Shown here: positions 1-64,000 of the stretch, piece after piece
Numbering within the stretch: the first letter of the stretch is position 1
How the letters are laid out: each line of letters opens with the position of its first letter
Source of the DNA: Candidatus Saccharimonadales bacterium
Lineage (GTDB): Bacteria; Patescibacteriota; Saccharimonadia; Saccharimonadales; JANWIN01
DNA length: 64,000 nt
Assembly: GCA_038231155.1 (NCBI GenBank)
Contig: JBBRLY010000013.1
Span: 68,305-132,304, forward strand
Direction: 5' to 3'
The notes under the pieces: model-generated
The model's input: only the letters and a program-made list of their open reading frames with translations
The model's database searches: none
What the model was told of the DNA's origin: nothing
Translations under genes and position numbers: made by a program

Positions 1-239
1 ATAAACCTGGTACTTCGGCTGAAAACCCATATGGTTTTAGTGGCCAGTTGGCTCTTCGTGAACAATTGACTATTGAAGGTGAAGTTAGTAACTTATTGCG
101 ACAAGCCCGAAGCTTTACTACAGAAGAAATTGAGACAGCCGCCATAAAAAGCGGTATGACCACAATGCTTCAAGATGGCATTTTAAAAGTGATCGCTGGT
201 CAAACTGCAATTGAAGAAGTTTACCGAGTTGTTGGCTGA
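1..239 (+). CDS. 3' end of a PilB/GspE-family type II/IV secretion ATPase (5'-truncated by window edge)
   Basis: Frame 3 is open from the window edge. The tail ...YGFSGQLALREQL...MTTMLQDGILKVIAGQTAIEEVYRVVG resembles the GYxGRxxIxE ... TSxEEV C-terminus of PilB/GspE ATPases. Confidence 0.55.
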   Translation, partial: KPGTSAENPYGFSGQLALREQLTIEGEVSNLLRQARSFTTEEIETAAIKSGMTTMLQDGILKVIAGQTAIEEVYRVVG

Positions 240-240
240 G

Positions 241-1032
241 CTAAGCTGCCGTAGCCAATTCACCCAATCTATGGAGCCTAAGTTTAAATTGTTCTAAGGA
301 AGACACCCAACCGAATTCTTGCCCAGTGTTTTCAAGATGCTGTTTTGTAACCGGCCTATCGTCAATAAGATAAAGTCCCATTTGATTATCGACATCACCA
401 GTTACTAAATTATTAACACCAAAGAAGTCTGGCAGTAATTGATTATCGCTGTTTCTCAGTAATTTATCTGTTACATCTACGAATACCTGCAGTTGCTCAC
501 TTAACGCTGGCTTTCGATCCCGTAACAATGTCCAATCGCTAGGCGTGATTTTTAACATGTCATGCATATTAGTAACCCGCGGTTGAACGGTGGCTAAGCA
601 ATGCCGATGGTCGCCTTTGAAGGGAGAATCTGCAGTAATAATCGAAGCATCCATAGATGTCGGTTTAGTATAATTTTGAATTGAAAATTTTAACTGTTCT
701 TTTATTCGTTCAGTGTGCTCCGATAGTTTTTCGTCGGCATCATCTAAACTGGAGCGGTCAACCTTAATCACAAAATCAGACTGTCGAGAGTCGGTTAAAA
801 CTATTTGTTGGCAGCCGCCTCCCAACCTGATTAAAGGCTGCCTTACAAGTAGTTTGTCGAACCACTTATCATCAACTAGAGCTTGTGCTCCTTTTGTTAC
901 CGCTAAGGCACCAATGTACGGAATACGAATGCAAGCGGCTTTATTGGCACGTATAACCAAAGATTCAGCTAAAGATCGATTTGCAGCTTCAGTTAATAGT
1001 TTTTCAGAACGTTCAGCAACTTTTGGAAACAT
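241..1032 (-). CDS. hypothetical protein (263 aa)
   Basis: Long ORF with ordinary composition. LLPDFFGVNNLV...LYLIDDRP is only loosely kinase-like, so no function is assigned. Confidence 0.5.
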   Translation of the reverse strand: MFPKVAERSEKLLTEAANRSLAESLVIRANKAACIRIPYIGALAVTKGAQALVDDKWFDKLLVRQPLIRLGGGCQQIVLTDSRQSDFVIKVDRSSLDDADEKLSEHTERIKEQLKFSIQNYTKPTSMDASIITADSPFKGDHRHCLATVQPRVTNMHDMLKITPSDWTLLRDRKPALSEQLQVFVDVTDKLLRNSDNQLLPDFFGVNNLVTGDVDNQMGLYLIDDRPVTKQHLENTGQEFGWVSSLEQFKLRLHRLGELATAA

Positions 1033-1072
1033 TTTAATAATACTATCACTATAAGAAGATACATTAATAGCA

Positions 1073-2206
1073 CTATTTTATAACTTTAGCAATTGCTGGA
1101 ACTAGTTTCTTATCTAAAACACTAGGTATTATTTTATTTGCTGTAGGGTTTTTAACAAGACTAGCTATAACTTCAGCAGCGGCAACTTTGTGATCATCAG
1201 TAATTTTGTTTACGCCGTTATCTAAAGCTCCGCGAAAAATGCCCGGAAAGGCTAGGGCGTTATTAACTTGATTTGGAAAATCACTTCGACCAGTGGCTAC
1301 TACTGCTGCCCCGGCTTGTTTAGCAATGTCAGGCATAATTTCAGGTAGTGGATTGGCCATCGCAAAAACTATTGGTTTTTTAGCCATATGCGTTATCATC
1401 TTTGCTGTTAATAGGTTTGGTTTTGAAACACCAATAAAAACGTCAGCGTTCTTGATGGCATCCTCTAAACTACCATTTAAATTGTGCGGATTAGTGTATT
1501 TAAGTAGTTTTTTCTTTTGATCATTAAGATCTTTACGATTTTTACTAATAATACCCTTACTATCCACTGCTAAAATCTTTGGTCGGGAGTATTTATAAAG
1601 TAATTTAATAACTGCTGTACCAGCTGCGCCTGAACCTACTATAACGAAATTACTATTCTTAAGTTGGCGATTAGTGACTTTCATGGCATTGATTAGTCCA
1701 GCTAGCACTACTATAGCCGTACCATGCTGGTCGTCGTGCATTACCGGGATATTAACTATGTCCTTAATTCGATCCTCGACTTCAAAACATAAAGGAGCGG
1801 CAATATCTTCTAAATTTATACCTCCAAAACTCGGTGCAATGGCGCAGACAGCAGCCACTATTTCGTCAGCAGAGTGAACATTCAAAACTATCGGCACAGC
1901 ATCAATATTGGCAAAATACTTAAATAACATTGCCTTGCCTTCCATTACTGGTAGTGCCCCTAATGGGCCTATGTTGCCAAGACCTAGTACTGCAGATCCA
2001 TCGCTAACCACGGCCACATTATTACTAAGCCAAGTATATTGTTTGGCTTTTTCAGGATTTTTAGCCACAAAACTGGATACTGCTGCCACTCCAGGTGTGT
2101 AATAAATACTTAGTTTAGTTTGAGAGTCTAGGGTATCTTTTAGACTTACGGCGATTTTACCGCGCAATTTCAAATGTTTTTTTAGGGCTTCGTCACCGAA
2201 ATTCAT
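1073..2206 (-). CDS. NAD(P)-dependent malic enzyme (short form)
   Basis: YTPGVA...[33 protein letters not shown] and the GSGAAG Rossmann motif are typical of malic enzymes. Confidence 0.85.
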
Positions 2207-2300
2207 GTGTTTATTTTACGTCTATTTGGAATTTCTTGACTGTTTTATTATCACAACAGAAATTGTGTTTTCATAATTAGTAATAATAGACAGCTTAGTC

Positions 2301-2329
2301 TTGCTAATTCAGATGAAATAGTCTAAAAT
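2301..2329 (+). promoter_or_regulatory. sigma70-like promoter for rplS (TTGCTA-N17-TAAAAT)
   Basis: TTGCTA at 2301-2306 and TAAAAT at 2324-2329. The ATG lies 9 nt downstream and there is no SD. Confidence 0.45.
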
Positions 2330-2338
2330 CAGTCAGTT

Positions 2339-2869
2339 ATGCAATCTGTTATTAATAAAATTGAAGCAAAATATAAGAAACGCCAGGTAGTCGATGTTAT
2401 GCCTGGTGATACCGTGCGAGTTCACCAAAAAATTCGGGAAGGTAACAAAGAGCGCGTTCAGATTTTTGAAGGTTTAGTTATTAGGGCCAGCCGTAAGCAA
2501 AGCCATACATCTACAATTGCCGTCCGTCGGATTGCTAGCGGTATCGGAGTAGAAAAAACTTATTTATTACACTCACCACTTATTTTAAAAGTTGAAATTA
2601 CTAAAAGAAGTAAAGTTCGTAGGAATTATCTGACCTATATGCGCAAACGAACTGGTAAATCGGCTCGCCTAGCTGGAGTAGGTTTTGATAAAGAGGCAGT
2701 AAACGCAATTCATGACGAACAAGCTGAAGCCGAAGAAGAAAAGCTTAAAGAAGAAACTGCCAAAAAGGCTGAAGCCGATGTTGCCAAGAAAGCCGAAGTA
2801 GAAGCTAAACTTGAAGCCAAGGCCGAAGCCGCATTAGCTGCACATAAAAATAAGTCCGAAGAAGAATAA
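2339..2869 (+). CDS. rplS: ribosomal protein bL19 with Ala/Glu/Lys-rich C-terminal extension
   Basis: VVDVMPGDTVRVHQKIREGNKERVQIFEGLVI is the bL19 core. About 55 extra residues of AEAEEEKLKEE...KAEAALAA follow. Confidence 0.9.
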   Translation: MQSVINKIEAKYKKRQVVDVMPGDTVRVHQKIREGNKERVQIFEGLVIRASRKQSHTSTIAVRRIASGIGVEKTYLLHSPLILKVEITKRSKVRRNYLTYMRKRTGKSARLAGVGFDKEAVNAIHDEQAEAEEEKLKEETAKKAEADVAKKAEVEAKLEAKAEAALAAHKNKSEEE

Positions 2870-2909
2870 CAACTGTTTATTTGCTAGCATTGTTTGCTAT
2901 TATAAAACT

Positions 2910-3497
2910 ATGTCATCAGTTATCGGAGTTGATGAGGTTGGTAGAGGCAGTTGGGCAGGGCCTTTATTAATTGTTGCAGCAAGCTTAAAAACTGAACTTC
3001 CAAGCGGTGTTAAAGACTCTAAATTGTTAACTGCAAGACAACGTCTGGAATTATTTGATCAAATAAAGCAAAATTGTAGTTTAGGTGAAGGTTGGGTTCA
3101 ACCAGAAGAAATAGACCAGCATGGATTAACACAGGCTATGTGCATAGGCGTTAGCCGAGCCCTTATAATGATTGGCGCGTCTAAAGAAGACAATATTATT
3201 ATGGATGGCAAAATTAATTACTGTTCAGATGACTTTAAAAACGTTCAATGCATTATTGATGCCGATAAACTTTACCCGATCGTCAGTGCAGCTAGCGTTT
3301 ACGCAAAAGTTTTACGTGATCAACACATGTCACGTTTAGCCCAAATATATCCTAGGTACGGTTTTGAAAAACATGTTGGTTATGGCACGCATTTGCACGA
3401 TCTGATGTTAAAGGTCTACGGGCCGTGTGCAATACATCGAAGATCATATCTTCCTCTTAGACAGTTTAGGTCTAGTGATTATCAACTAGCTGCTTGA
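2910..3497 (+). CDS. rnhB: ribonuclease HII
   Basis: N-terminal GVDEVGRGSWAGPL catalytic motif; size is typical. Confidence 0.85.
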   Translation: MSSVIGVDEVGRGSWAGPLLIVAASLKTELPSGVKDSKLLTARQRLELFDQIKQNCSLGEGWVQPEEIDQHGLTQAMCIGVSRALIMIGASKEDNIIMDGKINYCSDDFKNVQCIIDADKLYPIVSAASVYAKVLRDQHMSRLAQIYPRYGFEKHVGYGTHLHDLMLKVYGPCAIHRRSYLPLRQFRSSDYQLAA

Positions 3498-6113
3498 ATT
3501 GTAGCTTTTAAAAAAGGTTTTGACTTCCGCCAAAGCCCGCCTTTTCCAAGCAGATTGCCACTCAATCATTTCAATACCTTGTTTATAGGACCGGTCCAGG
3601 ACTGGATTCATAACTGAAATAAAAAACTTTCTATATTCTTTTAAAAACATTTCATCACTAAAACTACGCGCTACAAATGTCGGTGTTCTATAAAAACTGA
3701 GGTCTGTACCTAAATGCTTCTCCAACCATTGCCAGTTATTCTGTAGCCATTGCCAGGTCTGGTATTTGGCATGACGGTTAACTAAACTATAGGCGATCCA
3801 ATAAACTACATCCTGCAAGCGGACATCTTTTGACTTAATTAATGCCAAAGCCTTATCAATAAGTTCCGGTTGTTGAAAGTTGGTTAAGGCAGCTGATAAA
3901 GTTACTTTTTCCTCGCTTAACTTTGCGGCATTATGTAATTTTAGTAATTTATTGAATTCAGGTGCACTTCCCAACCTGGCAATTGTCCCAAAAACTATAC
4001 CCCGCAGGTCTGGGTCTAAGTCAGCACCACGCTTAATATTAGTAGTTGATGGTGTAGTCCTAAGTTCGCTACTAACATCTTCACTGTATTCAATTTTTTT
4101 AAACAGTTCTTGGCAACGTTCGATGACCAACAGTTCATCAGCTGAAGCCGCCAATCCAAGAATGATGGGACGCAATAGTCGATCGAAATGTGTGTCAGAT
4201 TGTTGGCGGTCCCAACCTAAACGCTTAAGTTGAAGGCTAACTAAATCACGTGTGAATGGTTTCATTTGTTCACGTAGCTCTTCGTCGTCCATGACTAAAC
4301 GTAGACTACCAATTACAGAGGCAATACTGTCCCATACAGCATAGTTATCTTCTGATCGGAAATTATCTAAAAAGTGAAGTACATCATCTGTATCCTGATG
4401 CCCAGCCTTGGCAGCCTCCAGCATATCGCAAAGCAAACCGATTCTATCTTCTACCTCTAAATGTCCGGTTTTTAATCGCTCACCTAATCGTTCTAAATGC
4501 GATGAGTTATAACTAACCCGGTAAAATCCACTTTGACTGCTATTTAGTTTAAATTGATGATTGTCTTTATGAGAGTATGATGCCCTAGACGCATTAAGTA
4601 GTTCATCAACACCTGCGATATTTGGTTTTAACGGGATAGGCCAGTTTTGATCCACTAGTTTACTGTGTTTCGGATTAATAAAGAATCGTTTTTGACTGAG
4701 CGAAATACTAGCTGCGTTAACTTCAGCACTAACTAAAGGGAAACCAGGTGCACTAGTCCACTTATGCATAAACTGTTTTACTGGTTTTTTTGAAGCTTCT
4801 TCAAGCGCGGCCCATAAATCTACTGTATCGGTGTTAGCATATGCGTGCTTTTTAAGATAATATTGAAGGCCAATTCGGAAAGCCTGAGGTCCGAGAAAGC
4901 TATGAAGCATATGAATTGCACTGGCGCCTTTGCTATAGCTAATAGCGTCAAATATAGTGCGGATTTCATCCGGATGATTAATGGCCACTTCAATCGAGTG
5001 AGTATGCTCTAAAGCGTCTAGTTTAAGACCTTGTTGCTGTTCATTAACTATAAATTGCGTCCACATTTGCCATTCCGGGAATAGACTGTCAACAGCTAAA
5101 TATTCAATCCAGCTGGCAAAACCTTCGTTTAACCATAAATCATTCCACCAACGCATTGTCACTAAATTGCCGAACCATTGGTGAGCAAGTTCGTGAGCGA
5201 CTACTAAAGCTACATATTGTTTGTTGCCCAGTGATGTATTCTTAGGGTCAACTAGTAATGCTTGTTCTCTAAAAGTTACACAACCCCAGTTTTCCATCGC
5301 ACCGGAAGAAAAGTCTGGTAAGGCAATGAGGTCGCATTTAGGCAAGGGATAATCTATACCGAAGTAATCATTATAAAAATCGAGGCATTTAATAGCTACA
5401 TCTAGGGCAAATTCCGTATACTTAACATTTTCTGGGGTGGCATAGCAGCGTACTGCGACTCCTTGTTTAGTTTTAGCTTCCAAAAAACCCAGCTTACCAT
5501 ATACAAAGGCCAGCAAATATGTAGACATATGAGGCGTAGTGGAGAAACCAACCTTTATTAAATTTTTATCAACTATTTCCTGACTTTCTATTGGTGTATT
5601 GGATATTACCGCTTCCGATTTTGGTACCGTTAAAGATAAGTCAAAGGTTGCCTTGGCTTCCGGTTCATCAATACATGGGAAAACCTCGCGGGCATGATGG
5701 CTTTCAAATTGGGTGGCAATAAGTTGGAGGTCTTTCCCTTTGTAATTAAAATTAGATGGATAAATACCATTCATTTGAGCCGTAATTTTACCGTTAAAAT
5801 TAAGACTAACGGTGTACTGACCAGGGTATAAAAGCTCAGAACTATGAATTCTTAATTCTTGAAAGTTTTTATGAGTATTAATACGCTTGATTTTGAGCTC
5901 ATGATCACCACGCTTATCATGAAACGTTAAATGTGCACTAGTTATATTTAAACCGCTTTGATGCATCGTCAGCCGCTTAGATGGTCGGTCAGTTTTTTGG
6001 CCAGCTATAATTACACTACCTTTAAAGGTCATATTAGCGCGGTTAGGGCTAAGCTCTAAAATATAATGCTTCGGCTGAAACTGACCGAACAGCCGAGTAA
6101 CTTTTTTAGCCAT
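3486..6113 (-). CDS. pepN: M1-family aminopeptidase N
   Basis: GAMENWG exopeptidase motif and HELAHQWFGNLVTMRWWNDLWLNEGFA (HExxH-x18-E). Confidence 0.9.
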   Translation of the reverse strand: MAKKVTRLFGQFQPKHYILELSPNRANMTFKGSVIIAGQKTDRPSKRLTMHQSGLNITSAHLTFHDKRGDHELKIKRINTHKNFQELRIHSSELLYPGQYTVSLNFNGKITAQMNGIYPSNFNYKGKDLQLIATQFESHHAREVFPCIDEPEAKATFDLSLTVPKSEAVISNTPIESQEIVDKNLIKVGFSTTPHMSTYLLAFVYGKLGFLEAKTKQGVAVRCYATPENVKYTEFALDVAIKCLDFYNDYFGIDYPLPKCDLIALPDFSSGAMENWGCVTFREQALLVDPKNTSLGNKQYVALVVAHELAHQWFGNLVTMRWWNDLWLNEGFASWIEYLAVDSLFPEWQMWTQFIVNEQQQGLKLDALEHTHSIEVAINHPDEIRTIFDAISYSKGASAIHMLHSFLGPQAFRIGLQYYLKKHAYANTDTVDLWAALEEASKKPVKQFMHKWTSAPGFPLVSAEVNAASISLSQKRFFINPKHSKLVDQNWPIPLKPNIAGVDELLNASRASYSHKDNHQFKLNSSQSGFYRVSYNSSHLERLGERLKTGHLEVEDRIGLLCDMLEAAKAGHQDTDDVLHFLDNFRSEDNYAVWDSIASVIGSLRLVMDDEELREQMKPFTRDLVSLQLKRLGWDRQQSDTHFDRLLRPIILGLAASADELLVIERCQELFKKIEYSEDVSSELRTTPSTTNIKRGADLDPDLRGIVFGTIARLGSAPEFNKLLKLHNAAKLSEEKVTLSAALTNFQQPELIDKALALIKSKDVRLQDVVYWIAYSLVNRHAKYQTWQWLQNNWQWLEKHLGTDLSFYRTPTFVARSFSDEMFLKEYRKFFISVMNPVLDRSYKQGIEMIEWQSAWKRRALAEVKTFFKSYNSSS

Positions 6114-6148
6114 TATAGACTATTTTAACACGCCCATCAGGTGTAGAA

Positions 6149-6177
6149 TTGACATTTTCGAATTTTTTGCATAGAAT
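6149..6177 (+). promoter_or_regulatory. strong sigma70-like promoter upstream of nusA (TTGACA-N17-TAGAAT)
   Basis: TTGACA at 6149-6154, a 17-nt spacer, TAGAAT at 6172-6177. Confidence 0.55.
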
Positions 6178-6188
6178 AATGTTTGATG

Positions 6189-6212
6189 TCCGGCCTCTAG
6201 GTCGGATTTTTT
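6189..6212 (+). terminator. intrinsic-terminator-like hairpin plus U6 in the nusA 5' leader (candidate attenuator)
   Basis: TCCGGCC-tcta-GGTCGGA (7 bp, one G.U) followed by TTTTTT. It lies about 5 nt after the predicted TSS and 49 nt before the nusA ATG. Confidence 0.5.
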
Positions 6213-6260
6213 AAATTATAGAAACTTACAATTACTTTAAGATATATATAAGGAGAGATT

Positions 6261-7424
6261 ATGGAACTCGATATGAAACAACTGGCCGTTGCCGTAAGGG
6301 CAATTGCCGAAGAAAAAAATCTACCCGAAGAAACAGTTCAGGAAGTTGTGGAGCAGGCTTTAGCAGCAGCTTATCGCCGGGATTATGGCGATCGTGAACA
6401 AGAAGTTAGGATTAATATGAATCTTAACAGCGGCGAAGTTGACGCCTATGTTTCTAAAGAAATTGTCAACGAAGTCACAGATGATCGTTTTGAAATAGCT
6501 TTGCCTCAAGCTCAAGTGGTCCGTAAAAACGCTAAAATTGGCGAAACTGTTGAAATTCACGAAAAAGTAACAAACTTTGGACGAGTTGCAGCTCAAACTG
6601 CTAAACAGGTAATTTTACAGCGGCTACGCGAAGCGGAGCGAGAAATTATTATGGCTGAATATGAAGATAAAATCGGCACAGTAATTAACGGTATAGTCAG
6701 TCGCGTAGAAGGGAATATTGCCCGTGTTGAACTCGGTAAGGCACAAGGTATTATGCCCAAAAGCGAGCAAATACAAGGTGAACGATATTATCCTGGTCAA
6801 CGATTGAAAGTATTTTTAAAAGATGTTGAGCGCGGATTCCGTGGACCTCAGTTAGTAGTTAGTCGCGGTAATAACCAGTTTATTGAATGGTTATTTAAAG
6901 CAGAAGTACCTGAGATGGAAAATGGTGCTGTAGAAATTAAGAATGTAGCCAGAGAAGCCGGAGTGCGATCTAAAATTGCCGTTAGTAGCACAGTCCCCGG
7001 TGTTGATCCAGTTGGAACATTTGTGGGTGGTCATGGTACACGTGTTAATGCCGTAATGAGCGAAATAGGCGAACAAGAAAAAATCGATATTGTAGTTTGG
7101 AATGAAGATACCAAGACCTACATTACTAATGCCCTAAGTCCTACCAAAGTCAGTAAAGTTGCTATTGATGAAAAGACTAACAAAGCTACGGTTACAGTAC
7201 CTGAAGATCAATTGAGTATAGCTATTGGTAAAAGCGGCCAAAATGTCCGTCTAGCAAGCAAACTGACTGGCCATGAAATAGATATCGTGAGCGAGAATAC
7301 AGCTGCCCAAAAACCAGAAGCAAAAGCTGAACCAGCTCAACCAAAACTAAAAAAGAAAGAACAGTTAGAAAGCAGTTTACTGGAAGCCATTGAAGAACAC
7401 GGTACTGAGAAAACTGCTAAATAA
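6261..7424 (+). CDS. nusA: transcription termination/antitermination factor NusA
   Basis: N-terminal, S1 and two KH domain patterns (…GIVSRVEGNIARVELGKAQGIMP…, …IAIGKSGQNVRLASKLTG…). SD AAGGAG lies upstream. Confidence 0.9.
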   Translation: MELDMKQLAVAVRAIAEEKNLPEETVQEVVEQALAAAYRRDYGDREQEVRINMNLNSGEVDAYVSKEIVNEVTDDRFEIALPQAQVVRKNAKIGETVEIHEKVTNFGRVAAQTAKQVILQRLREAEREIIMAEYEDKIGTVINGIVSRVEGNIARVELGKAQGIMPKSEQIQGERYYPGQRLKVFLKDVERGFRGPQLVVSRGNNQFIEWLFKAEVPEMENGAVEIKNVAREAGVRSKIAVSSTVPGVDPVGTFVGGHGTRVNAVMSEIGEQEKIDIVVWNEDTKTYITNALSPTKVSKVAIDEKTNKATVTVPEDQLSIAIGKSGQNVRLASKLTGHEIDIVSENTAAQKPEAKAEPAQPKLKKKEQLESSLLEAIEEHGTEKTAK

Positions 7425-7469
7425 GAGGTAAGACTGCTCTGCTAGCTTTTAACCAAAGGCTTAGCTAAA

Positions 7470-7496
7470 TTAGCACTCTTGACGAGTGAGTGCCAA
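7470..7496 (+). promoter_or_regulatory. CIRCE-type inverted repeat (HrcA operator) overlapping the clpC promoter
   Basis: TTAGCACTC-ttgacgagt-GAGTGCCAA against consensus TTAGCACTC-N9-GAGTGCTAA (1 mismatch). The spacer contains the -35 TTGACG (7479-7484). TATAAT is at 7501-7506. Confidence 0.7.
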
Positions 7497-7556
7497 TTGA
7501 TATAATAGTCTTAGCGATTATTTAAAAAACTCGCTAGCAAAGGGTAAGATACTTGC

Positions 7557-10034
7557 ATGATGCCACAAAGTCCTGACTTCCAGGAATTTATAAATCACCT
7601 AACTGACAACGCTCACCAAAGCATTCGTCACGCTGAGGCGATAGCCAGAGGCGTAGGTAGCGCCTATGTAGGTACTGAGCACTTACTACTTGGTGTTTTA
7701 GCACAAGAAACATCAATGGGTGCAAAGATATTAGAAGGTGCTGGGGTAACTTTAGATAGAGCTCGATTGGCTTTGAACTTAACTCCCAAAACTTTAGTAA
7801 TTAATGTTGGTGTAAAAGGCCTTAGTGAAGCAGCTAAGTTGACCTTAAAAATGGCCTATGAAGTCGCCCAAGACTTTAATCAAGATTTTTGCGGCACAGA
7901 GCATATTTTATATAGCTTACTTAATCAGAAGAATGCTCAAGCTACCAAGCTAATTCGTGACATGAACGTCGATGTTGATAAATTATTGGGCGAACTAGAA
8001 CAATTTTTAAACCGTCAGCAGTATGAAGACAGTGATAGCGCAAGCACTAGAAGACGTGGTAAAAGAGCTCGAAAAACGGCCATAGATTATTATGGTACAG
8101 ATATGACTATGCAGGCCACAGACGGTGAATTAGATCCAGTAGTCGGACGCGAATCACAAATACGCCGGGTCATAACGATTTTGAACCGACGTACAAAAAA
8201 TAACCCAGTCTTGATTGGTGAACCAGGTGTAGGCAAAACAGCGATAGTTGAAGGCTTAGCCCAACGGATTGTTGCCGAAGATGTACCAGACGGTCTAATT
8301 GATAAAAGATTAGTAATGCTCGATTTGGCCGGTATGATAGCTGGGACTAAATATCGGGGTGAATTTGAAGAACGATTAAAAAAAGTCATGGCTGAACTTG
8401 AAAATGACAAGAAAGTTATTGTATTTATTGACGAACTTCATTTAATAGTAGGCGCTGGAGCGGCAGAAGGCGCCTTAGACGCTGGTAATATTCTTAAACC
8501 AGCGCTTGCTCGAGGTAAAATTCAACTTATTGGTGCTACAACCACGACTGAATATACCAAGCATATTGAAAAGGATGCAGCGCTAGAGCGACGTTTCCAG
8601 CCGATTCAAGTACCGGAAGCTACCCCAAGTGAAACTTTAGCTATATTAAAAGGCCTGCGTAAGCATTATGAGAAGTTCCATAATGTTAGCATTAGTGACG
8701 AAGTACTAGCTGATACTGTAACTTTAGCAAAGCGCTATATTAATGATCGTTTCATGCCGGATAAAGCTATTGATTTACTTGACGAAACCGCCGCTTACTT
8801 ACGCGTTGACAAAGGCAAAACACCGCCAGAAGTCCGCAAACTACAAAAAGAACTGAAACTGGTTAACACCCGTATTGATGACGCCGTAGATGCCGAGGAT
8901 TATGAAAAGGCAGCTCGATATAAGACCAGAGCTAGCCAGATTAACGATGAGCTAAAGAAACTACATTCCAGCGGTAAAGCGGTAAATAAACTAACTATGA
9001 CCAGCGACGATGTTGCTGAAGTAGTCGCTCGCATGACCGGAGTACCAGTCAAGAAAGTTATCAGAAGCGAAGCTAAGTACCTGTTAAATTTAGAAAAATC
9101 ACTGGCTAAATACGTAGTTGGTCAAGATGAAGCTGTTCAAGCCGTGTCCCAGGCTGTGCGTCGTAATCGTATGGGTATTAGTAGTGGTCAGCGCCCTATA
9201 GGTTCATTTATATTCTTAGGCCCAACTGGCGTCGGCAAAACGGAGTTAGCTCGAGTACTGGCTCGCGAATTTTTTGGAAGTGAGGAAGCACTTGTTAAAA
9301 TCGATATGAGTGAATTCGGCGAACATCACAACGTATCTAGACTTGTCGGTGCACCGGCTGGTTATGTCGGCTATGACGACGGTGGCCAGTTAACTGATAA
9401 AATCCGACGACATCCATATAGTTTGGTTCTATTTGACGAAATAGAAAAAGCTCATCCCGATGTCTTTAACATGTTGCTTCAAATACTTGAGGACGGATCT
9501 TTAACAGATGCTAAGGGACGTAAAATTGACTTCACCAATACAATTGTGATTATGACTAGTAACATTGGTGCACAAAAACTTCAAAAAGAAGCGTCTCTTG
9601 GATTTCATGCTACCAGCCAAGGGGATATGAAAGGCCTTGATGAACTGCACGCTTTTAATAAAAGTAAAGTTCAAGATGATCTCAAAAAGACAATGCGTCC
9701 GGAGCTACTGAACCGAATCGATAAAACTATAGTCTTTCGGGCATTAACTAAAAAAGATGTAATGAAGATTCTAGATATCCAAATTGAAGATTTGCGCCAG
9801 AGGCTAGTAAAACACGGTCTCGGTGTAGAGCTTACGCCGGCCGCCAAACAATATCTTATTGATGAAGGATATGATGCCCATAATGGTGTAAGACCCTTGC
9901 GCCGTTTGTTGCAGGATACACTAGAAGATCATATCGCCTTGAGTATGTTAGACAATCAGTATTTGAAGGGTGATATCGTCCAAGTCGGTATGCGTGATAA
10001 GAATCTCAACTACTCCGCCGTTCAAGAATCTTAA
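7557..10034 (+). CDS. clpC: ATP-dependent Clp protease ATP-binding subunit ClpC
   Basis: Double Clp_N repeat, two AAA+ modules (GEPGVGKT, GPTGVGKT) and a UVR-like linker (EDYEKAARYKTRASQ). Confidence 0.9.
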   Translation: MMPQSPDFQEFINHLTDNAHQSIRHAEAIARGVGSAYVGTEHLLLGVLAQETSMGAKILEGAGVTLDRARLALNLTPKTLVINVGVKGLSEAAKLTLKMAYEVAQDFNQDFCGTEHILYSLLNQKNAQATKLIRDMNVDVDKLLGELEQFLNRQQYEDSDSASTRRRGKRARKTAIDYYGTDMTMQATDGELDPVVGRESQIRRVITILNRRTKNNPVLIGEPGVGKTAIVEGLAQRIVAEDVPDGLIDKRLVMLDLAGMIAGTKYRGEFEERLKKVMAELENDKKVIVFIDELHLIVGAGAAEGALDAGNILKPALARGKIQLIGATTTTEYTKHIEKDAALERRFQPIQVPEATPSETLAILKGLRKHYEKFHNVSISDEVLADTVTLAKRYINDRFMPDKAIDLLDETAAYLRVDKGKTPPEVRKLQKELKLVNTRIDDAVDAEDYEKAARYKTRASQINDELKKLHSSGKAVNKLTMTSDDVAEVVARMTGVPVKKVIRSEAKYLLNLEKSLAKYVVGQDEAVQAVSQAVRRNRMGISSGQRPIGSFIFLGPTGVGKTELARVLAREFFGSEEALVKIDMSEFGEHHNVSRLVGAPAGYVGYDDGGQLTDKIRRHPYSLVLFDEIEKAHPDVFNMLLQILEDGSLTDAKGRKIDFTNTIVIMTSNIGAQKLQKEASLGFHATSQGDMKGLDELHAFNKSKVQDDLKKTMRPELLNRIDKTIVFRALTKKDVMKILDIQIEDLRQRLVKHGLGVELTPAAKQYLIDEGYDAHNGVRPLRRLLQDTLEDHIALSMLDNQYLKGDIVQVGMRDKNLNYSAVQES

Positions 10035-10059
10035 GCGGTAATTTTGCTATACTGGCGCT

Positions 10060-11037
10060 ATGAATAAAAGGATTGTATCGCGAACATTTGGGCTTATATT
10101 TGTTGCGGCGGTTGGCGTTGCTTGGTTACAGCATAACGCGATATATGACTGGCTACGTCTAAGAAACTATACACCGCCGCTAGCTGTTACTCAGCTGGCT
10201 GACACCGATTCGATGACGGCCTATGCTAGACATTTATTTTATGTCAACCGACCAGCTGTTCAAGTTAGGGGTGACTTTAACCTCAGTTGCCCAAACAATG
10301 GTGGTGAGCAGACCATAATTCTAGGTTGTTATCATTCTCACCAAACTGGTATATATGTATATTCCGTGACTGATGCCAAGCTAAATGGCGTAGAGGAAGT
10401 TACAGCGGCTCACGAGGACTTACATGCTATATACGACCGACTGAGTACTAAAGACCGTAATTACGTCAATAGCTTACTGCTAAGTTATTATCAGAATGAC
10501 CTACACGATCAAAGACTAATTGACACTATTGAAGCATATAAAAAAAGTGAGCCTAATGATGTAGTCAATGAAATGCATTCGGTATTTGGAACTGAAGCCA
10601 GTAATTTACCGCCAGCTTTAGAGCAATACTATAGTAAGTACTTTACAAATCGGGCAACCATAGTCAGTTACTCCCAGCAGTACGAACAGACTTTTACCAA
10701 CATGAAAGCTCAAGCTACTCAAGTTTCGGCTCAGATAAAAGACATTGAAAACCAGTTAAACAATTATAAGTCTCAAATCGATCAACTTCAGTCTAGTTTA
10801 ACGTCTGAACGTCAGTATTTAGAAAGCAACCGTGACACTTCTGATGTGGCTCAGTATAATTCTCGAGTTGATGCCTATAACACAAAACTAGCTAGTTATC
10901 AGAGTCTTATATCAACTTATAATAAACTTGTGGTACAGCATAACCAGCTTGTCAATCAGTATCAAGCGATTGCCGTAGAAACAAATCAACTTATCCAAGA
11001 GCTGAACAGTCGTACACCGACAGTTAGTGCTCCATAA
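10060..11037 (+). CDS. membrane-anchored hypothetical protein with HExxH motif and Q/N/S-rich coiled-coil tail
   Basis: N-terminal TM segment (FGLIFVAAVGVAWL), TAAHEDLHAIYD, and C-terminal heptad-like QLNNYKSQIDQLQSSL...NQLVNQYQ. Confidence 0.55.
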   Translation: MNKRIVSRTFGLIFVAAVGVAWLQHNAIYDWLRLRNYTPPLAVTQLADTDSMTAYARHLFYVNRPAVQVRGDFNLSCPNNGGEQTIILGCYHSHQTGIYVYSVTDAKLNGVEEVTAAHEDLHAIYDRLSTKDRNYVNSLLLSYYQNDLHDQRLIDTIEAYKKSEPNDVVNEMHSVFGTEASNLPPALEQYYSKYFTNRATIVSYSQQYEQTFTNMKAQATQVSAQIKDIENQLNNYKSQIDQLQSSLTSERQYLESNRDTSDVAQYNSRVDAYNTKLASYQSLISTYNKLVVQHNQLVNQYQAIAVETNQLIQELNSRTPTVSAP

Positions 11038-11056
11038 TTTGTTAAACTATTAAACG

Positions 11057-12409
11057 ATGGTGGCTAAGAAAATTACAGCTAATTTTGTTTGTAGTAATTG
11101 CGGCGCGATCAGTAGCAGCTGGTCTGGCCGATGCTTTCAATGTGGGGAGTGGAATACGCTTGAAGAACAAATTGATGTTGGCAGAAGTGGTAATATTTCA
11201 GGCGGACAAATTTTAAAAGCTCAAAATGTTTCTACATTGGCTCAAACTGAAGGCTTAAAACGGATTTCAAGCGGTATAAATGAGGTCGATACGGTTCTTG
11301 GTGGCGGCTTTGTAGCTGGAAGTGTTAGTTTGATTGCCGGTCAACCCGGTATAGGTAAAAGTACATTACTGTTACAAATAGCCGATAACGTTGCTAAATC
11401 CCATCCGGTTTTATATATAAGTGGTGAAGAATCCGCTCATCAGATAGGTTTAAGAGCTCAGCGTTTAGGGGCTGGACAGCTAAAGCTAAAACTAGCCACA
11501 ACCAGTAGTGGAGACGATATTGCGGCTACGGTCGCTGCAAAAGATTACAAGCTAGTAATTGTCGACTCAATTCAAACCATAACGATTAATGCGATAGCCT
11601 CAAGTGCCGGTACTGTAAGTCAAATTACTAATGCTACTAGATTACTGGCAGCAGCGGCTAAACAATCTGGCACAGCCCTGGTTTTAGTTGGGCATGTTAC
11701 GAAGGAAGGATCAATTGCGGGACCGAAAGTTTTAGAGCACGCAGTGGACGTGGTTTTACAACTTGAAGGCGAACGTTACGGTGGTTTTAAAGTATTACGC
11801 GGAGAGAAAAATCGCTACGGATCAACTAATGAAGCCGGAATTTTTGAGATGGTAGATAATGGTCTCAAAGCCGTAGACAACCCTTCAGCGGCACTGCTTG
11901 CTGAAAGGCAAGTAAGCGATGGATCGGTAGTTTTGGCCACCATCGAAGGAACTCGCCCATTGCTTGTGGAGGTTCAGGCACTGGTTAATCGAACAAACTA
12001 CGGTTATCCTAAACGGGCAGCTAGCGGACTAGATTTAAATCGTCTAAATTTGCTTATTGCAATGCTTGAGCGTCGAACAAAACTAAATTTAGCTGATCAA
12101 GATGTTTATCTTAATATAGTTGGCGGAATTCGGATAAATGAACCGGCGGCAGATCTGGCAGTTTGTTTGGCAATTGCCAGCGCCACCAGAGGTCTTCAGC
12201 TAAAACAAAATGCTGTTGTTTTTGGTGAAGTAGGGTTAGCTGGTGAGATTCGCCATGTGCCTTATATTGATAAAAGATTAGCCGAGGCTAAAAAACTTGG
12301 TTTTTCTGGAGCCATTGGTCCTAAGTTAAAATCTACTAAAAAGCCGCCCCAACTTTTCGAGGTAAAAGATATTAGACAAGCCCTAGATTTGTATTTAGAA
12401 AAAGACTAA
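11057..12409 (+). CDS. radA: DNA repair protein RadA/Sms
   Basis: N-terminal Cys4 zinc finger (CSNCGA...CFQCGEW), Walker A GQPGIGKST, KNRYG motif and a Lon-like C-terminus. Confidence 0.9.
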   Translation: MVAKKITANFVCSNCGAISSSWSGRCFQCGEWNTLEEQIDVGRSGNISGGQILKAQNVSTLAQTEGLKRISSGINEVDTVLGGGFVAGSVSLIAGQPGIGKSTLLLQIADNVAKSHPVLYISGEESAHQIGLRAQRLGAGQLKLKLATTSSGDDIAATVAAKDYKLVIVDSIQTITINAIASSAGTVSQITNATRLLAAAAKQSGTALVLVGHVTKEGSIAGPKVLEHAVDVVLQLEGERYGGFKVLRGEKNRYGSTNEAGIFEMVDNGLKAVDNPSAALLAERQVSDGSVVLATIEGTRPLLVEVQALVNRTNYGYPKRAASGLDLNRLNLLIAMLERRTKLNLADQDVYLNIVGGIRINEPAADLAVCLAIASATRGLQLKQNAVVFGEVGLAGEIRHVPYIDKRLAEAKKLGFSGAIGPKLKSTKKPPQLFEVKDIRQALDLYLEKD

Positions 12410-15400
12410 AGACTGTTTGAAGTGCCAATTAAATTAGCGCCATTATAGGCTTCAACTCTTATATCATGATCGCTGCCGCTAGGTAAGTTATAGGTAGTGT
12501 TACTAGTAGTAGCCGGTGATGAGCCAGCTCCTGGTCCACTCCAATAAACCTTATAGGAGGTAGCACCATTTACAGAGTCCCAAGTTAATAAAGTTCCAGT
12601 CTTACTAACTGTAAAACTATTGCTTCCACTATTTCCAAAGTTAATACTAACCGGATTTGAACTAGCATCGTATAGAACACTATCGATAACTTTAACACTA
12701 ACTTGGTGAGTGCCAGTTGTCGAATAGTTGAAGGTTGCACTAGTACCGGCTTGAACCGTTTTAACGACACTATTGTCGACAAGTAGATTAACGCTCCCTG
12801 AACCGGGCACAGCAGCGTACTTAGGATCAGTTAGAGGGTGGGTCCCGGCACTAATACTAGCTACTATAGTGCATGGGCTGCTACAGTCTCCAGCTCCTGC
12901 ATTACCGTTAAATGTTACATTATCAACACTTGGCCGGGCATCTGTACATAGATGTACGTCATCGGTTTGATTGCCACTTCCGCCGCCGCCATTCACAAAT
13001 ATATCAACTGAAAAAGCATTGGAATTAGAATTACCATCGGTTTTACGCGCTAGTGATGGAGTACAGTCAGTAGCAAGTTTATTGCTGACTATATCTACCG
13101 GTTTGTTAGCATTCTGTTGATTAGTATTTCCTTGATACCATGAAGGAAATATGTCAGTACTAGGACTAGGCTCAATGGAACCTACTCCGACATGTCCCCG
13201 CACAACAAAGGCTGGAGCAGTTTTAATATCAGCCGGTTTTGTCCAAATCACCGGTTGAGTATGTAAATCATCAAGAGCGGCGGTCATAAAACCTCTTGTC
13301 AAAGGTGTAGTTAATACTTCCATAAACCCACTCAAGGCTTTATTACGAGTATGATCACCTACCCAGCTGCCGACCGCATATTGAGTATTCCAAGCCATCA
13401 TCAATCCATCAAAACCATTGTTTGTTGTACCGGTTTTAACAGCTGTGTGCCAGCCATTATAACGATGCCATTTGTAATAACCTGTAGGCAAATAGCTAGC
13501 ATTAGGGTCAGAGGCCATGTCATCAACAATGTAAGCTGAGTCCTGACGGATTACTTGTGTTCCTGTTGGTTGTTTCCATGTGTAAAGCGGTTTACCGCCA
13601 GCATCTTCAATTTTTAGGATGTAAGTAGCCGGTATGGCTTGTCCCATGCGCGCAAGTGTAGCTAATCCATTTACATGGTTATCGAGGTGCAGATAAGCTC
13701 CGTCTCCAATAGCCGATGCACCATAACATTGCGCTTCGTCAGCAGCAGTCGCAATATTAACATCAACCCCCGGGTTATAACATTTATAACCGCCTGAAAC
13801 ATCCATCATACTGTCGGCAGTTTTAATAACGTTATTGGTACCTGGAATTAGCATTGCTTTAACAGCAGGAACGTTACGAGACCCACCTAAAGCATAGCGA
13901 AGGGTCAAAGGACCAGGATATCGAAAATCATAATCTTCTAAGCAATTACCTTTGCCTTTTGGTGGCGGTAAACCTTTAACTGTACACGGATAACCCGGTA
14001 GCGCTACCTGAGCATCATATAAAACTGATCCTGCCCCAACGTTAGTGCCTTTATCTATTAAAGTCGAATAGTCGTATGGTTTGAAACTTGAACCTGGAGA
14101 AATATTCCACTGGGCATAGTTTATTTTGCCGTGATCTGGATTATTAAAATCTGTACCACCAACTAGAGCAATCATTTGACCGGTCTTAACATCTTCGGCG
14201 GCTATAGCTTCTTCATCAGCACCGTGAGAGTGGGCATTAGGTAGATTACTTTGGACTACTTTTTCGGCAATTGCCTGTAAATTCATATCTACGGTGGTCG
14301 TCACTTTCCAACCACCTCGGTTTACAATCGTAGCGCCATATTTTTTCTCAAGTTCGCTTTTAGCAGATAGAGCAAAATAGGGTGCTTTAATTCCGGCAAA
14401 TTTTGTTTCTGGTTTGTGAATTTTGGCAATTATATCTACTTTTTTTGCTGCTTCTGCATCATTTTTGGAAATATAACCTTGAGCGACCATCAAATCCAAA
14501 ATATATTGCTGGCGATTTACTAAATCTTTTTTATCATAATATGGTCCGTACGGTGAATATACGGCTGGCGATTTTGGTATAGCGGCCAAAAAAGCTGCTT
14601 CATCAAGCGTTAGGTCTTTAGCAGATTTTTGGAAATAATCGCGTGAAGCGGCCTCAACACCATATTCAATGTTTCCATAAGGCGCAGTGTTTAAATAATA
14701 AGTTAGGATATCTGATTTAGAATATTCTCGTTCAAGTTCGACGGCTAAGATTAACTCTTTAACTTTACGGGTTATTGTTCGCTGCTGACCCCAATTTTGG
14801 GTAAGTTTAACTAGTTGTTCAGTAATTGTAGAACCACCCTGCGTTGCCCCTTTTCCTAAGGCATCATTAAAACCAGCGCGCACAATACCGCGAACATCAA
14901 AACCACCATGTTTATAGAAATCCTTATCTTCAACAGCTACTGTAGCGTTGCGTATGTTTTGGGCGATATCCGGGGTTTTTACCGGAATACGCTTAACGGC
15001 ATCGTAGTCTTGCCATAAAAGTGTTTGGCCGGTTCGGTCATAGTAGCGAATACTGCCTCCAATATTACTACCAGAAACATCAGTAATACTGGATAAATCC
15101 TTACGAAAATATGCAAATAATGCCAGTAAAACTACAAAGCCAATTACAAAACCTATACCTAATATCTTAAGTGCCATAATGGCGCCATCACGGCTGAACC
15201 AATAATGGTACATGCGGATTGGCTGAAAGTGATACAAAAATCGCTTTAATCGTGATTTAGGTAAATTTGCTTTACGTTCGGCACGGCGGCGCTGGGCCGC
15301 ATCTTTTCGTGCCACCCACTTCTCGGTTATGTTGCGATGTATTTTAAAAGTATTGCCGCTTTTAGTTGTAAACTGGTTTTTTGATCGACGGCGTCCACTA

Positions 15401-15417
15401 TTTCTGGAAGGACTCAT
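12406..15417 (-). CDS. class A penicillin-binding protein (glycosyltransferase GT51 + transpeptidase) with long C-terminal beta-rich extension
   Basis: EDKDFYKHGGFD...GGSTITEQLVK is the GT51 signature. A transpeptidase region follows. The last ~250 aa are Ser/Thr/Gly/Asn-rich with an FN3-like end (LTWDSVNGATSYKVYW). SD AAGGAG lies upstream. Confidence 0.85.
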   Translation of the reverse strand: MSPSRNSGRRRSKNQFTTKSGNTFKIHRNITEKWVARKDAAQRRRAERKANLPKSRLKRFLYHFQPIRMYHYWFSRDGAIMALKILGIGFVIGFVVLLALFAYFRKDLSSITDVSGSNIGGSIRYYDRTGQTLLWQDYDAVKRIPVKTPDIAQNIRNATVAVEDKDFYKHGGFDVRGIVRAGFNDALGKGATQGGSTITEQLVKLTQNWGQQRTITRKVKELILAVELEREYSKSDILTYYLNTAPYGNIEYGVEAASRDYFQKSAKDLTLDEAAFLAAIPKSPAVYSPYGPYYDKKDLVNRQQYILDLMVAQGYISKNDAEAAKKVDIIAKIHKPETKFAGIKAPYFALSAKSELEKKYGATIVNRGGWKVTTTVDMNLQAIAEKVVQSNLPNAHSHGADEEAIAAEDVKTGQMIALVGGTDFNNPDHGKINYAQWNISPGSSFKPYDYSTLIDKGTNVGAGSVLYDAQVALPGYPCTVKGLPPPKGKGNCLEDYDFRYPGPLTLRYALGGSRNVPAVKAMLIPGTNNVIKTADSMMDVSGGYKCYNPGVDVNIATAADEAQCYGASAIGDGAYLHLDNHVNGLATLARMGQAIPATYILKIEDAGGKPLYTWKQPTGTQVIRQDSAYIVDDMASDPNASYLPTGYYKWHRYNGWHTAVKTGTTNNGFDGLMMAWNTQYAVGSWVGDHTRNKALSGFMEVLTTPLTRGFMTAALDDLHTQPVIWTKPADIKTAPAFVVRGHVGVGSIEPSPSTDIFPSWYQGNTNQQNANKPVDIVSNKLATDCTPSLARKTDGNSNSNAFSVDIFVNGGGGSGNQTDDVHLCTDARPSVDNVTFNGNAGAGDCSSPCTIVASISAGTHPLTDPKYAAVPGSGSVNLLVDNSVVKTVQAGTSATFNYSTTGTHQVSVKVIDSVLYDASSNPVSINFGNSGSNSFTVSKTGTLLTWDSVNGATSYKVYWSGPGAGSSPATTSNTTYNLPSGSDHDIRVEAYNGANLIGTSNSL

Positions 15418-15536
15418 ATACGGTCACAAACTCCTTATGTAGATAATCTGTATTATAGCAAATTGTAGCTTAAACAATGCCAAAAACGTTTAGCATTATG
15501 GAGCCTAGTGAACGATGAGTTATACTCATATTTAGT

Positions 15537-16787
15537 ATGTCTAAATTGTCTCTGTCACAAGAACTAAAGTGGCGTGGGTTTGTGAATCAAACTACCTTTG
15601 CAAATTTAAACGAACTTGATACAAAAAAGTGGAACTTTTACCACGGCTACGACGCCGCCTCGGCCGATTCCTTGACGATTGGTAATTTGGCAGCCGTGAT
15701 GTTAGATAGGACATTTATCCGCCATGGGCATCATCCAGTTATTTTGTCAGGTGGTGCAACATCCTTAATTGGAGACCCAGGAGGCAAAGACGCTGAGCGT
15801 CAACTACAAGCCGAAGCAGATGTTAATCGGAACGTTAAGGCCGTTCAGGTTCAGCTAGAACATCTATTTAATCGCAAAATAGATATGGTGAATAATTTAA
15901 GTTGGCTTAAAGACCTGACTGTACTTGATTTTCTACGTGATATTGGAAAACATTTTAGTATGACTCCACTTGTGCAACGCGATTATATTGCCAATCGAAT
16001 GAATGAAGGTGGGGCTGGGATAAGCTATACAGAGTTTAGTTATACACTATTACAAGGTTACGATTTTTTGCATTTACACCAGAAAAATGCTGTAAATTTG
16101 CAACTTGCTGGCAGTGACCAGTGGGGCAATTCGTTATCGGGAGTTGATTTAGTCCGCAAGGTGACCGGCAAAGAAGTCCATGCCTTAACCATGCCGCTAA
16201 TTTTAGATAAATCAACAGGTAAAAAATTTGGCAAAAGCGAAGCCGGAGCTATATGGTTAGATGCTAAAAAAACTAGCACATATCAGTTTTATCAGTTTTG
16301 GTTAAACGTTGATGACGATAGTGTCAGCGATTATTTGAAAATCTTTACTGAACTAGATAAGGTAGAAATTGCTAACATCATGGTTAGTTTTGAAAAAGAT
16401 AAACCTAACCGTGTAGCCCAAAAGCAACTGGCGTTTGAAGTAACTAAAATGGTACACGGGGAGCTGGTGGCCGAAAGTCAAAAGCGAATTGCTGACGTGC
16501 TATTTGGTAACAGTGATTATCTAGAACTCGGTATTAAAGACTTTGAAAACCTGGCCACAGAATTGCCTGTTGCCACTGTTCCTAAAGATATGCAAATCGA
16601 TAATTTAATAGATGCGATTGTTAAAACTAATTTAGCTAGTTCCAAAACTGAGGCCCGCCGATTTCTAAGTACCGGTGCTATTTATGTTAACAACCAACAA
16701 ATGCCTCACGATTTTCACTTTATGGATGGCTACGCTGTAATTCGGCGTGGTAAAAATAAACAAGCCATCCTAAAATTAAACAACTAG
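15537..16787 (+). CDS. tyrS: tyrosyl-tRNA synthetase
   Basis: Class I pattern (YHGYDAASADSLTIGNL, KFGKS) and a C-terminal S4-like domain. Confidence 0.9.
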   Translation: MSKLSLSQELKWRGFVNQTTFANLNELDTKKWNFYHGYDAASADSLTIGNLAAVMLDRTFIRHGHHPVILSGGATSLIGDPGGKDAERQLQAEADVNRNVKAVQVQLEHLFNRKIDMVNNLSWLKDLTVLDFLRDIGKHFSMTPLVQRDYIANRMNEGGAGISYTEFSYTLLQGYDFLHLHQKNAVNLQLAGSDQWGNSLSGVDLVRKVTGKEVHALTMPLILDKSTGKKFGKSEAGAIWLDAKKTSTYQFYQFWLNVDDDSVSDYLKIFTELDKVEIANIMVSFEKDKPNRVAQKQLAFEVTKMVHGELVAESQKRIADVLFGNSDYLELGIKDFENLATELPVATVPKDMQIDNLIDAIVKTNLASSKTEARRFLSTGAIYVNNQQMPHDFHFMDGYAVIRRGKNKQAILKLNN

Positions 16788-16810
16788 GACCGTGTTATAC
16801 TCATCACGTT

Positions 16811-17578
16811 ATGGTCATAACCGCTGCTAAAAAAGCCACACATTACAATGATCCAAATTTTAATTACGCTGATTATTGGGAAGGCCGCAGTTATGAAAAC
16901 GGAGCTGAACTACTAGCAATTGACAAATTTTTAAAGGATAAACATTTTAAGGTGGCCGTAGATGTCGGCGGCGGGTATGGTCGTCTGAGCAAAGCGCTAA
17001 CCAAATATGCCGATAAAGTAATACTAGCCGAACCATCTAAGCAGCAACTTGAGTTGGCCGAACAATTTCTAAAGGATTACCCTAAGATCGACCGCCAACT
17101 GCTGCAGGCCAATAGTTTAAAATTTCCGAAAGGATCAGTTGATCTTGTCACTATGGTACGGGTAATGCATCACTTACCAGACCCTAGCATTGAGTTTAAA
17201 GAAATTCATCGAATTTTAAATGATGATGGCTATTTTGTGCTGGAAGTAGCAAATTACGGTCATGCTCGTAACCGGCTAAGATATTTTATTACTAACAAAC
17301 CGCTACCTACTGAACCAGTAGATATTAGATCAGCAAAGAATAAGAAGAAAGACGCAATTGCTTTTGTTAACCACAATCCTAAAACTGTTATTAAACAATT
17401 AGCTCACGCCGGTTTTAAAGTAGAACGAACATTATCTGTATCAAACTTACGGTCAACGCTGTTAAAAAGATTTATGCCGCGGCCGAGTATGTTGATGATT
17501 GAAAATATCTTACAAGTACCCCTTACCAAAACCTACTTTGGGCCAAGTATATTTTTTCTGGTCAAAAAAGCTCAGTAG
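16811..17578 (+). CDS. class I SAM-dependent methyltransferase
   Basis: VAVDVGGGYGRLS motif I and a downstream acidic motif II pattern. Confidence 0.7.
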   Translation: MVITAAKKATHYNDPNFNYADYWEGRSYENGAELLAIDKFLKDKHFKVAVDVGGGYGRLSKALTKYADKVILAEPSKQQLELAEQFLKDYPKIDRQLLQANSLKFPKGSVDLVTMVRVMHHLPDPSIEFKEIHRILNDDGYFVLEVANYGHARNRLRYFITNKPLPTEPVDIRSAKNKKKDAIAFVNHNPKTVIKQLAHAGFKVERTLSVSNLRSTLLKRFMPRPSMLMIENILQVPLTKTYFGPSIFFLVKKAQ

Positions 17579-17598
17579 TATAACTTATACTGATTGCT

Positions 17599-19632
17599 AT
17601 GACGCTAGACAGTCCTTTGACTAGTATTAAGGGTGTAGGTGCGGAGTTAGCTAAGAAGTTTAGTAATTTAAATATTCACGATGTAGGCGAGCTGATAAAT
17701 TACTACCCACGTCGATATGACGATTACTCGCTTATCCAAAGGGTATCTCAAATTCGTCCCGGAGTTGTTACCATTAAAGCCGTTATTAAACAAGCAAGGG
17801 GACGATATGTTCGGCGCGGACTTCATATTACTGAAGCCATAGCCAGCGACGAGACAGGTAGCGTCCGGTTAGTCTGGTTTAACCAACCATATAGAGCAAC
17901 CGCTATAAAGCCGGATATCGAATATTATATATCCGGTCAATTTGAACTTTCTTATAGACGTTTATCAATAATGAATCCGTCGATGGAGCTAGTTAGTGAC
18001 TTTCCGATTAATACAGCTCGAATTGTTCCAATATATAAGCAAATAAAGGGTTTCAAATCTACCGATATTCGAAAAGCCATTAGGTCAGTCTCAAACTTAA
18101 TCGAATCCTTACCCGAAACTTTACCAAGCTGGATTATTAAAGATCAAAAGTTAATGGATTACAACAAAGCCGTATTTAATATTCATTTTCCCGGTAAGTC
18201 TAACGATCTTGTAAGAGCCAAGCAGCGACTAGGCTTTGAGGAGGTTTTTGAACTAGTTTTGGCAGCACTTTTAAATAAGTACGAACTACTGAAAGAAAAG
18301 TCAGTCGTAGTTCCGTTTAAACAAAGTTTAGCAAGGCAGTTTGTAAGTCATTTACCATTTCAGCTGACGGCTGCTCAACGTAAGGTAGTCTGGCGGATTT
18401 ATCAGGACCTAGAAAAGACTCAGCCCATGAACAGATTAGTAGAAGGTGATGTTGGTAGTGGTAAAACTGTCGTAGCAACAATGGCAGCTCTCATGGCCAT
18501 GGAGCAAAGTTATCAGGTCGCTTTTATGGCTCCTACAGAACTACTAGCTAGGCAACACGCTAACACCATTCATAGTTTATTAAAACCACTTGGCTTTGAT
18601 AATCAGGTAGGATTATTAGTAGGCAGTTTAAGCCAGTCTCGTAAAAGTCAGGCATATAAGCGCATTAAAAGTGGCGACATTAGAATGATTATTGGCACAC
18701 AAGCTTTAATTGCTGAAAAAGTCGATATGCCTAAATTAGGACTAATCATTATCGATGAGCAACATCGCTTTGGAGTTGAGCAGCGCAAAAAGTTACAAGC
18801 CAAAGCCGGACACATGCCCCACGTCCTGTCTATGACTGCTACCCCGATCCCTCGTAGCTTAGCTCTTACCCTTTATGGTGAACTAGACATTTCAGTCATT
18901 GATTCCAAACCAACCAACCGAAAATCAGTCGTCACCAGTATAATTTCACCGAATTCCAGAGCTCAGCTATACGACAAAATTGACAAAGAATTATCTAGTG
19001 GACGGCAAATGTTTGTTGTTTGCCCACAAATACATGAATCGGATATTGCTTCAGGTACATCGGTTGAGTCGGCATACGATCAAATTAAAAAAGTATTTAA
19101 TAATATACGCGTAGGTTTAATCCATGGACAGCAGAAATCCGATATAAAAAACCAAAGTATGGCCGATTTCGCTTCTCAAAAGCTAGATATTTTAGTTTCT
19201 ACAACCGTTATTGAAGTCGGTGTGGATGTGCCAAATGCCACTATAATGTTAATTGAAAATGCTGAACGATTCGGACTTGCTCAAATCCATCAGCTACGTG
19301 GTCGTGTCGGACGAAGCGCACACCAAGGATATTGTTATCTAATACCAAGTGACTCCAAGGCTCCAAGTAGCCGCTTGAGAGCCTTAGAAAGTTCGACTGA
19401 TGGTTTTGCTTTAGCTGAACTAGATTTGAAGTTGAGGGGCCCTGGGGCAATTTATGGATCTTTGCAGCATGGCCAGCTCGATTTAAGAATAGCAAATTTG
19501 ACAGATACAAAACTGATTTCTGCAGCCCGGCAGGCGGCTCAGCAGTTTATAGATAAGAGCGAAAATCTGCTAAAATATAAACAGTTGCACAGTCAGGTTA
19601 AGAAACTCAGGGCTGTTACAAATTTAAACTAA
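17599..19632 (+). CDS. recG: ATP-dependent DNA helicase RecG
   Basis: Wedge/OB N-terminus and helicase motifs GDVGSGKT, DEQHRFG, TATPIPRS, QLRGRVGR. Confidence 0.9.
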   Translation: MTLDSPLTSIKGVGAELAKKFSNLNIHDVGELINYYPRRYDDYSLIQRVSQIRPGVVTIKAVIKQARGRYVRRGLHITEAIASDETGSVRLVWFNQPYRATAIKPDIEYYISGQFELSYRRLSIMNPSMELVSDFPINTARIVPIYKQIKGFKSTDIRKAIRSVSNLIESLPETLPSWIIKDQKLMDYNKAVFNIHFPGKSNDLVRAKQRLGFEEVFELVLAALLNKYELLKEKSVVVPFKQSLARQFVSHLPFQLTAAQRKVVWRIYQDLEKTQPMNRLVEGDVGSGKTVVATMAALMAMEQSYQVAFMAPTELLARQHANTIHSLLKPLGFDNQVGLLVGSLSQSRKSQAYKRIKSGDIRMIIGTQALIAEKVDMPKLGLIIIDEQHRFGVEQRKKLQAKAGHMPHVLSMTATPIPRSLALTLYGELDISVIDSKPTNRKSVVTSIISPNSRAQLYDKIDKELSSGRQMFVVCPQIHESDIASGTSVESAYDQIKKVFNNIRVGLIHGQQKSDIKNQSMADFASQKLDILVSTTVIEVGVDVPNATIMLIENAERFGLAQIHQLRGRVGRSAHQGYCYLIPSDSKAPSSRLRALESSTDGFALAELDLKLRGPGAIYGSLQHGQLDLRIANLTDTKLISAARQAAQQFIDKSENLLKYKQLHSQVKKLRAVTNLN

Positions 19633-19639
19633 AACTTTT

Positions 19640-20464
19640 ATGTACAGCGGCACAACATTAACAAAATTATCTGGGCGGGTTATGGGTGCTCATCAAAAAA
19701 TTGATAGTGTTGCTCGTCGCCATTTAGCAAAACTAACTCACGAAAACGGTGTTCGAATATTTCCACCAATACGCAAAATTCTGCAATTTGAAGGTAAAAA
19801 CGGGCCAGACGGCATTAAACGCAAAAGTCCTGCCCGTGATGAACCTTGGCATTTTTATAGCCCCTTTAACGATAGCGATTCACAACTAGCTGAATTAATC
19901 CGTGATCACTACAGGTTACTTGTAAAACATTTAAGAGCTGAGAATAAGGAGCGGGCCGCCTTTGAAGCAGCTTGGCTGGCTCATGCTCTGGTTGATGGAT
20001 TAACTCCTGCCCATCATTATCCTTATGCCGAGGAATTGTCTGACATTCGCGGCATTACAGAGGCCAGAAAGACCGTTAAAGAAAAATTGGTTATGCCTGG
20101 TGATACTACAGGGCAACGGGTCAGAAGAAATTGGAAGTTTTGGGGCCCTAAAGGTTTATTCTCTACTCATGGATTATTTGAGGTGGGCATTGCCTCTATT
20201 ATAAAACCTTTATCGTTTAACGACGCCATGCCTACAGCCAATGACATCAAAAAGATAAAAAATATTGGCACTGTCGAATGGTTTATGCGTACTGCCAGGG
20301 AGATTGCCATTCTGGACATGTATAAGCGTTATTATCGTCGAGGCTGGACTACTCGTTTAACACTTGATGTTCGTAATAAACTAATGCCAGCCATCATTAA
20401 AACTGTTACTTTAACTTGGTACTGTGCTTTATACGACGCTGGACTGCTTAAAAAGTCCAAATGA
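19640..20464 (+). CDS. hypothetical protein (possibly zinc phospholipase C / P1-nuclease-like fold)
   Basis: His-rich motifs GAHQKI, DEPWHFY, AWLAHALVDGLTPAHH. The functional assignment is weak. Confidence 0.5.
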   Translation: MYSGTTLTKLSGRVMGAHQKIDSVARRHLAKLTHENGVRIFPPIRKILQFEGKNGPDGIKRKSPARDEPWHFYSPFNDSDSQLAELIRDHYRLLVKHLRAENKERAAFEAAWLAHALVDGLTPAHHYPYAEELSDIRGITEARKTVKEKLVMPGDTTGQRVRRNWKFWGPKGLFSTHGLFEVGIASIIKPLSFNDAMPTANDIKKIKNIGTVEWFMRTAREIAILDMYKRYYRRGWTTRLTLDVRNKLMPAIIKTVTLTWYCALYDAGLLKKSK

Positions 20465-20997
20465 GAATTATAAGCGGTAAGCTAAAGAGCCGTTTATTTG
20501 ACGCACCTAAGAGTTATAGTACTCATCCAATGGGTGATCGAGTTCGCGGTGGTTTATATAGTGTCTTAGGAGATATTGAGGGCTTAACCGTGTTAGACGC
20601 GTTTGCTGGAAGTGGCGCACTAAGTCTTGAAGCTATTAGCCGTGGAGCTACAAAAGCAGTAGCAATTGAGATTGACAAAAAAGCTTACCTAACATTATCC
20701 AAAAATATTCAAAATCTTGGTTTAGTTGACTTTATCGAAGCGATTCGAGCTAACATAAACAGTTGGGCAAATAATAATCCCAATCAGCGATTTGACATTG
20801 TGCTCTGTGATCCACCATATACTAATCTTCAGATTAAACTTTTAGAGAATTTAGCCCGCCATGCGAACATAGGCGGAATAGTAGTTTACTCGTTACCACC
20901 AGATACAAGTGTGCTTTTACCAGGAACTGAATATCGACATTTGACTACGAAATCTTATGGTGACGCACAACTGGTCTTTTACCGCAAAACCGCGTAA
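20461..20997 (+). CDS. rsmD: 16S rRNA (guanine966-N2)-methyltransferase RsmD
   Basis: LDAFAGSGALSLEAISRGA and DPPY motifs. ATGA overlap with the upstream ORF. Confidence 0.8.
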   Translation: MRIISGKLKSRLFDAPKSYSTHPMGDRVRGGLYSVLGDIEGLTVLDAFAGSGALSLEAISRGATKAVAIEIDKKAYLTLSKNIQNLGLVDFIEAIRANINSWANNNPNQRFDIVLCDPPYTNLQIKLLENLARHANIGGIVVYSLPPDTSVLLPGTEYRHLTTKSYGDAQLVFYRKTA

Positions 20998-21011
20998 AAT
21001 TACGAACGTTT

Positions 21012-21096
21012 GGGCGGGTGGCGAAATTGGTAGACGCACTAGCCTTAGGAGCTAGCGGAGCAATCCATGGAGGTTCAAGTCCTCTCCCGCCCACCA
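21012..21096 (+). tRNA. tRNA-Leu (anticodon TAG), CCA encoded
   Basis: Acceptor GGGCGGG/CCCGCCC, anticodon loop CTTAGGA, long variable arm, T-loop GGTTCAAGTCC, 3' ACCA. Confidence 0.85.
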
Positions 21097-21112
21097 TTTT
21101 GAATTATTAAGT

Positions 21113-21568
21113 TTACGGTTTTGGTGCCGCTTCTAGATTTTGAGAACGATGTAATTTAGGCGTAACTGAAGATAAATGAGCGCCATCGCTGGCAGCTATA
21201 ATTGACTCTATTACAGCGCAGGCCTCAGAAGGTATTTTAATTTGAGCATGTGAACTTTGATCAGTTAGACAGATTTGATCCAATGTTTTAATAGCTTCAT
21301 ACGTAAATGCATTTCCGCCTCGTGCTCCCGCCGCTGCGGCTCCATCTTTCATTTCTGCCCTCCAATCATGAAATTTATGATCTCCTACTATTACGCCCGC
21401 AGTTAGGACTACTGTAGTAGTAGCAATCACTTTCGATGATAATAGATGTTTATTAGTAAACTTGGCTGTACCTAATAACCCTCTTCCGAGTTTCCTAAAC
21501 CATCTATAATTTTTTTTAGATTCATCTAATACACCCTGGTCTTCTTCGATACCTAGAATTACATCCAT
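21113..21568 (-). CDS. hypothetical single-pass membrane protein
   Basis: ORF with one hydrophobic segment (VIATTTVVLTAGVIV). No recognisable family. Confidence 0.45.
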   Translation of the reverse strand: MDVILGIEEDQGVLDESKKNYRWFRKLGRGLLGTAKFTNKHLLSSKVIATTTVVLTAGVIVGDHKFHDWRAEMKDGAAAAGARGGNAFTYEAIKTLDQICLTDQSSHAQIKIPSEACAVIESIIAASDGAHLSSVTPKLHRSQNLEAAPKP

Positions 21569-21631
21569 CTAACCACAATAGTACTTCGAACTGTTGTTGC
21601 ACAAGCTCTTTTTAAAAACTACTTTGCATAT

Positions 21632-22390
21632 TCAAGCTAATTTTTTAAGTTCGAGGTAACGAAGAGCTGGAGCAACTGAATATAACGCTCCTAATACAAA
21701 TGATAAAATTGGCCCGATTACCGGAACTATTCCGGTGAAACCTAACAGAACCATAACTCCAAGCACTGAAAATATGGCACCGGCATGATTTTTACTTATA
21801 TTGGCGCTGTATTCCATAGCAGTTAAAATCGGTAAATCTTTATCAATCATGGCATATGGCGCTAAAAAGTAGTGACTAAGTACAAACAAAATAGCTGCTA
21901 CTATCAGCCCACCACCAATTACTACTCCAAAAAGATTTCGGAAAACTACTAGAATTATTATTCCTATTAGTGATGTTCCAACAATGTACATACCGATAAC
22001 TAAGATTAGTCCTAGTAACCGAAGCCAATACTTTTTACCAATAGTCCACAAATGACCTAAGCTGGGTTTGTGATCTTTAGCCGCTTCTAGTTCAAGCCCT
22101 GTTAGCATAGCCTGAATAATTAATGCTAAAATGGCAATTAACAAAAAGACAATAAGTCCAAACCCCATTACTCCAATAATTGAGTAAGCCGGTGTAGTAC
22201 CATTAAAAAAATCACCATGTTTCCAGGTTGAGCCAGAATGTGCACTATTTCGACCGGTTGAAATTAAAGCTCCAAGTAAAGGTAAGGCCAAAAGCACTAA
22301 AAAGTTATTTAGATTACGCATTACCGCTTCATAGCTCTTGGAAAATAGATCGAAAGCGCTACTTACAGGTGTAATTCTTGCGTTGGACAT
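21632..22390 (-). CDS. hypothetical polytopic membrane protein
   Basis: About 6 hydrophobic segments. No family recognised. Confidence 0.55.
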   Translation of the reverse strand: MSNARITPVSSAFDLFSKSYEAVMRNLNNFLVLLALPLLGALISTGRNSAHSGSTWKHGDFFNGTTPAYSIIGVMGFGLIVFLLIAILALIIQAMLTGLELEAAKDHKPSLGHLWTIGKKYWLRLLGLILVIGMYIVGTSLIGIIILVVFRNLFGVVIGGGLIVAAILFVLSHYFLAPYAMIDKDLPILTAMEYSANISKNHAGAIFSVLGVMVLLGFTGIVPVIGPILSFVLGALYSVAPALRYLELKKLA

Positions 22391-22493
22391 AATTATTACC
22401 TTCTATTATTATCTGATAGCTAATAATAATCAATAAGCGGTCTTCGTCCAGGTTAGCTAATCAAACAGCTGTTGTTTATAATAGTCTTTAATT

Positions 22494-23798
22494 ATGCCGC
22501 TTTCGACTCAACCTTATAAAGGTGCCCGCGATTTTTATCCCCCAGATAAAAGACTACAAAAATACTTGTTTAAAACTATGCGTAAAGTAGTTGAGAGATT
22601 TGGTTATGAAGAATACGATGCACCAATACTAGAATCGTTGGAACTGTATTTAGCTAAAACCGGTGACGAAATAATTAATGAACAAACATATACTTTTACA
22701 GATAGGGGTGGTCGTCAGATTGCCATACGTCCAGAAATGACACCCTCAGTAAGTCGCATGGTGGCCGCTCAAAGACAGCAACTTACATACCCATTGCGGT
22801 GGTATAGCATACCTAACTTATGGCGCTATGAACGGCCCCAGCGAGGCAGATTACGTGAACATTGGCAGCTTAACGTTGATTTGTTTGGCATAGAAGAATT
22901 AACTGCTGAACACGAGATTATACAATTAGCTGACACTATTTTGCAGGAATTTAAGGCCAAGCGTAGCCAATACACAATTAAAATTAATAGCCGCAAGTTA
23001 ACCAATAGTTTTATGACAGACTACCTCAATCTTAGTACTGTTCAATCACAGACGCTTGGCAAATTAATTGATCGAATGCATAAAATGACTATGGCTGAAT
23101 TTAGTGCTGACGCTGAGGCAATTTTAAGCCCCAGCCAAAGAGACAAAGGTATAACTAGCAAACTTTTGGATAGCTTAACAGTCAAGGATCTCAATGAACT
23201 ACCTGATGAAATATACCGCAACAATTCTGTATCTGAACTCAAACGTTTAATAAATTTATTGCATGGATCAGATATTAAAAATATTGAGTTTGATTTTACG
23301 CTAATGCGCGGCTTTGATTATTACACTGATATTGTTTTTGAAATCTTTGATGCCGATCCAGAAAATAATCGCTCAATGTTTGGCGGTGGTCGCTTTGACG
23401 GATTGGTAGGCTTATTTGGCGTAGAGCCAGTTCCTACTATTGGATTTGGTATGGGCGATGTAACTTTATTTAATTTCTTAGAGTCACATAACTTATTGCC
23501 AAAACCCAAATCTGAAACTGAAGCTTACGTAGTGCTTGTTGGTGACGTTTATGAGCAAGCTCAAAAAACTATCAACTTACTTAGAGGCATGGATTTAAAT
23601 ATAGCCGTCGATTTATCTGGTCGAAAGCCAGCATCGCAAATAAAAAATGCTGTTAAAAAGGAAATTGCTTATGCTATATTTATAGGTGAAAAAGACTTAG
23701 CTGAAGGACAGTTTAATCTAAAAAATCTAGCAACTGGAAATGAAGAACGACACAGTTTAGAAAGAATCGTAAGCATGATAAAAGATCACCGGAAATGA
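22494..23798 (+). CDS. hisS: histidyl-tRNA synthetase
   Basis: Class II motifs (…LRPEMTPSV…, RWYSIPNLWRYERPQRGRLREHWQ, GGGRFDGL). Confidence 0.9.
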   Translation: MPLSTQPYKGARDFYPPDKRLQKYLFKTMRKVVERFGYEEYDAPILESLELYLAKTGDEIINEQTYTFTDRGGRQIAIRPEMTPSVSRMVAAQRQQLTYPLRWYSIPNLWRYERPQRGRLREHWQLNVDLFGIEELTAEHEIIQLADTILQEFKAKRSQYTIKINSRKLTNSFMTDYLNLSTVQSQTLGKLIDRMHKMTMAEFSADAEAILSPSQRDKGITSKLLDSLTVKDLNELPDEIYRNNSVSELKRLINLLHGSDIKNIEFDFTLMRGFDYYTDIVFEIFDADPENNRSMFGGGRFDGLVGLFGVEPVPTIGFGMGDVTLFNFLESHNLLPKPKSETEAYVVLVGDVYEQAQKTINLLRGMDLNIAVDLSGRKPASQIKNAVKKEIAYAIFIGEKDLAEGQFNLKNLATGNEERHSLERIVSMIKDHRK

Positions 23799-24244
23799 CT
23801 GCCACAAATCACGTATTAACAGGCGTATTAATTGCCTCAGTGGTGCACAGTCCCGAAATTGCACTACCGGTTGCCTTTTTGTCGCATTTTGTACTCGATT
23901 CACTGCCGCATTACGGAGATAAGTCAGTCGTAATAGGCAGTACAAAATTTAATATAATTCTAGCGGTTGATATTTATATTGCCTTAATGTGTTTAGCGGC
24001 AGTTTATTTATTACACCCGGCACATACCCAAGTTCTCATATTAGGTGGCATCTTAGCGGCCAGCCCCGATCTGATGTGGATACCAGATTTTATAAACGGC
24101 TTACTCAAGCGCCCGGCTCCGACATATGGCCCTATTAGGCGTTTCCATTCGCGCATACAGAAATATGCAAGGCCAAACGGTATGCGCATCGAAGCAGCCT
24201 ATTTTGGGTTAATGATAATAGGTGCCATTTTCCTTTCATTCTAA
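23795..24244 (+). CDS. small membrane protein, possibly YdjM/DUF457-like metal-dependent hydrolase
   Basis: NHVLTGVLIA...SHFVLDSLPH pattern and 3-4 TM segments. ATGA overlap with hisS. Confidence 0.45.
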   Translation: MTATNHVLTGVLIASVVHSPEIALPVAFLSHFVLDSLPHYGDKSVVIGSTKFNIILAVDIYIALMCLAAVYLLHPAHTQVLILGGILAASPDLMWIPDFINGLLKRPAPTYGPIRRFHSRIQKYARPNGMRIEAAYFGLMIIGAIFLSF

Positions 24245-24283
24245 GCTAGTAAAGCTTAAGTACATCTGTTATAGTAGGCGTTC

Positions 24284-25567
24284 ATGCAAGTAAAATCAGT
24301 AAAATTAAACGGCACCAAATATAAGCTGAGTGTTACAGCTGATCAAAAATTTATAGATGATGTAAAAAATCAGACTTTGCGTCATTTTGGCTCAAGACAT
24401 ACTAATGTCCCAGGTTTTAGAGCCGGCAAGGCTCCGCTAGCCTTAATTGAAAAACAAGTTGATCCAACTCAACTTCAACAAGAATTTTTAGAAGAGGCAA
24501 TAAACAGATTGTATTTTAAGGCCGTTCAAACCGAAAACCTTAGACCAATAGCTCAACCACAGGTAACACTTAAAAAGTTTGTGCCTTTTAGTCAGTTAGA
24601 GTTTGATGCTGAGATTGAAGCAATTGGCGAAGTGAAGATAGCGAATTATAAGTCAATTAAGTTACCAAAAACTAAAGTCACTATTGAAGCCAATGATATA
24701 AATGGGGTAATCGAGAATCTCCGATTGCGATTATCTGAGCGTGTTTTGGTTGATAGGCCGTCGAAAAACGGTGATGAAGTAGATATTAATTTTAAAGGCA
24801 CGGGTAGCAATAACCAGCCAATCAGTGGTGCTGATGGTACAAACTATCCTATAGTTCTAGGTAGTAATAGTTTTATACCAGGATTTGAGCCCAGTCTTGT
24901 TGGATTAAAAACAGAAGATGAAAAGACTTTCGATTTGATCTTCCCTAAGGACTATGAAGTGAAAAACTTGCAATCGAAGAAAGTAACTTTTTGGGTCAAA
25001 ATCAACAAAGTAAATGAGCTAAATACTCCTGCAGTTGATGACAAATTTGCAGCTAAAGCTGGACCTTTCAAAACCGTAGCCGAACTTAAAGCCGATATCA
25101 AAAAACAACTTTTAAATGAACGACAGCAAGAACAAGATCGAGCCTACGAAAATCAGTTAATCGGAGCGATTGCTGAAAAATCTAGCGTTAAGGTACCGGA
25201 TATATTAATTGACGATCAGGTTGAACGAGCTGAGCAACAGGAACGTCAGAACTTGGCCTATCGCGGTCAAACTTGGGAAGAACATTTATCTGCAGAAGGA
25301 TTAACAGAGGAAGAACATCGAAAACGCAATCGCCCAGATGCCGAGAAAAGCGTGAAAGCCGGATTAGTACTTAGTGAAATTGCTCAGCAAGAAGGAATTA
25401 CTGTTACTCCGGAAGAACTTGAAATTAGAAAACAGCTTTTAAAAGGTCAATATAAAGATCCGCAGATGCAAGGTGAGCTCGATAAACCGGAAAATATGCG
25501 CGACTTAGAAAATCAATTAATAACAGAAAAAACTATAGCCAAAATAGTTCAATACACTGCCAAGTAA
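24284..25567 (+). CDS. tig: trigger factor
   Basis: N-terminal ribosome-binding region (VPGFRAGKAP), central FKBP-like region, C-terminal arm. Conserved position upstream of clpP. Confidence 0.85.
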   Translation: MQVKSVKLNGTKYKLSVTADQKFIDDVKNQTLRHFGSRHTNVPGFRAGKAPLALIEKQVDPTQLQQEFLEEAINRLYFKAVQTENLRPIAQPQVTLKKFVPFSQLEFDAEIEAIGEVKIANYKSIKLPKTKVTIEANDINGVIENLRLRLSERVLVDRPSKNGDEVDINFKGTGSNNQPISGADGTNYPIVLGSNSFIPGFEPSLVGLKTEDEKTFDLIFPKDYEVKNLQSKKVTFWVKINKVNELNTPAVDDKFAAKAGPFKTVAELKADIKKQLLNERQQEQDRAYENQLIGAIAEKSSVKVPDILIDDQVERAEQQERQNLAYRGQTWEEHLSAEGLTEEEHRKRNRPDAEKSVKAGLVLSEIAQQEGITVTPEELEIRKQLLKGQYKDPQMQGELDKPENMRDLENQLITEKTIAKIVQYTAK

Positions 25568-25596
25568 ATTGTATAAAATAGCCCTACTTTAATAAA

Positions 25597-25623
25597 TTAG
25601 CACTCAGGGTTGACGAGTGCTAA
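25597..25623 (+). promoter_or_regulatory. perfect CIRCE inverted repeat (HrcA operator) overlapping the clpP promoter
   Basis: TTAGCACTC-agggttgac-GAGTGCTAA with no mismatch to consensus. -35 TTGACG at 25610-25615, -10 TATACT at 25633-25638, ATG at 25646. Confidence 0.75.
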
Positions 25624-25645
25624 TTTGATTTGTATACTTAAGCTT

Positions 25646-26260
25646 ATGAATAAATTGACTTCACAGGTACTAATACCGACAGTAATAGAAAATGAAGGGC
25701 GCATTGAACGGGCCTATGATATTTATAGCCGGTTATTAAAAGACCGAATTATATTTATTGGTGATGAAGTCAATCATCACACCGCAAATTTAATCGTTGC
25801 CCAGCTGCTTTTTTTAGATAATGATGACTCTAACAAAGATATATATCTGTATATTAACAGCCCGGGGGGTAGCGCCTATGACGCTTTGGCAATTTATGAC
25901 TCTATCCAATACATTAAGTGCGATGTCCAAACAGTTGGTATCGGAATTCAAGCCAGTGCCGCCGCTTTTCTACTTAGTAGCGGAACAAAAGGTAAGCGCT
26001 TAATGCTGCCAAATTCTACTGTAATGATCCACCAACCCAGTAGCGGAACAAAAGGTAAAGTTACAGATATGGAAATTGATCTAAAAGAAAGCTTACGTAT
26101 AAAACAACGCTTAAATGAAATTATGGCCAAAAACACTGGCCAGAGTATTACTAAGATAAAGCAAGATATGGAGCGCGACTTTTGGCTGACCTCCGATGAG
26201 TCTAGGTCCTATGGTTTAGTCGACAAAGTTATTACAACTCAAAAATTGACTAAAAAATAG
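25646..26260 (+). CDS. clpP: ATP-dependent Clp protease proteolytic subunit ClpP
   Basis: [11 protein letters not shown]...INSPGGS...ASAAAFLL...MIHQP (Ser-His-Asp triad context). Start placed at ATG 25646, because the TTG at 25610 lies inside the operator/-35. Confidence 0.9.
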
Positions 26261-26281
26261 TAAAAGTATATAAACAATTAC

Positions 26282-26962
26282 ATGCTATTTGACGCTTCCG
26301 GTCGTGAGGTAATTATTAAACGATTATCAGCACCAGACATAGATGTACGGTTAGCTGCCGGGTTGCAAAGAGTTGGTAGGGTTGCTTGGGACACAGCGCT
26401 TCCTAATCGAGGTATGCATCAAATTGAACGGATATTTAATCCCAATAATAGGCAAATTATAGATGAATCTAAAGCAAGATATCAGTCTTTTGCAAGGCAT
26501 GGAGCGCTAATAGTAGCTTATGCAAATGGTAAAGGAGGGTATACACCTATTGGTTTTGCTATGTCCCGAAACGACGTGACCGGAAACGTGGTTTCTAAAA
26601 ATCTTAAAAGAATCGCAACTACGGTAGGTGTATCAAATAGAGTTTATGCTTGGAATGCTCAGACTAATGTTGTGCCCTATTATCAAAATCAAGGGGTAGG
26701 CTTAGAGTTATTAAAACAAAGTATGGAAATTTTTAAATCTGACCAAATTCCGGCGGTTTATATTTTTGATGAAAATAAACTTGCTACAAGCTGGTATATG
26801 CACAGAGGTTATAAATTAGATCCCGAGGATCAGACATCATCTGAATTAGCAGCCTATCGTTATTTTGGTGATGATAATCCGCGCGTCGATCAATATCGCT
26901 ACACTGCTGAGTCAGCAGAAGAAGTAATTTATGGAATTAATAGCTCTAGTCGAGGCAATTAA
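26282..26962 (+). CDS. putative GNAT-family N-acetyltransferase
   Basis: YQNQGVGLELLKQ resembles GNAT motif A (Q/RxxGxG/A). Otherwise divergent. Promoter TTGACT(26246)-N17-TATAAA(26269)-N7-ATG. Confidence 0.5.
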   Translation: MLFDASGREVIIKRLSAPDIDVRLAAGLQRVGRVAWDTALPNRGMHQIERIFNPNNRQIIDESKARYQSFARHGALIVAYANGKGGYTPIGFAMSRNDVTGNVVSKNLKRIATTVGVSNRVYAWNAQTNVVPYYQNQGVGLELLKQSMEIFKSDQIPAVYIFDENKLATSWYMHRGYKLDPEDQTSSELAAYRYFGDDNPRVDQYRYTAESAEEVIYGINSSSRGN

Positions 26963-26967
26963 AGTTC

Positions 26968-26996
26968 TTGACTACTATAAATATTGCCTATATAAT
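26968..26996 (+). promoter_or_regulatory. consensus-like promoter for the rpoB block (TTGACT-N17-TATAAT)
   Basis: TTGACT at 26968-26973 and TATAAT at 26991-26996. This leaves a ~140-nt untranslated leader before ATG 27145. Confidence 0.6.
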
Positions 26997-27144
26997 TGTA
27001 CCTGAAGTAGTATAAAGGGCAGTGCTTGTATTTATCAAAAATTGAACCACAGTCGCCCCTTAGTGATCTTCTAGTACGCATACACCAACAGATGAAATAA
27101 ACATATCTATTATATTAGCTACTAAGTGGGAGTACTAGCTTTTT

Positions 27145-30100
27145 ATGGCCAATAACACAATTAAAGCAGCGAATACTAAAAACCGGATTTATTTCAGTAA
27201 AAGAGACGATATTATTGATTTGCCAAATTTGGTTGATCATCAAAACAAGTCCTTTCAATGGTTTGTGGACCTGGGACTTGGTGAACTCTTAGAAGAAATT
27301 AGTCCAATAGACGACTACACCGGTACCAAATTATCTCTTACATTCAAGGGCTATCGTTTTGAGCAGCCCAAAATGACCGAACAAGAAGCTCGTGAAAATA
27401 ATGTTAGTTATGAAGCACCGCTTAAAGCTACTGTGGTACTAACCAATAAAGTGACCGGCGAAGTTAAGGAACAGGAAATCTATTTAGGTGATTATCCATG
27501 GATGACAACTAGGGGTACTTTCGTTATAAATGGTGCCGAAAGAGTAGTTGTCAGCCAATTGATTCGTTCGGCAGGGGTGTTTTTTACAGCCGATGCCCAT
27601 GGCTCAAACAATTTATATGGTGCCAAAGTTATACCGGGACGCGGTGCATGGTTAGAGTTTGAAACTTCAAGTTCAGGGGCAATTTATGTCAAAATTGATC
27701 GCAAACGAAAAATACCGGTAACCACGCTACTTAAAGCTCTAGGAGTTAGTGACATACAACTCAAGGAACACTTTCAACATGTTGATACTGGTGAGTTAAA
27801 TTACTTAGCTGTAACTTTGGAAAAAGATCCAGCTCACGGTCAAAGTGATGCTCTTATTGAAGTATACCGTCGATTAAGACCGGGCGATTTAGCAACTGTA
27901 GATAATGCTCGTAGCTTGTTAGAGAATATGTTTTATAATTTTAAGCGTTTTGACTTTTCACGGGTTGGTCGTTACAAGATTAATAAACGATTAGATTTAG
28001 GAATCCCTAATACCGCTGAAAATCGGATTATGCGCTTAGAGGATATTCTTGCCATTGTCTCTGAAATTATCCGACTCAATAACACTCAAGAACCAGCTGA
28101 CGACATAGATTCCTTAGCCAACCGTCGGGTTAAATTAGTTGGCGAGTTGGTACAGCGACAGTTCCGCATAGGTTTACTTCGAATGGAGCGCAATACTAAA
28201 GACCGCATGAGTATGAGTGAAATTGAAACAGTAACTCCTTCTCAACTAATTAATGCTCGCCCAATAGTAGCCGCGGTTCGTGAATTTTTTGCTAGTTCTC
28301 AATTATCACAGTTTATGGATCAAATAAATCCTTTGAGTGAACTGGCGCATAAACGTCGATTAAGTTCAATGGGTCCTGGTGGTTTATCTAGAGAACGGGC
28401 AGGATTTGAGGTGCGTGATGCTCATGCAACTCACTATGGCCGTATTTGTGCTGTAGAAACTCCTGAGGGTGCCAACATTGGTCTTGTCTTAAATATGGCC
28501 AGTTATGCTCGAATTAATGACTATGGTTTTATTGAAACACCATACCGAAAAGTTATAAATGCTGTAACAGCTAAAGAGGCAGCTGGTCATATTGCTGCCG
28601 TTAATCTAGAAAATGATAAAGCTAAAATTATTGTTAAAGTGGGAACTAAAATTACGGCTGCCGCTGCCAAACAACTAGCAACTGTTAAAAATATCAAAAC
28701 TTGGCCAGTTGAGGCTAAAGTCACAGACAAGATTATTTATATGGATGCCTCAGAAGAAGAGCAGGCCGTTATTGCTAGTGCTAACGAAGAATTTGATGAT
28801 CACGGTTATTTTGTAAATGACCGTGTTAGCGCCCGTAATCGTTTAATATCCGGTGAAGTTGACTCTCACGAAATCACGCATATGGATGCATCCCGCCGAC
28901 AAATTATTGGCAGTAGTGCCGCGCTAATTCCCTTCATTGAAAAGAATTATGTTTACCGGTCGCTAATGGGAAGTAACCAGCAGCGCCAAGCTGTGCCGTT
29001 AATCGCTCCGTCTGCTCCAATAGTCGGCACTGGAATGGAAACGATTGCCGCCCAAAACAGTGGTCAGATTGTAACTGCACCAGATAACGGGGAAGTATTG
29101 GTTGCCAATGCCAATGAATTAAAAGTTAAGTATAAGAATGGTCACACCGAAACTTATCGTCCACAACACTTCGTTCGTAGTAACGAGGGTAGCTGTATTA
29201 ACAACAAAGTGGTAGTCAGTAGCGGTGACAAAGTTAAAAAGGGTGACGTCCTAATTGAGGGTATGAGCATTGAGAACGGAGAACTAGCTCTCGGCAAAGA
29301 CCTGTTAGTAGCTTTCATGCCTTGGTCTGGATATAACTTTGAAGACGCTATTATTATTTCTCGCAAATTAGTCGAAGATGACACTCTTACATCTATACAC
29401 ATTGTCGACTTCATGACTGAAGTACGCGAAACCAAGCTAGGACCAGAAATTGTAACACGAGACATACCTAATGTATCAGAAGAATCCTTACGTCATTTGG
29501 ACGAGGACGGTATCGTTCGGATTGGTGCCGACGTACACCCAGGTGATATTCTAGTTGGTAAAATTACGCCTAAAGGTGAACAAGAACTCAGTTCAGAAGA
29601 ACGTTTACTGCGAGCTATTTTTGGTGAAAAGGCTAAAGAAGTTCGCGATACTTCACAGCGCATGAGTAACGGCAAACATGGCAAAGTGGTTGGAGTCAAA
29701 GTATTCAGTCGTTCTAGTGGCCATGAGCTAAAAGCTGGCGTTATTATGCAAATCCAAATATTTGTGGCTCAAATGCGTAAAATTGCGGTTGGCGACAAAC
29801 TAGGCGGGCGACATGGTAATAAAGGAGTTATCGCCAGAATCTTACCAATTGAAGATATGCCATTTATGGCCGACGGTACTCCAATTGATATAATTTTAAA
29901 TCCATTAGGTGTGCCATCACGAATGAACGTTGGCCAGTTATTTGAAACACACCTTGGAATGGCAGCCCGAGCTTTAGGCATTAAAGTTGCCAGTCCACCA
30001 TTTAATGGCGTTATATCATCTAAAATTAAAAGTTTGCTTAAAGAAGCTGGTTTGCCTCAAGACGGTAAACAACAACTTTACGACGGCCGGACTGGTGAAG

Positions 30101-30735
30101 CTTTTAAAGAACACACAACTGTTGGTTCAATGTATATGATTAAACTAAATCATATGATTGCCGACAAGATCCATGCTCGGTCAACCGGACCTTACACCAT
30201 GGTTACCCAACAACCACTAGGCGGTAAAGCCCAAAATGGCGGCCAGCGATTTGGAGAAATGGAAGTATGGGCCCTGGAAGCTTATGGAGCTGCCTATACC
30301 TTACAGGAAATGTTAACAATTAAATCAGATGACGTTTATGGTCGTAGCAAGGCTTATGAGTCAATCATTAAAGGCACTGAAATTGTAGGTCCCAAAGTTC
30401 CGGAAAGCTTCAATGTGCTGGTCAAAGAGCTACAGGGCCTAGGTCTTAAAGTCGATTTAATGAGCTCCAATGAAGTCATTGACGCCGAGAATATCTTAGC
30501 TGCCAATATCAAAGATGAAGCAGCGCACCTTGCAGAAGTTGAAGTACCTAAAGCTGAGATATCTGATGTGGATGTTACTGAAGATGCTGTTAAGGACGAA
30601 TTTGCGGTAATCGATATAAATGATCAAATGCCAAGTGCCATAGATGATCCATTACTGGCATCTGACGACAATTCAAACGACGGTGACGCCGCTTTAGTGG
30701 CTACAGATAATGATGAAATTGAGGAGCAGAAATGA
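27145..30735 (+). CDS. rpoB: DNA-directed RNA polymerase beta subunit with ~90-aa acidic C-terminal tail
   Basis: Conserved beta blocks (…GPGGLSRERAGFEVRD…, …GRHGNKGV…, …RFGEMEVWALEAYGAA…). The tail is rich in D/E after ...GLKVDLMS. Confidence 0.95.
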   Translation: MANNTIKAANTKNRIYFSKRDDIIDLPNLVDHQNKSFQWFVDLGLGELLEEISPIDDYTGTKLSLTFKGYRFEQPKMTEQEARENNVSYEAPLKATVVLTNKVTGEVKEQEIYLGDYPWMTTRGTFVINGAERVVVSQLIRSAGVFFTADAHGSNNLYGAKVIPGRGAWLEFETSSSGAIYVKIDRKRKIPVTTLLKALGVSDIQLKEHFQHVDTGELNYLAVTLEKDPAHGQSDALIEVYRRLRPGDLATVDNARSLLENMFYNFKRFDFSRVGRYKINKRLDLGIPNTAENRIMRLEDILAIVSEIIRLNNTQEPADDIDSLANRRVKLVGELVQRQFRIGLLRMERNTKDRMSMSEIETVTPSQLINARPIVAAVREFFASSQLSQFMDQINPLSELAHKRRLSSMGPGGLSRERAGFEVRDAHATHYGRICAVETPEGANIGLVLNMASYARINDYGFIETPYRKVINAVTAKEAAGHIAAVNLENDKAKIIVKVGTKITAAAAKQLATVKNIKTWPVEAKVTDKIIYMDASEEEQAVIASANEEFDDHGYFVNDRVSARNRLISGEVDSHEITHMDASRRQIIGSSAALIPFIEKNYVYRSLMGSNQQRQAVPLIAPSAPIVGTGMETIAAQNSGQIVTAPDNGEVLVANANELKVKYKNGHTETYRPQHFVRSNEGSCINNKVVVSSGDKVKKGDVLIEGMSIENGELALGKDLLVAFMPWSGYNFEDAIIISRKLVEDDTLTSIHIVDFMTEVRETKLGPEIVTRDIPNVSEESLRHLDEDGIVRIGADVHPGDILVGKITPKGEQELSSEERLLRAIFGEKAKEVRDTSQRMSNGKHGKVVGVKVFSRSSGHELKAGVIMQIQIFVAQMRKIAVGDKLGGRHGNKGVIARILPIEDMPFMADGTPIDIILNPLGVPSRMNVGQLFETHLGMAARALGIKVASPPFNGVISSKIKSLLKEAGLPQDGKQQLYDGRTGEAFKEHTTVGSMYMIKLNHMIADKIHARSTGPYTMVTQQPLGGKAQNGGQRFGEMEVWALEAYGAAYTLQEMLTIKSDDVYGRSKAYESIIKGTEIVGPKVPESFNVLVKELQGLGLKVDLMSSNEVIDAENILAANIKDEAAHLAEVEVPKAEISDVDVTEDAVKDEFAVIDINDQMPSAIDDPLLASDDNSNDGDAALVATDNDEIEEQK

Positions 30736-33700
30736 GACGATACTCATCTGGAACCAACATTGCAGATTTTGAAGCTGTTCGATTAGCAGTCGCTAGCCCC
30801 GAAGATATACTAGACTGGTCGCATGGTGAAATTACTAAACCTGAGACCATTAACTACCGTACTCAAAAACCAGAGCGTGATGGATTATTTTGTGAGCGAA
30901 TATTTGGTCCAGTTAAGGATATAAATCCTCACGATGCCAAATTCAAAGGCGTCCGTTCACGAGAAGCAGCGGTAGATAAGAATGGTGAAATTGTGACTAA
31001 AAGTATTGTCAGGCGTGAACGCATGGGACACATTACTCTTGCTTCACCAGTAGCCCATATTTGGTTTTTACGCGGAACCCCATCAGCCATGGGATTGGTT
31101 CTTGGTATGACTGTTAAAAACTTAGAGCGAGTAGCATATTTTGCCAGTTACATTATTAAAAAAGTTGACAGCCAAAAACGCGATCAGTTGCTAGCTGATA
31201 AAGAAGCCGAGTTTAGTGCTGCTAAAGAGGCTATTCGTCTGCGTTATGAAAGTGAAGCTAAAGCTGAAAATGCCGATGTTAAGCAACTAGCTGAGGCTCA
31301 AACCAAAGAGTTAGAGAGCTTAACTGAAGAATTCGAGCAAACTCGTGATCAGCTAGTTAGTCTAGATAAGCAAAACCTAATCAATGAGACTGACTATCGA
31401 AACTTGCCTGAAGACTTACAAGCAATAATTGAAGTTGGTATGGGCGGCTCAGCCTTAAAAGCCCTTTTGGAAGAAGTAGACTTGAGCGATTTGATCAAGT
31501 CTCTTAGCCAAGAAGCCGACGAAGCAAAAGGCCAACGCAAGAAAAAAATCATGAAGCGACTTAGATTGCTGGAAAGTATGCACCGTGCCGGAATTAAACC
31601 AACCAGTCTTTGTGTGTCTGTATTGCCAGTGATTCCCCCAGATCTTCGGCCAATGGTTCAGCTAACTGGTGGAAGGTTCGCTACCAGCGACTTAAACGAT
31701 TTATATCGTCGGGTTATTAATCGTAATAATCGACTAAAGAAATTGATTGAACTTAACGCTCCAGAGGTTATTAGACGAAACGAACAACGTATGCTTCAAG
31801 AAGCTGTCGATGCCTTAATAGATAATAACAATGCTCGGTCAGGACGGGCTGTAGCAGCTACCGGTCAACGCCGCCGTCTAAAGTCACTCAGCGACATGCT
31901 CAAGGGTAAACAAGGTCGTTTCCGACAGAACTTACTCGGTAAACGAGTTGACTATTCTGGACGATCAGTCATTGTGTCCGGTCCAGAACTTAAAATTAAT
32001 CAATGTGGTTTGCCTAAAATGATGGCTCTAGAGTTATTTAAACCGTTTGTGATTGGTTACTTAATAACCAATGAGCATGCCCACAATATTAGAAGCGCTA
32101 CTCGGTTAATTGAGGCCGGTGAGATTGTAGTCTGGGATGCCCTAGACGAAGCTATTAAGGGAAAGTATGTACTACTTAACCGTGCTCCTTCCTTGCACCG
32201 ACTTAGTGTTCAAGCCTTCCAACCAGTATTAATTGAAGGTAAAGCTATTCAGCTACATCCTTTAGTGTGTAAAGGTTTTAACGCTGACTTTGATGGTGAC
32301 CAAATGGCTGTACATTTGCCTCTAAGCGACAAAGCTCAAGAAGAAGCTAGAGATATAATGGTTGCTAATAAAAACCTACTGAAGCCGGCAGATGGATCTC
32401 CGATTCTACATATTGAGCAAGACATCGTTTTAGGCAGTTATTTCTTAACTTACGAACGCCCTGGCATGAGCGATAAAATAGTTAACTTTACGTCTGTTGA
32501 TGAAATGCTGATGGCCCTAGATAGTGGAATACTGTTATTGCAAAGTCGTGTCAATGTACCATTCAGAGGTGAATTACGCGACACTACTGTCGGACGAGTC
32601 TTGTTCAATGAGATTTTTCCAGTTGACTTTGATTTTCAAAATATGGCCATGACTAAAAAGAAGCTACAGAACGTAATGGAGCAGATATACCAAAAGTATG
32701 GACAAACAGCTACAGCTATTATTGCCGATGACCTTAAGGACTTAGGCTTCAAATATGCTACTGAATCAGGACTTTCAATAGGTATGGATGACTTCAGTGA
32801 TGTTAAGGGATTAGAAGCAATTATCCAAGAGGGAGAAGTTAGAGCAGCTGAAATCAGCAATCAATTTGATCAGGGCTTTATAACCGATGAAGAACGCTAT
32901 CGTTTGACAGTTGAAGACTGGCAACAAATAGATACCAAAGTGCAGACTATTTTAGCCGAACAATTTGCTAAAGAAAACAGTGCCATGTCTATATCAGTGG
33001 TTTCAGGAGCTAGAGGTAATATCGGTCAGGTCAAAACGGCTGTAGGTATGTTTGGTATTACTACCGATGCTACAGGTAGAGCTATTGAGTTGCCTATTCG
33101 AAGCAACTATAAAAGTGGGTTGACATCGCTTGAATACTTTACGGCCACCCGTGGGGCTCGCAAAGGTATGATCGATACTGCTCTAAAGACTGCAGATTCG
33201 GGTTACTTAACCCGGCGCCTAGTAGATGTTAGCCAAGATGTCTTTACTGTTGACGAAGAGCAGGATGATAAAGGTTTTGCAATTTACCGCAGTGATTCAG
33301 AAGATATCGGTGTTAATTACGCGGTCCGTTTAGAAGGTCGCTTTGCAGCAGAAAAAATTGGCCTACATGTTAAAAAAGGACATCTTATTAAGCATGAAAC
33401 AGCTGTCGCTATCGATAACGATAAGTCAATTGATGGCGTTCGTATAATGAGTGTACTCAGTAGTAATAACGTTAGAGGTGTTGGTCGTAAATCGTATGGG
33501 CTAGATCCGGCAACTGGCGAATTAGTGGTATCTCATCATCCAGTCGGTGTAATTGCCGCCCAAAGTATTGGTGAACCTGGTACTCAGTTAACCCTTAGAA
33601 CCTTTCACTCTGGTGGAGTGGCCGGTGAAGATATTACCACTGGTCTACCCCGAGTTGAAGAGTTGTTTGAAGTGCGTACGCCTAAAGGTCAGGCTTATTT

Positions 33701-34553
33701 AGCAGACATTGATGGACGTATAAATTCCTGGGAAGAAGGTGACCATTATGTACTTCAAATTACCGCCAAAGACAGTAAAAAAGTAGAGTTGCCACTTGAA
33801 GGTCGAAAACCTCAAGTTGCTAAGGGTTCGCATGTTGCAGCCGGAGATGTTTTAGCCGCTAAAGCCAAGGATGCCCAACCCTTAATTTCTCCAATGGCTG
33901 GAAAAGTAGAAATTAAAGCAAAGACTATTGTGGTAATCCCCGATACTGAGAATTCAGTACGCTACGAAATACCTGGCTATCGACAATTGGTGGTTAAAGA
34001 TGGCGATGAAGTAATTGCCGGTCAAAGACTGACTAATGGTTCTATAAATCTACACGAGCTAATGAGATTACAGGGAATTGAAGCGACTCAACGCTACATT
34101 ATGAATGAAATTCTTAAAATCTTTGCCAGCCAGGGACAAAACATTGCTGATAAACATTTGGAAATTATTATACGTCAGATGTTTAGTCGGGTGCAGATTG
34201 AAGATTCCGGCGACAGTGAATTCGTAACCGGTGATATTGTAAGTAAACTTGCAGTTGTTGAACAAAATGAAAGATTAGTTAAAGAACGTAAGCATCCAGC
34301 TCAATACAATCAGTTATTATTGGGTATCACTAAAGCCTCGTTATCGACAGATTCATTCCTAAGTGCTGCCAGCTTCCAGGATACTACACGAGTCTTAATT
34401 GCTGCCGCCACCAGTGGTAAAATGGATCAACTGTATGGACTGAAAGAAAATGTCATTTTGGGTCGTCGTATACCCGTCGGTACTGGTTATATGAGTGATG
34501 AAGAAATTGAAGCAGAAGCTGCTGAACCGGCCGCTGTTGCACCAGAAGGGTAA
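30732..34553 (+). CDS. rpoC: DNA-directed RNA polymerase beta' subunit
   Basis: [12 protein letters not shown] catalytic motif. ATGA overlap with rpoB. Confidence 0.95.
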
Positions 34554-34573
34554 ATCTGTTAAGGTAGTCCGAT

Positions 34574-34984
34574 ATGCCAACTATTAATCAATTAGTTAGA
34601 AAACCACGTACCAAAGTCACTAAAAAACCGGGTTCACCGGCACTTGACCGAGTGGTTAATAATCTAAAGACCCGTAACTATGACAAACCCTCTCCATTTA
34701 AGCGTGGCGTGTGCGTTAAAGTTACCACTAAAACACCGAAAAAACCAAACTCCGCACTTCGAAAAGTAGCTAGAGTACGCCTAACTAATGGCCATGAAGT
34801 CTGGGCCTATATTGGTGGTGAAGGTCACAACTTACAGGAACACGCCGTTGTATTAATTCGGGGTGGCCGGGTTAAAGATTTACCTGGCGTACGTTATCAT
34901 ATTGTGCGCGGTACACTTGATCTTCAAGGTGTATCTGGCCGCAAGCAGGGTCGCAGTAAGTACGGTGCCAAAAAAGGTAAATAA
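34574..34984 (+). CDS. rpsL: ribosomal protein uS12
   Basis: MPTINQL...[18 protein letters not shown]. Confidence 0.95.
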
Positions 34985-34986
34985 CA

Positions 34987-35466
34987 ATGCCTAGACATAA
35001 GACAAAATCATTAGTGCGACATATCGAGCCGGATCGTTTATATAACAGCGTGCAAGTTCAGCGCTTAATTAACCGAGTAATGCTAAACGGCAAAAAACAA
35101 CTATCAGAACGACTTGTTTACGGTGGCATGCAAAAAGCTGCAGACAAACTAAAAGTTAAAAACCCTTTAGAAGTTTTTGACCAGGCTTTAAAGAATATTC
35201 AACCTCATATGGAGACTCGTAGTCGCCGGGTTGGCGGAGCTAATTATCAGATTCCATTTGAAGTTAAGGGCCAACGACAAACTCACTTGACTACAATGTG
35301 GTTTGTCCAAGCAGCCCGTGGTCGTAGCGGTATAAGTATGGAAGACCGTATTGCTGCTGAGTTAGTTGATGCTTACAACAACACCGGTTCCGCTGTAAGA
35401 AAGCGTGAGGACACTCACAAAATGGCTGAAGCTAACCGCGCCTTTGCTCACTTCGCGAGATTTTAA
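34987..35466 (+). CDS. rpsG: ribosomal protein uS7
   Basis: uS7 pattern (…RVGGANYQIP…) and position after rpsL. Confidence 0.95.
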   Translation: MPRHKTKSLVRHIEPDRLYNSVQVQRLINRVMLNGKKQLSERLVYGGMQKAADKLKVKNPLEVFDQALKNIQPHMETRSRRVGGANYQIPFEVKGQRQTHLTTMWFVQAARGRSGISMEDRIAAELVDAYNNTGSAVRKREDTHKMAEANRAFAHFARF

Positions 35467-35467
35467 G

Positions 35468-35665
35468 ATGAGTGTTTTAAAAAACTTAGCTCGTATTGCT
35501 GGTGATAACGCAGTTGAGATAGGTGAAACATTTGAAGTAGATGGTCTGGCGATGCAAATTGAGTATAATATTCCTAAAGAAGTCTATCAGCCTAATTTAC
35601 CCGAAATAGTCGGCCGACAGTTGCAAAGCATAGGACGAAAATTAATAGAATTCTCAAGTCAGTGA
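35468..35665 (+). CDS. orphan 65-aa ORF between rpsG and fusA
   Basis: The ATG is 1 nt after the rpsG stop. MSVLKNLARIAGDNAVEIGETFEVDG... No SD and no recognisable family, so coding status is uncertain. Confidence 0.35.
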   Translation: MSVLKNLARIAGDNAVEIGETFEVDGLAMQIEYNIPKEVYQPNLPEIVGRQLQSIGRKLIEFSSQ

Positions 35666-35717
35666 AGATCAAGCTATCCTCAAATATACTAATTAACAAG
35701 TTATTGGAAGACTTTAA

Positions 35718-37805
35718 ATGGCAGATAAAAAATACCCTCTAGAAAAATTTAGGAATATTGGCATTATTGCTCATATTGATGCCGGTAAGACCACTACCAC
35801 TGAGGGTATCTTATACCGAACCGGTCTTAAACATAAAATCGGTGCGGTTCACGAAGGAGAGACAACTACGGATTGGATGGCCCAAGAAAAAGAGCGCGGC
35901 ATAACCATTACTAGCGCTGCAGTAACATGTTTCTGGAAAGACCACAAAATCAATATTATTGATACACCTGGACATATTGATTTTACAGTTGAGGTAGAAC
36001 GATCACTTAGAGTTTTGGATGGAGCTGTAACAGTATTCGACGGAAAGATGGGTGTTGAGTCTCAATCTGAAACCGTTTGGCGTCAAGCAGATAAGTATAA
36101 AGTTCCGCGCATTTGTTTTATTAACAAAATCAATCAAACTGGTGGTGACTTTTATAAATCATTAGAAAGTATACATAACCGTCTAAGTAAACGGGCCTTT
36201 CCGATTCAGCTTCCAATAGGATTTGAGCAGTCTGTTAATGGAGTTGTTGACCTCATAAACATGAAAGCCTATACCTATAAAGAATTTACAGACCATGAAT
36301 TAATAGAAACTGAGATTCCTGCCGATATGATCGAACAAGTTAAGAAATACCGCAGCTTACTAGTAGAAAATGCTGTAGCTGAAGATGAAAAAATGCTTGA
36401 GAAATATTTTGAGGTTGGTGAAGATGGCTTATCTGAAGCCGATATTAGACAAGCTATTCGGACCGCCGTACTAACTGGTAAATTCTTTGCCGTTACTGGG
36501 GGTGATGGTAGAGGAGTAATTGTTGAAAAGTTACTTGATGCCGTTAACGACTTTTTGCCAAGTCCATTAGATCGAGGTTCAACTTGGGGGATAAATCCTA
36601 AATCAGGTGAAGAAGTTGAGCGCAAACCATCTGACAATGAACCATTTGCAGCCCTAGCTTTCAAAATTGCCACAGACCCATTTGTCGGAAAGTTAGCTTT
36701 CTTTAGAGTTTATTCCGGTAAAGTTACAGCTGGATCATATGTTCTAAATAGTTCTACGGGCGAAAAAGAACGCGTCGGGCGAATCGTCCGACTTCAAGCC
36801 GATAAACGCGAGGATGTAACAGATGTTAGCGCTGGTGATATAGCGGCAGTTGTTGGACTCAAGGGCACTACAACCGGACATACTTTAAGTGATACGACTC
36901 ATCCGATTGTGCTTGAAAGTATAACTTTTCCAGAACCGCCTGTATCAATTGCCATAGAACCTAAAACTAAAGCTGACCAAGAAAAAATGAGCCTGGCACT
37001 GCAACGTCTTGCAGAAGAAGACCCAACTTTCAGAATCAGGGTTGATGAAGAAACTGGCCAGACCATCATCAGCGGCATGGGAGAATTACATCTAGAGATT
37101 ATTGTCGATCGTATGAAACGCGAGTTTACAGTCGATGCTAATATTGGCCAACCTCAGGTTGCATACCGTGAAACCATTCGCCGTGATGGCACAGAAGCCG
37201 AAGGTAAATTTATCCGTCAAAGCGGTGGAAGAGGACAATATGGTCATGTCTGGTTACGTCTTGAACAGAATGAGGCTGGCAAAGGATTTGAATTCGTTAA
37301 TGCTATAAAGGGTGGTTCAATTCCAAGTGAATATATCCCGGCGGTAAGAGGTGGAATTGCAGAAGCTATGGCAAATGGAGTAATTGCTGGTTACCCTGTC
37401 GTTGATCTCAAAGTAACTTTGTATGACGGCAGCTATCACGATGTAGACAGTAGCGAAATGGCCTTCAAAATTGCTGGATCTATGGCCCTGCAAGACGGAG
37501 TTAAAAAATCAAGCCCCGTACTACTGGAACCAATTATGAAGTTGGTAGCCGTCACACCTGAAGAGTTTATGGGCGATGTCATTGGGGGCCTCAACTCAAA
37601 GCGTGGTCGCATTGAAAGTATGGAAGACTTGTCTGCTGGTATTAAAGAGATTACAGCACTTGTACCACTTGGCGAAATGTTTGGCTATACAACTGACCTG
37701 CGCAGTATGACCAAAGGACGGGCTAGTTCAAGCATGGAGCTCGACCATTACCAAGATGTACCCAATAGTGTTGCTGAGGCGATTATCGCTAAAAACACTA
37801 AATAA
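35718..37805 (+). CDS. fusA: elongation factor G
   Basis: [20 protein letters not shown] and all five EF-G domains by length and pattern. Confidence 0.95.
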
Positions 37806-37922
37806 CTCTTTACAATATGCTTAAAATCAGATAAGATTGATCGGTAACTCGTGTTGGGTAGTGGTTTATATTGCTATACTCATGCGACAACTTAATTAAT
37901 AACCGTTTACTAGGAGAAAATA

Positions 37923-39104
37923 ATGGCAGATTTTGACCGAAGCAAGCCACACATTAACGTAGGAACCATGGGTCATGTGGACCATGGTAAAACTACCTTG
38001 ACCGCAGCTATTACGGCTGTGCTAGCTAAAAAATTACCAAGCGAAATTAATAAGCCTGTTAAATACGACGAAATTGATAATGCTCCGGAGGAAAAAGCCC
38101 GAGGAATTACAATTGCTACCTCACACCAGGAATATGAAAGTGAAAAGCGTCACTATGCACACGTCGATATGCCTGGACACGCTGATTATGTTAAGAACAT
38201 GATTACTGGTGCCGCTCAAATTGACGGTGCTGTTTTGGTAGTTAGTGCGGCCGACGGCCCAATGCCTCAAACGCGCGAACACGTCCTACTTGCAAAGCAA
38301 GTTGGTGTACCTAGTATTTTGGTCTTCATGAATAAAATGGATCTGGCTGACCCCGAACTTGTTGAACTAGTGGAAATGGATATTCGTGAGTTACTTAAAA
38401 AATACGATTTTGACGAAAATGCGCCAATTGTCAAAGGTAGTGCTACAAAAGCTTTGGAAGGCAATAAAGAAGACGAAGATGCCGTTATGGAACTTGTCAA
38501 TAAGATGGATGAGTATATTCCTGAACCTAAGCGTGATCTAGATAAGCCATTCCTGATGCCAATTGAAGATGTTTTTAGCATTAAAGGCCGCGGTACTGTA
38601 GCTACCGGTCGTGTGGAAACCGGCATTGTTAAAGTTAATGAAGAAGTTGAAATTGTTGGTATTCGCCCAACTAAAAAGAGCGTTGTAACAGGCGTTGAGA
38701 TGTTCAAAAAGAATCTCGATCAAGGCCAAGCTGGTGATAACGTCGGAGTTCTACTCCGCGGTATTGAGCGCGAAGATATCGAGCGTGGTCAGGTGCTAGC
38801 AAAACCTGGCACTATTACGCCGCACACTGAATTTGACAGCGAAGTCTACATTCTGACAAAGGAAGAAGGTGGACGTCACACTCCATTTTTCAAGGGTTAT
38901 AAACCGCAGTTTTACTTCCGTACTACTGACGTTACCGGTGAAGTTGAGCTACCTGCAGACAAAGAAATGGTTATGCCGGGTGACACTATCACCTTTAAGG
39001 TAAAACTACTTCAACCAATAGCTATGGAGCAAGGTCTTCGCTTTGCTATCCGTGAAGGTGGCCGCACTGTTGGTGCTGGGGTGGTAACAAAGATTGTAAA
39101 GTAG
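37923..39104 (+). CDS. tuf: elongation factor Tu
   Basis: [32 protein letters not shown] lies upstream. Confidence 0.95.
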
Positions 39105-39112
39105 TTATATAA

Positions 39113-39430
39113 ATGGCTGAAGTAATTTACCATCATGGTGTACGGCCAGATAAAAAACTTAATATGATTGAACTTTGTATTGGTATTCAAAACAGAAAGC
39201 TAGATGGTCATATATTTACGGATGAAAATGGAGAAGTATTCCACGTTGTAGAAACACTAATGGACAACGAACTTCAATCTGACGATTTAACTTTGTTGGA
39301 AACTGCTGCAAGTGAATCTGGTGTTGAAAGCCCAGTTTATTCAGGGAAAATTGGAATCGGAAAAGCTTCAGATATTGTTAATCAGTTCGTTTTGGAACAT
39401 TGTCAAGGAGCAACTGATGGCCGAAGCTAA
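39113..39430 (+). CDS. orphan 105-aa acidic ORF between tuf and rpsJ
   Basis: Starts 8 nt after the tuf stop. Its 3' end overlaps the rpsJ start by 14 nt. No recognisable family and no SD. Confidence 0.4.
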
Positions 39431-39788
39431 AAAATCTGAACCTAAAAAAAGTACACAAGCAAAGGAAAAACCTACCGCCAGTACCGGTCAACGAATTCGA
39501 ATTCGCTTAAAAGCATATGACCACAAAGTAATTGATCAATCTGCTAAGCAAATTGTTGACACTGCTCTGCGAACCGGTGCTACTATTGCCGGTCCAATTC
39601 CACTACCCACAAAACGCACAACTTTTACGGTAATTAAAAGCCCGCATGTTTTTAAAAAAGGTCGAGAACAATTTGAAATGCGCGTTCATAAACGCCTAAT
39701 TGATGTACTAGAACCAACTCCAAAAACTATCGACTCACTCATGAATTTGTCGCTACCAGCCGGCTGCGATGCTGAAATAAAGATGTAG
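39417..39788 (+). CDS. rpsJ: ribosomal protein uS10 with ~20-aa Lys-rich N-terminal extension
   Basis: [23 protein letters not shown] core. SD AAGGAG at 39405-39410, 6 nt before ATG 39417. The upstream part of the track ORF (from 39312) is rejected. Confidence 0.9.
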
Positions 39789-39841
39789 ATGAAACTAATT
39801 TGTAAATAGTTAGTAGTTCGAATCTGTGATTTAATGTGCTT

Positions 39842-40111
39842 ATGACAAAAACCAAAAAACGTCAGGTGACTGAACTTGATCGAGTTTATCTTTTGAAAAT
39901 AGTTATTTATCTAATTTTAGGTTCATTTTGGATTAAAATCTCTAGTCAAACGACAAATTGGCAAGTACCAATTCCAGTGGGATTTATAGCTGGAATAGTC
40001 CTTGCAAGTCGCGATAAATTTCAAATAGACCGTAAACTAGAATACGCTATATTACTGATGGCGATGTTTATTGGGTTCTGGTTACCGATTGGTATAAAGA
40101 TTAGCTTCTAA
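39842..40111 (+). CDS. orphan ~89-aa 3-TM membrane protein between rpsJ and rplC
   Basis: Hydrophobic segments VYLLKIVIYLILGSFWI, IPVGFIAGIVLA, AILLMAMFIGFWLPIGI. TGATTTAAT (39827-39835) lies 6 nt before the ATG. A GTG at 39836 is an alternative start. Confidence 0.5.
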   Translation: MTKTKKRQVTELDRVYLLKIVIYLILGSFWIKISSQTTNWQVPIPVGFIAGIVLASRDKFQIDRKLEYAILLMAMFIGFWLPIGIKISF

Positions 40112-40138
40112 AGTATATGTAGTAGAATTCTCAACACA

Positions 40139-40181
40139 TTGACAGATGTATCATTAGTCTGCTAATCTGTATTGGTATATT
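40139..40181 (+). promoter_or_regulatory. candidate promoter(s) for the rplC-led remainder of the S10 operon
   Basis: TTGACA at 40139-40144 with TAATCT at 40163-40168 (N18). There is also an extended -10, TGGTATATT, at 40173-40181. Confidence 0.4.
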
Positions 40182-40199
40182 AAATTCGGGACACATATT

Positions 40200-40253
40200 C
40201 TTGGTGAACCAGCAGGCCTCAAACCTGGGAACCGTTGGTCACCAAGCATTTTT
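40200..40253 (+). terminator. long imperfect hairpin plus U-run in the rplC leader (terminator or attenuator)
   Basis: CTTGGTGA (40200-40207) pairs with TCACCAAG (40239-40246). An inner CAGG/CCTG helix is present, followed by CATTTTTAT. It lies 38 nt upstream of GTG 40291. Confidence 0.5.
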
Positions 40254-40290
40254 ATAGCAGTCTCAAATGATACATAAGAGGTAAATATTA

Positions 40291-40899
40291 GTGAAAGCAT
40301 TAGTTGCTAAGAAAGTTGGTATGACCAGCGCCATTGCAGAAGATGGGGCAGTGAGTGCAGTTACCTTACTTTTGGTAGAACCAAATATTATAACTCAAGT
40401 TAAAAATGATGAAATTGATGGTTATACCGCTGTTCAAATAGGTACCGGAAATGCAAAACTAGGCAAGCAACTAACCGGACATTTTAAGTCTTCAAAGGCT
40501 ACACCTAAGATTATCCACGAATTTCGGATAGACGAAATAACAGAAGACCTCAAAGTTGGAGAAAAATTCGACACCGAGGTCTTTTCAATTGGCGATGCCG
40601 TAAAAGTTACCGGTATAAGCAAAGGTAAAGGTTTTGCTGGTACGATTAAACGGCATAATTTTCACCGCGGTCGTAAAACACACGGTGGACGTAGCTACCG
40701 TCGACCTGGTTCAATTGGCAGCATGTATCCGCAAAAAATTTTTAAAGGTAAAAAAATGTCAGGCCAAATGGGACATAAACAAATTACAACTCTAAATTTA
40801 AAAGTCGCATTAATAGATACTGACAATAAAATTATTGGAATTAGTGGTTCTGTCCCTGGCCCGCGCAAAGGGACAGTTTTTATTAGAGGTAGTGAGTAA
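40291..40899 (+). CDS. rplC: ribosomal protein uL3
   Basis: KGKGFAGTIKRHNFHRG. GTG start preceded by AAGAGG. Confidence 0.95.
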   Translation: MKALVAKKVGMTSAIAEDGAVSAVTLLLVEPNIITQVKNDEIDGYTAVQIGTGNAKLGKQLTGHFKSSKATPKIIHEFRIDEITEDLKVGEKFDTEVFSIGDAVKVTGISKGKGFAGTIKRHNFHRGRKTHGGRSYRRPGSIGSMYPQKIFKGKKMSGQMGHKQITTLNLKVALIDTDNKIIGISGSVPGPRKGTVFIRGSE

Positions 40900-41543
40900 T
40901 GGCTATTTTGACTTATACCAAGACCGGCAATAAAGCTACAACTGCTGCTAAGCTCAACAAATCAGTTTTTGGGCTGGAAGTTAAGAGCCATGATTTATTA
41001 AAACAAGCCTATTTAACTTTATTGGGAAATAGCCGAGTCAATCTAGCGGTTACTAAAAAGCGTGGTGAAGTAAGGGGTGGCGGACGCAAGCCTTGGCGCC
41101 AGAAAGGCACTGGTCGCGCCCGATTTGGCTCTAGCCGTAACCCAATATGGCGCGGCGGCGGAATTGCGTTTGGTCCGACTGGCCAGGAAACTTATAGTCG
41201 TAAATTAAATACAAAGGCGAACCGTCAAGCTATTCGTCAAGCCTTATCACTTTCTGCAGATAGTGGCAAGATTAAAGTCATCGAGACATTTGAATGTAAA
41301 GACGGCAAAGTTGGCCCGACTCTTAAACTAATCAAAAAAATGGATATAGTCGGTAACATTCTTATAGTTGTAAGCCAAAAAGACCAGTTAGTTAAACGAG
41401 CTACCGATAATATTCCAGATATTAAGGCCGTTCAAGTTAACTTTTTAAATGTTTTTGAAATCCTCAATGCCGACCATATAGTAATTAGCCAAAAATCTCT
41501 TGACGTTATAAACAATTGGCTCGGTCAAAAGGAGCAAAAATAA
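40899..41543 (+). CDS. rplD: ribosomal protein uL4
   Basis: GGGRKPWRQKGTGRAR. Confidence 0.95.
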   Translation: MAILTYTKTGNKATTAAKLNKSVFGLEVKSHDLLKQAYLTLLGNSRVNLAVTKKRGEVRGGGRKPWRQKGTGRARFGSSRNPIWRGGGIAFGPTGQETYSRKLNTKANRQAIRQALSLSADSGKIKVIETFECKDGKVGPTLKLIKKMDIVGNILIVVSQKDQLVKRATDNIPDIKAVQVNFLNVFEILNADHIVISQKSLDVINNWLGQKEQK

Positions 41544-41914
41544 TGGCTAGGCTAATTTTTCTTAAACCGCGTCTTAGTGAAAAATCGTATGGTCTAAGCC
41601 AACAGACGAATACTTACGTGTTTGACGTACCTAAAAATACCAATCGGCTTTCAGTAGCTTTAGCCATACAAGATCAATACCAAGTCACCGTTGAAAAAGT
41701 AAACATTGCTAATATTAACGGTAAGCGCAAACGAACCTTTATAAGTCGTCGTGGCAAATTCGTGCGTGGTACTCGCTCAGATGTTAAAAAAGCTTACATA
41801 ACTCTTAAAGAAGGTGATAAATTACCAGTTTTTGCTGCTGAAGAAGAGGCTGAAGCTAAGGAAGTCAAAGCCGTAGAAAAAGCTGCTAAAAAAGCTGCCA
41901 AGGAGACCAAGTAG
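41543..41914 (+). CDS. rplW: ribosomal protein uL23 with AEK-rich C-terminal tail
   Basis: Start at ATG 41543 overlapping the rplD TAA. uL23 core, then AAEEEAEAKEVKAVEKAAKKAAKETK. Confidence 0.9.
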   Translation: MARLIFLKPRLSEKSYGLSQQTNTYVFDVPKNTNRLSVALAIQDQYQVTVEKVNIANINGKRKRTFISRRGKFVRGTRSDVKKAYITLKEGDKLPVFAAEEEAEAKEVKAVEKAAKKAAKETK

Positions 41915-42747
41915 TGGCTATTAAAGCTTATAAACCAACAACTCCTGGGCAACGCGGCATGACTACCCAAGATTTGAGTGAAATTACTACTAATAAACCA
42001 CTTAAGTCATTGTTGGTAGCTAAAAAAGCTGGTAGCGGGCGCAATAATACCGGTCGTATTACCGTAAGACACCGCGGTGGTGGCGTAAGACGATTTTATC
42101 GAATGGTGAACTATGGTTTGTCAGAAGGAGTTAACGCCGTAGTAGAGCAAATTGAATACGATCCTAATCGAAGTGCTAGAATTGCCCGGATTAAAGACGA
42201 TACCGGGACTTATCACTATATTATTGCTGCTAAAGGTATGAAAGTTGGTCAAAAGATTGCTAGCGGTCAAAACGCAGCAATCGAAAATGGAAATCGATTA
42301 ACATTAAAAGATACCCCGGTTGGCAGCAATATATATGCGGTTGAGTTACAACCTGGAGGTGGTGCTCAATTAGGACGAAGTGCCGGCGCCAGTATCCAAT
42401 TAGTAGCCAAAGAAAACGGCTGGGCCCAGATTAAATTACCTAGTGGAGAAATCCGAATGGTTTCAGAGCTTTGCATGGCACATTTAGGTAGTGTTGGCAA
42501 TGAACAGCATCAGAACATTAAAGTTGGAAAAGCTGGCCGTACGCGTAAGAAAGGATTTCGTCCCACTGTTCGCGGTGTAGCTATGAATGCTGCCGATCAT
42601 CCACATGGTGGAGGAGAAGGTAAAGGCAAAGGTAACAATCATCCAACCTCACCTTGGGGTCAACCAACTTTGGGTTATAAGACACGCCGCCGCAAGAGTA
42701 CCAATAAATTCATCATTAGAAGCCGACATGCGAGCAAGAGGAGATAA
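41914..42747 (+). CDS. rplB: ribosomal protein uL2
   Basis: ...MNAADHPHGGGEGK... Confidence 0.95.
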   Translation: MAIKAYKPTTPGQRGMTTQDLSEITTNKPLKSLLVAKKAGSGRNNTGRITVRHRGGGVRRFYRMVNYGLSEGVNAVVEQIEYDPNRSARIARIKDDTGTYHYIIAAKGMKVGQKIASGQNAAIENGNRLTLKDTPVGSNIYAVELQPGGGAQLGRSAGASIQLVAKENGWAQIKLPSGEIRMVSELCMAHLGSVGNEQHQNIKVGKAGRTRKKGFRPTVRGVAMNAADHPHGGGEGKGKGNNHPTSPWGQPTLGYKTRRRKSTNKFIIRSRHASKRR

Positions 42748-42748
42748 A

Positions 42749-42991
42749 ATGGCAGAGACAGCGGAACAAAGACTAGCTATACGTGAAACATATGAATCTG
42801 GTCGTCAAGAAGGCCAGCGTTTATTAACCCAGTTTACATTTGATGAACGACGTTATCTTGAGGTTAATGTTGCCAGAAAGTTAATCAATGCTGATGGTCT
42901 AGAACAAAACTATCATCAAGGAATTTGGCACGCTGTTAACGATACACCTTTAAGCATAGTTAAAGACATAATCAATAAGGCTAAATCATGA
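42749..42991 (+). CDS. orphan 80-aa ORF between rplB and rpsS
   Basis: SD GAGGAG at 42737-42742. ATG is 1 nt after the rplB stop. The stop overlaps the rpsS start (ATGA). [26 protein letters not shown]... No recognisable family. Confidence 0.6.
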
Positions 42992-43266
42992 GTAGATCTC
43001 TTAAAAAAGGACCATTCGTAGATCCTAAATTGGCCAAAAAGATTGATGCTTTGGGAAGTGAAGATCGTACAATTGTTAAAACCTGGGCTCGGGCATCAAC
43101 TGTGGCACCTGAATTTGTTGGACGAACCATCGCTGTACACAATGGCAAAGTTCATGTGCCAGTCTTTATCACTGAAAATATGGTTGGTCATAAACTTGGT
43201 GAGTTTTCACCAACCCGTAAGTTTAGAAGTCATGGTGGTAAGTTAGCGAAAGCGGAGAGTCGATAA
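42988..43266 (+). CDS. rpsS: ribosomal protein uS19
   Basis: ...[25 protein letters not shown]... Confidence 0.95.
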
Positions 43267-43643
43267 TGTCAGTACGTGCTATTGCTAAGTCAGTTAGAAT
43301 CAGTCCTCGCAAAGTAGGAGTGGTTGCCGGTTTAGTTCGTGGGCGAACTGTTGAGGATGCTTTAACTATACTGAATCACACTCCGCGTCGTTCAGCACAA
43401 CCAGTTAAAAAAGTTATCGAAAGCGCAAGAGCTAATGCTGATCATAACCATAACTTTAAGCCTGATAGCTTAAAAATAGTGGCAATTTCCGTTACTCCTG
43501 GCCAGCGTTTTAAACGCTTCCGTCCGGCAGCTCATGGAAGAGCTTTACCTTATCAGTTAAAAACGTCACATATTAGCGTGACGGTTGACGGCGAAAAACG
43601 CCAGCCCAAGAAGCCGACTACCGCCAAAAAGGAGACTAAGTAA
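43266..43643 (+). CDS. rplV: ribosomal protein uL22
   Basis: uL22 pattern and operon position. Confidence 0.9.
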   Translation: MSVRAIAKSVRISPRKVGVVAGLVRGRTVEDALTILNHTPRRSAQPVKKVIESARANADHNHNFKPDSLKIVAISVTPGQRFKRFRPAAHGRALPYQLKTSHISVTVDGEKRQPKKPTTAKKETK

Positions 43644-44272
43644 TGGGACAAAAAGTTAACCCCATAAGTATGCGTTTACAGGTCAATAAAGATTGGCGAA
43701 GTAAGTGGTTTGCTAATAAGCGAGAATACGCTAAATATCTTAGTCAAGATTTGGCCGTACGCCGTTTAATTAAAGACAAGCTAGGGTCTAGAGCAGCGAT
43801 TAACAAAGTTGACATCGAACGATCACCTAATTTGGTTACGATCACAATAAGCACGGCAAAAGCTGGTGTAGTAATTGGTCGTGGCGGCACAGGTGCCCAA
43901 GAATTAAAAATTAACATTGAAAAGATTTACGGAGTACCATCTCGAGTCAATATTGAAGAAGTTAAAAAACCAGAAATGCATGCTAAGTTGGTCGCCGAGA
44001 ACATCGCTCACCAATTAGAACGCCGAATTTCATTTCGCCGAGCCGTTAAGCAGCAAGCTGCTGCCACTATGAGAGCTGGAGCTAAAGGTGTTCGTATACA
44101 GGTTGCTGGACGATTAAACGGTGCTGAAATGAGTCGACGCGAAAAAGAAGTAGCCGGTAGCGTGCCACTACATACCATTCGAGCCAATATTGATTATGCT
44201 CAAGTAGACGCAAAAACAGTGGCTGGAATTATTGGTGTAAAGGTTTGGATTTATAAAGGGGAGGCAACCTAA
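43643..44272 (+). CDS. rpsC: ribosomal protein uS3
   Basis: MGQKVNP... KH-domain pattern and operon position. Confidence 0.95.
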
Positions 44273-44685
44273 TGTTAATGCCCAAGCGACAGAAATACCG
44301 TAAGGTCCGAAAAGGTCGAATAAATGGCACTGCTTCTCGCGGCAATTACATCGCTTTTGGTGATTTTGCCTTGCAGGCTCAAGGCAACCAGCGAATTAAT
44401 TCACGCCAAATTGAAGCGGCTCGTCAAGCTATGACACGCTACGTTAAACGCGGTGGTAAAATCTGGATCCGCATATTCCCGCATACACCAGTGACTCGTA
44501 AACCTCAGGACGTTAAAATGGGCAGCGGCAAAGGCAATCCAGAGTTTTTTGTTGCTAAAGTTAGCCCTGGAACAGTTTTATTTGAAATGCAGGGTGTCGG
44601 CGAAGAAGTGGCAAGAGAAGCTATGCGTTTAGCGGCTCATAAATTACCAGTTAAGACTAAGTTTTTAATCAAGGATGAGGTGTAG
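44272..44685 (+). CDS. rplP: ribosomal protein uL16
   Basis: [11 protein letters not shown]... Confidence 0.95.
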
Positions 44686-44689
44686 AAAT

Positions 44690-44890
44690 ATGAAAATTAC
44701 CGAAATCCGCAAAATTAGCACAATAGAATTGACTAAAGAAACTTCCAAGCTAAGAGATGAGATAATTCAGCTAAAGCGTGGTTTATATAGTGGCGAAACG
44801 CAAAATGTCAGGATATTACGCCATAAGCGTAAAGACTTAGCTCGAATGTTGACGGTTCTTAGTGAACAGTTAGCCAAGGAGAACTTGTAA
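44690..44890 (+). CDS. rpmC: ribosomal protein uL29
   Basis: MKITEIRK...LRDEIIQLKR. ATG 44690 after SD GGATGAGGTG. Confidence 0.9.
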   Translation: MKITEIRKISTIELTKETSKLRDEIIQLKRGLYSGETQNVRILRHKRKDLARMLTVLSEQLAKENL

Positions 44891-45204
44891 TGCCTAGAAC
44901 CATGACAGGATTAGTTATGTCTGATAAACCCGATAAGTCCATTGTAGTCAGAGTACAGTGGCGTAAAACGCATCCTCTATATAAAAAACAATACCTTGTT
45001 TCAAAGCGATATTTGGTACACGATGAGAAAAATGAAGCACATCCTGGTGATAAGGTTTTAATAATTGAGGGACGACCCTTAAGTGCCCGTAAACGCTTCC
45101 AATTATCTAAAATTATTGAACGTCCGGTCATTCGTGAAGATCAACAAGTCAATAAAATTACTGCCGAGGAAGAACCAGAGAAAAAACCTAAGGAAAAAGA
45201 ATGA
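44890..45204 (+). CDS. rpsQ: ribosomal protein uS17
   Basis: ...[18 protein letters not shown]... A short acidic/Lys C-terminal tail is present. Confidence 0.9.
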
Positions 45205-45569
45205 TCCAGCAAGAATCTCGTTTACTAGTTACAGATAACAGCGGTGCAAAAGAAATATTGTGCATCCGTGTTTTAGGTGGTACAAGGCGACGTTATGCTG
45301 GCGTCGGTGACGAAATTGTAGCTACAGTAAAACAAGCCAATCCAAGCGGAAATGTAAAAAAGAAATCTGTAGTCAGAGCAGTCGTAGTTAGAACTAGGGC
45401 ACCGATTAAACGACGTGACGGTTCAACCATTAAGTTTGACGACAATGCCGCAGTCATCATAGATGAGAATAAACTACCTAGGGCGACCCGTATTTTTGGT
45501 CCGGTACCGCGTGAATTGAGAGATCATGGCTACAACCGAATAATTTCTTTGGCCCCGGAGGTCTTATGA
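45201..45569 (+). CDS. rplN: ribosomal protein uL14
   Basis: [17 protein letters not shown]... Confidence 0.95.
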
Positions 45570-45901
45570 TAGATAACAAACCGTTTAAAATCAGATTAAG
45601 AAAAGGTGACACGGTAGTAGTTAGAAGTGGTAAGTATAAAGGTAAAAGCGGTAAAGTTAATCAAGTTCACCCAAAACTTAATAAAGTTACCGTGGAAGGT
45701 ATTAATATCGTGAAAAAGCACCTAAAACCTACACGCTTGCAGCCACAAGGCGGGATAGTTGAATTAACAAAACCGATTTGGGTTAGTAAAGTCGGTATTT
45801 TAGAACCCTCTAGCAAAAAACCCAGCCGTATTGCTTACAAAGTTAACCAAAGCGGTACTAAAACTCGAGTTTTTACTAAGAATAATAAGGAGATTAAGTA
45901 A
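45566..45901 (+). CDS. rplX: ribosomal protein uL24
   Basis: [20 protein letters not shown] (KOW motif). Confidence 0.9.
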
Positions 45902-46494
45902 TGGCAACCCAAACCGTATCTCCACCAGCTAGGTTAAAAGATTTATTTAAAAATGATATTCAAAATGATCTATTAAAACAGCTAAAGCTTAAGAATTTAA
46001 ACCAAGTCCCGCGGCTAGAAAAAATAGTTCTAAATATTGGTTTAGGACGCGGCAAGGATGATAAGAAACTTTTCGAAACAGCAACCAATACCCTTAGAAA
46101 GATTACTGGCCAACAACCGATTCAAACAACTGCTAAAAAGTCGATTGCTTCGTTTAAGCTTCGTGAAGGCAATAAAATAGGCCTTAAAGTAACCTTGCGC
46201 GATCAACGAATGTACGAATTTATGGACCGCTTAATTAACATCGTATTACCCAGATTGAGAGATTTTCACGGTGTTAATCCAAAAGCTTTTGATAGAAGTG
46301 GCAATTATTCAATAGGTATTAGCGAGCAATCAGTATTTCCAGAACTATCTTTTGACGAGACTACTACGGTTCATGGTTTACAAGTAATATTTGTTATTAA
46401 AACTGATAATCCACAGCACGCCCGATCTTTACTGGAAAAATTCGGATTGCCTTTTGAAAAAATCCAAGAAGATAAGGAGACTAGTAATGGCTAA
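45901..46494 (+). CDS. rplE: ribosomal protein uL5
   Basis: uL5 pattern and operon position. Confidence 0.9.
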
Positions 46495-46756
46495 GAAATC
46501 CATCATAGCCCGTGATTTAAAACGGCATAAGATGATTGACCAATATGCAGTTAAACGAGCCCAACTTAAAGAGTTAGGCGACCAAGAAGGCTTGCATAAT
46601 CTACCACGTAATTCTTCACCGACCAGACGTAAAAACCGTTGCCAGGAAACCGGACGACCACGCGGCTATATGCGAACTTTTGGACTATCTAGAATTTCTT
46701 TTCGAGAGCATGCATCTAAAGGTGAAATTCCGGGTGTAACTAAATCAAGTTGGTAA
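46487..46756 (+). CDS. rpsN: ribosomal protein uS14 (long, non-zinc form)
   Basis: [13 protein letters not shown]...[29 protein letters not shown] 46487 overlaps the rplE end. Confidence 0.9.
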
Positions 46757-46772
46757 GAAAAGGACATATAAA

Positions 46773-47174
46773 ATGACTAGCACAACCACAGACCCAATAG
46801 CCGACATGCTGTCTCGTATTCGTAACGCCGTAGCGGTTAGAAAATCAGAGATTAATTTGCCGCACTCTAAGATAAAAGAAAGTGTTGCTAAGCTGTTAAA
46901 AGCCAACGACTTTATTAATGAAGTTACGGTTGAAGATGGGGAAGTTGGCAAGCTTTTAAGGATTTCAATTAATACGGTTGATCAAAACGCCCGCATCACC
47001 GAAATTACTCGACTAAGTCGACCAGGACGTCGTCATTACACCAATGTGGCAGACATTCCTAAGATAAAAAGAGGACGTGGAATTGTTATTATTTCAACTT
47101 CGCAGGGTATTATGACTGGCGCTACTGCTGAGGCTAAGAAAATTGGCGGCGAGCTAATTTGTAAGGTGTATTAA
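46773..47174 (+). CDS. rpsH: ribosomal protein uS8
   Basis: DPIADMLSRIRNA... Confidence 0.95.
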   Translation: MTSTTTDPIADMLSRIRNAVAVRKSEINLPHSKIKESVAKLLKANDFINEVTVEDGEVGKLLRISINTVDQNARITEITRLSRPGRRHYTNVADIPKIKRGRGIVIISTSQGIMTGATAEAKKIGGELICKVY

Positions 47175-47175
47175 T

Positions 47176-47715
47176 ATGAGTAGAATTGGCAAACAACCGA
47201 TTAAAGTTCCGAGTAGTGTAACAGTTACTATTGAACCTAAAAATATTTTGGTCAATGGACCCAAAGGGTCATTGAGTCAGTTTATGATGCCTGGCCTAAA
47301 TATCAATCAGCAAGCGGATGAGCTGATTGTTGCTCCGCAAAATCAGGAACGCCAAACCAGAGCAAAACATGGACTAATGCGCACCTTAATAAACAATATG
47401 GTTAAGGGTGTGAGTGATGGTTTCAGCAAAAAGCTGGAGATTAACGGTGTAGGTTACCGTGTCAATATGGCTGGTAGTGATTTAAAATTTAATGTAGGCT
47501 TTTCGCACGATGTAACATATAAAATTCCGGTTGGGGTTGTCGCGACGGTTGATCAAAACATTATAACTATTAGTGGGATTAGTAAACAGCAAGTTGGTCA
47601 AACGGCTGCCGAAATTAGAGCCATTAAAAAACCAGAGCCTTATAAAGGTAAGGGTATAAAGTATGTTAACGAGCAAATTATCCGTAAAAGTGGTAAATCG
47701 GGTAAGGAAAAATAG
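47176..47715 (+). CDS. rplF: ribosomal protein uL6
   Basis: MSRIGKQPIKVPSSV... Confidence 0.95.
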   Translation: MSRIGKQPIKVPSSVTVTIEPKNILVNGPKGSLSQFMMPGLNINQQADELIVAPQNQERQTRAKHGLMRTLINNMVKGVSDGFSKKLEINGVGYRVNMAGSDLKFNVGFSHDVTYKIPVGVVATVDQNIITISGISKQQVGQTAAEIRAIKKPEPYKGKGIKYVNEQIIRKSGKSGKEK

Positions 47716-47724
47716 GAATAAGCC

Positions 47725-48078
47725 ATGGATCGATTAAAGCATAAGACTGAAAACAGTAAAATACGGCGTAATAGAGTCCGAAAAGCTATTAAAACTGCCA
47801 ACCATAAGCCGCGCTTGAATGTTAGTATTAGCAATAGACATATTCGTGCACAAATTATCGATGACAACAAACACCATACTTTATTAGCCGTTTCAACTGA
47901 CGGTGATCAAACGAAGGGTAGTATGAGTGACAAAGCCTCGTGGGTTGGTGAGCAAATCGGCCAAAAAGCTAAGAAAGCTAAAATTAATAAAGTTGTTTTT
48001 GATAGAAGTACTAAACTATATCACGGCCGAGTACAACTATTAGCTGAGGCCGCTAGAAAGACGGGATTGGAGTTTTAA
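47725..48078 (+). CDS. rplR: ribosomal protein uL18
   Basis: uL18 pattern (…RLNVSISNRHIRAQIID…). Confidence 0.9.
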   Translation: MDRLKHKTENSKIRRNRVRKAIKTANHKPRLNVSISNRHIRAQIIDDNKHHTLLAVSTDGDQTKGSMSDKASWVGEQIGQKAKKAKINKVVFDRSTKLYHGRVQLLAEAARKTGLEF

Positions 48079-48080
48079 TT

Positions 48081-48638
48081 ATGGCCAAGAACGCGCGACA
48101 TAACAGACAAGCCCAGAATACTGGGAACCAGACAGACGAAGAAAAGCAATTCGACGAACGAGTTGTACATGTTGACCGAGTAGCCAGAGTTGTAAAAGGC
48201 GGCCGTCGATTTAGATTCAGAGCTTTAGTGGTGGTTGGAGATCATAAAAATAAAGTTGGTATTGGCTCGGCTAAAGGCGCAGATGTCAGTGCTGCAGTTA
48301 CCAAGGCTGTCGATATAGCCAAAAAACAGCTAGTTACCATTTCAATTTATAAAGATACGCTTCCGCATGAACAAGAAGCTAAAGTTAGCGGTGCTCACAT
48401 TTTGCTTAAGCCAGCCAGTCCCGGAACCGGTTTAATTGCAGGAGGTGTTGTCAGAACCATTTTAGAGGTAGGCGGAGTTAAAAATGCGCTTAGTAAATCT
48501 TTAGGTTCAGCTAATAAAACAAACACGGCATACGCAACCATAAAAGCTCTACAACTTATAGTACCGAGGAAACAGTGGGTTACTTACGTACCTAAAGTAG
48601 CCGGTGGAACTACTGGATCTAAAAAGGTTAAAGCATGA
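48081..48638 (+). CDS. rpsE: ribosomal protein uS5
   Basis: ...[24 protein letters not shown]... Confidence 0.95.
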
Positions 48639-49123
48639 AGTATAACGAGTTAAAATTATCAAGCCATAAAACTACAAAGCGAGTCGGACGCGGTATCGCT
48701 GGAGGTCAAGGTAAAACTGCTGGTCGAGGCACTAAAGGTCAAAAATCAAGGACTGGTAGTAAAAAACATCCTGGCTTTGAAGGTGGCCAGAACCCATTAA
48801 TGCAACGTCTGCCAAAACTACGCGGCTTCCATTCACATCGTAAGCCAATTGAAAACGTTTACACAGGGCAACTTAATTCGCTTGGCAACTCTATTGATAA
48901 TCATAAACTTTTTGAAGCCGGATTAATCTCCAGTCCCTACGTTAAAGTTAAGCTCTTAAGTAAAGGGGATATATCTAAAAAAATGAGCGTCAAGTTACAA
49001 GCGGCCAGTCAAGGAGCTATAAGTTTACTTAGCTTGAAGGATGGATCCTTTACAAAAGTTCCACAAATTGGCCGTGCAGCTAAGCTTCGCTCCAGTGACG
49101 AAAAGACGTCACCAGAGTCTTAA
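48635..49123 (+). CDS. rplO: ribosomal protein uL15
   Basis: ...[24 protein letters not shown]... It overlaps the rpsE stop by 4 nt, leaving no room for rpmD. Confidence 0.95.
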
Positions 49124-49169
49124 GAGCTAGGGTGTTATACTACTTTAAAACCTAAAAAGGGAAAAGCCT

Positions 49170-50663
49170 ATGAACTGGAAAGTGATTTGGCAATCACTCA
49201 ATAAAAGCGATATGCGCAAACGAATTCTGGCGGTATTGGCTATGCTGTTGGTCTTTAGGATTATGGCTCATATTCCTGTGCCACTTAGCGATCCCAAAAC
49301 TTTAAAGCAGGTTTTACAAAACATTTTTTCGTCAAATAAAACACCTCAATTACTCAGTTTTATTAATGTCTTATCCGGCGGTGCATTAGCTAATTTTTCT
49401 ATAATGCTTGTAGGCCTAGGACCATACATTAACGCCTCAATCATTTTGCAGCTTTTAACTCGAGCTATTCCTAAACTTGAAGCCTTAAATCAAGAAGGTG
49501 AGTACGGCCGCAAAAAAATCAATCAGTATACCCGATTATTAACTCTTCCACTTGCTATTATTCAATCAGTTGGCGCCATTTACCTTGTCAGACAATCGGC
49601 ATCTAGCATCGGTGGACTAGGCGATATAACGGCCAATACATCACTTATCCAGTGGGCCTTAATGGTAGCCGCCCTGACTGGCGGTTCAATGATACTGATG
49701 TGGTTAGGCGAATTAGTAACCGAGCAAGGAGTAGGTAACGGAATATCGTTAGTGATTACAGTTGGTATTGTTAGTAGTCTGCCTAAGACTATTGCTGGTT
49801 TACTTAGTTCGCTTAGTAGTGGTCATAAACATTGGACAATCTATGGTCAAACACTGCCGTTCAGTAAAGCTGGAGTTATCTTCAGTATTTTAATTATGGC
49901 AATTATTACCGCTATCACCGTATTTATAGTTAAACTTAATGAAGCTTCACGTAATATTACCGTCAATTATGCAAAACGCGTACAAGGAAATAGAGCCTAT
50001 GGTGGTGTAACTACTGTCCTACCAATTAAACTAATAACCGCAGGTGTTATCCCGATTATATTTGCTGTTGCTTTTCTAAGCGTGCCAAGTTTTGTGGCTC
50101 AACTGCTTGTCGGCATGCATAGCCCACATTTACAGCAGATTGGCAACACACTACTACGATTATTTCAGCCGCCAAGTGTCCAAAGCTTTCAAGCCGGTGG
50201 CTGGCAACCTTACCTTTATCCATTAGTTTATTTCTTTTTAGTGGTAGTCTTTACATTCTTTTACACCAATGTAGCCTTTAATGCTAAAGAAATAGCTGAG
50301 AACTTACAAAAACAAGGCGGCTTTATATCTGGTACGCGATCAGGTAAACAAACTGAAAAATATCTAAGTAAGATTGTTAATCGATTGACCTTATTTGGCG
50401 CCATTTCATTAGGCTTTTTAGCGCTCTTACCGATGATTGCCCAGATATTTTTAAAAACCAATGTCGCCATTGGTGGTACTAGCTTACTGATTTTAGTGGC
50501 CGTAGCTTTAGAAACGTTACGCGCAATTGAATCAAGAGCCTTAATGGTTACTTATGATCAGTATTCGCAACCTGACTATTTTTACGACTCCTCTACTCCA
50601 GCAGAAGCCGCAACTGGAGCCCGCCGATTACGCTTTATTCCGTCGCGGCGTAAAAAAAGTTGA
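49170..50663 (+). CDS. secY: preprotein translocase subunit SecY
   Basis: 10-TM pattern, position after rplO, TGTTATACT at 49133-49141 upstream. Confidence 0.95.
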   Translation: MNWKVIWQSLNKSDMRKRILAVLAMLLVFRIMAHIPVPLSDPKTLKQVLQNIFSSNKTPQLLSFINVLSGGALANFSIMLVGLGPYINASIILQLLTRAIPKLEALNQEGEYGRKKINQYTRLLTLPLAIIQSVGAIYLVRQSASSIGGLGDITANTSLIQWALMVAALTGGSMILMWLGELVTEQGVGNGISLVITVGIVSSLPKTIAGLLSSLSSGHKHWTIYGQTLPFSKAGVIFSILIMAIITAITVFIVKLNEASRNITVNYAKRVQGNRAYGGVTTVLPIKLITAGVIPIIFAVAFLSVPSFVAQLLVGMHSPHLQQIGNTLLRLFQPPSVQSFQAGGWQPYLYPLVYFFLVVVFTFFYTNVAFNAKEIAENLQKQGGFISGTRSGKQTEKYLSKIVNRLTLFGAISLGFLALLPMIAQIFLKTNVAIGGTSLLILVAVALETLRAIESRALMVTYDQYSQPDYFYDSSTPAEAATGARRLRFIPSRRKKS

Positions 50664-50739
50664 TATTGCTTAGCGGTTTTGATATATTTGCAAATAAGAG
50701 TCTAAAGCCAGACTGCGTTGATGTTATTGTAAAAAAGTC

Positions 50740-50769
50740 TTTACATTACAGTGCTGCATCTGATATAAT
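50740..50769 (+). promoter_or_regulatory. promoter for infA (TTTACA-N18-TGaTATAAT)
   Basis: TTTACA at 50740-50745 and extended -10 TGATATAAT at 50761-50769. Confidence 0.5.
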
Positions 50770-50786
50770 TGACGTTTGTTATATTT

Positions 50787-51008
50787 ATGACTGCAAATAA
50801 AGAAGTGATTGAGCTCGATGGCACGATAGTGGAGACATTACCTGGCACTCAGTTCAAAGTAGAGCTTGAAAACGGTCATATAATCATAGCTCATGTCGCC
50901 GGCAAAATGCGTAAACATTTTATACGTATCGTCCCCGGAGACAGCGTGACGGTTGAGTTGACCCCTTATGATCTTACTAAGGGAAGAATCACCTATCGCA
51001 AGTCATAA
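50787..51008 (+). CDS. infA: translation initiation factor IF-1
   Basis: ...[36 protein letters not shown] 50787 is preferred over TTG 50769, which overlaps the -10 box. Confidence 0.9.
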
Positions 51009-51078
51009 ATTGTAAGCAGTGTGTCTCGCTCATAAATAGAGCGCGATCGGCATTCCCCCAGAAAGGATTTCTAAAGGG

Positions 51079-51195
51079 ATGAAAGTGCGTGCTAGCGTTA
51101 AAAAAATTAGCCCCAGCGACAAAATCGTTCGTCGCAAGGGAAGAGTTTATGTTATCAACAAAACTAAGCCTCGGCATAAACAAAGGCAAGGTTAA
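51079..51195 (+). CDS. rpmJ: ribosomal protein bL36 (Cys-less form); absent from the ORF track (38 aa)
   Basis: Hand translation gives [38 protein letters not shown]. Canonical position between infA and rpsM. Confidence 0.9.
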
Positions 51196-51197
51196 AA

Positions 51198-51584
51198 GTG
51201 GCTAGAATCTCTGGTGTAACAATTCCTTCAGAAAAGCAGACTCAAGTGGCACTTACTTATATTTATGGGATTGGGTTAAAAACTAGTTTAGATATTCTCG
51301 GTGAGGCACATGTAGACCCAACTGTTAGAGCAAAAAATCTTACTGATGCTGAAATTGCTCGACTACAAGACGTTATTAACGCAAAATATACCGTCGAAGG
51401 TGAACTACAGCGAATTGTAACAGGCAATATTAAACGACTTAAAGATATCAACGCCTACCGTGGAATCAGGCATAAACTTAATTTACCATCGCGCGGTCAA
51501 CGCACTAAAACTAATGCCCGTACCCGACGTGGCAAGAAGATTACAGTTGGTGGTACTGCCAAGAAAGCACCGTCTAAGACTTAA
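51198..51584 (+). CDS. rpsM: ribosomal protein uS13
   Basis: MARISGV... with a GTG start. Confidence 0.95.
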   Translation: MARISGVTIPSEKQTQVALTYIYGIGLKTSLDILGEAHVDPTVRAKNLTDAEIARLQDVINAKYTVEGELQRIVTGNIKRLKDINAYRGIRHKLNLPSRGQRTKTNARTRRGKKITVGGTAKKAPSKT

Positions 51585-51593
51585 GGATTATAA

Positions 51594-52019
51594 ATGACCG
51601 AAGAAGAAAACGCAGCAACACCAGCATCAATCCCTGAACCAAAGGTTAAACGTAAGAAATCTAAGCGATCAGTACCAACCGGTCAATTACACATCCTAGC
51701 TTCGTTTAACAACACTATCGTTAGCTTTACCGATCCCAAAGGTGGGGTTGTAGCTAGCTCAAGCTCCGGTGCATCAGGTTTCAGAGGATCTAAAAAAGGC
51801 ACTGCCTACGCTGCTCAAATCGCTACCGAAAAAGCCGCTACGATAGCCAAACAACAAGTTGGACTAACTAAAGTAGAAGTTTTTATTAAGGGTATTGGGC
51901 TTGGCCGCGATGCCGCTATTCGTACTTTAATGGCTCAAAATATAGCGGTTGAAAGTATAACTGATGTTACCGGCGTGCCACACGGTGGTGTAAGACCTAG
52001 AAAAGCCAGGAGAGTGTAA
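51594..52019 (+). CDS. rpsK: ribosomal protein uS11
   Basis: ...ASFNNTIVSFTDPKG...GSKKGTAYAAQ... Confidence 0.95.
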   Translation: MTEEENAATPASIPEPKVKRKKSKRSVPTGQLHILASFNNTIVSFTDPKGGVVASSSSGASGFRGSKKGTAYAAQIATEKAATIAKQQVGLTKVEVFIKGIGLGRDAAIRTLMAQNIAVESITDVTGVPHGGVRPRKARRV

Positions 52020-52642
52020 TGGCCCGCGATCTTCGATCAATTGTTAAAATGTCTCGTCGTGAAGGTTATGCCTTGCATCCTAAAGCTCATAAAGCCTTAG
52101 TAAGGCGTAGTACACCTCCGGGTCAACAGACCGGTGGTCGAGGTGGTCGTATTAAGAGTAGTCAGTATGCCCTGCAACTCCGGGAAAAACAAAAAGTTAA
52201 AAGACTCTACGGTTTGCTTGAAAAACAATTCAGTAATTTAATGAAAGAAGCTTCTAGATCTAAAGGCCAATCCGGACAAGTCCTGTTACAACTATTAGAG
52301 CGCCGTTTGGATAATACTGTTTACCGTAGTGGTTTGGCACCCAGTCGCCGAGCTGCCAGACAGTTGGTAACTCACGGTCACTTTAAATTAAATGATCGCC
52401 GAGTAGACATACCTTCTATACGTATAAACCAGGGTGACGTAGTGGTCGCAAGAGACCAAAGCCAAAAAACTGAATACTTTAAGAAAATTGATGATGTCAG
52501 CCCTGTCAGCCCAAACGATATACCGAGCTGGCTTAAAGTAAATAGAAAGAAGTTTGAAATTACAATTTCTGGCATGCCTATTAGAGAAGAGGCTGAGCCG
52601 GACATCAACGAACAATTAATAGTTGAGTATTACTCACGTTAA
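52019..52642 (+). CDS. rpsD: ribosomal protein uS4
   Basis: ...YALQLREKQKVKRLYG... and an S4 RNA-binding domain. Confidence 0.95.
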   Translation: MARDLRSIVKMSRREGYALHPKAHKALVRRSTPPGQQTGGRGGRIKSSQYALQLREKQKVKRLYGLLEKQFSNLMKEASRSKGQSGQVLLQLLERRLDNTVYRSGLAPSRRAARQLVTHGHFKLNDRRVDIPSIRINQGDVVVARDQSQKTEYFKKIDDVSPVSPNDIPSWLKVNRKKFEITISGMPIREEAEPDINEQLIVEYYSR

Positions 52643-52660
52643 GCAGCAAGGAGCCAATAT

Positions 52661-53605
52661 ATGTCAAAAGTAATTCACACACCTGGACTCGTAAAAGTAG
52701 ACGAGCACACCAAAACCTCAGCAACATTTACAGTTGAACCGTTACACACCGGTTATGGAATGACGCTAGGAAACTCATTACGTCGAGTACTACTCTCAAG
52801 TATTGCTGGTGGTGCGGTAACTGGCTTTAAAATTGAGGGCGCATCGCATGAGTTTACTACTTTACCGCATGTAAAAGAGGACGTCGTTGATATCATACTG
52901 AACTTAAAGGGTATACAATTTCAAGTATTCAGCAGTGAACCACAAACTTTACGCTTATCTAAAAAAGGTAAAGGAACGGTTAAGGCAGGTGACATAACTA
53001 AAAATGCCGACGTTGAAATAGTTAATCCGCGCCATGTGATTGCCACACTAGACGATGAAAAAGCTAAATTCACTATGGACCTAGTTGTTGAAACCGGACG
53101 TGGTTATCGTGCTATAGACGAAAGTGCTAATCGCAAGAATAGCGATATGATAATTCTTGACGCCGTCTTTAGTCCGGTGGTACGAGTCCGTTATAAGGTT
53201 GAGAACACTCGTGTTGGACAAATGACTGATCTAGATAAGTTATTAATTACAATTGATACGGATGGTTCTATTACACCTCGAGAAGCCTTTGAAGAAGCAG
53301 CTGCTATCTTAGTTAATCAGTATAGCGCCTTAGCTGGTCAAACTCGCGTAGAGGTGGAACCAGCAGCTGATGCTAGCGATGATCAAGCCATAGCTCAAGA
53401 TGACATGGGTGGGCCACCAGAGCTAATGACTTCAATAGAAGATTTAAATCTGTCAGCGCGCACTACTAACGCACTAGTAAATAATGATATCCACACTCTA
53501 AAAGATTTATTTAGTCTAAGTGATAGTGAGCTTCGAGAACTAAAGGGCTTTGGCAACAAGGCCCTCGATGAAGTTAAAGAAAAACTAGCTGAGTTGGAGC
53601 TCTAG
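52661..53605 (+). CDS. rpoA: DNA-directed RNA polymerase alpha subunit
   Basis: ...EPLHTGYGMTLGNSLRRVLLSSI... and a C-terminal domain (LNLSARTTNAL). Confidence 0.95.
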   Translation: MSKVIHTPGLVKVDEHTKTSATFTVEPLHTGYGMTLGNSLRRVLLSSIAGGAVTGFKIEGASHEFTTLPHVKEDVVDIILNLKGIQFQVFSSEPQTLRLSKKGKGTVKAGDITKNADVEIVNPRHVIATLDDEKAKFTMDLVVETGRGYRAIDESANRKNSDMIILDAVFSPVVRVRYKVENTRVGQMTDLDKLLITIDTDGSITPREAFEEAAAILVNQYSALAGQTRVEVEPAADASDDQAIAQDDMGGPPELMTSIEDLNLSARTTNALVNNDIHTLKDLFSLSDSELRELKGFGNKALDEVKEKLAELEL

Positions 53606-53613
53606 GAGAAAGA

Positions 53614-54159
53614 ATGCACCGTCACGGCTATGTAGGTAAGAAATTTCACCGTCAGCGCGATCAACGGCAAGCACTAATCAAAGGCTTAGCTGAATCTTTA
53701 GTAAAGTATGAATCCATTGAGACAACCGTACCTAAGGCTAAAGAATTAGTACCTTATATGGAAAGATTGATTACTAAAGCCAAAAGGGGCGATTTACATG
53801 CAAGGCGTCAAGTTATTTCTTCATTATCGACTGTAGCAAGTGCTCATAAATTAGTTGACGAGATCTCACCAAAATTAAAGTCTCGAAGTAGCGGTCATCT
53901 GCGTATTAGTAAAATCGGTTTTAGGCGCGGTGATCGTGCGGCTATGGCTCGTATAAATTTTGTTGATAGTCTAAAAGATAGTGAAGGCCCAAAGACCAGT
54001 AATTCTGAGCAATCGACTAAGCTTGACTCTACCGAGAAAGTCGCAAAGACCGATACAAAGCTCAAAAGACCAACTCGTACATCTCAAACTGTAACGCCCG
54101 CCAAAAATTCTAATGTAAGCAACGCTCCTAAGCGGACTGGAATAAGAGGTAACCGTTAA
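53614..54159 (+). CDS. rplQ: ribosomal protein bL17 with ~60-aa C-terminal extension
   Basis: bL17 core, then a Ser/Thr/Lys-rich tail. Confidence 0.9.
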   Translation: MHRHGYVGKKFHRQRDQRQALIKGLAESLVKYESIETTVPKAKELVPYMERLITKAKRGDLHARRQVISSLSTVASAHKLVDEISPKLKSRSSGHLRISKIGFRRGDRAAMARINFVDSLKDSEGPKTSNSEQSTKLDSTEKVAKTDTKLKRPTRTSQTVTPAKNSNVSNAPKRTGIRGNR

Positions 54160-54161
54160 TT

Positions 54162-54605
54162 ATGAAAACCTATAGCCAAAAACCTAGCCAAGTATCGCGT
54201 CAGTGGTTTGTTCTAGACGCCTCTGAGATACCTTTAGGGCGTTTAGCTACTAGAGCTGCTAGTTTTTTGCTTGGTAAAGCCAAACCGACTATTACAGCTC
54301 ATACAGATGGCGGTGATTATGTGATAATTGTTAATGCTCAGAAATTGGTTGTTACGGGCAATAAAATGCTGGACAAAAAGTATTATCACCACAGTCTATA
54401 TCCAGGCGGTATTAAAGAGTCTTCGCTCGGTGAAAAGCTCAGTAAAGATCCGCAATCTGTAATATACGCAGCTGTTCGTGGTATGTTACCTGTAAACAAA
54501 CTAAGGCCCGGCCGGTTATTGCGTCTCAAAATTTATGCTGGTCAAGAACATCAGCATGAAGCCCAAAAACCCCTAGTATTATCACTTAAAAAGGAAATTA
54601 AATAA
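54162..54605 (+). CDS. rplM: ribosomal protein uL13
   Basis: ...RQWFVLDASEIPLGRLAT... Confidence 0.95.
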   Translation: MKTYSQKPSQVSRQWFVLDASEIPLGRLATRAASFLLGKAKPTITAHTDGGDYVIIVNAQKLVVTGNKMLDKKYYHHSLYPGGIKESSLGEKLSKDPQSVIYAAVRGMLPVNKLRPGRLLRLKIYAGQEHQHEAQKPLVLSLKKEIK

Positions 54606-55000
54606 TGGCTCAGAATTATTTTTATGCAATTGGACGCCGTAAAAGCTCCACCGCCCGAGTTCGGTTACAAACCGGCAAAGGCATTATTAAGATAAATGAT
54701 AAAACCGTCGATGTATACTTAGCTAACAGTAAGTATTTGCTTAATATCCTAGAAAAACCATTTACAACAGTAGAACAAAACAATAAGTATGATGTCAGTG
54801 CTGTAGTCTCTGGCGGAGGACTTAACGGGCAAGTACAAGCCGTACAGTTAGGTATCGCCAAAGCGCTTGCCAACATGAATGAAGATTTACGGGCAACTCT
54901 AAAACGAGCTGATTTACTTGGCCGCGACCCTCGCGAAAAAGAACGTAAAAAGTATGGACTCAAAGGTGCGCGTAAACAAAGGCAGTTTACCAAACGCTAG
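54605..55000 (+). CDS. rpsI: ribosomal protein uS9
   Basis: ...GGGLNGQVQAVQLGIAKAL...RKKYGLKGARKQRQFTKR. Confidence 0.95.
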   Translation: MAQNYFYAIGRRKSSTARVRLQTGKGIIKINDKTVDVYLANSKYLLNILEKPFTTVEQNNKYDVSAVVSGGGLNGQVQAVQLGIAKALANMNEDLRATLKRADLLGRDPREKERKKYGLKGARKQRQFTKR

Positions 55001-55132
55001 ACTTATTGACGTTTGTGGACTATATTTACCTAACATGTCGTTATTATTGAGAAAATATCAGTATTGGTTTAGCAATTCGTGCTTTGGCGGTTCGTCAGTC
55101 AATTATTAAATAATCATGAATGAATAAAATGT

Positions 55133-55160
55133 AACCGCCTCCAAGGCGGTTTTTAAATTT
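55133..55160 (+). terminator. Rho-independent terminator closing the ribosomal block
   Basis: AACCGCC-tccaa-GGCGGTT followed by a T-run. Confidence 0.75.
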
Positions 55161-55178
55161 CAATTATAAAGGATATCC

Positions 55179-56351
55179 ATGACTGAAAATTTACAAGAAC
55201 TACTTGAACACAACTGGGCGATGGACTCCATAGCAGCAACCGAGCTTGCAAACCGCCTTGAGATGAGCGGACAAGGGCACATTGTTGAATCAGCTATAGA
55301 ACACCTTGATCCTGCGGCCATAGCTAGGCGTGATCTAAACAGGGAGTTGCTTGGACAAGCTTGTCTAGGTTTAGGAAAAAGCATTATTATACTTGGTCCT
55401 TGTTCAGAAACACTTGGCGCCGATGATTCTCCATTATTTGATCTGGTGGATGAGTTACAAGAGGAATTTCCGGTAGGAGAGCTTGAATCAACAGAAGGGG
55501 TTTTAATTGGTGTCCGTAAAAATGGTGGGAAACCTCGTACTGATACAAAAACTCGGGGACTTGGTTTTAGCACTATCACCGAAGAGAGGCAGTCTTTTTT
55601 TACCCATCATCAACAGGCTTTCGATCGAGGACTATTAACTGTCACAGAAACTCTAAATGGACCCCAGCTTGGAACTCTTGCGCCACTGATCAGTGGCCAT
55701 TGGCTAGGTATGCGCGATATGCTTTCTACAACTCTTCGGGATGTAGCATCGCTCATTAAACTTCCAGTGATGGTTAAAAATGGCCAGTCTGGAGAACCAA
55801 TTGAAGTTAAACGAACAATTGTGACAATAAGAAGCAATTCTGATAAAAAAGATGGTTCCGGAGCTGATCTAGGCAGCATCGCAAGGTCTGCAAAATCTGT
55901 AATGGGTGTTGATCCAGGTATTTTACCTGTTGGAGGCGGTAATAATAACGTTGCAATTATTGCGCGTGGATATGAGCTACCTGAGAGTATGGGTTCAGAA
56001 GACCGTATGCAAGCTGCTTTCACTCATCTTGGAAAAATGTGTTTACTGGCTGATGAGATGGGTTGCGCTGTTCTGCTTGATGGTAGTCATAAAGTTCCAC
56101 ATATGTTTAGTATTGAAGCAAGTGACATAAAACGCTTTATTTCAAGCACTCAAAAAATAAATAAAGGTATTCGTGAAGGTCGAGTTAAAGCCAGCTACCG
56201 ATATAAGGGTGGTATTCATGAGATTGGTGTAGTAAAAGGCAGAACTGATCCTGACTTCTTAATTGAAACTAAGGCGGATAGAGAGCTAGTTAAGTCAGTT
56301 GTTAGAGATACTATCAGCACTATTATAGACACCGTTCAAACTGAGCTATAA
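55179..56351 (+). CDS. divergent DAHP synthase (class I-beta / DAHP_synth_1)-family protein
   Basis: Ordered motifs LGPCS, GGKPRTDTKTRGLG (cf. KPRTSPYSFQGLG), LGMR, LPVMVKNG, IIARGYE, LLDGSHK, GGIHEIG, TDPD. Plus a ~65-aa N-terminal extension. Confidence 0.55.
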   Translation: MTENLQELLEHNWAMDSIAATELANRLEMSGQGHIVESAIEHLDPAAIARRDLNRELLGQACLGLGKSIIILGPCSETLGADDSPLFDLVDELQEEFPVGELESTEGVLIGVRKNGGKPRTDTKTRGLGFSTITEERQSFFTHHQQAFDRGLLTVTETLNGPQLGTLAPLISGHWLGMRDMLSTTLRDVASLIKLPVMVKNGQSGEPIEVKRTIVTIRSNSDKKDGSGADLGSIARSAKSVMGVDPGILPVGGGNNNVAIIARGYELPESMGSEDRMQAAFTHLGKMCLLADEMGCAVLLDGSHKVPHMFSIEASDIKRFISSTQKINKGIREGRVKASYRYKGGIHEIGVVKGRTDPDFLIETKADRELVKSVVRDTISTIIDTVQTEL

Positions 56352-56359
56352 TAATTGCA

Positions 56360-57388
56360 ATGTCTAAACCAGTTATTTTAACCGGTCTGAGAGCCAATAG
56401 TGAGTTTCATATTGGAAACTACTTAGGTGCAATTTTGCCTATGGTGGAACTCCAAAAACAGCGTGCCGGAGACTATCAAGTCAATATGTTTGTACCAGAT
56501 TTACATAGCTTTACTACTCCGATTGACCATGGAAAGCTATTTCAAAACACTTTAGATAATCTAAAGTTATATGTTGCTGCCGGCCTTGATATAAATAACT
56601 CTGACACATATATCTACCGCCAAAGCTACATTCCAGCACATAGTGAGTTAACGTGGATATTAGGTTGCTTCACATATTTTGGTGAATTGAACCGTATGAC
56701 CCAATTTAAAGATAAAAGTGAGGGTCAAGATAATGTCAGTGCGGCTTTATTTAACTATCCTATTTTAATGGCTGCAGATATTCTACTTTACCAGTCTAAG
56801 TATGTGCCAGTTGGTGAAGACCAACGTCAACACCTCGAACTTGCCCGTGATTTAGCCATTAGGATGAATAATAAGTTCGGCGAACTTTTCACTGTTCCTG
56901 AGACATGGGATAAGCAATTAGAGTTTGCTAGCCGAACTAACGGTGTCAGAATTCGTTCGCTTAGAAATCCAGATAAGAAAATGAGTAAGTCTATTGGTGA
57001 TCCAGCCGGAACAATATTGCTTAGCGATAATCCAGAAGAAGCATCCAAGAAAGTAATCGGCGCTACAACCGATTCGTTAGGCTCAATCCACCTAGATTGG
57101 GCAAAGCAACCCGGTATTAGTAACTTACTGCAAATATCGGCACTACTAGGTAATAAGCCGGTTCAAGCGATCGCAGATGACTGGAGCGATATAGATTCGT
57201 ATGGTGAGCTAAAGTCTCATGTTGCCGAGCAAGTTAAACTATTTTTAACTGATCTACAAACCAAGTTAACGGCAGTTAATGAGAATCAACTACTTCAAAA
57301 ACTCCAACAAGACGAAGAGTCAATGAATAACGCAGCTAATCAAACTCTAGTTAAAGTCCAAAAAGAGGTGGGTCTCAGACCGTTGTGA
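56360..57388 (+). CDS. trpS: tryptophanyl-tRNA synthetase
   Basis: LTGLRANSEFHIGNYLGA (HIGH-like), GEDQRQH, KMSKS. Confidence 0.9.
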   Translation: MSKPVILTGLRANSEFHIGNYLGAILPMVELQKQRAGDYQVNMFVPDLHSFTTPIDHGKLFQNTLDNLKLYVAAGLDINNSDTYIYRQSYIPAHSELTWILGCFTYFGELNRMTQFKDKSEGQDNVSAALFNYPILMAADILLYQSKYVPVGEDQRQHLELARDLAIRMNNKFGELFTVPETWDKQLEFASRTNGVRIRSLRNPDKKMSKSIGDPAGTILLSDNPEEASKKVIGATTDSLGSIHLDWAKQPGISNLLQISALLGNKPVQAIADDWSDIDSYGELKSHVAEQVKLFLTDLQTKLTAVNENQLLQKLQQDEESMNNAANQTLVKVQKEVGLRPL

Positions 57389-58254
57389 AGCAACTTAGGA
57401 TTAAGACTAATGATGTAAAAAGACGCTTAGACCTCTTTATTGCTGAAAATATGCCACAACTGAGTCGCTCATTCATTAATAAGTTATTAAACCAGAGTAA
57501 AATTAAAGTAAATGGAACACTCAAAAATCCATCCTACAAACTACGCCTAGAAGACATTATAGAAGTAGATTATGACCTTAAACAACTTGAACAAATTCCA
57601 AAGATTAATATGCCTATTATATTCGAAGATAGTGACGTCATCGTTGTTGATAAACCTGCCGGAGTCTTAACTCATTCTAAAGGTGTTTTTAACCCAGAAG
57701 CAACAGTAGCGACATTTATAAAATCCAAAATAAAAGATATGAAGGGCGAGCGGGCCGGAATTGTACATCGCTTGGACAGAGGAACAAGTGGTGTTATGAT
57801 TGCTGCCAAAAATCAGGCTGCTCTTACTTGGCTACAAAAGCAGTTTTCGACTCGTAAAGTTAAAAAAAGTTACGTAGCAATAATTAGTGGTATTATTGAA
57901 CCACCTCAGGCAATAATAGATATGCCAATTGAGCGCAATCCCAAAAAACCGCAAAAGTTCAGGACTAGCTCGCTCGGTAAACCAGCTATAACCACCTATA
58001 GGTTAATCAAGTCAAACGGAAAGTATAGTTTAGTTGAGCTTAATCCAAAGACCGGACGGACTCACCAACTACGCGTACACTTAAAACAGCTAGGTTATCC
58101 AATAATTGGTGATCTTTTCTATGACGGCGAGAATGCAAATAGATTATATTTACACTCACAAACTTTAGAACTTACTTTACCAAGTAAAGAACGTCGAGTA
58201 TTTAAGTCAATAATACCTGCTGAATTTAAATCTAAACTAAAATCTAATGACTGA
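57385..58254 (+). CDS. RluA/RluD-family 23S rRNA pseudouridine synthase
   Basis: S4-like N-terminus, HRLDRGTSGVM, GRTHQLRVH. Confidence 0.85.
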   Translation: MKQLRIKTNDVKRRLDLFIAENMPQLSRSFINKLLNQSKIKVNGTLKNPSYKLRLEDIIEVDYDLKQLEQIPKINMPIIFEDSDVIVVDKPAGVLTHSKGVFNPEATVATFIKSKIKDMKGERAGIVHRLDRGTSGVMIAAKNQAALTWLQKQFSTRKVKKSYVAIISGIIEPPQAIIDMPIERNPKKPQKFRTSSLGKPAITTYRLIKSNGKYSLVELNPKTGRTHQLRVHLKQLGYPIIGDLFYDGENANRLYLHSQTLELTLPSKERRVFKSIIPAEFKSKLKSND

Positions 58255-59113
58255 ACTACTATTACACCCCCAAACTAAATTGCAAATTGAGCACTTCATT
58301 AAAAACCCTGTTCAGGCATTAATAATTGAAGGACCAAAAGGGTCGGGTAAAACTAGGCTTGCTCAGAATATCGCTAGCCGTTTACTAGATGTAAACTCAT
58401 TAAAATTAGAAACCGCGGGTAATGTATTACATATTAAGCCAACTAATAATGCTATATCGATCAACGAAATTCGATCTATACAACAATTTTTAAAACTAAA
58501 ATCACTTGGACAGAATCCCATTAAACGAATATTGCTTGTGTATGAGGCTCAAAAGTTGACTATAGAGGCTCAAAATGCCTTTTTAAAAATCCTTGAGGAA
58601 CCGCCAGCTGATACTGTAATTATTTTAACTACGCCTAACCGATTGTCTATATTAGCTACAATTCAATCAAGGTCACAATATATAAAAATTAAAAGTTTAA
58701 CAAAAGAAATAATGCTTAATTATTTTAAAGATCCTAAATACACTTCTGCGCAACTGGAGCGTGCTTACCATTTAAGTGGAGGTCAAGTCGGTCAAATGCA
58801 AAGTATTTTAGACGGTTCTAATAGCATCGTGTCAGATCAAATACTCTTGGCAAAGAAACTTCTAGGTATGTCTATTTTTGAACGATTAACACAAGTTGAT
58901 GAACTTGCTAAACATAAGGGTCAAGCCGTTGAACTATTACAAGCAATTGAAGTTATTTGTCAAAGTGCATTAAATCAAGCAGTCAATAATAAGCTAACTG
59001 CTAATATCAAAAGGTGGCACAGAGCCCTCACAGTCACGGTTAAAGCGCAAACAGATCTACAATCTCAACCCAACATGAAGTTATTTTTTACTAACTTATT
59101 AATTAACTTATGA
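58247..59113 (+). CDS. holB: DNA polymerase III delta' subunit
   Basis: IIEGPKGSGKTRLA...AQNAFLKILEEPPADTVIILTT. Confidence 0.75.
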   Translation: MTELLLHPQTKLQIEHFIKNPVQALIIEGPKGSGKTRLAQNIASRLLDVNSLKLETAGNVLHIKPTNNAISINEIRSIQQFLKLKSLGQNPIKRILLVYEAQKLTIEAQNAFLKILEEPPADTVIILTTPNRLSILATIQSRSQYIKIKSLTKEIMLNYFKDPKYTSAQLERAYHLSGGQVGQMQSILDGSNSIVSDQILLAKKLLGMSIFERLTQVDELAKHKGQAVELLQAIEVICQSALNQAVNNKLTANIKRWHRALTVTVKAQTDLQSQPNMKLFFTNLLINL

Positions 59114-59170
59114 CTACGATAAAGGTTTTGCTTAAAGCTTTATTTGCATTATTTGTTATAATCAATAGCG

Positions 59171-59824
59171 ATGTTCGAATTGGTTTTACTGGCAGGTTTT
59201 GGAATATTTACCATTAGAAGCGCTAAGGTTCGTGATGAAGAGCTGTCAGCGATTCCTCGACGAATAAGCGATAAATTAGGCAAATTGTGGGATATAGCGC
59301 ATCAAGGCATGCGCGAGAATCGCTTTTTACGTGCCGAAAAAGCCTTGTTAACTATTCTAAAAATTGATGAACGCAACGCTGCTGCCTACAACAGACTAGG
59401 TATTTTATACGCCAAGCAAAAAGAATATAAAGATGCTATCGACTGCTTTGAAATTGCATCTAGTATAGAAGCCACACCCTCCAGTCTACATAACCTCGGG
59501 CTTATTTATTACGAAACAGAAAACTACGAGAAAGCAGCGATTGCTTTTGAGCATGCTCTAAAGTTAGAAGACGAACTAGCTGCCAGACATATTGCTTACG
59601 CCAAAGTTCAAGAAAAACTTGGTAATGATAAATTGATGTTAAGAGAACTTGAGCGTGCAGCGGAACTTGAACCAAACAAAGAAACTTTTCATTTACTTAT
59701 TAAGGCTTATGAAGAAAGAGGCATGGTAGCAGAAGTAGACTTGCTTAAAGATCGTTTGAGTAAGTTAGTCGTTCCTGCAGGGCGACCTAAGCGTATTCTG
59801 CGACCTAAGCGTGTTGTTATTTGA
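59171..59824 (+). CDS. TPR-repeat protein with N-terminal membrane anchor
   Basis: Repeated AxxYxxLGxxYxxxxxYxxAIxxFExAL units. Confidence 0.7.
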   Translation: MFELVLLAGFGIFTIRSAKVRDEELSAIPRRISDKLGKLWDIAHQGMRENRFLRAEKALLTILKIDERNAAAYNRLGILYAKQKEYKDAIDCFEIASSIEATPSSLHNLGLIYYETENYEKAAIAFEHALKLEDELAARHIAYAKVQEKLGNDKLMLRELERAAELEPNKETFHLLIKAYEERGMVAEVDLLKDRLSKLVVPAGRPKRILRPKRVVI

Positions 59825-59855
59825 CCCCTGTCTTGCTACACTACGGCAGTTAATT

Positions 59856-59931
59856 GCCACCTTAGCTCAGTGGCTAGAGCAACACTTTTGTAAAGTGAAG
59901 GTCGTCGGTTCGAATCCGACAGGTGGCTCCA
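59856..59931 (+). tRNA. tRNA-Thr (anticodon TGT), CCA encoded
   Basis: Acceptor GCCACCT/AGGTGGC, anticodon loop TTTGTAA, T-arm GTCGG-TTCGAAT-CCGAC. Confidence 0.85.
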
Positions 59932-59960
59932 TAGAGTAACATCTGGTTTTAATAAATTGT

Positions 59961-60046
59961 GCAGGGTTAGTGAAGCGGTCAAACACAACAGACTGTAAAT
60001 CTGTCGGCTTATGCCTTCGTAGGTTCGAATCCTACACCCTGCACCA
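59961..60046 (+). tRNA. tRNA-Tyr (anticodon GTA), long variable arm, CCA encoded
   Basis: Acceptor GCAGGGT/ACCCTGC, anticodon stem ACAGA/TCTGT with loop CTGTAAA, T-arm GTAGG-TTCGAAT-CCTAC. Confidence 0.85.
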
Positions 60047-60151
60047 CGGATTTTACCTCTGTTATTTTGTTAGAGCATTCGGTACGTTAGAACCCCGCAT
60101 GAGGGTTTTTAATTTAAAAGTACTAGAGTTGGGGTGAGGAGAAGGAATGAT

Positions 60152-60700
60152 ATGAAAAATAATCGTAAAGATACGAATGCATCCCCATTATTATCAGGTT
60201 CGTGTGCATGTGGAGCTTCAACGTTCAAAGCCAATGTAGTACCCAAAGAACGATTTATTTGTCACTGTCTCTATTGCCAGGCATTTGTTAAAAAATCTTA
60301 CACTGATGTAACAATATTTAAGGCTAGTGACGTTGAGTTAACAAACGAAAAATATGTTGTTTATGATAATCCTCGTTCTTTGCCCAAGGAGCTTATAAGG
60401 AATGATCTATTTGGATGGGGTAACCCAGCTCGTGGGCGATTTCGAAAATGCGCAAGTTTGGACCGTGGCCTTTGCACAAAATGTGGCACACCATATGTCG
60501 AAAAGATCGGAACTGGACCAGTAAAGTTTATATTCATACCTACGATTAACTTTGAAAATAAAACCAGCCTTCCGCCTGTGTCGCGCCATACTTTTTATAA
60601 TCTTCGTGTAGACGATATTGATGACAAGACACCAAAACTTAACAATTACGCAACGAGCCAATGGGGAATAATCAAAATGGTCACCAAAGTTCTTTTCTAA
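60152..60700 (+). CDS. GFA/CENP-V-like Cys-rich zinc protein
   Basis: GSCACGAS...FICHCLYCQ and CTKCGTP Cys clusters. SD GGTGAGGAGAAGG lies before ATG 60152. The track start GTG 60134 is less likely. Confidence 0.55.
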   Translation: MKNNRKDTNASPLLSGSCACGASTFKANVVPKERFICHCLYCQAFVKKSYTDVTIFKASDVELTNEKYVVYDNPRSLPKELIRNDLFGWGNPARGRFRKCASLDRGLCTKCGTPYVEKIGTGPVKFIFIPTINFENKTSLPPVSRHTFYNLRVDDIDDKTPKLNNYATSQWGIIKMVTKVLF

Positions 60701-60706
60701 AATGAT

Positions 60707-61279
60707 ATGAAAGAAAATACTTCTCGCCTCGAAGCATTCAGTGACGCGGTGTTCGCAATCATCATTACTATATCAGTGCTAAACATTCACGTTCCCGCAG
60801 ACGCATCATTACACTCGCTAGTTAAGCTTATCCCTGCTTTTTTGGTGTATCTCATAAGTTTCCAAACAGTAGGCACTTACTGGAATAACCACCACAATCT
60901 TTTACCGGCAAATACAAAAATTACAGCGTCGGTTATGTGGGCGAACCTTTTTCTACTCTTCTCACTTTCCCTTATACCTTTTAGTACTGGTTGGGTTGGT
61001 CAACATATAGGTAAGCCATGGCCAACAGCTTTTTATAGTTTTGTATTTCTTTTGTGCGCAATTTCCTCTCTTCTGCTGATATGGGCAATCAACGCACAAA
61101 AAATAAATAGGTCGAAATCTAGTCTTACTCTCAAAAATGATTGGAAAATCATAGCCACGTTTATTTTGAACTTCATCGGTGCATGTGTTGCAGTCTTTGT
61201 GCCGCTAATTGCATATATATGCATACTACTAGTTGCGTTCATATGGCTTATACCAGATAGACTTTCGAGCAAGTTGTAA
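60707..61279 (+). CDS. TMEM175/DUF1211-family membrane protein (putative K+ channel)
   Basis: RLEAFSDAVFAIIITISVLNI signature, YWNNHH, about 6 TM segments. Confidence 0.7.
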   Translation: MKENTSRLEAFSDAVFAIIITISVLNIHVPADASLHSLVKLIPAFLVYLISFQTVGTYWNNHHNLLPANTKITASVMWANLFLLFSLSLIPFSTGWVGQHIGKPWPTAFYSFVFLLCAISSLLLIWAINAQKINRSKSSLTLKNDWKIIATFILNFIGACVAVFVPLIAYICILLVAFIWLIPDRLSSKL

Positions 61280-61356
61280 TCAAAAGCTAATATAGCAAAA
61301 CGAGAATGTTATTTAAGTAAGAACTTTACTGCACCCCTGTTACTACGTTATACTGA

Positions 61357-61397
61357 CTTCGTAGCAAGGTTATAACATGTTTATCACCCTGCACCAC
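61357..61397 (+). repeat. R1: degenerate copy of the tRNA-Tyr 3' half
   Basis: CTTCGTAGCAAGGTTATAACATGTTTATCACCCTGCACCAC against tRNA CTTCGTAGGTTCGAATCCTACACCCTGCACCA. Confidence 0.7.
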
Positions 61398-61423
61398 AAC
61401 CATAAGCATGATATAGTTTGTTC

Positions 61424-61612
61424 ATGAACAAACTAGCCAATAAATTAATCAAGCTTGTTATTGCAGCCATTTTATGTTGGTTGATTGGTGTTGGAATACG
61501 CCTAGTTGCTTTCGTGCTTCCGATATCTCATTATTGGCAAACTGCCATTGCTGCCACCATTGCTCTATCTTTATTCATAATAATTGCATTTAAAATTAGT
61601 AGGAATGACTAA
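61424..61612 (+). CDS. 62-aa two-TM membrane peptide
   Basis: TGATATAGT (61409-61417) lies 6 nt before the ATG. Two hydrophobic helices. A terminator follows at 61666. Confidence 0.5.
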   Translation: MNKLANKLIKLVIAAILCWLIGVGIRLVAFVLPISHYWQTAIAATIALSLFIIIAFKISRND

Positions 61613-61616
61613 ATTA

Positions 61617-61650
61617 GGCAAGTTCTAACCTCAGCCATGATGCTGCACCA
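61617..61650 (+). repeat. R2: degenerate copy of the tRNA-Tyr 3' half
   Basis: GGCAAGTTCTAACCTCAGCCATGATGCTGCACCA. The T-loop-like GTTCTAACC matches R4, and ATGRTGCTGCACC matches R3. Confidence 0.55.
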
Positions 61651-61665
61651 AGCATAACCGTAATA

Positions 61666-61694
61666 ACCTCAGTAATATGAGGTATTTTTGTTTT
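61666..61694 (+). terminator. Rho-independent terminator
   Basis: ACCTCA-gtaata-TGAGGT followed by ATTTTTGTTTT. Confidence 0.65.
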
Positions 61695-61963
61695 ATGCTG
61701 TATGCTAAATCATAAATTGCTAATTCTTGCAATCCTAACTAAATTATAGGCCTATCTATAGGGATGTGATATTGAACACTGCAATATAAACACCAGGGTC
61801 CTAAAGTAGGAAGTGTTAGATTGTGGCGTAACATGGATAAAATCATGAAGTATTAAATGGAATACTTAAATTATATGAGAGGATAATTATTACAGAAATA
61901 CTTTCATTTGAAGAGTTTAAACAAGCAAATGCACGTACAATAGGGAATACTGCTATAGGAAAA

Positions 61964-62107
61964 ATGGGTAATCCAGGGGCTCTTGCAAATGTTGAGGAGA
62001 CCTTCATGCATTTAGAAGAAGAAGACGCAAGGGTTAGTGATTTAATAGCTAGAGTAGACAATTTTGACTTAAGAAGAGAGCCAGAAGATCTTCGTCCTAC
62101 TGCGTAA
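61964..62107 (+). CDS. possible small acidic ORF (47 aa from ATG; the frame is open from 61841)
   Basis: The plus frame reads ...ITEILSFEEFKQANARTIGNTAIGKMGNPGALANVEETFMHLEEEDARVSDLIARVDNFDLRREPEDLRPTA*. The 97-aa minus-strand track ORF (61843-62136) is Ser/Leu-rich and looks antisense. The strand call is uncertain. Confidence 0.3.
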   Translation: MGNPGALANVEETFMHLEEEDARVSDLIARVDNFDLRREPEDLRPTA

Positions 62108-62280
62108 AGAAGAAAAGCGTATCGCCCTCTAGGCACATAGTTATTCTTAGCTCGGTTCCAAGTGACAGCTAAATTATCCCTCCATCATCCCAGTTCTTCG
62201 TACAATTGGTGCCAATTTTGTTGGATTAGCTCCACTAGAACAAAAGCATTATCGTAAAGTGCTAATTCTTTGTTTATTTT

Positions 62281-62320
62281 GGCTCTAATTCCATCAATGG
62301 TGCTGCACCGCGGATTTTAC
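62281..62320 (+). repeat. R3: degenerate copy of the tRNA-Tyr 3' end plus its 10-nt downstream flank
   Basis: GGCTCTAATTCCATCAATGGTGCTGCACCGCGGATTTTAC against tRNA end plus flank GGTTCGAATCCTACACCCTGCACCACGGATTTTAC. Confidence 0.65.
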
Positions 62321-62371
62321 AAACATTGTAATTTAGTCAGCATTGAGTTCCAAATGTCGGACTGTAACTAT

Positions 62372-62400
62372 AAAAAGACCTCCATTGCAGGAGGCCTTTT
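62372..62400. terminator. bidirectional-looking terminator hairpin (serves the minus-strand ORF 62413-62619)
   Basis: AAAAAGA-CCTCC-attgca-GGAGG-CCTTTT. Confidence 0.6.
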
Positions 62401-62412
62401 CCGACACACTGA

Positions 62413-62619
62413 TTAATATCGATTTCGGAGTCTTTGAGCAATATGCCTAAAGTGTCGTCTCATATCAAAACTATTTTCTAGTAGTTCAACCTTGAGTTCT
62501 GGCGGTGTATCGCTAGAGATATAATCCGACGGTTCATGGGCGTTATTTAAATATTGCTCAAAGAAGACTTTTGAGTGTTTTTGCTGTTTGTTCTTTATCG
62601 CCTTTGTTGAATGCGACAT
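62413..62619 (-). CDS. 68-aa hypothetical protein
   Basis: ATG at 62619 preceded by SD AAAGGTGGAG. MSHSTKAIKNKQQKHSKVFFEQYL... The track start (TTG 62685) is less likely. Confidence 0.5.
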   Translation of the reverse strand: MSHSTKAIKNKQQKHSKVFFEQYLNNAHEPSDYISSDTPPELKVELLENSFDMRRHFRHIAQRLRNRY

Positions 62620-62844
62620 ACTCCACCTTTCGTTATTTGCCTTATAGAACAAGCCTAACAGTTTAGGTAACACCCTTCTTCCCAATGATGTGCGTAATAA
62701 TGTCAGCTCACTACCTATAGCATAGTTATACTCCTTTCAATAGTCTGTGCGTGTTATCACGGGCTTTTAACTTAAGTGTAATTGGAGTAGCCTTGATTCT
62801 TGCTTCAGTAAGTGCTCCCCGTCACATAGTTAAGTGAACCAATA

Positions 62845-63594
62845 ATGACCAAGGCAACACTTTTGCGTGAGAGTATCCCTACGAATTTTACATTGCCAAG
62901 TAGTATACTTAATCTCATGACTAAAGACATTCTAGCGGTTATGCCCACTGAAAAAGCTAAGGAAGAAGACTTTGACACACACTTTAGTGATGGACTGATT
63001 TTGAAGTATTCAAAAGGAGATACCATTATTAATGGTTTAGATGAACCGTAAGGTGTCTTTATTATTAAGAAAGGCTTCGTCAAAGCCTATACTATAACTA
63101 AATCAGGTCAAGAAAATCTTTTGTTGGTTCACGACACTGGAGAGTTTATACCCCTGCTCTGGGCTTTAGACGGCTCGCATTCAGATGGGCTATATTATGA
63201 AGCAATGTCCGACGTCACGGTATTGAAAACTTCAAAGGGAAAACTGCTATCCCTCATGAATGATAATATCTGGTTATCTCAGGAAATTCTAAAACAGGCA
63301 GTGCACATTATCACAAATTACTATCAAAGAATTCAAGCTCTAGAGTTTCGTACAGCTCGTCAAAGAATTGTTGCTGAGCTATTAAACCTTACGGAGATGT
63401 TTGGTAAAATGAATGGTAAAATGGTCCTTATAGAAGCCCCTGTAACTCATCAAGATATAGCTAACTCAATTAATATGACCCGCGAGACCGCAAGTCGAGC
63501 ATTAGGCTTACTCTTTGTGGAAGAACTTTTGAGTCAAAACGAACACTTTCTTACAATTTTAGATTTGCCAAAGTTACAAAAAGAGCTTGGCTAG
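62845..63594 (+). pseudogene. Crp/Fnr-family transcriptional regulator interrupted by one in-frame TAA (codon 69)
   Basis: Track ORFs 62845-63051 and 63121-63594 share a frame. The only interruption is TAA at 63049-63051. The 23 codons after it (GVFIIKKGFVKAYTITKSGQENL) complete the cNMP-binding beta-roll. The HTH HQDIANSINMTRETASRAL is intact. Confidence 0.7.
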
Positions 63595-63740
63595 TAATAA
63601 AAAGACCCCCTATTAGTATGCCAAGGGTCTAGTGACATGCTGCTTAATAATTTGATACGGGCTACCATGACCAAGTTCTATTAAACGTTAAAACATACAA
63701 ACGAGCTGTGCGATGCGTCACGTCACAAGAAGCATCACCA

Positions 63741-63774
63741 ACCTATTACCCCTTGGAATAATAGGTATATTTTT
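63741..63774 (+). terminator. AT-rich hairpin plus T-run (weak terminator candidate)
   Basis: ACCTATTA-ccccttggaa-TAATAGGT followed by ATATTTTT. Confidence 0.35.
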
Positions 63775-63806
63775 CCTCATACTATAGTAAAAGCACTGTG
63801 TTAATT

Positions 63807-63848
63807 TAGTAGTAAGGTTCTAACCTCGTCGATCACCCTGCACCACGG
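63807..63848 (+). repeat. R4: degenerate copy of the tRNA-Tyr 3' half
   Basis: TAGTAGTAAGGTTCTAACCTCGTCGATCACCCTGCACCACGG. It closely parallels R1 and ends with the tRNA-flank-like CACGG. Confidence 0.7.
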
Positions 63849-63894
63849 TTTAGAACGTGTATTTAGCAAGATATTTCTAGTAATATAGCTAGGT

Positions 63895-64000
63895 ATGAGC
63901 AAGATAAAAGTCACATGCGGAATTGCGATTTCAATTGATGGATTTGTCGCAGGACTTAATCAAACCTTTGAAAAACCATTTGGTGATATACCTAAAAACT
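63895..64000 (+). CDS. 5' end of a RibD_C / dihydrofolate-reductase-like family protein (3'-truncated by window edge)
   Basis: MSKIKVTCGIAISIDGFVAGLNQTFEKPFGD matches the N-terminal beta-strand/ligand motif of this family. TAATAT (63881-63886) lies 8 nt before the ATG. Confidence 0.5.
   Translation, partial: MSKIKVTCGIAISIDGFVAGLNQTFEKPFGDIPKN

What the first reader, a model, noticed from the sequence alone, without database searches (positions are those of the whole stretch)
42749..42991. Orphan 80-aa gene translationally coupled between rplB and rpsS
Seen directly: a good SD (GAGGAG, 42737-42742) is followed by an ATG 1 nt after the rplB stop, and the ORF's stop overlaps the rpsS start as ATGA. 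The product [80 protein letters not shown] matches no family I recognise.

Established knowledge: the rplB-rpsS junction in the S10 operon is among the most conserved gene adjacencies in bacteria.

Inference: a gene inserted here is co-expressed stoichiometrically with ribosomal proteins. It could be a lineage-specific ribosome-associated factor or a new ribosomal protein.
Basis: partly seen in the sequence, partly recalled or inferred. Interest (0 to 1): 0.6.

Follow-up and report, generated by a model that had tools for sequence, protein, structure and literature searches.

The report
Fast-evolving small gene in ribosomal operon
The 80-codon reading frame wedged between ribosomal genes rplB and rpsS is a real gene from a small, fast-evolving, uncharacterised protein family of Saccharibacteria, and about a third of related genomes carry some small acidic gene at this normally invariant junction.

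Summary
rplB ends with TAA at 42745-42747. An ATG at 42749 opens an 80-codon frame whose TGA (42989-42991) overlaps the rpsS ATG (42988).

The gene is not an orphan. An exhaustive HMMER search found 17 other clusters of 76-104 aa. All ten contexts examined sit between rplB and rpsS in Saccharibacteria. The family shows coding constraint, and AlphaFold2 predicts a confident four-helix fold (pLDDT 90). It matches nothing in Pfam, NCBIfam, PHROGs, PADLOC or PDB.

The junction is a hotspot. Of 79 related genomes, 26 carry a small ORF there, in about 20 mutually unrecognisable sequence types across the 35 slot ORFs collected. Nearly all are coupled at both ends, and all 34 tested are acidic, whereas neighbouring ribosomal proteins have pI 9.8-11.6. 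In 57 more distant bacteria the junction is at most 115 nt and holds no gene.

The product evolves much faster than its neighbours (35% against 80% identity). The cultured Southlakia epibionticum ML1 has an empty slot.

Most likely it is a dispensable acidic accessory protein made at ribosomal-protein levels, not a core ribosomal protein. Its function is unproven.

The parts
41914..42747 (+). rplB (uL2), 277 aa. Its last codons (…SKRR-TAA) contain the SD used by the slot gene.
   Evidence: Pfam L2_N 1e-25, L2_C 6e-50. 527 relatives were confirmed.
42736..42743 (+). Shine-Dalgarno AAGAGGAG (core GAGGAG at 42738-42743), 5 nt upstream of the slot-gene ATG. The same AAGAGGA motif ends rplB in every Saccharibacteria locus examined, whether the next gene is a slot ORF or rpsS.
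42749..42991 (+). Slot gene X: 80 codons plus TGA, encoding a family-A small acidic protein predicted to form four helices (residues 5-28, 31-47, 50-63, 68-79).
42728..42730 (+). Upstream in-frame ATG that automatic gene callers used (87-aa product, overlapping rplB by 20 nt). It is probably not the true start.
   Evidence: compared with the N-termini of homologues.
42791..42814 (+). Codons 15-22, YESGRQEG: the aromatic-xx-G-x-xx-G helix motif. G18 is invariant in the family.
   Evidence: A similar motif is enriched in other slot ORFs.
42917..42931 (+). Codons 57-61, QGIWH: the most conserved block of the family (Q57 and G58 are invariant).
42977..42980 (+). AAGG, a weak SD for rpsS inside the 3' end of X, 7 nt before the rpsS ATG. 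Most other slot ORFs carry GGAG at this position.
42988..42991 (+). ATGA: the rpsS start codon overlapping the X stop codon, a termination-reinitiation junction.
   Evidence: The same 4-nt overlap occurs in 19 of 34 slot ORFs and an 8-nt overlap in 10.
42988..43266 (+). rpsS (uS19), 92 aa.
   Evidence: Pfam S19 5.5e-35.

Best explanation
X is a genuine protein-coding gene. It is one member (family A) of a Saccharibacteria-specific accessory gene slot between rplB and rpsS.

Expression (inferred from the sequence). Ribosomes finishing uL2 at the UAA reinitiate one base downstream at AUG 42749, using the AAGAGGAG embedded in rplB's last codons. Ribosomes finishing X at the UGA reinitiate on the overlapping rpsS AUG (AUGA). 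X is therefore made at roughly ribosomal-protein levels and passes ribosomes on to rpsS.

Product. It is a small, mildly acidic, cytoplasmic protein. It has no signal peptide by inspection and is predicted to form a four-helix bundle.

Evolution (shown). The family diverges very quickly, is often lost by clean excision, and in other lineages is replaced by unrecognisably different small acidic ORFs with identical coupling. Some or all of these may be one ancient, hyper-divergent gene.

Function (inferred, unproven). It is a dispensable accessory partner of the very basic translation components with which it is co-synthesised. It could be an escort or charge-neutralising binder of uL2 or uS19, or a peripheral ribosome-associated factor. 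It is not a core structural ribosomal protein.

The confidence given is for the whole statement including the functional inference. The parts 'real gene, conserved family, fixed slot, coupling architecture' taken alone I hold at about 0.9.
For: Real gene.
- Only 0.2% of shuffles keep the frame open.
- Codon statistics match the genome's genes.
- 17 other 76-104 aa clusters align with invariant G18, A42, Q57, G58 and L68.
- pN<pS, and substitutions rank position 2 < position 1 < position 3, in all 21 pairs.
- The AlphaFold2 model has pLDDT 90.4 and pTM 0.77.

Fixed location. All ten contexts examined lie between rplB and rpsS, and there are no paralogues elsewhere in the window or the loci.

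Coupling. 33 of 34 slot ORFs start within -4 to +4 nt of the rplB stop. 29 of 34 end 4 or 8 nt into rpsS, with a GGAG-like SD upstream.

Hotspot.
- 28 of 79 GTDB Saccharibacteria loci have a gap of at least 100 nt, and 26 of those hold a gene-like ORF.
- With six slot-selected loci added, 34 of 85 loci have such a gap here, against 0-9 loci at the other junctions downstream of rplC.
- None of 57 more distant loci has a gene at the junction.

Shared selected property. All 34 slot ORFs tested have pI below 7 (median 4.9). The comparison figures are 26% of window ORFs, 8% of open shuffles of slot DNA, and pI 9.8-11.6 for the neighbouring r-proteins.

Fast evolution. Identity averages 35% against 80% for S19+L22+S3 in the same genome pairs. 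In L082/L168 the figures are 24% against 87%.

Clean presence/absence. L020 and L022, at 84% nucleotide identity, differ by exactly the ORF.

Possible common ancestry. The motif [FYW]xxG-phi-xxG occurs in 8 of 20 non-A types (4.06 per 1000 aa, against 0.06 in window proteins). It also occurs out of sample in an S19-L22 insert of L024. Family A helix 1 carries YESGRQEG.
Against: - There is no direct evidence of transcription, translation or ribosome binding.
- The function rests on gene position and charge. Ribosomal operons also host genes unrelated to the ribosome, such as adk (general knowledge).
- Cross-family homology is not detectable: hhalign probabilities are all below 5%, and phmmer, blastn and alternative-frame comparisons find nothing.
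- The motif was defined after looking at the data, and a motif HMM reaches family A only at E of about 1.
- The AlphaFold2 model of family B is poor (pLDDT 61.6), so a shared fold is untested.
- Most relatives lack any slot gene, including the cultured S. epibionticum ML1. Any role is therefore non-essential for the clade.
- dS is saturated, so no reliable dN/dS value exists.
Confidence: 0.45

Rival explanations
1. Hitchhiker. X is a functional small protein whose job has nothing to do with the ribosome, for example an immunity-, anti-toxin- or anti-phage-like binder or a host-interaction modulator. It sits in the S10 operon only because the site gives strong constitutive expression in a promoter-poor, reduced genome. 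Its rapid turnover would reflect an arms race.
For: - Divergence is extreme and the distribution patchy.
- Many unrelated-looking types occupy the same site.
- Each 90% cluster looked up has a single member.
- The gene is dispensable in the clade.
- Small acidic helical proteins are typical of immunity and anti-defence proteins (general knowledge).
Against: - There are no hits in PADLOC or PHROGs, in phage or plasmid records, in IMG/VR or in BFVD folds.
- No partner toxin or effector gene is adjacent, since both neighbours are r-proteins.
- This reading does not explain why one junction of one operon is strongly preferred, or why all occupants are acidic.
Confidence: 0.3
2. Spacer ORF. The reading frame is kept open mainly so that ribosomes travel from rplB to rpsS and translational coupling survives an insertion. 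The peptide itself has little function and is selected only to be harmless, meaning acidic, soluble and not RNA-binding.
For: - The two-sided coupling is uniform whatever the sequence.
- There are many unrelated sequence types.
- The frame can be cleanly excised.
- Acidity could simply reflect avoidance of toxicity.
- Some genomes have AT-rich repeat spacers spanned by short frames, such as L077.
Against: - Family A keeps invariant residues and a confident fold across 18 clusters at about 37% identity.
- Nonsynonymous change is lower than synonymous change in every pair.
- Family B is also conserved, with 11 invariant columns in 6 proteins.
- A pure spacer would be expected to shrink, yet lengths stay at 76-122 aa.
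Confidence: 0.1
3. New structural ribosomal protein. X is a stoichiometric, lineage-specific component of the Saccharibacteria ribosome.
For: - It sits in the S10 operon with tight coupling on both sides.
- CPR bacteria have reduced ribosomes and about half the usual number of biogenesis factors, which leaves room for lineage-specific components (abstract of PMC12641178).
Against: - It is not basic: pI 6.1 against 9.8-11.6.
- It evolves far faster than r-proteins.
- About two thirds of close relatives lack it, including cultured ML1.
- There is no sequence or fold match to any chain of solved ribosomes in the PDB.
Confidence: 0.08
4. Not a protein gene. It is a chance ORF, a cis-regulatory RNA, or the scar of a mobile cassette.
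For: It is short, has no annotation, and was found at first only in its own genome by the word-indexed search.
Against: - The chance of an open frame is 0.002, and it has protein-level homologues.
- The RNA fold z-score is -0.46, and there is no Rfam hit in the window apart from three tRNAs.
- There are no flanking repeats of note.
- Promoter and terminator matches are at chance level.
- Its composition is native to the genome.
Confidence: 0.02

Closest known systems
Non-ribosomal genes embedded in bacterial ribosomal-protein operons (secY, adk, map and infA in the spc operon; general knowledge)
   Same: A gene that is not a ribosomal protein sits inside a ribosomal-protein operon, is co-transcribed with it and is closely packed against its neighbours.
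   Different: Those genes are ancient, slowly evolving, nearly universal and of known function. X is clade-restricted, hyper-divergent, often absent, and interrupts a junction (rplB-rpsS) that stays closed in the 57 more distant bacterial loci examined. Published surveys of this operon cluster describe insertions mainly between operons (PMC8046335).
Lineage-specific small ribosomal proteins (bTHX, bS22, bL37; general knowledge)
   Same: They are small proteins restricted to particular lineages and tied to the translation machinery.
   Different: Those proteins are very short, basic and RNA-buried, and conserved within their clade. X is acidic to neutral, folds as a four-helix bundle, is variable and is dispensable. 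No homology was found.
Dedicated ribosomal-protein chaperones or escorts of eukaryotes (Acl4 for uL4, Yar1 for uS3, Sqt1 for uL16; general knowledge)
   Same: The proposed logic is the same: an acidic partner, made alongside a highly basic r-protein, shields it before assembly.
   Different: No bacterial example is known. The folds differ (TPR, ankyrin and WD40 against a small four-helix bundle). No homology or interaction was tested here. This is an analogy for a hypothesis, not a classification.
The conserved small membrane-protein gene between rpsJ and rplC in the same operon (window 39836-40111)
   Same: It is another Saccharibacteria-specific small gene of unknown function inserted in the S10 operon.
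   Different: That gene is recognisably conserved, at 40-67% identity in at least 31 loci. It is hydrophobic by inspection and not tightly coupled. The rplB-rpsS slot turns over its contents.

Membership tests
Any curated protein family (Pfam-A, NCBIfam, PHROGs, PADLOC) | A profile-HMM match above the curated cut-off | tested here: not met
   The best Pfam hit is DUF6363 at 13.5 bits (cut-off 26.4, E 0.066). The best NCBIfam hit is 12 bits against a cut-off of 286. All 18 family members were scanned with nothing consistent. 22 other slot ORFs gave no Pfam hits.
Any solved structure or fold | Significant sequence or structural similarity to a PDB chain or a viral predicted structure | tested here: not met
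Structural ribosomal protein | Conserved presence across the clade whose ribosome it would belong to | tested here: not met
   Only 26 of 79 related genomes have any slot gene, and 4 of the 80 GTDB loci have family A. S. epibionticum ML1 has L2 and S19 3 nt apart.
Structural ribosomal protein | Basic, RNA-binding composition and slow evolution like other r-proteins | tested here: not met
   pI is 6.1 (4.5-6.8 across the family) against 9.8-11.6 for neighbours. Identity is 35% against 80%.
Structural ribosomal protein | Physical presence in purified ribosomes | not testable with these tools
   This needs ribosome proteomics or cryo-EM from a slot-bearing strain.
Translationally coupled operon gene | Start within a few nt of the upstream stop with an SD in the upstream gene, and stop overlapping the downstream start | tested here: met
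   The sequence reads TAA-A-ATG with AAGAGGAG 5 nt upstream, and ATGA at the rpsS junction. The same architecture holds in 33 of 34 starts and 29 of 34 ends of slot ORFs. Actual coupling was not measured.
Family A (the family defined here by alignment A1) | Full-length match to the A1 profile, length of about 80 aa, and location between rplB and rpsS | tested here: met
   The window ORF scores 114-116 bits (E 1e-33 to 9e-37) against the A1 profile. All ten contexts examined are in the slot.
Single slot superfamily uniting family A with the other slot ORFs | Detectable homology or a shared fold between families | tested here: inconclusive
   hhalign probabilities are at most 4.8%. The motif [FYW]xxG-phi-xxG is enriched about 70-fold but was defined post hoc, with one out-of-sample occurrence. 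The motif HMM reaches family A at E 0.7-1.9. The family B model is too poor to compare.
Toxin-antitoxin or immunity pair | An adjacent cognate toxin or effector gene | tested here: not met
   Both neighbours are rplB and rpsS in every locus.
Mobile cassette (integron-like or IS remnant) | Flanking inverted or direct repeats, an attC-like site, or foreign composition | tested here: not met
   Only chance-level 10-12 nt repeats were found. Codon composition is native. The L020/L022 indel has no repeats beyond ATG(A).
cis-regulatory RNA of ribosomal operons | An Rfam match or unusually stable, conserved structure | tested here: not met
   There is no Rfam family at gathering score in the operon. 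The fold z-score is -0.46.

The most novel reading that the evidence does not exclude
The rplB-rpsS slot may encode one ancient, hyper-divergent superfamily of small acidic proteins. These would physically engage the Saccharibacteria translation apparatus, either bound to the ribosome or escorting uL2 or uS19. Closely related strains would then carry different, or no, versions of a ribosome-associated component. The variability might be driven by conflict with ribosome-targeting toxins, phages or hosts. This would be a strain-variable, operon-encoded ribosome accessory of a kind not described in bacteria.
Probability: 0.2. Interest if true: 0.85.

Novelty: categorically new. Interest (0 to 1): 0.62.

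Why it matters
The rplB-rpsS adjacency is among the most stable in bacterial genomes. Here one phylum-level lineage of ultra-small epibiotic bacteria repeatedly keeps, replaces or deletes a small acidic gene exactly at that junction. The gene is always wired for ribosomal-protein-level expression.

If the products bind ribosomes or ribosomal proteins, they would be the first strain-variable, operon-encoded ribosome accessories in bacteria. They would also bear on how CPR bacteria assemble ribosomes with about half the usual number of biogenesis factors (PMC12641178).

If the families are unrelated, the site is a natural test bed for gene birth and turnover under enforced translation.

Either way the question can be tested. 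S. epibionticum ML1 is naturally competent and genetically tractable, and it has an empty slot (PMC10633639).

One caveat applies. 'New' here means no detectable relative and no description found in the searchable literature. No function has been demonstrated.

Tried and rejected
- **Word-indexed homology search with X alone.** It found only X itself, and the profile version found 7. The exhaustive HMMER search was needed.
- **P0015.** This 1046-aa hit (E 4e-4) was rejected as spurious. The protein is low-complexity and hhalign gives probability 0.1.
- **Metagenome scans for close relatives, to obtain an unsaturated dN/dS.** The single-protein scan found none. Alignments A1 and A2 were too variable to build patterns. 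The S19-based scan gave new slot variants but no close relative of the window.
- **Structure of family B from locus sequences.** After a homology search it ran, but the model is low-confidence, so the shared-fold test failed.
- **Frame-shifted versions of the same DNA (overprinting).** No alternative-frame or nucleotide similarity between families was found.
- **Vertical-descent test.** The correlation of X identity with r-protein identity is weak (rho 0.18, not significant), because X is saturated.
- **Yae1/FliH-like GxxxG repeats.** The resemblance of the YxxGxxxG motif was only a recollection. Pfam gave no such hit.
- **Phage, plasmid or defence origin.** Nothing was found.
- **Literature.** No paper describing a gene between rplB and rpsS in Saccharibacteria or CPR was found.

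Full report
**1. The observation**

The sequence and the ORF table show rplB at 41914-42747 (TAA at 42745-42747). One base follows, then ATG at 42749 opens 80 sense codons. The TGA at 42989-42991 overlaps the rpsS ATG at 42988 (ATGA).

It is part of AAGAGGAG inside the last rplB codons, 5 nt before the ATG. Pfam confirms uL2 and uS19.

The frame is unlikely to be open by chance, since only 0.2% of shuffles keep it open. Its codon statistics are those of the genome's own genes. GC by codon position is 0.55/0.35/0.24, against 0.53/0.38/0.31 genome-wide. The in-frame model beats both shifted frames by 35-40 nats.

Automatic callers used an upstream ATG at 42728, giving 87 aa. Homologue N-termini and the SD favour 42749.

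**2. Organism and family**

The closest uL2 relatives are all Saccharibacteria (TM7) MAGs, the best at 77% identity.

X hits no Pfam, NCBIfam, PHROG or PADLOC model and no PDB sequence. The word-indexed search found only X itself. An exhaustive HMMER scan of 1.84 billion cluster representatives found 17 further clusters of 76-104 aa, at E from 1e-12 to 9e-4. One 1046-aa hit was spurious.

The alignment (A1) has invariant G18, A42, Q57, G58 and L68. Its conserved blocks are ETxEQRxxIRExYxxGRxEG, LExxxAxxLI and QGxW[HY].

All ten contexts I could examine lie between rplB and rpsS. One of them holds X plus a second 97-aa ORF. No paralogue exists elsewhere in the window or in any fetched locus.

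**3. Evidence that it is a protein under constraint**

I compared seven family-A coding sequences. In all 21 pairs pN is below pS, and differences rank codon position 2 < position 1 < position 3. dS is saturated, so dN/dS values are unreliable.

The region shows no RNA-structure signal (z = -0.46) and no Rfam family. It has no flanking repeats of note, and promoter and terminator matches are at chance level.

**4. The junction is a hotspot**

- Of 79 GTDB Saccharibacteria loci holding both genes, 28 have at least 100 nt between rplB and rpsS. 26 of these are filled by one plus-strand ORF of 51-172 aa. L069's 113-aa ORF was recovered. L057 and L077 are AT-rich repeat spacers.
- With six slot-selected loci added, 34 of 85 loci have a gap of at least 100 nt at rplB-rpsS. 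The other junctions downstream of rplC have 0-9 such loci, and the rpsJ-rplC junction always has one.
- An S19-seeded metagenome scan gave 3 more slot ORFs among 16 Saccharibacteria-like loci. It gave none among 57 more distant loci, whose largest gap is 115 nt.
- The architecture is uniform. 33 of 34 ORFs start -4 to +4 nt from the rplB stop, behind the same AAGAGGA. 29 of 34 end 4 nt (ATGA) or 8 nt (ATGTCTAGA) into rpsS, with a GGAG-like SD 8-12 nt upstream.
- That SD explains the recurrent G-V/G-E residues near the C-termini.

**5. The contents are diverse**

A1 recognises only 4 of the 80 GTDB loci (the window's own copy, L001, aside). All-against-all phmmer defines family B, and weaker pairs C, D and E, plus about 14 singletons. 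Counted by eye from those calls, that is about 20 types in 35 ORFs.

hhalign finds no cross-family relation, with every probability below 5%. Alternative-frame and nucleotide comparisons also find nothing.

Family B is itself a conserved family of six proteins with 11 invariant columns, in the same context. Its AlphaFold2 model is too weak (pLDDT 61.6) to compare folds.

**6. What the occupants share**

All 34 slot ORFs tested are acidic (median pI 4.9, maximum 6.3). For comparison:
- 26% of window ORFs of at least 120 aa are acidic;
- 8% of open shuffles of slot DNA are acidic;
- the neighbouring r-proteins have pI 9.8-11.6.

The motif [FYW]xxG-phi-xxG, often preceded by Pxx, occurs in 8 of 20 non-A types. 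That is 4.06 per 1000 aa, against 0.06 in window proteins and 0.38 matching sequences per shuffle round. Family A helix 1 has YESGRQEG.

The motif was defined post hoc. It does recur out of sample, in a coupled 98-aa ORF at the S19-L22 junction of L024 (YVEGMKVG). A motif HMM reaches family A only at E of about 1. A single hyper-divergent superfamily is therefore plausible but unproven.

**7. Tempo and turnover**

Family-A identity averages 35% where S19+L22+S3 of the same genome pairs average 80%. L082 and L168 are 87% identical in r-proteins but 24% in X. At that rate homology would be lost between most Saccharibacteria.

A rough NJ tree shows patchy presence. L020 and L022, at 84% nucleotide identity, differ by a clean 282-nt indel that is exactly the ORF. 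Each of the five 90% clusters looked up has a single member.

The genetically tractable S. epibionticum ML1 has S19 at 439891-440154 and L2 at 440158-440994, so its slot is empty (PMC10633639 supplement).

**8. Interpretation**

Shown:
- X is a real, conserved gene with a fixed position and a two-sided coupling architecture.
- It belongs to a clade-specific hotspot.
- All occupants are acidic.
- Divergence is very fast and the gene is dispensable.

Inferred:
- X is expressed at ribosomal-protein level by termination-reinitiation.
- It has an accessory role tied to the basic translation components, as an escort or binder of uL2 or uS19 or as a peripheral ribosome factor.

A core ribosomal protein is unlikely because of its charge, rate of change and patchy presence. 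The rivals are a hitchhiker with a non-ribosomal function, a coupling-preserving spacer ORF, and a true new r-protein.

No searchable paper describes this. Surveys of this operon cluster report insertions mainly between operons (PMC8046335).

**9. Verdict**

'Orphan' is wrong. 'New ribosomal protein' is not supported, and 'ribosome-associated factor' remains open. The wider pattern, a hypervariable, acidic, doubly coupled gene slot at rplB-rpsS in Saccharibacteria, is the more interesting result.

Noticed in passing
window 39836-40111 (+): A 91-aa hydrophobic ORF lies between rpsJ and rplC. It is conserved at 40-67% identity in at least 31 Saccharibacteria loci, and the S10-L3 gap is at least 100 nt in all 34 loci that hold both genes (median 570 nt). 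S. epibionticum ML1 has a hypothetical gene at the same position (SEML1_0475, 321 nt) that Tn-seq scored as non-essential. Homology to the window ORF was not tested.
   Followed up: partly
window 40112-40290: About 180 nt with no ORF lies between that small membrane-protein gene and rplC, inside an otherwise tightly packed operon. It could hold a regulatory leader or an internal promoter. There is no Rfam hit.
   Followed up: no
L024 S19-L22 junction; L031 L22-S3; L013 S17-L14: Acidic, translationally coupled small ORFs also occur occasionally at other junctions of the same operon: 98 aa (pI 5.9), 109 aa (pI 5.2) and 72 aa (pI 4.1). The L024 ORF carries the YxxG-phi-xxG motif, and L024 also has a slot ORF at rplB-rpsS.
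   Followed up: partly
L057 3837-3945; L077 3837-3989; L071 3838-3923 (also L055 and L074 at several junctions): Some Saccharibacteria genomes with locus GC of 0.48-0.51 (measured for L057, L077 and L071) have AT-rich tandem-repeat spacers of 100-220 nt at many junctions of the S10 operon, for example CAATTCCCAATTCCCAATTCCC. This is a separate phenomenon from the gene slot.
   Followed up: partly
JGI 3300050046 contig carrying P0012 (no DNA available): One family-A locus has two ORFs in the slot: the 79-aa family-A gene followed by an unrelated 97-aa ORF before rpsS.
   Followed up: no
L020 3856-4138 compared with L022 3856: Two genomes at about 84% nucleotide identity differ by a clean 282-nt presence/absence of exactly the slot ORF. 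Only ATG(A) is shared at the two boundaries.
   Followed up: yes
L082 2501-2740 compared with L168 1501-1815: Two family-A genes are only 24% identical although the adjacent S19+L22+S3 are 87% identical. This is far faster divergence than in other family-A pairs.
   Followed up: no
L157 1488-1601: In a more distant, GC-rich (by inspection) bacterial locus, a 37-aa basic ORF exactly spans a 115-nt rplB-rpsS gap. It may be chance.
   Followed up: no
window 41516-41914 and 44675-44890: The listed ORFs for rplW (TTG 41516, against a probable ATG at 41543) and rpmC (ATG 44675, against 44690) begin upstream of the likely true starts. Mechanical ORF starts in this operon therefore need checking.
   Followed up: no

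Follow-up and report, generated by a model that had tools for sequence, protein, structure and literature searches.

A tRNA-Tyr-anchored array of recombinase-less cassettes that looks like an integron-like gene-capture system in Saccharibacteria

What is marked by a series of short repeats that resemble the end of a tRNA gene and recur behind that gene, with no recombinase among them? The 64-kb window (the whole stretch of DNA that was analysed) contains four such repeats, R1–R4, downstream of tRNA-Tyr. An earlier note took them for degenerate copies of the tRNA-Tyr 3' half, left by a pile-up of islands or by an integron-like capture hot spot served in trans. The tRNA-Tyr 3' part and the four repeats were all confirmed, five sequences in total. 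The locus looks like an undescribed integron-like gene-capture system in Saccharibacteria, since each cassette ends in a conserved 35-base site and the same site is the attachment site of a 7-kb circle encoding a large serine recombinase (LSR). Judged from sequence comparison, the window would contain at least four cassettes in tandem, all without a recombinase and dependent on an LSR supplied in trans, and we put the probability of this whole reading at roughly 0.62.

A variable interval behind tRNA-Tyr

The array follows a conserved Thr-Tyr pair of tRNA genes. The first gene, tRNA-Thr(TGT) (59856..59931, + strand; ARAGORN; Rfam tRNA, 69 bits), lies after the orthologue of a TPR gene in most related loci, and the second, tRNA-Tyr(GTA) (59961..60046, + strand; ARAGORN, Rfam), has an encoded CCA. 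The tRNA-Tyr 3' end, ...GTTCGAAT-N8-CTGCACCA, is the anchor of the array and an attB-type left half. In four relatives (L017, L041, L043 and L049), tRNA-Thr2 lies only 1–15 nt past tRNA-Tyr, and this direct succession is the empty site. Across 57 related genomes, the interval between tRNA-Tyr and tRNA-Thr2 ranges from 1 bp to 8.4 kb, with cargo that is nearly all non-homologous between genomes (86 clusters from 102 ORFs). The hot-spot part of the earlier proposal is well supported by this variability, by the compact, co-oriented single-ORF units, by the presence of the same cassettes in different arrays with homology ending at the repeat boundary, and by the lack of a recombinase in window and arrays; the part that derived the repeats from the tRNA did not stand.

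The variable region continues past 63848, where the earlier note had ended it, and reaches tRNA-Thr2 at ~66.6 kb in window-equivalent coordinates. The locus is set within a leading-strand ribosomal-protein region, not at a terminus. The AT-richness noticed by eye is real but modest, with a GC content of 0.381 in the repeat region versus 0.407 +/- 0.013 in same-size windows (~4th percentile).

A 35-nt motif distinct from the tRNA end

R1–R4 are real, non-chance members of a conserved 35-nt motif, (T)AGnAnA-GTTCTRAC-N13-CTGCACCA. All on the + strand, the copies span 61362-61396 (R1; long GGTTATAAC subtype with a 1-nt spacer deletion), 61616-61650 (R2), 62276-62310 (R3; core mutated to CCG, CTGCACCG) and 63811-63845 (R4), with R1, R2 and R4 running up to CCA. 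CTGCACC was found on the + strand at 60039, 61329, 61389, 61643, 62303 and 63838, with one further occurrence in 60 kb. The 13-mer CACCCTGCACCAC is present three times (tRNA, R1, R4), and TGCTGCACC (R2, R3) and CGGATTTTAC (flanks of the tRNA and of R3) twice each. The two subfamilies proposed previously, R1/R4 (ATCACC-CTGCACCA) and R2/R3 (ATGRTG-CTGCACC), are real and recur in other genomes. The R1 site is 82.6% identical over 92 bp to a site in L026, where the upstream gene encodes a cation-efflux protein, not TMEM175.

The motif was searched for with an HMM built from 22 seed copies in related genomes (nhmmer, 1.27 Mb), the seed including R2, R3 and R4 but not R1. The seed members scored E=3.3e-8 (R4), 7.3e-7 (R2) and 1.3e-3 (R3), and the non-seed R1 scored E=2.8e-3. 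All 32 matches at E<0.01 lie downstream of tRNA-Tyr on the same strand, wherever tRNA-Tyr is present, and the upstream flanks (~500 kb) and remaining 60 kb of the window gave none (~560 kb of the same genomes). The 7.3 kb adjoining the window contained no further copies; over ~71 kb of this genome, the HMM found only R1–R4. The strict pattern GTTCTRACYTYNNNNANNANNCTGCACCA occurs in 83 metagenome contigs versus ~4 expected, in arrays of up to 8–11 copies (8 in one stretch) and on a single strand per contig. These searches establish a motif family that is specific to this kind of locus.

Could the repeats simply be decayed tRNA-Tyr 3' direct repeats of the ordinary kind, such as classical tRNA-targeting islands leave behind, without any wider meaning? 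In Smith-Waterman comparisons with the tRNA-Tyr 3' half and its flank (2000 shuffles), R1 (z=6.6; 1/2000 shuffles as high), R3 (z=10.1; 0/2000) and R4 (z=9.7; 0/2000) were significantly similar, as this reading and the earlier note would have it, whereas R2 (z=2.3; 74/2000) taken alone is therefore not significantly tRNA-like past the 8-nt core. Genuine tRNA-Tyr 3' duplications of 22–27 nt also exist, 117–190 nt downstream in L034, L053, L040 and L007. However, motif and tRNA-Tyr have in common only the last 8–13 nt and, offset by 5 bp, a T-loop-like box, the motif HMM gave no match to real tRNA-Tyr genes, and 162 copies from many genomes keep positions that the tRNA lacks (TCTRAC and the 13-nt spacer). 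The same motif, with the same CTGCACCA core, is also found behind tRNA-Arg, tRNA-Gly and tRNA-Leu genes, which match it only at GCACCA. The repeats form a separate motif that is constrained in its own right, and the direct-repeat reading, contradicted by the HMM search, the non-Tyr loci and the 162-copy conservation, is very improbable.

Among the 162 non-redundant copies, the A 13 nt before the terminal A is invariant (part of this set was picked by a pattern fixing that base), a second A, 10 nt before the terminal A, is nearly so, and conservation breaks off sharply after CCA. The same copies gave no consensus hairpin, internal inverted repeat or covariation (alifold), and the motif contains neither a GTTRRRY/RYYYAAC pair nor a dif-like 11-6-11 site.

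Cassettes in the window and across arrays

Cassette 1 (60047..61396, + strand) consists of a GFA-family gene (60134-60700, +; Pfam GFA 8.8e-13) and a TMEM175-family gene (60707-61279, +; Pfam TMEM175 2.7e-27), both gene calls bearing out the earlier assignments, and then R1. Its conserved 5' end (60047..60093, +), of class RF1 (CGGATTTTACnTCTGTTA..TAGAGCATT..GTACGTTAGAAC), includes the motif's GTTCTRAC box in inverted copies, and a terminator-like hairpin comes after it at ~60090-60110. This 47-nt segment recurs after the tRNA or an internal motif copy in L023, L045, L069, L079 and L015 and in metagenome contigs, and a diverged copy follows R3. Cassette 2 (61397..61650, +; 254 bp) carries a 64-aa two-TM ORF (61418-61612) and R2. 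In cassette 3 (61651..62310, +; 660 bp), R3 is preceded by nothing but small ORFs of ambiguous status (47 aa, + strand, 61964-62107; 97 aa, - strand). Cassette 4 (62311..63845, +) opens with an RF1-like segment (CGGATTTTAC...), followed near 62378-62400 by a bidirectional terminator-like hairpin. It then carries an ORF of 68-90 aa on the - strand (62413-62619/62685) and a crp/fnr-like pseudogene (62845-63594; Pfam HTH_Crp_2 9.4e-13), and R4 closes the unit. The pseudogene, recognised as such before, is in one frame with a lone in-frame TAA at 63049-63051. A fifth unit starts at 63846 (63846..64000, +) with a RibD_C-family gene that runs from 63897 beyond the window end (Pfam, extended contig). 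This unit matches cargo in L062 with 74.5% identity over 648 bp. The homology begins 6 nt past the R4 CCA, and at the position equivalent to R4, L062 carries a decayed motif. Putative terminator- and promoter-like signals of their own are apparent by eye in the cassettes. With the R3 core mutated and crp a pseudogene, the array looks partly decayed and may therefore be inactive now.

Across arrays, 73 cassettes have a median length of 496 bp. The tRNA strand encodes the main ORF in 61 of the 63 small ones (p=4e-16), and the stop codon lies a median of 36 nt before CCA. What the cassettes carry varies widely, mostly has no known function, and includes a toxin-antitoxin pair (PIN plus an antitoxin-sized ORF). 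An entire 361-bp cassette is 97.2% identical between L177 and L238, whereas its flanks are at the random level (58–60%), and three more cassette pairs in different arrays show the same pattern. Judging from these pairs, in which homology extends from just after the preceding CCA to the cassette's own CCA, arrays share homology cassette by cassette, and the boundaries fall at CCA|.

These data bear on a reading, possible but rather unlikely, in which the units were never mobile themselves and are the surviving distal ends (last cargo gene plus attR) of full LSR or other integrative elements, whose recombinase and replication modules were deleted after integration at the tRNA. LSR pseudogene remnants do directly follow motif copies (L194/L214) or a core remnant (L033), and the mutated R3 core and crp pseudogene attest decay in the window array. 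However, random deletions would not yield precise, common left ends, so the recurrence of whole cassettes counts against this reading. The conserved 5' segments RF1, RF2 and RF3 adjoin CCA in many unrelated cassettes, cassettes as small as 228–360 bp have their own motif in arrays of 7–11, and tblastn detected no LSR remnant anywhere in the window array.

A large serine recombinase joined to the motif

The earlier note had seen no recombinase among the units, and none was found in the 64-kb window or in the motif-bearing arrays; gene calls and tblastn revealed no LSR gene or remnant in the window or 13.7 kb downstream. An LSR is the sole recombinase found in physical linkage with the motif, and the tyrosine-integrase background previously assumed gives way to this as the likely recombinase. 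Motif plus CTGCACCA directly adjoins the LSR gene 3' end on ~7 kb circular elements: L176 has a circular form with a 127-nt terminal repeat, and L255 and L256, from two samples, are 7040 nt each, 100% identical and circularly permuted. The latter two carry the motif (E=1.3e-7), CTGCACCA and the LSR-side flank, and these comparisons establish motif plus core as the junction beside the LSR gene. The LSR has Resolvase, Recombinase and Zn_ribbon_recom domains, matches the phrog_95 integrase (7e-72), and belongs to a family of 716 homologues (E<1e-30), many on contigs of 6.5–8 kb.

In relatives, LSR elements are integrated at the 3' ends of tRNA-Tyr, tRNA-Arg, tRNA-Trp and an intron-containing tRNA. 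The LSR gene 3' end adjoins tRNA|... in L056, L078, L254, L252/L253 and L257, and motif|... in L230 and L197. In the complete integrated element of L251 (~9.4 kb), the distal motif copies have the core CCCCACCA, matching the target tRNA end ...GCCCCACCA; where targets differ, the 8-nt core follows the target sequence.

This covariation also bears on whether the motif instead acts in RNA or in regulation, as a 3'-UTR, processing or terminator signal that mimics the tRNA acceptor end and travels with accessory genes. Its constant position just past the stop codon on the coding strand and its ...ACCA end would suit such a role. Against it, the motif has no conserved secondary structure or covariation, is absent from the ~560 kb of other sequence, has a core that varies in step with the target tRNA, is the junction at which circular elements close, and marks exactly where homology blocks end. 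This reading, already unlikely given the structure, locus, core, circle and homology-block evidence, is regarded as extremely improbable.

The preferred reading remains an LSR-dependent cassette array. R1–R4 would be the conserved left arm plus core (P-O) of the attachment site used by Saccharibacteria LSR elements, whose integration target would be the 3' ...CCA end of tRNA genes. A cassette would comprise a 5' end, often a conserved RF segment with terminator/promoter, then one or more genes on the tRNA strand, then the 35-bp motif ending in CTGCACCA. We infer that an LSR from elsewhere in the genome or from a transient episome acts in trans to insert circularised cassettes at the tRNA 3' end, and may also excise them, with crossover within or at the edge of the common GCACCA; the mode of array accretion is inferred likewise. 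The box lies 8 nt from the core in the tRNA and, as GTTCTRAC, 13 nt from it in the motif, a 5-bp shift; in LSR sites, the zinc-ribbon-domain motif is offset by 5 bp between attB and attP (PMC3783163). The tRNA T-loop box may thus be the attB-type, and the motif box the attP-type, zinc-ribbon-domain motif.

Some observations fit this reading poorly, among them the lack of an LSR gene or remnant in the window and the 13.7 kb downstream. Canonical LSRs recombine attP x attB only, not attP x attL (PMC3783163), so repeated insertion at a tRNA that already has a P'-type flank is unexplained by the LSR model; in the deletion reading, loss of the P' side would turn the tRNA junction back into an attB-like one and solve this problem. 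A recognisable conserved right flank is present at only ~25% of junctions and an inverted box at only ~10%, and most cassettes would therefore be without a symmetric P' half-site. The symmetry centre is at the CCA end in RF3-type junctions and ~5 nt further in for the LSR circle, so the crossover position is not fixed. In addition, arrays behind tRNA-Arg, tRNA-Gly and tRNA-Leu retain the CTGCACCA core despite a match at GCACCA only.

Might a tyrosine recombinase act in trans instead, integron-like (IntI/attC) or Xer-dependent (as for IMEX or pdif modules), with GCACCA as a 6–8-bp overlap and the one-sided conservation reflecting single-strand exchange resolved by replication? Identity segments of 6–8 nt are typical of tyrosine-recombinase overlap regions, and the segment here fits, as do the CALIN-like cassette layout, conservation confined to one side and the lack of a recombinase in cis. 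Yet no tyrosine recombinase was found among all gap ORFs of >=270 aa at 58 loci, among families common to at least 4 of 150 ORFs adjoining metagenome arrays, or on the circular elements. The motif's one joined recombinase is the LSR, and the motif has no inverted repeat, hairpin (alifold), GTTRRRY/RYYYAAC pair or dif-like 11-6-11 site, at a locus away from a terminus. We consider this reading improbable.

How does the array compare with known systems? CALINs are clusters of attC cassettes without an integron integrase. Integrons and CALINs resemble the present arrays in their tandem, compact, mostly single-ORF and co-oriented cassettes, each closed by a family-conserved recombination site, in very diverse contents of mostly unknown function, and in the occurrence of arrays without a cis recombinase. 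In integrons, and putatively here, crossover at the site's 3' edge leads to conservation on one side of each junction. Integrons differ in using the tyrosine recombinase IntI, an attC hairpin with R''/R' cores, and attI beside intI, whereas here the linked recombinase is an LSR, the site is a 35-bp linear motif without hairpin or such cores, the anchor is a tRNA 3' end, and cassettes appear by eye to have putative terminator/promoter-like signals of their own.

LSR attP/attB systems (A118, Bxb1, phiC31) are similar in having the recombinase gene beside attP on a circular element and a short att site, and some junctions here (RF3 type) form an imperfect palindrome of ~57 bp. They differ from the present system in its target, the 3' CCA end of tRNA genes, which is typical of tyrosine integrases; in partner identity, 6–8 nt here versus a dinucleotide; and in its recombinase-less single-gene cassettes, which have the P arm and are stacked in arrays, as the attP x attB-only rule does not predict. 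The 5-bp box offset between element and host site is again like that of the ZD motif between attP and attB (PMC3783163).

Prochlorococcus tycheposons likewise integrate at tRNA genes of a streamlined genome and carry cargo together with modules for integration and for replication (primase/helicase); 27/937 use an LSR, and successive integrations push older elements into an island with partial tRNAs (bioRxiv 10.1101/2020.12.28.424599). Their islands, in a different phylum, are marked by partial tRNA copies and degraded integrases, and the searched passages of that preprint make no mention of a conserved non-tRNA 35-bp site or of arrays of 0.2–0.7-kb single-ORF cassettes. Xer-dependent IMEX and Acinetobacter pdif modules are also small, recombinase-less units with short conserved bounding sites, and depend for their movement on a recombinase that is not their own. 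They use 28-bp, dif-like XerC/XerD sites whose orientation alternates, whereas the sites described here have no dif similarity, are all in direct orientation, and form an array anchored to a tRNA gene.

The array downstream of tRNA-Tyr

3′ of tRNA-Tyr, the window holds four or more arrayed cassettes, none with a recombinase of its own, and more cargo follows up to a second threonine tRNA, tRNA-Thr2. The source genome belongs to the Saccharibacteria (TM7, Saccharimonadales), and the 80 closest loci, retrieved via the neighbouring TPR protein and numbered here, like the metagenome contigs, with the prefix L, are nearly all from Saccharibacteria/Patescibacteria metagenome-assembled genomes. Window positions 1–60 kb are core genome (rpoB/C, S10-spc-alpha ribosomal operons, SecY, RpoA, TrpRS, pseudouridine synthase, HolB, TPR protein), followed by tRNA-Thr (59856–59931) and tRNA-Tyr (59961–60046). 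A public contig identical over 4,099 bp extended the window by 13.7 kb (locus L001), adding RibD_C, DUF2127, amidotransferase, an inverted tRNA-Thr2, rpmG, GDH, tRNA-Trp, kinase, YgjP, histidine kinase, secE, nusG and rplK/A. No recombinase was called in the window or this extension, both Pfam-checked except for 35.7–39.1 kb, which is probably fusA and tuf judging by position; the absence of an integrase from the array, claimed in the earlier note, was thus confirmed to 13.7 kb beyond the window.

The ancestral layout in related genomes is TPR–tRNA-Thr1–tRNA-Tyr–tRNA-Thr2. The interval between tRNA-Tyr and tRNA-Thr2 (the gap) ranges from 1–15 nt (loci L041, L017, L043 and L049) up to 8.4 kb, and its cargo is almost never common to relatives, 102 ORFs of at least 150 aa falling into 86 clusters. 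The whole tRNA-Thr1–tRNA-Tyr–cargo block is flipped with respect to the TPR gene and tRNA-Thr2 in some 14 of the 57 related loci (L007, L010, L011, L025, L026, L032, L045, L046, L058, L059, L061, L069, L074, L080); in the window genome, it is tRNA-Thr2 that lies on the opposite strand (window-equivalent 66582–66657; L001 6681–6756). Assemblies often end in or just past tRNA-Thr1/tRNA-Tyr (L004, L005, L019, L030, L036, L038, L039, L054), and the two Logan contigs of the window genome, SRR24807096_3694 and _125951, break inside tRNA-Thr1 (window ~59902). Such contig ends fit a locus that differs between strains or has been rearranged. The window genome was found by exact-protein look-ups in essentially one sample, and near-identical contig pairs, compared for presence/absence polymorphism within one population, were observed to carry the same arrays.

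The earlier note had described four degenerate copies of the tRNA-Tyr 3′ half, R1–R4, at 61357–61397, 61617–61650, 62281–62320 and 63807–63848. These positions are exact, and CTGCACC recurs six times on the + strand within 60039–63838 and once in the other 60 kb. Against the tRNA-Tyr 3′ half and its flank, similarity was significant for R1, R3 and R4 (z = 6.6, 10.1 and 9.7; 2000 shuffles) and not for R2 (z = 2.3), because R2 has only an 8-nt core in common with the tRNA. The proposed descent from tRNA-Tyr was not borne out: the repeats and the tRNA share the last 8–13 nt and a T-loop-like box, located 13 nt from the core in the repeats versus 8 nt in the tRNA, and tRNA-Tyr genes do not match a hidden Markov model (HMM) of the repeats. 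R1–R4 have features absent from the tRNA and are therefore not eroded tRNA copies. A classical tyrosine-integrase tRNA island with tandem accretion was likewise rejected, as neither copies of the tRNA 3′ segment nor an integrase is present. The suspected AT-richness is real and modest (GC 0.381 versus 0.407 ± 0.013), and the crp-like pseudogene is indeed one frame interrupted by a single TAA. GC skew flattens past ~57 kb; a replication terminus (Xer/dif) was considered, and foreign DNA explains the flattening better because the flanking operons keep the same strand.

Rfam detected only the two tRNAs in the array region, apart from weak Phe_leader hits. The latter, on both strands, are due to a strong GC-rich hairpin at 62378–62400 (GACCTCCATTGCAGGAGGCC) between A-runs and T-runs, which separates the start of cassette 4 from the minus-strand ORF of that cassette and looks like a bidirectional terminator.

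A 35-nt motif and the cassettes that it closes

Inspection of the sequence 5′ of every CYGCACC downstream of tRNA-Tyr in related genomes revealed a 35-nt motif, of which R1–R4 are copies. Its consensus over 162 non-redundant copies is A-R-n-A-n-R-GTTCTRAC-YTYR-nnn-A-nn-A-Y-S-CTGCACCA, and information content drops to zero directly 3′ of CCA. When 1.27 Mb was searched with an HMM trained on 22 copies, 32 matches at E<0.01 were obtained; in loci carrying tRNA-Tyr, all were 3′ of this tRNA and on the same strand, and the upstream flanks gave no match. In the window genome, it matched R1–R4 only, R1 being outside the seed. A strict pattern, which recovers 9 of the 32 known copies and for which ~4 chance matches are expected, retrieved 83 metagenome contigs; HMM scanning found 5–8 copies per retrieved stretch, with 11 across two stretches of one 62-kb contig, and a uniform motif strand inside each contig. 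Arrays also occur 3′ of tRNA-Arg (...GGGTGCACCA), tRNA-Gly (...CCCGCACCA) and tRNA-Leu (...CGCGCACCA). Behind these tRNAs the core remains CTGCACCA, and the target match is therefore GCACCA only. A viral origin was rejected: an IMG/VR pattern scan yielded 82 single matches, all of low HMM score and, on a rough estimate, not above chance.

Between consecutive motif ends, 73 non-redundant cassettes were delimited, with a median length of 496 bp and an ORF-bearing minimum of ~230 bp. The longest ORF is on the tRNA strand in 61 of 63 cassettes of up to 1.2 kb (p = 4e-16), ORFs make up 81% of the cassette, and the stop codon lies a median of 36 nt 5′ of CCA, i.e., directly ahead of the motif. Contents are varied, including NUDIX, Ham1, NADAR, kinases, a hydrolase and a PIN toxin paired with an ORF of antitoxin size; many lack a family match.

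The sequence comparisons indicate that the cassette is the unit of homology between arrays. Metagenome contigs L177 (338–699) and L238 (2994–3355) are 97.2% identical across all 361 bp, with both flanks at random level (58–60%); the homology runs from directly 3′ of the previous CTGCACCA to the CTGCACCA that closes the cassette itself, and three more cassette pairs show identical boundary behaviour. The unit 3′ of R4 (RibD_C) is homologous to cargo of the related locus L062 from 6 nt past the CCA of R4, and an extended 92-bp R1 site was found again in L026, after an unrelated gene. Homology is thus bounded at the repeats and cargo varies from locus to locus, as the cassette reading in the earlier note anticipated. 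As a separate observation, a 42-bp tandem repeat within one cassette differs in copy number between L215 (~3522–3732) and L223 (~1689–1857), two arrays that are otherwise 99.8–99.9% identical.

At the 5′ end of many cassettes, adjoining CCA, is a member of a small set of conserved segments (RF1–RF3). An inverted GTTCTRAC box is present in RF1 and RF3, and RF2 is AATCGCTTATGC or its inverse. Within the window array, RF1 comes after tRNA-Tyr, the inverse RF2 type after R1 and after R2, and a diverged RF1 after R3. The CCG core of R3 and the crp pseudogene are signs of decay, and the window array may be inactive.

Large serine recombinase elements

Searches for a tyrosine recombinase were negative for the gaps of 58 loci (all ORFs of at least 270 aa), for the circular elements, and for the families common to at least 4 of 150 ORFs beside metagenome arrays. 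A Pfam census of the 102 gap ORFs also contained no tyrosine integrase among the matches listed, from which a small recombinase (150–270 aa) could have escaped. The only gap recombinases are two large serine recombinases (LSRs; loci L056 and L078), with their 3′ ends toward the tRNA-Tyr 3′ end; the gene beside the L056 LSR encodes a primase/helicase. The window itself contains no LSR. A tblastn search with the LSR located its 3′ end after motif copies in contigs L230 and L197, remnants after the motif or core in L194/L214 and L033, and a match on L176, a 7,111-nt contig that has a 127-nt exact terminal repeat and is therefore a circle. Homologues numbered 716 at E<1e-30, many on 6.5–8 kb contigs, and the LSR query found no relatives among viral contigs. 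Two LSR contigs from different samples (L255/L256) are both 7,040 nt, 100% identical and circularly permuted, with the circle junction motif (HMM E=1.3e-7)-CTGCACCA|TTTTGTACGTAGAGCCTCTTCGGAGGC...-LSR 3′ end. From its sequence, this junction is the putative attP of the free element, and the LSR (Resolvase + Recombinase + Zn-ribbon) adjoins it in both L176 and L255/L256. Integrated elements were observed at tRNA-Tyr (L254), tRNA-Arg (L252/L253), tRNA-Trp (L257) and a tRNA containing a group I intron (L251). The entire ~9.4 kb element is visible in L251: a motif copy marks its end, and beyond it lies one additional cassette that has a motif copy of its own. The core of each copy is CCCCACCA, as in the target tRNA end ...GCCCCACCA.

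Several other features of these elements were noted. The intron of L251 (11633–11823, − strand; Rfam RF00028, 73.6 bits) lies within the integration-target tRNA, which was missed by ARAGORN. The called LSR frame crosses the attachment site (L255 4978–6624; L254 10001–11635; L056), its last codons overlapping the motif in the circle and the antisense of the tRNA in integrated copies, so that the predicted C-terminal tail would differ after integration; conservation among homologues ends near residue 492. A 1,263-aa DUF4365–TPR–PIN (PIN-TPR-GreABC) protein is encoded a few genes from the LSR (L078 15720–19508; L254 3346–7137), has a defence-like architecture and may be cargo of the LSR element.

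The window cassettes carry the P-arm and the core of the putative att site of this LSR family. An LSR site is generally ~40–50 bp long, its imperfect dyad symmetry centred on a non-palindromic dinucleotide. At RF3-type junctions, symmetry extends over ~57 bp (16 of the 19 outer positions that are informative, counted by hand), with a centre that varies between junctions, and the inverted box is present in only ~10% of junctions. The tRNA has GTTCGAAT 8 nt from CTGCACCA, and the motif has GTTCTRAC 13 nt from CTGCACCA. In the attachment sites of serine integrases, the distance from the zinc-ribbon-domain (ZD)-binding motif to the centre is 5 bp shorter for attB than for attP (PMC3783163). By analogy, the boxes are candidate ZD sites, their 5-bp displacement between tRNA and motif mirroring this ZD shift.

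In the simplest mechanism, circularised cassettes would integrate at the tRNA 3′ end via an LSR acting in trans; we infer both this trans action and the crossover position. The stacked arrays imply insertion beside an attL-like junction, and further cassettes would enter at a tRNA junction that has an element-type flank and that a canonical serine integrase would leave unused. In the main rival, full elements integrate repeatedly and then lose their recombinase modules. This accounts for the LSR remnants, but not for the precise, common left ends of the cassettes. A bolder reading, less likely than not at a probability of roughly 0.4, is that Saccharibacteria (possibly also other Patescibacteria) have a functional counterpart of the integron that relies on a different enzyme: the LSR of a 7-kb episome would capture single-gene cassettes, and shuffle them, at the tRNA 3′ CCA, each cassette carrying only a 35-bp half-att site and the tRNA half-site staying usable. 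Canonical LSRs recombine only attP with attB unless a directionality factor is present (PMC3783163); with a tRNA half-site usable after every insertion, this LSR family would escape that rule.

Relation to known systems and other features of the locus

Arrays of attC sites detectable without an adjacent IntI-type tyrosine recombinase are known as CALINs. The present arrays resemble integrons and CALINs in having compact co-oriented cassettes with one site at each 3′ end (61/63 co-oriented, median 496 bp, ORF 81%), but no IntI-type tyrosine recombinase was found in the window or the gaps of 58 related loci. An attC site has a GTTRRRY core and forms a hairpin from its imperfect inverted repeat (R''-L''...L'-R'). 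In contrast, the 162 motif copies have neither a hairpin nor GTTRRRY at the 3′ edge: RNAalifold gave no consensus hairpin or RNA structure, and the top mutual-information pairs are adjacent columns. An attC-like hairpin formed by the local GGTT-CT-AACC palindrome was rejected, this being too short and, by eye, lacking a clear compensatory pattern. IMEX and pdif modules use a dif-like 11-6-11 XerC/XerD site and are located at the terminus or on plasmids, whereas the motif consensus lacks a dif-like architecture and the locus lies amid co-oriented ribosomal-protein and rpo operons. The LSR and primase/helicase of L056 match the tycheposon layout of integration, replication and cargo at a tRNA, but the window units lack hallmark genes.

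The literature searched, with incomplete coverage, yielded no description of the motif, the arrays or tRNA-end-targeting LSR elements in Saccharibacteria. The array is a variant of integron-like arrays, serine-integrase elements and tRNA-anchored islands, with a substantial chance of being a distinct gene-capture system. Saccharibacteria are obligate epibionts with genomes of ~1 Mb or less, and to our knowledge their gain and exchange of accessory genes are poorly understood. Of the related species examined, about one in four has the motif at this hypervariable locus, and dozens of metagenome contigs carry it too; it may therefore be one route of gene flux in this group. If the LSR link is true, this would be a second cassette-array route, mechanistically independent of integrons, in which serine integrases target tRNA 3′ ends via a short, well-defined site. 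It would also provide a natural LSR that may take repeated insertions at a single landing site, which bears on genome engineering and on the newly tractable genetics of Saccharibacteria. The 35-bp HMM is a ready marker to locate such arrays.

Other features were observed at tRNA genes. At window 21012–22390, two ORFs without a Pfam family (151 and 252 aa) lie on the opposite strand after tRNA-Leu(TAG) (21012–21096); this neighbourhood could be another small insertion site, and has no motif copy. True duplications of the tRNA-Tyr T-loop-to-CCA segment (22–27 nt) occur 117–190 nt downstream of the tRNA in L034 (+137), L053 (+189), L040 (+117) and L007 (+178). These duplications differ from the 35-nt motif and form a second repeat type, which suggests that tRNA-Tyr is also used by another element class, with a T-loop crossover. 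Finally, a conserved module of ~165 nt lies directly 3′ of tRNA-Tyr in four species (L018, L035, L065, L079), consisting of a terminator hairpin and a segment that ends in a decayed ATCCTACACCCC... copy of the tRNA 3′ end.
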